Program-made: the position numbers and the translations under genes
Part shown: piece after piece, positions 1 through 14,673 of the stretch
How positions within the stretch are numbered: the first letter of the stretch is position 1
Layout of the letters: the number at the start of each line of letters is the position of its first letter
Source: Gemmatimonadota bacterium
GTDB lineage: Bacteria; Gemmatimonadota; Gemmatimonadetes; Gemmatimonadales; GWC2-71-9
Length of the DNA: 14,673 nucleotides
Direction: 5' to 3'
NCBI GenBank assembly: GCA_036679645.1
Contig: JAZDCY010000050.1
Coordinates: 1 to 14,673 of the forward strand
The notes under the pieces: model-generated
What the model saw: the letters and a program-made list of their open reading frames with translations, nothing else
Told to the model about the DNA's origin: nothing
Databases searched by the model: none

Positions 1-408
1 CGAGGTGGCGTCTTCTTCCAGCACCGGCTCGCTCAACCGCGCCGAGTATTGCGTGGGCGCGATCAGCTCGACCACGCGCGTGATGGGCGTGGGATAGAGG
101 ACGTGAAAGACCTCAATCTCGACGTCGTATCCCCAGCTCCGGAACAGCCCCGCCATCCACTCGGCGTTTTCGCGTGTGTGTGGTGCGCCCACATGATTCG
201 GTGCCGACGACATGCGCCGGTTCCACGCCTCCTGCTCGCTCGCACTTATCAACCCGTCGAGTCGGTTCTCGATTTCTCTCTGTCTCTCTGCGTTCTCTGC
301 GGTGAAACCGAGGATCCCAGAGTTCGCCTGGGGTGTGACAGCGAGGAGAAAGAGGACGGCGAAAGACGGCGAGAGATGGCGGAGGACGGCCGGTCGGGTA
401 GGACGCAT
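1..408 (-). CDS. M28 family peptidase (glutamate carboxypeptidase II/folate hydrolase-like), N-terminal part; runs off the left edge
   Basis: Absent from the ORF track. Hand translation from ATG at 408 with GGAG upstream: MRPTRPAVLRHLSPSFAVLFLLAVTPQANSGILGFTAENAERQREIENRLDGLISASEQEAWNRRMSSAPNHVGAPHTRENAEWMAGLFRSWGYDVEIEVFHVLYPTP...LSEPVLEEDATS. It has a signal peptide and the PxHVG...ENAEW...F.SWG.D...E.F.VL.PTP pattern of bacterial GCPII-like M28 proteins. Confidence 0.85.
   Translation of the reverse strand, partial: MRPTRPAVLRHLSPSFAVLFLLAVTPQANSGILGFTAENAERQREIENRLDGLISASEQEAWNRRMSSAPNHVGAPHTRENAEWMAGLFRSWGYDVEIEVFHVLYPTPITRVVELIAPTQYSARLSEPVLEEDATS
355..390 (+). repeat. Degenerate 10-nt tandem repeat (GAYGGC-GRAR) inside the signal-peptide coding region
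   Basis: gacggcgaaa gacggcgaga gatggcggag gacggc. Confidence 0.55.
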
Positions 409-754
409 CGAGGCTCCGGGTGCGTGGGAATGATGATATGCAGCCGCGGACGGGTGCTCGCAAGTGGTGATAGGCGTTGTGGTTATGCGACGGTGCAGGT
501 CGTGTCGGGATTTGGCGGTAATCGGTGGTGACGAAATGCGACGGGTGGTAGACGCCGAGACGCCCAGGCAGACGCGTAGGCGCCTATCCGCCCCACTACC
601 AACTACATCTCACCCGAGCGCGGAATCCCGCTCCCCTTCCGCGACGGATTGGTACCGGCATTGGGCACGTGGAGCCTTATCGTCAGCGTGCGGCACGGAG
701 AGAATTGCGAGGACCGCGTCGTTTTATGCCAGTGGCCGTCAACCGTATTGGGGT

Positions 755-838
755 GCCGGCGTGGCGAAACTGGTAGACGCAGATACTTCGCATGTATCTG
801 AGCGCAAGCTCGTGCCGGTTCGAATCCGGCCGCCGGTA
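755..838 (+). tRNA. Class II tRNA with tRNA-Leu body and Ala anticodon CGC (non-cognate); CCA not encoded
   Basis: Acceptor GCCGGCG(755-761)/CGCCGGT(831-837), A73=838; D-arm GCG-AAACTGGTAGA-CGC; anticodon arm GATAC-TTCGCAT-GTATC with CGC at 789-791; variable arm GAGC-GCAA-GCTC (800-811); T-arm GCCGG-TTCGAAT-CCGGC; followed by CCC. Confidence 0.92.
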
Positions 839-887
839 CCCGTCGCGCGATATCCGGAGCAATAGTTCTCAGAGAGCCAGATCGGTG

Positions 888-916
888 TTGACACTCCCGA
901 GGTCCATACCTAGGTT
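888..916 (+). promoter_or_regulatory. Sigma70-type promoter for the putative antisense sRNA 1
   Basis: TTGACA (888-893), 17-nt spacer, TAGGTT (911-916). Predicted +1 near A922/A923, where tRNA complementarity begins. Confidence 0.75.
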
Positions 917-922
917 GGCGGA

Positions 923-988
923 ACATGCGAAGTATCACGTAGCCGGTTTCGCTGTGCCAAGAGAGCCGGGTCTTCGGACCCGGCTTTC
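923..988 (+). ncRNA. Putative anti-tRNA small RNA 1, antisense to the 5' half of the tRNA at 755-838
   Basis: 923-936 ACATGCGAAGTATC is the exact reverse complement of 782-795. 942-958 pairs contiguously with 758-774 using five G:U pairs. It ends in a hairpin and has a paralog at 2881-2946. Confidence 0.75.
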
Positions 989-994
989 GACTTT
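961..994 (+). terminator. Stem-loop with C(UUCG)G tetraloop; likely 3' end of sRNA 1 and possibly terminator for the convergent ATPase gene
   Basis: GAGAGCCGGGTC-TTCG-GACCCGGCTTTC (12-bp stem, one G:U) then GACTTT; the U-tract is weak. Confidence 0.7.
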
Positions 995-1056
995 GCTCTA
1001 GACGCGTAGACGGATCGTTGGACAGAGGGGTAGTTGGACCACGAGGGTCGCCGTCA

Positions 1057-2613
1057 CTACCCACGCCGCCCGCGACGCTTCCCCCTAGCCGCATCACCCC
1101 ACCGAGCCAAGAACGTCGTGATGAACTCGTGCACCCGTGACCCTTCCACCGTGAGCGGCGCCAGTGCCATAGCGACGCTGAGCGCCAAGTGATAGCCCTC
1201 GGACCGCGACGCGACCGCCCGCTGATACGCCGGATGCGCATCGTTGACCCACACAGTCGATTCCACAAGCCGGCCCAGCTCGGGATCGTCAGGCCGGCTC
1301 TCGAACCGAATACTGAGCCCGTAGCGTGCCGGACGCCGCCGCCCTGTGCCAGGAAGCCCGGTACTCTTGGGCTCGACCGGCGCGCGGGACGCGGTCTCCG
1401 ACGCGGTTTCGGGCGCCGCTCGCTCCACCTCCGGCTCCGCGGTCTCCGCGCCTTTGGGCTCAACGGGGACCGGGGCCGCGTCTTCCGGAGCCGGAACGGC
1501 ACCCGGGCCGCCCCCGCCCAACGGCAACCGGCGCTGGCCGCCGGGCCGCCGCTCGACCAGTGCCGCGAGCAGGGGAAACTCGTCGGCCAGATCGGCTAAC
1601 AGGTTTCTGAGATCCCGCTCGATCGGACGCGTACGGCGCTGCCGCTTCCCGGCTGCCGCCTCCCGCACATCCCCCCACTCCGCGAGCTGCGCCGCCACCA
1701 CCTCCTGTAACGCTTTCCGGTAGACGAGGTACAACGCGCCGCGCTTGCCCGTCCGTATGAAATCCGCCTTGTTGAGCATGAGACTCTCCGCCAACGCCGG
1801 CACTTCGATCAGGCCGCCTATGTGTTCCGGCGCCGCCGGCGTCACGCCCAGCCAGTCCCAACCGCGCTTGATCACCTTGCCGAGCGTGCTGACCGCCACA
1901 CCGCGCTGTTCCTCGCTCAGTGGAACGCCGCTCCGCACCAGATAGCCGGACGCGGAAGGCTTCCGCTTGCGGGGCAGCTTCACCGCTACCGCGACCCGCT
2001 CCCGCACCGACGGGCGCCGACCGAGGAAGTGTCCGTTCACCGCGAAACGCACCCCATCCGGGTACGCCGTCTGGAGGATCGCGTCGAACGCGGGATCGAA
2101 CAGCGGTTCGTACTGCCGCCGCAGCGTGGCTTCGACAAACCCGTCGTCCAACAGCGGACTCAAGGCGTTGTTGAGCGCGAGGCATACCCCGGTTCCGTGC
2201 TGCACGACCCGACCAGGCGGGTCCACCCATTTCCAGGGCGCGCGATGCTTCGATTTCAGATGCCACCGCGTGGCGACGTGGGTTTTCCCGCGTCGCGTCT
2301 CGGTAACGACGTCGTCACACAGCAGCAACCCGAGTTTTATTCCCACTCCCGCGAACCCGATCCCGCTACCCCGCTGCTTCGACGTGGTGGCGAGATCGTG
2401 ATAGCGCCCCAGCTCACGTCGCGTCATTCCCCGGCCGTCATCTACCACGGTGAGCGTCGCGGCCGCGGGATCGGCAGAGAGGACGACCGCCGTCGCCCCC
2501 GAGTCCAACGAGTTGGCTACGATCTCCGTGAGAATCACTTCCTCGAGGGAGCCGGGATAGGCATCCCGCAAGTCCTCGAGCAGGTGCAACAGATCAACCC
2601 GCGTCTCACCCAC
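1057..2613 (-). CDS. GHKL (HATPase_c/Hsp90/MutL/MORC-like) ATP-binding protein, about 518 aa
   Basis: Bergerat-fold motifs EIVANSLDSGA, VVDDGRGM, GIGFAGVGIK and HGTGV. Probable start is GTG at 2613 (MGETRVDLLHLLEDL...) preceded by GGAGG; the ORF track extends to 2643. Pro/Ala/Glu-rich linker before the C-terminal domain; tandem TAG TGA stops. Confidence 0.85.
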   Translation of the reverse strand: MGETRVDLLHLLEDLRDAYPGSLEEVILTEIVANSLDSGATAVVLSADPAAATLTVVDDGRGMTRRELGRYHDLATTSKQRGSGIGFAGVGIKLGLLLCDDVVTETRRGKTHVATRWHLKSKHRAPWKWVDPPGRVVQHGTGVCLALNNALSPLLDDGFVEATLRRQYEPLFDPAFDAILQTAYPDGVRFAVNGHFLGRRPSVRERVAVAVKLPRKRKPSASGYLVRSGVPLSEEQRGVAVSTLGKVIKRGWDWLGVTPAAPEHIGGLIEVPALAESLMLNKADFIRTGKRGALYLVYRKALQEVVAAQLAEWGDVREAAAGKRQRRTRPIERDLRNLLADLADEFPLLAALVERRPGGQRRLPLGGGGPGAVPAPEDAAPVPVEPKGAETAEPEVERAAPETASETASRAPVEPKSTGLPGTGRRRPARYGLSIRFESRPDDPELGRLVESTVWVNDAHPAYQRAVASRSEGYHLALSVAMALAPLTVEGSRVHEFITTFLARWGDAARGKRRGRRG

Positions 2614-2710
2614 AGCGCCTCCGGCCACGCAAGCCCGCATCATCCCGTGAGAGGAGTAACATCACGTCTCTCGTGGTCTCTGTAAACGATATGGTGAACT
2701 ACGTCATCCC

Positions 2711-2753
2711 GGAATGGCGGGAAGGGCGGAAGGGCGGAAGGGCGGAAGGGCGG
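2711..2753 (+). repeat. Octamer tandem repeat (GGAAGGGC)x4 plus one degenerate copy
   Basis: Perfect copies at 2720-2751; GGAATGGC at 2711-2718. Confidence 0.9.
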
Positions 2754-2781
2754 TTCCAATGTAGGTACACTCCCCCAACCT

Positions 2782-2811
2782 GTGCAGGTTCGAATCCTGT
2801 CGTCGGCACCC
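2782..2811 (+). pseudogene. 3' remnant of a second class II-type tRNA (T-arm, 3' acceptor strand, A73, CCC)
   Basis: GT-GCAGG-TTCGAAT-CCTGT-CGTCGGC-A-CCC; 25/30 identical to 812-841 with a compensated T-stem change. No matching 5' half (GCCGRCG, D-arm, anticodon arm) in the upstream intergenic region. Confidence 0.8.
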
Positions 2812-2845
2812 ACCGCGCTACCCAGACCGTCGCGTTGATATGATG

Positions 2846-2874
2846 TTACCAAGCACCGAGCTGGAGCGTATCCT
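2846..2874 (+). promoter_or_regulatory. Sigma70-type promoter for the putative sRNA 2
   Basis: TTACCA (2846-2851), 17 nt, TATCCT (2869-2874), then 6 nt to A2881. The geometry is identical to the copy-1 promoter. Confidence 0.6.
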
Positions 2875-2880
2875 CTACGT

Positions 2881-2950
2881 ACTTGCCGGGTCTCCCCGTA
2901 GCCAGTTCCGCTCCGCAGGAAAGCCGGGTCTTATGACCCGGCTTTCCTGC
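2881..2950 (+). ncRNA. Putative anti-tRNA small RNA 2 (paralog of 923-988), displaying codon GCC
   Basis: ACTTGCCGGGTCTCCCCGTAGCCAGTTCCGCTCCGCAGGAAAGCCGGGTCTTATGACCCGGCTTTC; about 51 of 67 columns match sRNA 1 in a hand alignment. CCAGTTCCGC is antisense to a Leu-type D-arm (GCGGAACTGG). Confidence 0.7.
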
Positions 2951-2955
2951 TCTTT
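2915..2955 (+). terminator. 16-bp perfect hairpin; 3' end of sRNA 2 and probable terminator of the convergent LVIVD gene
   Basis: GCAGGAAAGCCGGGTC-TTAT-GACCCGGCTTTCCTGC followed by TCTTT; the LVIVD stop is at 3017. Confidence 0.8.
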
Positions 2956-3016
2956 ACCCACAGATACCGGTCTGCACCGAACCGGACCCCTGCCGGCACC
3001 GAGATCACATAGCTCG

Positions 3017-5025
3017 TCAGCGTACCGCCGCGAGCTCCCGCACGGCGCCCGCAAGCAACCGCACTTTATTGGCGTCACCCGACGCACTCACGTCGCCGCC
3101 GAGCGCGGTCGCCACTCTCGTCAGCGTCTCCCGCCGACCGGCACCCGAGGCATTCTCCGCACTGGTCAGCTCCTGCCGCAGCGACGAGATCCTGTTGGCC
3201 GGCAACCCGTTCGACCGCTCCAGCTGATCCACGTATGCACGCGCCAGCGCGAACGTGGCGGGCCAGACGAATTGCAGCTGTCCCTGCGCGTTCAGGTAGT
3301 CGAGCCGCACCGATTTGGCCGCGTCGATCTCGTTCTGCGAGAGATACTCGCTCGGCATCAGCTCGAAGATGTCCAGCCCGCGCGCGATCTCCGAACTCAC
3401 CATCACGCCATTGTACCAGTAGACGGACCAGCTTCCGCCCATCTGCATCTGGTCCGGGTCCACCGGGCCGCGATCGTGAAAGGCGATCTCCATCGGGTGC
3501 GCAGGGTCGGTCCAGTCGAACACCGAGATGCCGCCCTGATACCAGCCCTGTACCATCACATCGCGTCCCGGGATGGGAATCAGCGACCCGTTGTGCGCGA
3601 CGCAGTTTTCCTGCGGCGTCTGCGGTGCCGGCAGCTTGTAGTAGCTCCGGAACCGCATCTGCCGGTTCTCGAGCGTGAAGATGGCATCCGCCCCCCACTC
3701 CCTCGGATCGGTAGCGCGGCATTTTGGCTGGCCGCCTCCACCCCATTCGTCCGTGAAGAGGACCTTGCTGCCATCGTTGCTGAACGTCGCCGAGTGCCAA
3801 TAGGAGAAGTTCGAGTCGCTCACCGCGCCAATGCGCGTCGGGTTGGCGGGGTCGGAGATGTCCAGCAGCAGTCCGTAGCCACCGCACGCGCCGCCCGCCA
3901 GACCGATGGCCGGATACACGGTGATGTCGTGGCACTGCGTGGGACCGGGACGCGGGCCATCGGGGCGAGGCCGCCCGAACCGCCGCGCGATCATCTCCGG
4001 TAATGCCTCACGCAGTGCCGCGCTGTCGGCACCCGTGGCGGCGCCGCTGCCGCCCCGCGCGCTCACGATGCTGTCGAGCATGGGCCTCACGAACCGGCCC
4101 GGCAGTACCATCTGCTGACCTCGTATCTCAACGACGAAGGCGCCCCGTGCGCGCGCCTCTTCGATCGCGGCCATTCCCGCCGGCCCCGCGCCGTGCGTCG
4201 GGGGCGCCGCGAGATCCTGAAAGATCCGTGGAGAACTCACAATGGCCGCCTCTTCAGGATGCGCGAGCGGCACCCGGATCACCTCGATCCGGAACAGCGC
4301 GGTGTTGGGATTCTCGTCCAGTTGACCGCCCGAACACCCTGGCACCTCTTCGGCGGGGCGCACCGCGGCCGATCCGGAGACGTACACGTACACGTTCTCA
4401 TCGTCGTTCGGATCCTCTACGACCGTATGCGTGTGCGACCCACGGCATGTCTGCACGTTGGCGATGTACTGCGGGTTGCGAATGTCGCTGATATCGAAGA
4501 TCCGGATGCCGCGCAGTCGGTCATGGCTCACCGACTCGTGCACGCCATCTGTGCCACAGTCGAGCCGGCCGCCCAGTCCCTCACCCGAGATAACAGGAGA
4601 TTCCGGTAGACCGACACGTCGCTCTGCGATGCCGGACAGACATACCCCACCGCGAGGGACGGGTGGCTGGGATCCGAGATGTCCCACACCTGCATCCCGT
4701 TGTAGTTGCCCTGGATCGCGTAGTTGCCGGTAAAGGCGAGGTCGGAATTCGTGACGCCCACGAATGCTTCGGGCGGCGGCGTCTGCGACACGACCCGGAG
4801 GTTCCACACCGCTTCTTCCGCGTCGAATAGCCCGGGCCCTAGTCCGATGCGCGGGTCGGGACTGGGCGCCGCGGCCATTGGAGCGGGTGCGGGTGCCGGC
4901 GCAGCCGTTTCCGACGACGCGGTATACGACGAACAGCCTGGGAGAACCAAAAGTCCCGCAGCGAGCGGGAGCCAGAGACGGTTGGTAGCGGCCTGTGCGG
5001 CACGGAACAACGGGGTACCGATCAT
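3017..5025 (-). CDS. LVIVD-repeat beta-propeller lipoprotein, interrupted by a 1-nt frameshift near 4592 (sequencing error or pseudogene)
   Basis: The N-terminal frame (ATG 5025, AAGGA RBS, lipobox-like LVLPGC, NSDLAFTGNYAIQGNYNGMQVWDISDP...SQSDVSVYRNLL) joins the C-terminal frame (ISGEGLGGRLDCG...GIRIFDISD...CRGSHTHT...QCHDITV...WHSATF...ENCVAHNG) if one base is restored in CTG TT_ ATC. Confidence 0.85.
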
Positions 5026-5090
5026 GACACATCCTTCTTGAGCAAGGTGATTCCTGTATGTGCCTCAACGCTCTTCACAGCGCCCAGGTC

Positions 5091-5125
5091 AATCGCAAAT
5101 CGCCAATCGCAAACCGTCGATCGTC
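5091..5125 (+). repeat. Degenerate heptamer tandem repeat (AATCGCM) at the DUF305 stop
   Basis: aatcgca aatcgcc aatcgca aaccgtc gatcgtc. Confidence 0.6.
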
Positions 5126-5867
5126 AGTTGTCTCGCCCCGCCTCTGTCAGTTCCTCGAGCATCAGCTCCATCCGGGCGATCTCGGTTATCTGATCTACCT
5201 GGATATCGGACGAGAGTTTGAACACCAGACCGTCCAGCGCGGCCCCGTCCGTGGCGTATAGCTCGTGCACCATGGTCACGGCACCGCGATGATGCTGGAT
5301 CATGGACGTCAGGAACAACCGGTCGAACTCGGAGCCCCGGGCCTGATCCAACTCATTCAGCTGCTCTTGCGACAACATGCCCGGCATGTGCATGGCATAG
5401 GCCGGGCCGTGCACGGTCAGGGTCGCCCCGTGGGTTTCGACTTCCGGTGCGGGCTGACCGCGACGGCGAAGCCAGTGCTGCATTGTCGCGATCTCGTCCC
5501 GTTGGGCGTTGATGATCCGGGAGCAGAGCGTCTGCACCGTGGCGCTCGCTCCGTGAGTCGGGGCGAACCCCGCCATCACCAGCGCCTGCCCGTGGTGACC
5601 GATCATGCCGGTCATGAAGTGGACATCCGCTTGCGTATAGCCCATCCGGGCGCTGTCCATCCGGGCCCGGTACGTCTCCTCCAGCTCGGCCGTCGATGCA
5701 GCGTCCGGCTGCGGAGGGGGCAGCGTGGCGCTACGAGCCGCACCGCCGCAGGCGGCGGTCACGGAAGTGGCCAAAAGAAGCGCGGCAACTGAGTGCCCAC
5801 GCAAGAATCGCCTGCCGTCTTGTATCACTCGAACACTCCCTGGAGGTCGGGCCTGGTACCCTGTCAT
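5124..5867 (-). CDS. DUF305 family (ferritin-like four-helix) lipoprotein
   Basis: Two DUF305 half-motifs: ADVHFMTGMIGHHGQALVMA...AQRDEIATM and FDRLFLTSMIQHHRGAVTMV...DQITEIARM; MHMPGMLS linker; lipobox-like VTAAC. Alternative start GTG at 5828 has GGAG 7 nt upstream. Confidence 0.9.
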   Translation of the reverse strand: MTGYQARPPGSVRVIQDGRRFLRGHSVAALLLATSVTAACGGAARSATLPPPQPDAASTAELEETYRARMDSARMGYTQADVHFMTGMIGHHGQALVMAGFAPTHGASATVQTLCSRIINAQRDEIATMQHWLRRRGQPAPEVETHGATLTVHGPAYAMHMPGMLSQEQLNELDQARGSEFDRLFLTSMIQHHRGAVTMVHELYATDGAALDGLVFKLSSDIQVDQITEIARMELMLEELTEAGRDN

Positions 5868-5967
5868 GCCGACAAAGTTACTCGGTGGGACGGGGTGGGG
5901 GAGAGAGGCGATACAGGCCGCTCAGGCACTCAGGCGCTGGCAGGAACTCGTGCGACAGACCCCAACA

Positions 5968-6034
5968 GGCGCCCCGGGCGTCAGCCCGGGGTGCCCGCCA
6001 GAAAGCCGACAGACCCAAGGGGTAAGCCTGGGGT
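5968..6034. repeat. REP-like GC-rich palindromes / terminator-like hairpins downstream of the amidohydrolase genes
   Basis: GGCGCCCCGGGC-GTCA-GCCCGGGGTGCC (5968-5995) and a degenerate relative ACCCAAGG-GGTAAG-CCTGGGGT (6013-6034); CGACAGACCC occurs at 5953 and 6007. Confidence 0.55.
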
Positions 6035-6058
6035 TCGCGCGACACCCGGGGGTGCGAC

Positions 6059-9000
6059 CTACCGCCTGATCCCCGCCGCCACCCCCTCCGGCCCCTGGCG
6101 TAACCAGTGCGGCGGGACGAACGGCCGTTCCCGCGGCCACACCTCGTTGAGCGTCTCGCCCTCGTACAGCCGTCCACCCTTCATCACATACAAGATGCGC
6201 ACCGAATTCCGCAGATCCTCCAACGGATCGGCATCGAACACGAGGATGTCCGCCAGCTTGCCCTCCTCGATAGTGCCGAGGTCGGTCCCCAACCCAATGG
6301 CCTCCGCTCCATAGATCGTGGCGGCACGTAACACGTTGTGCGGTGACAGACCGCCCGACCCCAGGGCCCACAACTCCCAGTGGTAGCCCAGGCCCTGCAA
6401 CTGCCCGTGACTCCCCACGCCAATGCGCGCGCTGTCTTCCAACATCGCCCTCACGAACTCGGCGTGTCGCTGGAACACGTACTCCTCCGGCAGGAACCAG
6501 CCACCGCGGCCCGGATTGCCACCGCGGCGCCGGCTACGCGCATCGATGCTCTCTTCGGGTGCAAAGCGACGCAGCTTGGGATCGTCGTGCACGTTCTCGG
6601 TGGTGTAGAAGAAGTTCTCGCCGAACGGCCCGCCGTACGACACGAGCAGTGTCGGCGTGTTGGTGGTCTGGGAAGCCTTGAACAACTCGACCACGTCGTT
6701 GAATATCGGCGTTATCGGCAAGGCGTGCTCGATGCCGGGATAGCCGTCAAGCGCGTGCGTGATATTGAGCCTGAAGTCGAGCCCGCCTTCTGTCGTGGGC
6801 ATCAACTTCAATTCCTTCGCGGCCTGGATGATCCACTGCCGCTGCTGCCGGTTCCCCGACATGTACATCTTGAGCGTGTGCGTGTTGTAGTACTGGCTGT
6901 AACGGCGTAACACGGTCTTTGCGTGCTTGGCGTTGCGAATGTTCTCGGTCAGGAACACGCCCGGTCCCGTCGAGTAGATGCGCGGACCTATCATCCCCCC
7001 AATGTCGATACGATCCTGATAGCTCAATACATCTGTGGATCCGGTCTGTGGATCTCGCGTGGTCGTGACACCGAACGCCAACGTCGTGAGATACTGCCAC
7101 GCCTGCTCGCTGTGGATCTCCGGCACGAGCCACTGCGGGTGGTAGTGCGTGTCCACGAATCCCGGCGTGATGGTCTTGCCGGTGACGTCGATGATCTGGG
7201 CACCCTCGGGGACGTCGACCACTCCCGTGGTACCTACGCCCACGATGCGGTTGTCGGTAATGACGATGTCGGCGTTCTCGATAATCGAGTCTCCCTGCAT
7301 TGTGACCACGCGACCGCCGCGCAACACGATGCTGCCCCGCACGACCTCGCGTGGCAGCTCGACGTCGATCCGCATCTCCGCCGGCTTGTAGCCGGCGGTG
7401 TCCGCCGCCAGGCTGTCCATCCCGGACCGTACCGAATCTGCACGCGCACGAATGACCGCTGCCCGCGCCCGCAACTCGTCGGCAGCACGAATCAACGAGT
7501 CCGCCCGCATCTGCACCGAGTCCGCGGCCAACTGGCTGATACGTTGCGTCAACGAATCGGGGACCACCGCGGAGTCCGCCTTCTCGAGGCTATCCGCCAG
7601 CCCACGCGCGGTCTTGAGGCTGTCGAGCAGGTGCCGGGCCCGCAGCGCCTGTCCGACCGTCTCTCGGGCCGCCTGTTGGGTGCTGTCCTCGATTGCCTCG
7701 ACCCGCGAGAGATCATAGGTGAACAGGGCGTTCCCAATGGACCACCGGATCTGCGTTCCGTCGGCACTCCACGACGGGAACTCGCCGCCCACCTCGGTCA
7801 GTTGCCGCACCAGAACCGGCGCCGCACTCGGTCTGGCCACCGACACGGTGGGAACCGGTACCGTCACTGCCGGCATGTCGATCATGTAGATGTGATTGCC
7901 GACCTGTGCCAACGCCCTCCCACCGGTGGGAGACATCATGACCAATCCCGCCGGCGGTGGGCGCGGGCCCTGTTCGGCCGCTTCCGGGTCCATCACCGAC
8001 GGCTGCAACACCGGTTGGGGGAACACGCGACCCGGGACTACTTCCCACTGCTCCGGATGCGGGTTGCCAAAACCACCCGGTGGTCTGGCACCGCGCACGT
8101 TGAGATGGCGCTTTACATCCGTCCCGTCCCACCTGAACGAGACGAGACCCTCCGACCGGCTGTACGCGTAGATCCGGTTTGGCTGATCTACCCGGAAATG
8201 CGCCACGTCCCGACTGCCGGTGGGCGCGATCAACGTCACGTCGCCACCGCTCGCCGGTACCCAGACGAACTCACCACCCAACGGCCCAAAGAAGACGTCG
8301 GGGGCACTCGTCAGTTGGCGGGCGGCTCCCCGGCTGGCAACGATACGCTGTCCGTCCGGCGACCAGGCGAGGTCGTAGTAGAGCGCCGCCGCACTGGTGA
8401 GTTGCCGCGGGCTGGTCCCGTTGGCGCGCACGCTCATGATGTTCCCGCCCGCCGAGTCATCCCACGTTACGTACGCAAGCGTCGATCCGTCGGGTGACCA
8501 CACGGGGAAGTACTCGCCGATATCCGCGGTCGTGAGACGCCGCGGCTCGCCGCCATCGAGTTGCTGCACCCACAGACGGTCGAAAGCGGTGAACGCGATC
8601 TGCTCGCCGTTGGGTGACGCGACCGGATGCCGGATCTGCCGCGCGGTCACCGTCGCGGATGTATCCACGCGATACTCGAACTTCACTTCCGGCCCGATGG
8701 CGAGTTTGACCTCGGCCTCGAACGGGATGTTCGCAGCGGTGCCTCCGTCGATGGGCACGCGCCAGATCTGGCCGTCGTACGACACGACCACCGAACGTGA
8801 GTCGGGCATGAAGCTGTAGCCCGGCAGCACGTCGAGCGGGGCGCGCGATTCCATGTCGTCCCGTTGCACTGGATACGCCAACCACCGCTCGGCTCCGGTG
8901 TTCAGGTCGCGGATTCGCAGACCCGTCTCCGTGCCGTCACGCGTGCCGAACACCAGCCACCGGCCGTCCGGCGAGATGGCGGGCCGGAACCCCGACCCAT

Positions 9001-9721
9001 AGCGACCGGTCATGCGCGTGGACGTGCCGGTCTCTCGGTCGTACCGATAGAGCTGATACTGCGGGAAGATGGCGTTGTACTGCCAGTCACCGCTCCGCCG
9101 CGCATACCAGATGTGCTGCCCGTCGGGGCTGACCGCCGCACCCATCGTCTTGGCCGACGCCGGGCCGCTGATCACGATCTCCGCGCTCGACCGATGGACG
9201 TTGTAGATCCTGAGCTTGGCCGATCCGCCCAAGCCCCCGGTCCGACTCACCACGATGTGCTCACCGTCCGGCATCCATTCCGGCGAGTAGTACAGACTGG
9301 TGTTACCGCGTGTGACCTGCGTCGTGTCCGTGAAGTCCATACGCAGAGTCCACACGTTGTCGCCGCCGCTCCGGTCGGATACAAAGACGATCGTCTCGCC
9401 GTCGGGACTGAAACGTGGCTGCCCGTCATAGGCGAGGCCTTCGGTGATACGAGTCGCCGTCCCGCCCGCAATTGGTAGCGTGTAGAGATCACCCAACATG
9501 TCAAACACGATGGTCTGACCGTCGGGACTCACGTCCAATGACATCCACGTGCCGCGGGTCGCCGTGAAGTCGGCCGACCGCGCCGCCTCTAACGGCAACG
9601 GCTTTTTCTTGTCGCCACTACCCGGACCTGGCGGGCCCTGCGCGGACAGCGTCGTTACGGCCGCGCCCAACAGTGCGAGACCGGCAACGCTCGAGCGCAG
9701 CGCAATGTGCAGGCGAGTCAT
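6059..9721 (-). CDS. Secreted amidohydrolase family protein with N-terminal PD40/TolB-like beta-propellers (paralog B, about 1220 aa)
   Basis: Start ATG 9721 (MTRLHIALRSS..., GGAGG RBS, signal peptide) overlaps the upstream TGA (ATGA). GTWMSLDVSPDG and P.FSPDG repeats; TITPGFVDTHYH, GVTTTRDP, GPRIYSTG, GIEH, GTIEEGKLADILV. The ORF-track extension to 10165 is spurious. Confidence 0.93.
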   Translation of the reverse strand: MTRLHIALRSSVAGLALLGAAVTTLSAQGPPGPGSGDKKKPLPLEAARSADFTATRGTWMSLDVSPDGQTIVFDMLGDLYTLPIAGGTATRITEGLAYDGQPRFSPDGETIVFVSDRSGGDNVWTLRMDFTDTTQVTRGNTSLYYSPEWMPDGEHIVVSRTGGLGGSAKLRIYNVHRSSAEIVISGPASAKTMGAAVSPDGQHIWYARRSGDWQYNAIFPQYQLYRYDRETGTSTRMTGRYGSGFRPAISPDGRWLVFGTRDGTETGLRIRDLNTGAERWLAYPVQRDDMESRAPLDVLPGYSFMPDSRSVVVSYDGQIWRVPIDGGTAANIPFEAEVKLAIGPEVKFEYRVDTSATVTARQIRHPVASPNGEQIAFTAFDRLWVQQLDGGEPRRLTTADIGEYFPVWSPDGSTLAYVTWDDSAGGNIMSVRANGTSPRQLTSAAALYYDLAWSPDGQRIVASRGAARQLTSAPDVFFGPLGGEFVWVPASGGDVTLIAPTGSRDVAHFRVDQPNRIYAYSRSEGLVSFRWDGTDVKRHLNVRGARPPGGFGNPHPEQWEVVPGRVFPQPVLQPSVMDPEAAEQGPRPPPAGLVMMSPTGGRALAQVGNHIYMIDMPAVTVPVPTVSVARPSAAPVLVRQLTEVGGEFPSWSADGTQIRWSIGNALFTYDLSRVEAIEDSTQQAARETVGQALRARHLLDSLKTARGLADSLEKADSAVVPDSLTQRISQLAADSVQMRADSLIRAADELRARAAVIRARADSVRSGMDSLAADTAGYKPAEMRIDVELPREVVRGSIVLRGGRVVTMQGDSIIENADIVITDNRIVGVGTTGVVDVPEGAQIIDVTGKTITPGFVDTHYHPQWLVPEIHSEQAWQYLTTLAFGVTTTRDPQTGSTDVLSYQDRIDIGGMIGPRIYSTGPGVFLTENIRNAKHAKTVLRRYSQYYNTHTLKMYMSGNRQQRQWIIQAAKELKLMPTTEGGLDFRLNITHALDGYPGIEHALPITPIFNDVVELFKASQTTNTPTLLVSYGGPFGENFFYTTENVHDDPKLRRFAPEESIDARSRRRGGNPGRGGWFLPEEYVFQRHAEFVRAMLEDSARIGVGSHGQLQGLGYHWELWALGSGGLSPHNVLRAATIYGAEAIGLGTDLGTIEEGKLADILVFDADPLEDLRNSVRILYVMKGGRLYEGETLNEVWPRERPFVPPHWLRQGPEGVAAGIRR

Positions 9722-12700
9722 CGTGCACCTCCCCGAATTCCCGCTTCGACAACGGGAGCGACATGACGCCACGGCTCGTCCGGAGCTGCCTGCGCACGCG
9801 GCCAGATCTCGTCTAACGTATCTCCCTCGTACAGCCGTCCGTTCTTCATCACGTACCTTATGGTGTTGGTGTTGCGGATATCGTCCAACGGATTGGCATC
9901 GAGCACGATCAGATCGGCGAGCTTGCCCGACTCGATGGAACCCAGATCGTTGCCCAGCCCAATCGCCTGCGCGCCGAGTATCGTGGCCACACGGAGCGCG
10001 TCGTGATTTTCCATGCCGCCGCTCTGAATGGCCCACAACTCCCAGTGGTACCCGAGCCCCTGGAACTGTCCGTGACTGCCGACGCCGGCGCGCCCGCCGG
10101 CCTCGACGAGTCGCGCTATCCATGCCGCGTGCCTGCGGAAGGCATACTCGTCTTCGTGAAACCATCCGCCCGGACCGGGACCCGGATTTCGCCTTCGCAC
10201 CTTGGCATCGAACTCTTCACTCGGCATGAAATGGCGGATCTTCGCGTCGTTCACGATGTCTTCGTGCGTGTAGAAGTAGTTCTCCGCCCATGGCGCGCCG
10301 TACGACACGAGCAGCGTGGGCGAGTTCGTCGTTCCCGATGTCTTGAACAGCTCGATCACGTCCTCGTACGCCGGGATGATCGGCATCGTGTGCTCGACGC
10401 CGGGATACCCGTCCATCGCATGCGTCATGTTGAGACGATAGTCGAGCCCGCCTTCCGTGGTCGGCATCAACTCGAGTTCGCGCGCGGCCATGATCAACCA
10501 TTGTCGCCGTCGGCGATTGCCGGACATGTACATCTTGAACGTCTTGGTGTCGTAGTAGTCGCTGTAGCGACGCAGCACCCTACGCGCGTGGTCGAGATCC
10601 TCAATGCCCTCCGTCCAGAAGACGCCGGGACCGGTCGAGTAGACGCGGGGACCCGGCATGTATCCCGCCTCCACGCGGTCCGCGTACGACAACACGTCGG
10701 TCGTCGCCGTCTGCGGATCGCGGGTGGTGGTCACACCGTACGCCAAATTGGCGAGGTAGATCCACGGTCGCGTCCAGTGAAGGCCCCAGAGATTCCACAT
10801 GTGCGCGTGCGTATCGACAAAGCCCGGAACGATCGTCTTGCCGGTCACGTCGATCACCTGGGCATCGGCCGGCGCCGAACCGCGTGGGCCGACACTCGCT
10901 ATGCGATTGTTGGTAACCACGACGTCTGCGTTCTCGATCACCTCGGCACCGCGCATCGTCACGACCCGCGCGCCGCGCAGCACGACCGTGCCCTGCGGAA
11001 TATCGCGATTTGCCGTCACCTCAATGCGTCGTTCTTCCGGCCGGTATGTCGTGTCACCGGCAGCGGCGTCGAGTCGATAGGTCACGAACGCGTTCCCAAT
11101 AGACCAGTGCAGCGTGCGTCCGTCCCCGCCCCAGGCGGCGAACTCGCCGCCGATGTCGGTGAGCTTGCGGACCGGCATCGACGCGCTGTCCGGTTTCGTC
11201 ACCATCACCACCGGCACGCCGCCGATCTGCGGCACGGTAACGACGTATACGTCGTTGTTGACCTGCGCCAGCGCGAGGTCGCCTTGCGGCGCCATCATCA
11301 CCAAATCCGCAGGGCGGTGCGGGATGTTCGGCTCGCGACTGTAGTCGCGCGGCATGAGCAGGTCGGAAGTGGGCGACACCTCCCACGCTGCCGGCGTGAT
11401 CGGCAGCCGCCACGTGACCTTCAGGTGTTGTTTGAGATCGGTATTGTCCCACCGGGTCGAGACCAGCGCCACTGGTGGCGGCTGTCCCGGCTGGCGCGGC
11501 CCGCTGGACGGGAGGCGTCCGTAGGAGTAGATGCGGTCGGGGTCGTTCGTGAAGTGAGGGCGAGAGCGGCCGGCCGTCGGGCCGATCACCGTGACGGCGC
11601 CGCCACGTGCGGGAACCCAAACAAACTCCGAGCCTAATCCACTAAAGACGAACGGATCGACGGCCTCCTGCAGGTCCCGTGAGGACGCCCGTATCGCCAC
11701 GATGCGGCCGCCGTCGGGCGACCAGGCGAGCTGCTGGTAGTACGCCGACACCCGGGTGAGCTGTCGCACCCGGCCGCCCGATGCCGAAACCCGCATGATA
11801 TGACCGATCGAATCGTTCCACGTCACGAAGGCAACGTCCTCGCCATCTGGCGACCAGGTCGGGTAATACTCGCCGGTGTTCTGCCCGGTGAGCCGGCTCG
11901 GTGTCCCGTCGGGCAGGTTCATAACGTACAACCGATCGAGCGCGGTGAACGCGACCTGCGAGCCGTCGGGTGACGGCACCGCATCGCGAATCTGCTTCAC
12001 GGTGAAGGTGGCACCGTCGTCCACCGGATAGTCGAACCTCACTTCCGGTCCCACCGCAACTTCGGCGTTGACCGTGAAAGGGATTTTGGTTGGGTCGGTG
12101 CCGTCTATCGGCACATTCCAGATCTCACCGCCATAAGAGATGACGATGGACCGGGAATCTGGCGTGAACGAGTAGCCCGGCAACACGTCCATGTTGGCAA
12201 TGGATTCCTGGTCGTCCCGCTGAATGGGGAACGCGAGCCAGCGCTCCTCGCCCGTCGCGAGTTCGCGAATACGCAAACCCGTTTCGGCGTCATGGCGTGA
12301 GCCGTAGGCCAGCCATGTGCCATCAGGCGAGAGCGCCGGCCGGAACGCCGAACCGTAACGTGAACTCATCGTCGTCCGGGTGGCCGCCTCGCGGTCGTAC
12401 ACCGCGAGTTGATACTGCGGCATGACGGCGTTGTACTGCCACGCACCAGACCGCTGCGCAAACCAGACGTAACGTCCGTCGGCCCCAAAGGCCGGGCCGA
12501 GCATGCGAAGACGACCCGGACCGCCCGCCATCTCGAGGCCGCGGCCGCCGTCAACGTGGTAGAGCCACAGCTTCTCGAGACCGAGCCGCGTGCGTTTTGG
12601 CACTACGACGTAGTTGCCATCAGGCGTCCATTCGGGAGAGAGGTACGAAGCGCCATCGCCGGTGGTAAGCGGCGCCGGATTCCCTCCATCGGCATCGATC

Positions 12701-13053
12701 AGCCACACGTTGTCGTCGCCGCTCCGGTCGGAGACGAACGCGATGCGCGTGCCGTCACGACTGAAGCGTGGTCCCAGGTCGTGGGCAATGCCGTGCGTCA
12801 ATCGCGTGGCCGTGCCACCAGCGATCGGGATCGTGTACAGATCACCGAGCAGGTCGAACACGATGGTCTGCCCATCGGGACTCACGTCCAGGGAAATCCA
12901 CGTCCCTCGAGTCGCAGTGAACCGCGCCCAACGGGCCGGCTCGAGAGGCAGGCCCTGATCGGCTTCCTCCTGGCTCCAGGCAACCTGTGGGAGGGAAATG
13001 GCAAACAGAGGAAGTGCGGCGAGCAACAGACCGCAGCGTCGAGACAACTGCAT
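9718..13053 (-). CDS. Secreted amidohydrolase family protein with N-terminal PD40/TolB-like beta-propellers (paralog A, about 1111 aa)
   Basis: Start ATG 13053 (MQLSRRCGLLLAALPLFA..., GGAG RBS, signal peptide). GTWISLDVSPDG repeats; TIVPGFVDTHAH, GVTTTRDP, GVEH, GSIESGKLADLIVLDANPL. The ORF-track extension to 13941 is antisense to the ABC gene. Confidence 0.93.
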   Translation of the reverse strand: MQLSRRCGLLLAALPLFAISLPQVAWSQEEADQGLPLEPARWARFTATRGTWISLDVSPDGQTIVFDLLGDLYTIPIAGGTATRLTHGIAHDLGPRFSRDGTRIAFVSDRSGDDNVWLIDADGGNPAPLTTGDGASYLSPEWTPDGNYVVVPKRTRLGLEKLWLYHVDGGRGLEMAGGPGRLRMLGPAFGADGRYVWFAQRSGAWQYNAVMPQYQLAVYDREAATRTTMSSRYGSAFRPALSPDGTWLAYGSRHDAETGLRIRELATGEERWLAFPIQRDDQESIANMDVLPGYSFTPDSRSIVISYGGEIWNVPIDGTDPTKIPFTVNAEVAVGPEVRFDYPVDDGATFTVKQIRDAVPSPDGSQVAFTALDRLYVMNLPDGTPSRLTGQNTGEYYPTWSPDGEDVAFVTWNDSIGHIMRVSASGGRVRQLTRVSAYYQQLAWSPDGGRIVAIRASSRDLQEAVDPFVFSGLGSEFVWVPARGGAVTVIGPTAGRSRPHFTNDPDRIYSYGRLPSSGPRQPGQPPPVALVSTRWDNTDLKQHLKVTWRLPITPAAWEVSPTSDLLMPRDYSREPNIPHRPADLVMMAPQGDLALAQVNNDVYVVTVPQIGGVPVVMVTKPDSASMPVRKLTDIGGEFAAWGGDGRTLHWSIGNAFVTYRLDAAAGDTTYRPEERRIEVTANRDIPQGTVVLRGARVVTMRGAEVIENADVVVTNNRIASVGPRGSAPADAQVIDVTGKTIVPGFVDTHAHMWNLWGLHWTRPWIYLANLAYGVTTTRDPQTATTDVLSYADRVEAGYMPGPRVYSTGPGVFWTEGIEDLDHARRVLRRYSDYYDTKTFKMYMSGNRRRRQWLIMAARELELMPTTEGGLDYRLNMTHAMDGYPGVEHTMPIIPAYEDVIELFKTSGTTNSPTLLVSYGAPWAENYFYTHEDIVNDAKIRHFMPSEEFDAKVRRRNPGPGPGGWFHEDEYAFRRHAAWIARLVEAGGRAGVGSHGQFQGLGYHWELWAIQSGGMENHDALRVATILGAQAIGLGNDLGSIESGKLADLIVLDANPLDDIRNTNTIRYVMKNGRLYEGDTLDEIWPRAQAAPDEPWRHVAPVVEAGIRGGAR

Positions 13054-13332
13054 GGCAAAACTCCGCAGCGTGTGGGTACCGGATTGGGCTTTCGAATTGA
13101 AACGTGGGCCTACGGGTGGCGACAACCGACAGTCAGGATCGTGCATTGTGAACGCGCGAGGCCAATATGTGGATGGTGCCGTCAGCATGGGCAGAAAGAT
13201 GCATTGGGGGGCGGATGGTCGCGAGGTGCCGTCTTGGATTCCCCGAAGACACCGGAAAGTTCCTCCAGATCCGCATCTGGGACTCAGGAGTCTGAGAACC
13301 GAGTGTCCCTGCCAATCCCGGCTACCGACAAC

Positions 13333-13375
13333 TGAACGCCTGAGCGCCTGAGCGCCTGAGCGTCTGAGCGTCTGA
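13333..13375 (+). repeat. Octamer tandem repeat (TGAGCGYC) x5 in the divergent intergenic region
   Basis: tgaacgcc tgagcgcc tgagcgcc tgagcgtc tgagcgtc tga. Confidence 0.85.
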
Positions 13376-13420
13376 CAGGGTACGCGAGTAACCTGGCAAC
13401 CGTTTATCTTCCCTCCTCCA

Positions 13421-14673
13421 GTGCCTTCAACCGATCCCGGCTTGTCCACGAAACCAAAGATCTCGGGCGCGAGTCTGCGGCACGCGTTCTGGGAGATCAT
13501 CTGGCCGCGACGCACGCTCATCGCGATCGGGCTCCTTCTGATCCTCATCAACCGGCTCAGCGGCCTCGTGCTGCCCGCATCGAGCCGGTACCTCGTCGAC
13601 AACGTCGTGGCCGGCGGCGACGGGGGGATGCTGTTCAAGCTGCTGGGCCTCGTGGCCGTTGCGGTGACGATCCAGGCGATCACGTCGTTCGCGCTCACCA
13701 TGATGCTGAGCGTCGAGGCGCAGCATCTCATCGCCAACCTGCGCGCGCAGGTACAGAAACACGTCCTGCAGCTCCCCATCCGGGTCTTCGACAACCGCAA
13801 GACCGGTGAGCTGGTATCGCGCATCATGGATGACGTCGAAGGCGTGCGGAACCTCGTCGGCACGGGCCTGGTGCAGCTCGTGGGCGGCACGGTCACCGCT
13901 GTAGTGGCGCTGGTCTTTCTCATCCGCATCGATCCGCTCATGACGTTGCTCGCACTCGGGCCGCTCGCGGCATTCGCGTTCGTCTCGACCCGGGCGTTTC
14001 AGACACTCCGACCCGCGTTTCGCGAGCGCGGAGCTATCCGCGCGGAAGTCACCGGCCGGCTCACCGAGACGATCGGCGGCATCCGCGTGATCAAGGGGTT
14101 CCACGCGGTCGAGAGGGAGTCCCAGGTGTTCGAGGCAGGGGTGATGCGCATCCTGGACAACGTGCGCACCACGCTCAAGGCATCAAGCTGGGTCACGAGC
14201 CTCGGAACGTTTTTCCTGGGGCTCGCGAGCGTGCTGATTCTGGGTCAGGGCGGCCGGCTCATCCTGCGGGGCACCCTGACGGTGGGCGAGTTGTTCTCGT
14301 TCATTCTCTTTCTCGGTTTCTTGATTGCGCCGGTGCTTCAGATGGCGAACATCGGGACACAGATGACCGAAGCGTTCGCGGGCCTCGACCGTACGGCGGA
14401 GCTACTTTCGTGGCCCAAAGAGGACGATGACCCGAAACGCACCAAAATCATGCCGCAAATCCGCGGCGACGTCTGTTTCGAGGACGTGCACTTCCGCTAC
14501 GAGGAGGACAAGCCGGTGCTGCAGGGCATTTCGTTCGACGCGCCTGCCGGCACCGTGCTCGCACTGGTTGGGAGTTCGGGTTCAGGCAAGACGACGCTCG
14601 CGAGCCTTGCCGCAACCTTTCTGCAACCCGACTCGGGCCGCGTACTCGTGGATGGTATCGATCTGAGTGAGGT
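13421..14673 (+). CDS. ABC transporter fused permease/ATP-binding protein (MsbA/MdlB-like exporter); runs off the right edge
   Basis: Absent from the ORF track. Open frame from GTG 13421 (or TTG 13442): ...AFWEIIWPRRTLIAIGLLLILINRLSGLVLP...FDNRKTGELVSRIMDDVEGVRNLVGTG...; Walker A ALVGSSGSGKTT at 14561-14596. Confidence 0.93.
   Translation, partial: MPSTDPGLSTKPKISGASLRHAFWEIIWPRRTLIAIGLLLILINRLSGLVLPASSRYLVDNVVAGGDGGMLFKLLGLVAVAVTIQAITSFALTMMLSVEAQHLIANLRAQVQKHVLQLPIRVFDNRKTGELVSRIMDDVEGVRNLVGTGLVQLVGGTVTAVVALVFLIRIDPLMTLLALGPLAAFAFVSTRAFQTLRPAFRERGAIRAEVTGRLTETIGGIRVIKGFHAVERESQVFEAGVMRILDNVRTTLKASSWVTSLGTFFLGLASVLILGQGGRLILRGTLTVGELFSFILFLGFLIAPVLQMANIGTQMTEAFAGLDRTAELLSWPKEDDDPKRTKIMPQIRGDVCFEDVHFRYEEDKPVLQGISFDAPAGTVLALVGSSGSGKTTLASLAATFLQPDSGRVLVDGIDLSE

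Follow-up and report, generated by a model that had tools for sequence, protein, structure and literature searches.

Several described systems share features with the locus analyzed here. In the type VIII toxin-antitoxin (TA) pair SdsR/RyeA, both partners are RNA, and SdsR is an mRNA-targeting small RNA encoded opposite RyeA (PMC8610362). In CreTA, a rare tRNA is the target sequestered by the RNA toxin CreT, whose promoter is repressed via Cascade by CreA, a CRISPR-repeat-like antitoxin encoded beside cas genes (PMC12737573). The type I system hok/sok has a folded, end-paired precursor, a short antisense RNA that is driven by its own promoter and carries a 3' hairpin, and RNase III scavenging (PMC1635323). 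Allo-tRNAs, in which identity and anticodon are mismatched, have an 8/4 or 9/3 fold and mostly Ser identity (PMC5389517). The Streptomyces tRNA-ProX genes are natural mistranslators with switched anticodons, combining Pro identity with a dedicated synthetase paralogue, ProRSx (PMC10404621).

The window (the whole stretch of DNA analyzed, 14,673 nt, from genome G000) contains a tRNA with a Leu body and the anticodon CGC (Table 1). ARAGORN called it as tRNA-Ala(CGC) at 754-841, Rfam family RF00005 matched 755-838 with 49.9 bits, and the anticodon occupies positions 789-791. The acceptor/T-stem layout is 7/5, in contrast to the 8/4 or 9/3 of allo-tRNAs. Direct reading identified the Leu-type elements A73, A15:U48, G18G19, and A20a, together with a 4-bp variable arm. 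The pair G3:U70, which is the AlaRS determinant, is absent, so the tRNA lacks this element of tRNA-Ala identity. The nearest host tRNAs outside its own family are tRNA-Leu(GAG) and tRNA-Leu(CAG), each at 52 of 67 positions. ARAGORN, Rfam, and the identity elements thus agree with the original prediction, made from the letters of the sequence, of an intact tRNA with a Leu body and an Ala anticodon. Leu identity in E. coli is set by A73, A15-U48, G18G19, A20a, and the D/T-loop hinge, with the anticodon unused (PMC9976931); the four nucleotide elements are all present in the window tRNA, and the rules bear out the premise that LeuRS ignores the anticodon. Because the enzyme reads A73 and the D/T-loop hinge rather than the anticodon, we infer that the host LeuRS would leucylate this tRNA, by E. 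coli rules.

Table 1. Features of the module, the second unit, and the intervening gene in the window
Feature	Position	Strand	Basis or remark
-10-like hexamer TATCGT, predicted precursor promoter, no clear -35	678..683	+	direct reading and family pattern
Conserved 5' leader, ~65 nt, start predicted	690..754	+	5' end paired with 3' trailer; body loosely complementary to the 5' half of the tRNA, as a second antisense
tRNA, Leu body with anticodon CGC	755..838	+	ARAGORN, Rfam; CCA not encoded
3' trailer pairing with leader 5' end	839..848	+	covarying leader/trailer pairs
Sigma70-like promoter of antisense RNA, TTGACA-17-TAGGTT	888..916	+	direct reading and family pattern
Antisense segment against tRNA 758-795; codon GCG (927-929) opposite anticodon	923..958	+	predicted pairing
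cUUCGg hairpin with weak U-tail, predicted terminator common to both transcripts	961..994	+	folding; hairpin also 3' of antisense in other modules displayed
Passenger gene for a GHKL (MutL/MORC-like) ATPase, lying between both units	1057..2643	-	Pfam HATPase_c_3, E 3e-12
3' remnant of second tRNA (T arm, acceptor strand, trailer)	2782..2818	+	repeat analysis; 5' half replaced by genome-wide GGCGGAAG repeat
Promoter-like TTACCA-17-TATCCT of orphan antisense RNA	2846..2874	+	direct reading
Orphan antisense RNA, codon GCC (2885-2887), plus hairpin	2881..2955	+	best in-genome match is the GGC tRNA on contig C59

A predicted antisense RNA lies downstream of the tRNA, in tandem and without overlap. 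The two hexamers of its promoter (888-893 and 911-916) match the consensus at 9 of 12 positions; the module promoter sites and the hairpin terminator were not called by a promoter/terminator scan of the window. The hairpin itself spans 961-988, and the whole RNA (923-994) has a folding z of -3.4. An Rfam scan of the module matched only the tRNA, which leaves the small RNA without a family. The duplex of 923-958 with 758-795 has a predicted energy of -50.9 kcal/mol, compared to a mean of -19.3 ± 4.1 kcal/mol for random genome windows, of which none in 20,000 was as low. It includes a perfect 14-mer over the anticodon arm, present in the genome as two copies (tRNA and antisense), and a 17-bp D-arm helix with five non-Watson-Crick positions, all of them G:U. 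The elements first described from the letters of this region all hold at their coordinates, including the near-consensus promoter, the 36-nt segment complementary to the tRNA, the codon GCG facing the anticodon CGC, and the UUCG hairpin, although its U-tail is weak. With no terminator between tRNA and antisense, the full transcript is predicted to fold the antisense onto the tRNA in cis. In a control with host tRNAs, pairing of the antisense was -18.6 with tRNA-Ala(CGC) and -51.9 with its own tRNA, and a role in regulating host tRNAs was rejected on this basis. One contig from run X1 equals window 737-2629 with zero differences; the match is not independent evidence, since X1 is possibly the sample from which the window came. 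A T-box-like element was rejected on anatomy, given the 36-nt full antisense and the unpaired CCA end.

Four further Leu-body tRNAs with anticodons GGC or GAC were identified in G000 (50 ARAGORN tRNA calls), on contigs C7, C11, C32, and C59. Downstream of each lie a promoter-like site, an antisense segment, and a hairpin of its own, and for all five family tRNAs in this genome the own antisense is the best partner. A separate Leu-body tRNA near tRNA-Leu(CAA) (C7:130360-130443, minus strand) has an irregular anticodon loop, no ARAGORN assignment, and no module-type antisense. The host keeps full normal Leu, Ala, and Val tRNA sets, including tRNA-Ala(CGC). GCG had been assumed to be very common in host genes, and it is the commonest codon (5.0%), with GCC, GAC, GGC, and GTG also within the top seven. 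The retained tRNA-Ala(CGC) argues against reassignment of GCG to Leu, which is contradicted by one window gene aligned to 13 relatives, where GCG corresponds to Ala at 285 and to Leu at only 4 of 410 positions. Chance is excluded by the family statistics below, and no support was found for reassignment or artefact; we consider the probability of either GCG reassignment or a chance or assembly artefact to be practically negligible.

Relatives were searched with a pattern of the Leu D-arm and a pyrimidine at position 36, in which the D-loop bases are fixed by the pattern; locus L403 (G406) was excluded from every analysis. The pattern matched 15 of 401 genomes from the phylum, with 27 matches and none in the reverse control. 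All 27 have Ala, Val, or Gly anticodons, and 25 have a downstream antisense. The remaining two are a decayed copy and a copy cut by a contig end. The copy in L023/L087 is truncated by a contig end, and the identical tRNA in L312 carries an antisense. In the unselected metagenome set, 68 intact tRNAs had 130 nt or more of downstream sequence, and 60 of them have their own antisense, compared to 3.8% of 4,556 swapped pairs (9.5% with the same anticodon, 1.6% with different anticodons) and to 1 of 26 cognate tRNA-Leu controls, the latter at a non-module position. The original prediction had proposed looking in related genomes for mismatched tRNAs with a downstream reverse complement, and both searches found them.

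In the genome_contigs scan, counts rest on 120 of about 610 stretches. Among the matches listed, 45 of 49 intact tRNAs have C36 (GNN codons), and 18 of 49 have a tandem antisense at a strict threshold, down from 19 after a match 716 nt away at L044 was taken as chance and removed. A tandem antisense was present in 22 of the 24 Gemmatimonadota-named records among the matches listed, counting broken tRNAs and two below-threshold cases; one record is truncated. These records suggest that G000 probably belongs to Gemmatimonadota as well. Non-Leu anticodons with a purine at position 36 are rare (5 of 251 genomes). Among these loci, Leu-body tRNAs with Arg(GCG) have an antisense (L419, L420, and L421, the last over the variable arm), and two with Pro(TGG) (L418, L422) have none nearby, with a hairpin upstream and a short basic ORF downstream.

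Two other layouts were found. A tandem antisense centered on the variable arm and the 3' anticodon strand occurs in two Planctomycetota records (L075, L078) and on three viral contigs (L180/L454, L200/L456 twice, and L465). In three Saccharibacteria records (L028, L120, L141) the antisense is convergent and non-overlapping, behind a shared terminator; this layout precludes action in cis and so favors action in trans. The viral contig L200/L456 contains two tandem Leu-body Gly tRNAs (GCC, ACC), each with its own antisense and terminator, and viral contig L489 has two pattern matches with the same spacing. A local antisense at z ≤ -4 was present in only 8 of 33 hand-picked loci with intact Leu-body GNN tRNAs outside this family and in only 4 of 15 intact viral Leu-body tRNAs; 1 of 16 cognate controls also passed (z -5.5). 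Many alpha-/gammaproteobacterial, actinobacterial, and Dehalococcoidia Leu-body tRNAs have no local antisense. Among them, eight alpha-/gammaproteobacterial loci (L037, L044, L048, L055, L064, L069, L107, L108) have Ala or Asp anticodons in tRNAs that are mostly 95-100 nt long with long variable arms, some in tandem. Nine viral tRNAs (L152, L161, L167, L201, L215, L225, L231, L235, L263) combine a Leu-like D arm and long variable arm with a GTT (Asn) anticodon and G73; they may be tRNA-Asn of class II shape and not miscoding tRNAs. No full module match was found in 72,556 plasmid records.

Pairing between antisense and anticodon arm was compared across 74 nonredundant modules, which were picked for having an antisense run. 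In all 74, the antisense codon matches the anticodon with perfect Watson-Crick complementarity, a count that is partly by construction because of this selection. Nine anticodons are represented (CGC 30, CAC 18, GGC 11, GAC 6, GTC 5, and four singletons). The own duplex is the best in 65 of the 74 (mean -36.6 vs. -17.6). A tree of 72 rows from which the anticodon arm was left out requires about 33 anticodon changes, where 8 would be the minimum (its bootstrap had not fully converged), and well-supported sister pairs with different anticodons include L270/L301, L063/L335, the two L001 copies, and L013/L334. Entropy is 1.68 bits in the anticodon stem and 0.5-0.8 in the other stems, yet 96% of the anticodon-stem pairs are intact. 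In 47 of 74 modules, but in 2.2% of shuffles, a promoter pattern lies 10-14 nt upstream of the codon. The tRNA body is constant whatever the anticodon (Ala, Val, Asp, Glu, or Gly), with A73 in 74 of 74, U48 in 72 of 74, and G3:U70 in none. Covariation of antisense and anticodon had been put forward as a check on the original prediction, and the antisense codon does follow the anticodon while the Leu body holds.

These modules also bear on whether the tRNA might be active without inserting Leu, as an extra cognate tRNA, an anticodon-nuclease decoy, or a LeuRS/EF-Tu sink under antisense control. Val anticodons occur in 24 of 74 modules, with the ValRS determinants A35, C36, and A73, so these members could be partly valylated. 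C33 is found in 18 of 74 and, like odd T-loops, may weaken decoding, and some irregular tRNAs are charged yet unused in translation (PMC5389517). Against such roles, G73 or U73 matching the Ala, Asp, or Gly anticodons is absent from all 74 modules, as is G3:U70, and the host has full cognate tRNA sets. The anticodons also favor abundant codons, and A37 is present in 73 of 74, so that loop geometry is kept. A tRNA that is not a Leu mis-inserter is therefore quite improbable.

A conserved leader of ~65-70 nt precedes the tRNAs; covarying pairs join its 5' end to the bases that immediately follow A73. Leader/trailer pairing energies are -11.5 for own, -9.6 for swapped, and -9.0 for shuffled combinations, and there is loose pairing between the leader body and the 5' half of the tRNA (own -39.7, swapped -36.8, shuffled -30.6). 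A -10-like YAnnnT lies 3-9 nt upstream of the leader in 47 of 63 modules, compared to 17% in shuffles. In precursor folding, loss of the cloverleaf was no greater than with shuffled leaders; because this test did not separate real from shuffled leaders, silencing of the precursor is only suggested. The leader/trailer fold, the four further G000 copies, and the orphan status of the second unit described below were missed in the original prediction.

Leader-bearing copies comprise 56 intact tRNAs with antisense, 5 broken tRNAs with antisense, and no intact tRNA without it, an asymmetry that is partly circular because the leader profile was derived from modules. L295 is a counter-example, with an intact leader-bearing tRNA and no antisense in the 120 nt present. 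In L299 and L314 the antisense is absent and the tRNA stems are imperfect. Several family tRNAs carry T-loop hairpin insertions of ~45-95 nt (L057, L077, L121, L325, L371; also L328, L368). Five of these copies continue into the 3' half of the tRNA beyond the insertion and keep the antisense; two have lost it. Several insertions start with what we take to be attC-like sequence, and they could be integron secondary-site insertions or the work of a T-loop-targeting element.

The promoter-RNA-hairpin arrangement had been reported to recur at 2846-2955. It is real, but as an orphan with only a tRNA 3' remnant upstream of it. A (GGCGGAAG)n-type repeat at 2716-2753, found at many intergenic sites in G000, displaces the 5' half of this second tRNA. 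The orphan antisense pairs with the C59 tRNA at -51.0, compared to -54.8 for the antisense of C59 itself. The ATPase between the two units is a stand-alone protein of 528 aa, encoded by a single-copy gene in G000, with weak similarity to BbrUII/MutL/sacsin N-termini. It falls below every NCBIfam cut-off, and no relatives were found beside the other modules fetched. In G070, from the same genus, the genes flanking this islet adjoin at ~345 bp, and both module and ATPase are absent, which indicates that window ~465-3016 is accessory DNA. Further along, window 6059-13941 (minus strand) contains two tandem paralogous ORFs of ~1,100-1,400 aa, 73-82% alike over long DNA stretches (repeats D1-D3); they resemble beta-propeller plus amidohydrolase proteins.

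Modules occupy many unrelated insertion sites without conserved neighbors, and a tRNA 3' duplication borders the window islet. Both observations would suit a protein-less mobile element or DNA inverted repeat whose antisense arm guides targeting or helps folding and is no inhibitor. That arm, however, has its own promoter and hairpin, lies on the opposite strand in the convergent records, and does not match host tRNAs in the control above. In-register mismatches are more often G:U (62) than A-C (19), which also counts against a mobile element, although the module score somewhat favors G:U. A guide role would further leave the non-cognate anticodons unexplained, and we regard this explanation as very improbable. 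No consistent integrase or transposase was found near modules. Protein TA families occur within 1.2-1.5 kb of 6 of 35 module loci (7 with one ambiguous) and of 1 of 29 controls (p 0.09 or 0.05), a marginal enrichment.

The same biochemistry might instead benefit the host, with the antisense as a regulator of limited Leu mistranslation under stress, or with dormancy or abortive infection following phage shut-off of host transcription. E. coli became more tolerant of carbenicillin when tRNA-ProA/ProN caused mistranslation (PMC10404621). The copies are chromosomal and at unrelated sites, and some have defence-like neighbors (PDC-S01, REase_II, and PDC-S03 at two G000 loci). Since the family is patchy across the 401 genomes and multi-copy, switches specificity fast, and is repeatedly inactivated, selfish addiction fits better than a conserved host function, and a host-beneficial role appears unlikely.

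The antisense tracks the anticodon arm of its tRNA over dozens of loci, so the locus is probably an RNA-only toxin-antitoxin module, with a mistranslating Leu-body tRNA as the toxin and the antisense RNA as the antitoxin. Evidence from sequence and comparison consists of the Leu body, the non-Leu anticodon, the 36-nt complementarity, the tracking of the anticodon arm, the promoter positions, the leader/trailer pairing, and the accessory multi-copy spread. Together these point to a real and apparently undescribed tRNA/antisense family under strong selection for RNA-RNA pairing, from which we infer its function. The toxin-antitoxin reading is the best supported by the comparative data among those originally offered; addiction, abortive infection, and a regulated switch are not separated by these data.

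In the proposed mechanism, a weak promoter would produce a long precursor (about 690-994), which its leader and, in cis, its antisense segment would keep folded. A stable tRNA would be freed slowly by RNase P, 3' trimming, and CCA addition, and the stronger internal promoter would supply an excess of ~70-nt antisense RNA. This RNA may enter at the anticodon loop and unzip the anticodon and D arms, and the duplex would likely pass to RNase III. If the locus were lost or transcription stopped, the antisense would decay first, Leu would enter GCG codons, and the proteome would be poisoned. The hypervariable anticodon stem may encode specificity, so that several copies could coexist with no cross-neutralization. 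In yeast, a tRNA-Leu(CGC) variant reduced growth to 54% (PMC11028032), and natural missense tRNAs are toxic or growth-arresting in E. coli (PMC5389517, PMC10404621).

On balance, the evidence leans toward an undescribed TA class of a miscoding-tRNA toxin with a dedicated anti-tRNA, protein-free and ~300 bp for the whole unit, which would retarget abundant codons by paired anticodon/codon changes. It would have at least three layouts and occur in Gemmatimonadota, Planctomycetota, Saccharibacteria, and viral contigs. The original prediction knew of no described tRNA/anti-tRNA pair; likewise, searches of open-access PMC and bioRxiv listed no tRNA paired with its own antisense RNA. The word "antisense" does not occur in the main texts of PMC5389517, PMC7609411, PMC11415595, and PMC10404621. 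If the interpretation is true, this would be, within the literature covered, the first tRNA gene in nature under the control of a co-evolving antisense RNA of its own, and its toxin would be the first of any TA system to kill through a rewritten genetic code. The module would provide a testable reason for the persistence of identity-mismatched tRNAs in bacterial genomes, and ambiguous decoding carried silently would be a route bearing on the start of codon reassignments. Annotators such as ARAGORN label these genes as ordinary tRNA-Ala or tRNA-Val, and the family is thus hidden in current annotation.

Compared with the described systems, the module resembles tRNA-ProX in its natural mistranslation, switched anticodons, and patchiness, and in the toxicity of tRNA-ProX in E. 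coli (PMC10404621), but no synthetase family occurs among 117 neighbor ORFs of modules. It shares the identity/anticodon mismatch of allo-tRNAs, which are toxic in E. coli and often near TA genes (PMC5389517), but has a 7/5 fold and a Leu body. An RNA toxin on translation and addiction logic are common to CreTA (PMC12737573); here, the pairing would be directly RNA-RNA, the target is a tRNA body, and no Cas Pfam was found in the same 117 ORFs. The putative end-paired folded precursor, the separate promoter for a short antisense with a 3' hairpin, and the predicted RNase III scavenging recall hok/sok (PMC1635323), but the toxin protein is absent, and a hidden peptide toxin was rejected because no SD-led ORF is shared (best position 7/67). 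As in SdsR/RyeA, both partners are RNA and the antitoxin would bind antisense (PMC8610362), with predicted pairing and covariation indicating an antitoxin RNA able to pair with the toxin RNA. Unlike that pair, which overlaps on opposite strands, the module has a tRNA as its toxin candidate and, as its antisense, a separate, non-overlapping, imperfect copy that co-varies with the anticodon arm. Judged from its sequence, the module lacks the defining features of SdsR/RyeA, CreTA, type I systems, allo-tRNAs, and tRNA-ProX, and would work like a type VIII TA pair with a hok/sok-like architecture.

Follow-up and report, generated by a model that had tools for sequence, protein, structure and literature searches.

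We examined a window of 14,673 nucleotides, that is, the whole stretch from position 1 to 14,673 of contig JAZDCY010000050.1 (assembly GCA_036679645.1, a Gemmatimonadota bacterium). Near its beginning lies a tRNA gene that combines the identity elements of leucine with an anticodon for alanine. It is followed on the same strand by a promoter-like site, which starts 49 nt past the tRNA, and, 6 bases after the -10 element of this site, by a sequence complementary to the anticodon arm. We refer to such a tRNA together with its downstream antisense element as a module, and Table 1 includes its parts and the other features of the window.

Table 1. Features of the module and of its surroundings in the window.
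Positions	Strand	Feature	Basis
678..683	+	Hexamer TATCGT, inferred as a candidate -10 element of the tRNA precursor; no clear -35	YAnnnT enrichment
690..754	+	5' leader with partial complementarity to the 5' half of the tRNA; predicted cis-inhibitor	Duplex energies
755..838	+	tRNA with Leu identity elements, anticodon CGC (789-791); putative toxin	Sequence and ARAGORN
888..916	+	Sigma70-like promoter TTGACA-17 nt-TAGGTT for the antisense RNA	TTG-N-TAnnnT enrichment across modules
922..995	+	Predicted antisense RNA of ~70 nt; putative antitoxin	Start predicted from where the -10 element lies
961..988	+	GC-rich hairpin of 12 bp, UUCG loop, terminator-like, weak U tail	Fold and enrichment
1057..2643	-	ATPase gene (GHKL/HATPase_c_3); a passenger that shares the 2.5-kb insert	Pfam PF13589, E 3e-12
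2782..2810	+	Remaining 3' part (T-arm, 3' strand of the acceptor) of another family tRNA, now destroyed	81% identical to 812-848
2846..2950	+	Orphan antisense cassette	TTACCA-17-TATCCT at 2846-2874; GGC-arm antisense at 2881-2894; 16-bp hairpin at 2915-2950

The chimeric tRNA and its antisense element

The tRNA folds as an intact 7/5 cloverleaf (ARAGORN score 124). Its acceptor stem has seven pairs, including G1·U72, C2:G71 and C3:G70; the D-arm carries A14, A15:U48 and G18G19U20A20a; the anticodon stem GATAC/GTATC closes the loop U32 U33 C34 G35 C36 A37 U38; the variable arm is GAGC-GCAA-GCTC; and a T-stem of five pairs accompanies U55, C56 and A58, with A73 at position 838. In the original prediction, all stems were said to pair except for G1:U72. 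The D-stem, however, consists of three pairs and an A13·A22 non-pair, which is also present in some canonical tRNA-Leu of this genome. The CCA end is not encoded (CCC is found instead), as in most tRNAs of this genome. It has been reported that leucine identity in E. coli is determined by A73, A14, A15:U48, G18G19 with A20a, U55, C56 and A58, C2:G71 and the long variable arm, the anticodon not being among the determinants (PMC9976931). We used these rules as our leucine checks and found all of the elements in this tRNA; the D-loop and T-loop letters belonged to our search pattern, whereas A73, U48 and 2:71 did not. According to the same source, C2:G71 blocks SerRS and G3·U70 is the alanine determinant (PMC9976931); with C3:G70 in place of G3·U70, the tRNA does not have alanine identity by these rules. 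The predicted combination of leucine elements, C3:G70 and a CGC anticodon was thus confirmed by the sequence and by ARAGORN. Genes for LeuRS (G000:C5), AlaRS (G000:C38) and a PolyA_pol/CCA-type enzyme are all present in the genome. Because leucine identity is present and alanine identity is missing, misreading of GCG as leucine is the likely activity of this tRNA. This copy could nevertheless be a weakened one: G1·U72 and U38 are rare in the family (2 and 1 of 64, respectively), and it also carries a U32-U38 opposition. No match for the window was listed by Rfam at the gathering threshold, and ARAGORN at a lowered threshold returned only noise. A Logan contig of run X1 spans 737-2629 with 0 differences at a depth of 96, a match that is not independent because the contig may stem from the source sample itself.

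A complete leucine identity combined with a CGC anticodon could also mean that the organism reads GCG as leucine throughout, either by codon reassignment or by a lone suppressor acting constitutively. GCG is the most-used codon of the genome (5.1%). In an RpoB alignment of 26 sequences, the other codons used by relatives give an alanine majority at 50 of the 73 GCG columns, and leucine is outside the top six residues at these columns. The normal tRNA-Ala genes, whose presence had been left for confirmation, were found with anticodons GGC, CGC and TGC, together with three tRNA-Val and all five tRNA-Leu. A fixed reassignment of GCG to leucine is refuted by the RpoB columns and the retained canonical tRNA-Ala(CGC), modules for the codons GCC, GUC and GGC occur in the same genome too, and we give this reading practically no credence. 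Of the natural missense suppressor proposed earlier, leucine identity without alanine identity is supported by the E. coli rules, but the picture of a lone constitutive suppressor is not.

The antisense copy reported downstream is real, since 923-936 complements tRNA positions 782-795 at 14 of 14 positions, with a GCG codon mimic at 927-929, and a looser complement at 938-958 pairs with the D-arm and the acceptor 5' strand. The duplex at this locus has a predicted energy of -53.4 kcal/mol. With its own tRNA, the predicted antisense RNA pairs over a run of 14 nt; no other tRNA in the genome offers a run longer than 9 nt, and canonical tRNA-Ala(CGC) offers one of 5 nt. The original prediction used this copy as a mere check against sequencing error; our analysis identifies it instead as the defining second part of the module, with its own promoter-like and terminator-like sites, cognate to the tRNA and, over 85 modules, co-varying with it, and because of this the tRNA is probably kept silent. 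A stricter consensus scan for promoters and terminators listed neither the 888-916 promoter nor the 961-988 terminator; its sole promoter was a minus-strand 9/12 site at 960-931, which we set aside, and it gave no terminators. The free antisense RNA at this locus is predicted to be folded over its own codon mimic (unpaired probability at most 0.04), while this triplet is predicted to be open in 39 of the 65 modules of our set.

The region upstream of the tRNA may provide a second layer of control. A YAnnnT hexamer ends 66-80 nt before G1 in 48 of 65 modules; the corresponding count for nine control windows was 4-15 of 65. In the leader of the window's module, 706-711 complements the anticodon loop, and 716-720 and 727-733 complement the D-arm; in the nascent transcript, G35 is predicted to pair with position 708 (p=0.91). 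Across modules, the median duplex energy between leader (65-75 nt) and tRNA is -35.4 kcal/mol, versus -29.6 for swapped partners, -25.8 for shuffled leaders and -25.3 for canonical tRNA-Leu. In the read-through precursor, the anticodon is predicted to be paired to the trailer in 64 of 65 modules. The nascent-fold measure separates poorly, however (56 of 65 modules versus 12 of 20 canonical tRNA-Leu), and the leader lags behind the downstream antisense, because its match opposite the anticodon is exact in 28 of 65 modules, wobble in 11 and mismatched in 26. Inhibition by the leader is predicted with weaker evidence than that for the downstream antisense.

As for the rest of the window, the ATPase gene gave only a weak PADLOC hit and was not seen beside other modules, so that it is not a conserved module part. 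In a genome of the same genus (G001), 345 bp separate the genes that flank the 2.5-kb stretch, and the site holds no module. No tRNA was called by ARAGORN at 2782-2810. A GGCGGAA-type short repeat, common throughout the genome, occupies 2716-2753, where the 5' half of this second tRNA would be expected. With the GGC tRNAs that the assembly contains today, the antisense of the orphan cassette (2881-2894) reaches no more than 5 nt of pairing, and its target arm is missing from the assembly. Two tandem paralogous PD40/amidohydrolase genes, 70-75% alike, lie on the minus strand at 6059-13000 and appear ordinary.

The module family in Gemmatimonadota

The source assembly (G000) has 52 tRNA calls by ARAGORN, 46 of which do not belong to the family and have a best exact downstream antisense stretch of 5-10 nt. 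The others are five modules with a leucine body (CGC, GGC twice and GAC twice) and one with a histidine body, all with the same downstream layout. In the pairing matrix of the five leucine-bodied modules, the diagonal runs are 14-19 nt and the off-diagonal ones 0-7 nt. The cassette at 2782-2950 of the window is the seventh case, in which the tRNA is mostly lost and the promoter-like site, the antisense and the hairpin have been kept. The histidine-bodied module (G000:C28:57346-57418, minus strand; L269/L274) has G-1, C73 and a GCC (Gly) anticodon, followed by a promoter-like site, an antisense run of 18 nt over the anticodon and a hairpin. Relatives of it were matched in 2 of 200 other genomes, one of them a decaying histidine-bodied tRNA whose antisense mismatches the anticodon. 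Elsewhere in the assembly (G000:C7:130361-130442, minus strand), a Leu-type tRNA lacks an antisense, has an anticodon loop of 6 nt and is probably a pseudogene.

Our wider sample comprised 60 relatives and a pattern scan of GTDB (121 of ~770 stretches), with identical tRNAs merged and ARAGORN scores of at least 100; we considered tRNAs whose anticodon is not one for Leu and whose contig extends at least 120 nt downstream, and we counted as antisense a run of at least 11 nt over the anticodon. Among the matches listed, 62 of 64 chimeric tRNAs of Gemmatimonadota have an antisense (one more, on a short contig, was set aside), in contrast with 0 of 20 canonical tRNA-Leu. The same criterion gave 2 of 62 in other phyla, plus one on a short contig, so that 60 of 63 lack it. 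Of 301 genomes in a later search of the phylum, 26 contained the C36 pattern, with up to 6 copies (46 matches, 30 loci fetched), and all 16 new tRNAs of this fresh set have an antisense. The complementary pattern, present in 13 of 301 genomes, yielded Arg-GCG tRNAs with an antisense in 4 of 5 cases and Pro tRNAs in 0 of 5. Among the matches listed, nearly all named records that carry a module are Gemmatimonadota. One module, L011, comes from the unpublished genome G016, and no conclusion rests on it.

The anticodons of the 85 modules, a list shaped by the search patterns used, are CGC (24), CAC (19), GGC (15), GAC (9), GTC (5), GCG (4), CTC (3), GCC (2), and GGT, TGC, TTC and AGC (1 each), corresponding to Ala, Val, Asp, Glu, Gly, Arg and Thr. 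All seven leucine checks were passed by 60 of 64 modules; among the elements on which no selection had been made, A73 is present in 63, U48 in 63 and C2:G71 in 62, and G3·U70 in none. The five stem pairs of the anticodon arm are all kept in 54 of 65 modules, and four of them in the rest.

The neighbouring genes differ between loci and do not form a conserved defence context. Among 145 of the 152 called neighbouring ORFs at 48 loci, we found no synthetase, integrase, transposase or reverse transcriptase; a role in retro-priming or integration was rejected on this ground. Type II toxin-antitoxin-type genes are neighbours at 8 of 48 loci and PADLOC hits with E<1e-10 were obtained at the loci of 5 of 30 hand-picked proteins, two counts to which we give little weight. 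Plasmid and phage collections gave no module match. Decay affects the tRNA first: at three loci (2782-2950 of the window, L008 and L015) the tRNA is broken and the antisense survives, L008 being located elsewhere on the G001 contig, with its tRNA broken by insertions and its antisense cassette intact.

Pairing between antisense and tRNA is specific to each module. The median number of Watson-Crick pairs is 15 for cognate partners, 4 for swapped ones and 6 for swapped ones with the same anticodon; the cognate partner is the best in 61 of 65 modules, and the co-folding gain falls from -24 kcal/mol to -6 on swapping. One antisense in genome G046 pairs over 13 nt with a second module. We compared 42 disjoint nearest-neighbour pairs, chosen on the sequence outside the anticodon arm; the anticodon differs in 32 of them, and 184 tRNA changes are compensated in the antisense, 26 keep a wobble and 19 break the pairing. 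The anticodon arms have a mean identity of 0.48 (62 of 65 are distinct), versus 0.88-0.92 among canonical Leu isoacceptors. Positions 37 and 38 form Watson-Crick pairs with the antisense in 65 of 65 modules; pairing at 34-36 was forced by the test, and selection of modules on run length removed only 2 of 64. In 42 of 65 modules, the antisense is preceded at a distance of 3-14 nt by a promoter-like TTG-N-TAnnnT with a 16-18 nt spacer, which 45 of 13000 random positions also show, and a stem of at least 8 pairs follows the antisense in 40 of 65 versus 14% at random, the two tests being failed by 23 and 25 modules, respectively. All these pairing and enrichment figures are descriptive counts, because related modules are not independent. 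As far as the sequences can tell, the pairing between antisense and tRNA is under selection.

A purely DNA-level origin, in which an inverted duplication or the footprint of a small mobile element was built on the tRNA gene and no RNA function exists, would agree with the cassette being an insert relative to G001 and with the unrelated neighbourhoods. However, the complement begins 3-8 nt past a conserved -10 box and closes in a hairpin, it tracks 62 different anticodon arms, it is absent behind all 20 canonical tRNA-Leu, and the neighbouring ORFs include none of the mobility enzymes mentioned above. Moreover, among 910 oppositions at positions 27-40 (840 Watson-Crick, 40 G·U, 14 A·C and 16 other), G·U is favoured over A·C, as predicted for pairing between RNAs of the same strand. 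We regard this origin as very improbable.

Related tRNAs are also found outside the family. In many phyla other than Gemmatimonadota, about 60 long-arm tRNAs (L114-L234) have Leu-type D-loops, non-Leu anticodons (Gly, Asp, Ala, Glu, Asn and Thr; 13 with A34) and no antisense; this set is mixed, because only 25 of 59 pass all leucine checks. A search of the whole locus on both strands for 60 of these other-phyla tRNAs gave only an opposite-strand run at L225 and a tandem duplicate, and otherwise nothing convincing. Two sets of distinct long-arm tRNAs from viral contigs, 27 and 68 in number and all with anticodons other than Leu, include none with a downstream antisense. Such tRNAs can therefore persist without an antisense. 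Viral contigs (L394, L395 and others) also hold 33 distinct long-arm tRNAs with a GTT (Asn) anticodon. In another viral contig (L059), a TGC Leu-type tRNA is preceded by TTGACG-17-TATGAT, an antisense run of 16 nt and a hairpin, so that the order of the parts is reversed. The five Leu-type tRNAs with Pro anticodons (TGG, CGG; L281, L282, L286 = L041, L279, L280) are those without antisense counted above; three of them directly precede a similar basic ORF of ~45 residues with a GPKPE motif, possibly a different system.

Proposed action and competing readings

We propose that the tRNA and its downstream antisense constitute an RNA-only toxin-antitoxin pair, a mistranslating tRNA being kept in check by its cognate antisense RNA, and we assign this reading a probability of about 0.6. 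The sequences themselves show the identity elements, the layout of the module, its specificity for the cognate partner, the co-variation, the patchy occurrence in several copies and the decay that begins with the tRNA; the steps that follow are proposed on this basis. Transcription from the upstream promoter would yield a precursor of leader, tRNA and trailer that terminates at the shared hairpin. In this precursor, pairing of leader and trailer with the anticodon arm and the D-arm is predicted to cause misfolding. Any tRNA that matures would receive CCA and then leucine from LeuRS, and this leucine-bodied tRNA would insert leucine at GCG alanine codons. The free antisense RNA, transcribed from the downstream promoter, would sequester the tRNA by covering its anticodon, probably without RNase III. 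For this enzyme (TIGR02191), we found no match in the source genome and 30 relatives (31 of 31), while 9 of 14 control genomes do match. RNase III cleavage as the neutralising step was rejected for this reason, and blocking is likelier than cleavage of the duplex. If the supply of antisense stopped, through loss of the locus or a shut-off of transcription caused by stress or phage, the stable tRNA would be freed, would corrupt the most-used codon and would arrest growth. The need for an antidote is plausible because tRNAs with mismatched identity arrest or kill E. coli, as described in PMC5389517 and PMC10404621. Several observations weigh against this reading: the antisense RNA of this locus is predicted to fold on itself, the consensus scan listed neither of its sites, part of the modules fail the promoter or hairpin test, C33 may blunt decoding, Val-anticodon members may be valylated, neither mobility genes nor plasmid or phage matches nor a conserved defence context were found, and many similar tRNAs elsewhere persist without an antisense.

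We see an even chance that the whole family works along these lines, as a protein-free system in which a code-breaking tRNA is the toxin and the antisense caps its anticodon. Copies would swap anticodon arms and thereby avoid cross-neutralisation, at least two bodies (Leu and His) would be in use, and an arrest of host transcription, such as in phage infection, would trigger the system, which would then kill through mistranslation across the proteome.

The same anatomy and co-variation would be expected if the antisense acted as a dimmer of regulated mistranslation that benefits the host, so that under stress a partial release of the tRNA would make the proteome more diverse or growth slower, with neither addiction nor killing. 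Substitutions of Ala or Val by Leu are milder than those of Pro. C33, found in 20 of 65 modules, may blunt decoding, and C33 and odd 32-38 pairs may limit it according to PMC11415595; mistranslation by tRNAProX raised carbenicillin tolerance in E. coli, as reported in PMC10404621. A selfish or defensive module nevertheless fits better than a tuned host function, because the distribution is patchy (26 of 301 genomes), several copies coexist without cross-reacting, anticodons switch (32 of 42 pairs) and the tRNA decays first. We consider the host-benefit reading unlikely.

A tRNA under antisense control might also act by another route: it could be charged without decoding, stall ribosomes, titrate LeuRS or EF-Tu, or act as a decoy for anticodon nucleases. 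It has been described that some RNAs of the allo-tRNA type are charged yet unused in translation and that two killed without suppressing (PMC5389517). The absence of an encoded CCA is compatible with such a route. In addition, the members with a Val anticodon (22 of 65) carry A35, C36 and A73 and may be correctly charged with valine, because these are determinants of ValRS (PMC9976931). Against this, cloverleaf scores are on par with those of canonical tRNA-Leu (medians 119 versus 123), 81 of 85 anticodons read codons among the eleven most used of the genome, and the antisense covers the anticodon loop in every module, which points to decoding as the blocked activity. This makes action by another route quite improbable in our judgement, less so than a DNA-level origin.

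If the toxin-antitoxin reading is correct, this would be, as far as our search could tell, the first tRNA under its own dedicated antisense RNA and the first case of mistranslation used as a toxin. It would offer a reason why genomes keep tRNAs with discordant identity and anticodon, which are annotated as ordinary isoacceptors, and a pool from which the reassignment of sense codons could begin. With ~320 bases and a simple pairing code, the module could act as a programmable switch for suppressor tRNAs.

Comparison with known systems

In the type I system hok/Sok, which has a peptide as its toxin, a self-inhibited primary transcript is controlled by a small antisense RNA, and RNase III cleaves the duplex. 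Among other antisense pairs, RyeA is the antisense partner of SdsR. The logic of hok/Sok resembles that of our module, with its predicted self-inhibited transcript and antisense RNA, but the putative toxin of the module is not a peptide and RNase III was not found in the 31 genomes searched.

Several natural tRNAs share the discordance between identity and anticodon. tRNAProX, a natural bacterial tRNA of Streptomyces and others, mistranslates and is toxic in E. coli; it has a proline body and lies beside a dedicated ProRSx (PMC10404621), whereas the module has a leucine body (once histidine) and a putative cognate antisense gene, with no synthetase domain among the 145 neighbouring ORFs or in the window. 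The allo-tRNAs and irregular G-1 tRNAs of Acidobacteria also combine mismatched identity with diverse anticodons, are lethal when induced in E. coli and have been found near toxin-antitoxin genes, and the G-1 tRNAs are charged with histidine while bearing a foreign anticodon (PMC5389517). In allo-tRNAs, the acceptor/T stems are 8/4 or 9/3 and the identity is mostly that of Ser or Ala (PMC5389517), in contrast with the canonical 7/5 leucine body of the module. The word "antisense" is absent from the main texts of four papers on irregular or mistranslating tRNAs (PMC5389517, PMC10404621, PMC11415595 and PMC7609411).

Type VIII toxin-antitoxin systems consist of an RNA toxin and an RNA antitoxin, as in CreTA of Haloarcula (PMC12737573), and SdsR of E. 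coli has been given as another example (PMC11951105). In CreTA, the toxin CreT ties up a rare tRNA, and the creT promoter is repressed by CreA with the help of Cascade (PMC12737573). The toxin of the module would itself be a tRNA, and its antitoxin would be a separately encoded, partial complement on the same strand; no Cas family was found among the neighbours (Pfam, E 1e-5), apart from one weak Cas4-like PADLOC hit at L149 (E 3e-4), and the window has no repeat-spacer form. Judged by its defining sequence features, the module of the window is thus not a tRNA-Ala, an allo-tRNA, a tRNAProX or a CreTA system. A full-text literature search, whose coverage leaves out most subscription journals, returned no description of it. 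At the sequence level only, the module has the layout of type VIII, two adjacent non-coding genes of which the second is cognate to the first; it shares with this type that both partners are RNA and that the toxin is predicted to act on translation, and it is likely a so far undescribed, all-RNA pair of poison and antidote.

Follow-up and report, generated by a model that had tools for sequence, protein, structure and literature searches.

An orphan anti-tRNA RNA gene in Gemmatimonadota and the candidate RNA-only toxin-antitoxin family to which it belongs

The locus and its features

The window, a 14,673-nt stretch of contig JAZDCY010000050.1 in the Gemmatimonadota assembly GCA_036679645.1, carries two related RNA modules on its forward strand (Table 1). 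Module 1 is intact and includes a leader that repeats, in weaker form, the sRNA's complementarity to the 5' half of the tRNA, a tRNA (tRNA 1), and a small RNA (sRNA 1) that has a 14-nt exact complement to tRNA 1 and a covariance-model match of 56.5 bits. Predicted cofolding gives -27.3 kcal/mol for sRNA 1 with tRNA 1, as against -3.3 to -9.0 kcal/mol with the other four tRNAs of this type in the genome. The second locus holds the sRNA 2 gene (2846-2955), a promoter followed by an RNA of about 75 nt in the order 5' seed, small hairpin, and terminator. Directly upstream of it lies a 29-nt tRNA remnant that is absent from the earlier note on this DNA.

Table 1. Positions of the RNA modules and the intervening gene in the window
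Feature	Position	Strand	Basis
Module 1 -10 box (678-683, predicted) and 5' leader	678-754	+	Fold and shuffle tests
tRNA 1: leucine body, Ala anticodon CGC (789-791), A73, no G3:U70; predicted toxin	755-838	+	ARAGORN, Rfam, identity elements
Module 1 promoter (888-916) and sRNA 1 (923-~995), cognate antisense of tRNA 1	888-995	+	
GHKL-type ATPase gene between the two modules	1057-2643	-	Pfam HATPase_c_3
8-nt GGCGGAAG repeat tract, in the stretch lacking the leader and the 5' half of the tRNA	2720-2753	+	BLAST matches on many contigs
3' remnant of lost partner tRNA: T arm, acceptor 3' strand, A73-C-C	2782-2810	+	81% alike to 3' end of tRNA 1
sRNA 2 promoter, predicted sigma-70-type: -35 TTACCA, 17 nt, -10 TATCCT	2846-2874	+	Sequence and family conservation
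sRNA 2 5' seed, complementary to tRNA positions ~26-40, opposite anticodon GGC or GGT	2881-2895	+	Sequence comparison
sRNA 2 internal hairpin region, complementary to D arm and 5' acceptor strand	2897-2915	+	Alignment, duplex drawings
sRNA 2 terminator-like hairpin, 16 bp, short U tail	2915-2955	+	Fold, covariation

The two sRNAs share one plan, as the earlier note had proposed. From the seed start (923 and 2881) to the end of the common GGCTTTC (988 and 2946) each measures 66 nt; the -35 elements (888 and 2846) are followed by a 17-nt spacer and a -10 element (911 and 2869) ending 6 nt before the seed; and alignment bears out the claimed common core and hairpin. Across the 4.05 Mb of the genome, the core CGTAGCCRGTTYCGCT occurs at these two sites only; the hairpin core is present at one further site besides them. 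Across the family of related modules, TAnnnT stands 10-20 nt upstream of the seed in 79 of 108, and T, T, and G occur 23-21 nt further upstream in 71, 56, and 57 of these 79. A simple consensus scan called neither promoter nor terminator.

By sequence, the sRNA 2 seed is complementary to the anticodon loop and the 5' anticodon stem. The internal stem, which has one mismatch in this copy, is paired in 87% of cells across 80 relatives, with two-sided changes in six of seven pairs; the helix was named from the same sequences in which the pairs were counted. For the inner hairpin, a crude test against shuffled sequences gave a weak result (z<-2 in 17 of 107 modules), and the pair count in the alignment favours the helix. 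In the terminator, 11 of 12 consensus pairs covary across the family, and the 16-bp terminator stem drives the fold z-score of -7.2 for sRNA 2. When sRNA 2 is folded alone, the seed is predicted to fold back on itself, so sRNA 2 may be decaying.

Searched with a covariance model of 80 related sRNAs, all from other genomes, the GCA_036679645.1 genome has six copies at E<1e-4 (the next best match has an E of 0.06). sRNA 2 has the highest score (65.7 bits), and each of the remaining five copies lies behind an intact leucine-body tRNA, so that the genome holds five intact modules and the orphan sRNA 2. The four intact modules besides module 1 have the anticodons GGC (twice) and GAC (twice). For each of the five tRNAs the best predicted cofold is with its own sRNA (-15.2 to -27.3 kcal/mol). 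The genome also retains the full set of five ordinary Leu tRNAs along with ordinary Ala and Val tRNAs. Searches of Rfam with the window and six related loci returned tRNA only, and no family for the sRNA. Separately, the locus G000:C7:130360-130443 (-) holds a tRNA body resembling Leu(CAA) whose anticodon loop is shortened and which has no sRNA.

The earlier note predicted from the seed a Leu-body tRNA with anticodon GGC beside sRNA 2. Only the 3' end of such a tRNA is left there, and the assembled genome has no matching arm: no site fitting the 15-nt seed lies inside any tRNA of the host assembly. The DNA 5' of the remnant is unrelated sequence and the dispersed 8-nt repeat. One contig from the source run extends unbroken and without differences over 2724-3300, so an assembly gap does not account for the truncation; the join across the GGCGGAAG repeat itself rests on the window's assembly. 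As the genome is 92.7% complete, the partner tRNA could be unassembled. When the source run was searched with the predicted partner, the sole high-depth contig among the 8 of 17 matches listed was that of tRNA 1, and a gap in such coverage carries no weight. In a congener, the genes that flank 465-3016 are adjacent and the stretch between them is missing; the same congener has a related module 4 kb away, in which the sRNA is intact and the tRNA is broken by two insertions. sRNA 2 is very probably the antisense RNA of a lost family tRNA.

The GHKL ATPase is a passenger on the same inserted stretch and is not obligatory. It was considered as fixed cargo of the module and rejected, as an sRNA lies within 1.5 kb of such a gene in just 3 of 16 loci, the window included. 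Of 150 family genomes, 15 have the gene, and 14 of these 15 are sRNA-positive compared with 52 of the 150 overall, counts in which kin are not independent. In L359 and L360, as in the window, it is flanked on both sides by sRNAs. PADLOC gave no match to this ATPase at 1e-8. Elsewhere in the window are short tandem intergenic repeats (a CGCCTGAG run and an AATCGCA-like run, at 13337-13378 and 5093-5113) and two tandem paralogous long genes (6059-9720 and 9718-13054, both on the reverse strand) that are 71-82% alike in stretches and appear by eye to encode propeller-like repeats and an amidohydrolase-like tail.

The module family and the match of seed to anticodon

Members of the family combine a tRNA that has a leucine body but an anticodon for another amino acid with an antisense RNA downstream of it, and the family is almost confined to Gemmatimonadota. 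A pattern for a Leu-body tRNA with a pyrimidine at position 36, applied to species genomes, matched at least 119 loci, and 113 of those listed carry Gemmatimonadota titles. With relatives' loci added, 134 distinct tRNA calls were parsed, of which 122 non-Leu rows (four non-family members left in) and eight Leu-anticodon controls with enough downstream DNA were analysed. One module (L010, in the unpublished genome G016) is included in the seed-score, leader, and promoter and body counts and in the covariance model; it is left out of the anticodon-blind set, the 120-sRNA set, the 107-module counts, the ATPase loci, and the tree, and no conclusion depends on it.

The tRNA bodies are those of leucine tRNAs. 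A73 is found in 106 of 108, A14-A15 with U48 in 103 of 108, and G3:U70 in 0 of 107, on an acceptor branch of 7 acceptor and 5 T-stem base pairs. The leucine identity set of A73, A15:U48, G18G19, A20a, and the D/T-loop contacts is present by sequence; the D loop, U48, T loop, and arm length were part of the search pattern, which makes their recovery partly circular, and A73, A15, and the 3:70 pair were not. In Escherichia coli these elements are the leucine determinants, and the anticodon is not one of them (PMC9976931). Since A73, A15:U48, G18G19, and the long arm are kept and G3:U70 is absent, the family tRNAs are presumed to be charged by LeuRS and would misread their codons as leucine. AlaRS should not charge the Ala members, because they lack G3:U70, whereas Val-anticodon members may be charged correctly in part, because ValRS reads A35, C36, and A73. 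C33 is present in 34 of the 108, and in all seven metagenome matches with the sRNA 2 seed, and may weaken decoding. Most family tRNAs lack an encoded CCA, as do most of the host's other tRNAs. The four commonest anticodons read GCG, GTG, GCC, and GTC, which rank 1, 7, 4, and 11 in codon usage in the host genome. At positions 32-38, nearly all family anticodons end in C, and AGC anticodons (A34) occur.

The leader of about 75 nt, which lies behind its own -10-like box, has a fold with z<-2 in 62 of 107 modules and also in one of eight Leu controls; predicted pairing of the anticodon is 0.51 with the leader and 0.38 with a shuffled leader. The antisense leader suggests that the tRNA precursor may be inactive. 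Some leaders keep a seed for an anticodon other than that of their own tRNA (L134, C59), possibly a record of ancestral specificity.

The seed and the anticodon vary together. With a score for a 12-nt antisense to tRNA positions 27-38, sought downstream of the tRNA, 103 of 122 cognate pairs reach the cut-off of at least 10.5 of 12, as do 2.8% of non-cognate pairs and none of the eight true Leu tRNA controls. When the anticodon is masked in the 105 modules that can be anchored (17 more cannot), the facing triplet is a Watson-Crick match in 100, a wobble match in 3, and a mismatch in 2. GGT stands opposite a GCC seed, with G-U pairs, in 3 of 4 cases. A tree made without arm or seed, from a short alignment and with rough support, places 50 anticodon changes among 107 modules, and so the match of seed to anticodon appears to have been re-established many times; because the modules are related, the counts overstate independence. 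In L253, L259, L273, and L309 a second sRNA with another seed stands directly behind a complete module, an arrangement that resembles an immunity array.

The anticodons of the 107 modules are Ala (50), Val (39), Asp (6), Thr (5), Glu (5), and Gly (2), and those of the anticodon-blind set of 68 are Ala (36), Val (26), Asp (3), Thr (2), and Gly (1). A family of specificity variants exists, as the earlier note supposed, but it is not built around alanine only: about half are Ala and more than a third Val, and one Ser (GGA) pair belongs to the family as well. The strict tRNA pattern occurs in 26 of 401 phylum genomes, all within two families, and non-Leu anticodons ending in a purine, sought in the same 401 genomes with A37, occur in none. 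With a looser pattern, purine-ending anticodons occur in one of 301 family genomes, the GGA module. The sRNA model matches 53 of 151 family genomes with up to 14 copies, of which the weakest may be false, and the modules are patchy, multi-copy, and non-syntenic. Outside the phylum, such a pair occurs in one of 301 genomes of a lineage labelled Acidobacteriota. In this pair (L147 / L345, titled Pyrinomonadaceae), a divergent Leu-body tRNA with a CCC anticodon has a cognate antisense RNA and a near-consensus promoter; no antisense leader is seen in this pair. A plasmid search for modules gave no match. Among viral contigs, one phage bears a tRNA array (L028, L344) in which Leu-like bodies carry non-Leu anticodons and no antisense RNA accompanies them. 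Of 129 flanking ORFs, 10 are of toxin-antitoxin, nuclease, or transposase types (ParE, HicB, two MNT, three Uma2, HNH, DUF4143-AAA, and IS200). The Pfam matches listed for these 129 ORFs include no integrase, no conserved protein partner, no cas family, and no ProRS; there is one ArgRS.

The sRNA 2 seed itself was used to search metagenomes for its partner. The whole predicted tRNA, sought exactly, gave no matches; the natural partners have a D arm with GCGAAA rather than the GCGGAA of that prediction. A search for a T arm followed by the exact sRNA 2 seed, with the anticodon left free, did find them: all seven matches have the predicted arm, four with GGC (Ala) and three with GGT (Thr). Of the GGC matches, three are near-identical (GAGAC-TC-GGC-AA-GTCTC) and one has GGGAC; two of the GGT matches are identical to each other. 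The seed of sRNA 2 is thus found unchanged behind matching-arm tRNAs in L034, L088, and L337-L343, where L034 is the same module as one of the GGC matches and L088 has GGT, and also in another orphan sRNA (L228). Homologs of sRNA 2 accordingly do not adjoin unrelated anticodons. The expected arm, GAGAC-YY-GGC-AA-GTCTC, adjoins the seed in L337, L340, and L341, and what the seed predicts is GGY rather than GGC alone. Where the seed accompanies an intact tRNA, two independent lineages have GGC (Ala) and three GGT (Thr, by G-U wobble). On these findings the lost tRNA decoded either Ala (GCC/GCU) or Thr (ACC/ACU) codons, with about equal probability. Predicted cofolds of sRNA 2 reach -20.1 kcal/mol with the L034 tRNA, -15.0 with that of L088, and -14.5 with C59, a GGC tRNA of its own genome, compared with -5.2 to -6.7 for the other four genome tRNAs; C59 reaches -18.9 kcal/mol with its own sRNA.

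Loss of the tRNA, proposed mechanism, and rival explanations

In these modules the tRNA is lost far more often than the sRNA. Outside the host genome and G016, the best 120 of 175 sRNA matches (37 genomes) include 68 with an intact tRNA, 47 without, and 5 at contig edges. A script classed the 47 as 17 with a 3' remnant like that of sRNA 2 (three of them also with T-loop insertions, and one doubtful), 7 interrupted, 1 retaining just the 5' half, 4 additional sRNAs downstream of a complete module, and 18 with no trace called. Conversely, an sRNA is missing behind only 2 of the 118 intact tRNAs of the family, if eight bulged seeds accepted by eye are counted as present. Because the covariance model learned from sRNAs linked to tRNAs, the count of orphans is if anything too low. 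One-sided loss suggests the trace expected of a costly toxin and a cheap antidote. The two sRNA-less tRNAs (CGC and CAC) lie on one contig (L071) and are the sole such cases. In ten broken tRNAs from several genera (L225, L231, L241, L266, L290, L308, L319, L322, L328, and L330) an insertion of about 45-55 nt occupies the same T-loop spot, and most of these end in a GCAA-like motif; the insertion resembles a small repeat element aimed at this position, and an intron of a new type is possible.

Judged from sequence, the loci have a tandem order of leader, tRNA, promoter, antisense RNA, and terminator, together with covariation of seed and anticodon, specificity switching, and one-sided loss of the tRNA. 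These features point to an RNA-only toxin-antitoxin family that probably acts by mistranslation, with the tRNA as toxin and the antisense RNA as antitoxin. Depending on its anticodon, the toxin tRNA would cause Ala, Val, Asp, Thr, Glu, or Gly codons to be decoded as leucine, and the misreading of frequent codons would poison the cell. The sRNA is in effect an inverted copy of tRNA positions ~3-40, with a free 5' seed, a 7-bp hairpin that holds the D-arm complement, and the terminator; its seed would pair with the anticodon loop first, and about 35 bp would then be zipped through the D arm, unfolding the tRNA. The primary tRNA transcript would be born inactive, its leader (and, on read-through, its trailer) pairing with the 5' half, just as the toxin transcript of hok/sok is born inactive. 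This stable inactive store would be released once sRNA synthesis stops. At the sRNA 2 locus, the toxin tRNA would have been deleted and the antidote left as an orphan, which may persist because it is predicted to pair with C59, the genome's other GGC tRNA.

Anticodon-swapped tRNAs kill E. coli (PMC5389517), and yeast Leu-tRNA variants with CGC, AGC, or UGC slow growth to 54, 35, and 67%, respectively; the growth defect with GGC is not significant (PMC11028032). A broader proposal, slightly more likely than not, is that these are undescribed, widespread addiction modules, with a working tRNA toxin that recodes common codons as leucine and a programmable anti-tRNA RNA, in a race through anticodon space. 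Modules would change anticodon to escape resident antitoxins, and orphan sRNAs would immunise against incoming or resident tRNA toxins.

The modules might instead benefit the host, the sRNA restraining a mistranslating tRNA until stress or a phage-driven shut-off of transcription, with dormancy, abortive infection, or proteome variation rather than selfish addiction as the outcome. Such a role is unlikely on present evidence. Its case draws on the 10 of 129 flanking ORFs listed above, on the lack of plasmid matches and the single phage with such tRNAs but no antisense RNA, and on amino-acid swaps that are mostly mild and hydrophobic (Ala or Val to Leu). Yet the neighbours are mostly unrelated genes, the figure of 10 in 129 is a raw count, and frequent tRNA inactivation, up to 14 sRNA copies per genome, and fast specificity switching fit selfish spread better. 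Host benefit is also compatible with the toxin-antitoxin reading and does not exclude it. It is distinctly improbable that mistranslation plays no part, either because an uncharged or poorly charged tRNA stalls ribosomes or ties up LeuRS, or because a matched synthetase makes the tRNA a switchable extra decoder. Most members lack an encoded CCA and C33 is common, some allo-tRNAs killed cells without suppressing (PMC5389517), and ValRS and ThrRS read anticodon bases; however, the host's own tRNAs mostly lack an encoded CCA too, the absence of G3:U70 in all 107 should keep AlaRS from charging the Ala members, and a harmless decoder needs neither a matched antisense RNA nor one-sided loss.

Explanations at the level of DNA fare worse. 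A full tRNA and a 3' tRNA fragment bracket a stretch that is missing between the same flanking genes in the congener, as if the fragment were the displaced end of a tRNA-integrated island and the sRNA a recombination repeat or cis trailer. An integrative island was rejected because the att-like ends have 81% identity rather than being identical and 465-3016 has no integrase, nor is one among the matches listed for the 129 neighbours. The use of G-U pairs (GGT opposite GCC) is moreover a trait of RNA, and promoter and terminator are conserved and retained when the tRNA is gone, which leaves a DNA-level origin very improbable. The least credible reading, a dispersed terminator repeat with a chance seed match, was named in the earlier note as a threat to its own proposal. 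The failure of the consensus scan to call a promoter speaks for it, and it is refuted by the masked-anticodon pairing, by the census of six genome copies, five of them behind intact family tRNAs, and by the anticodon-blind prediction that held in seven of seven cases.

If the toxin-antitoxin reading is right, this would be the first case in nature of a tRNA gene acting as a toxin, and of a dedicated RNA that silences a tRNA by base-pairing to the anticodon. Such a system would offer a reason for bacterial tRNAs whose body and anticodon disagree, a question raised by allo-tRNAs and tRNA-ProX, and would imply a hidden, switchable ambiguity of the genetic code in a common uncultured lineage of soil and sediment. 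The tRNA genes of these modules pass in annotation as ordinary Ala or Val tRNAs. It would also supply an all-RNA module of about 350 nt with swappable specificity for the control of suppressor tRNAs.

Relation to known systems

In type VIII toxin-antitoxin systems, both parts are non-coding RNAs encoded at one locus and the antitoxin is specifically complementary to its own toxin. Here both parts, tRNA and sRNA, are RNAs at one locus, and the complementarity is present by sequence and predicted pairing. Among known members, SdsR is masked by antisense binding and CreT acts on translation (PMC8610362, PMC12737573). SdsR represses mRNAs, and the SdsR/RyeA genes overlap on opposite strands, whereas the genes here are in tandem on the same strand. 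The toxin CreT ties up a rare tRNA of its host, and CreA, a crRNA-like antitoxin, needs Cascade within a CRISPR-cas locus; here the predicted toxin is the tRNA itself, and no cas family is among the matches listed for the 129 nearest ORFs. Unlike the antitoxins of SdsR/RyeA and CreTA, the one described here is a tandem, same-strand inverted copy aimed at the toxin's anticodon. Type I systems such as hok/sok likewise have an antisense antitoxin and many specificity variants, but their toxin is a peptide made from an mRNA rather than, as predicted here, a tRNA (PMC8610362).

The tRNA half of the module also has relatives. In the allo-tRNAs of Mukai et al. (PMC5389517), as here, body and anticodon disagree and the anticodons are many; their expression can kill E. 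coli, and they often lie near toxin-antitoxin genes. They have 8/4 or 9/3 folds, G73 or U73, and Ser or Ala identity, in contrast to the 7/5 Leu bodies with A73 found here. The words "antisense" and "complementary" are absent from the main text of that paper, and irregular 7/5 tRNAs in its supplements may bear on novelty. The tRNA-ProX/ProRSx pairs of Streptomyces are natural tRNAs encoded to mistranslate, placing Pro at Ala, Asn, and Thr codons, and they share with the present family an odd position 33 and A34 anticodons (here AGC); they have a Pro body and their own synthetase, in contrast to a Leu body and no ProRS among the matches listed for the 129 neighbours (PMC11415595). In that review, "antisense" occurs 0 times and no antisense partner is reported. 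In E. coli, tRNA-LysT and tRNA-ArgU are a case in which an RNA sequesters a tRNA by base pairing (bioRxiv 10.64898/2026.09.02.748885), but these are two ordinary tRNAs whose T and acceptor arms pair at about -8.6 kcal/mol, without the dedicated, covarying antisense gene of the modules here.

A search of the full-text literature, chiefly outside subscription journals, found no pair of tRNA toxin and antisense RNA. sRNA 2 and its family are real, look functional, and are undescribed in the literature searched. Type VIII is a label for a class of molecules, and neither the toxin mechanism nor the antitoxin target was found in that literature. The modules are predicted to work like type I and type VIII toxin-antitoxin systems and are distinct from SdsR/RyeA, CreTA, allo-tRNAs, and tRNA-ProX.
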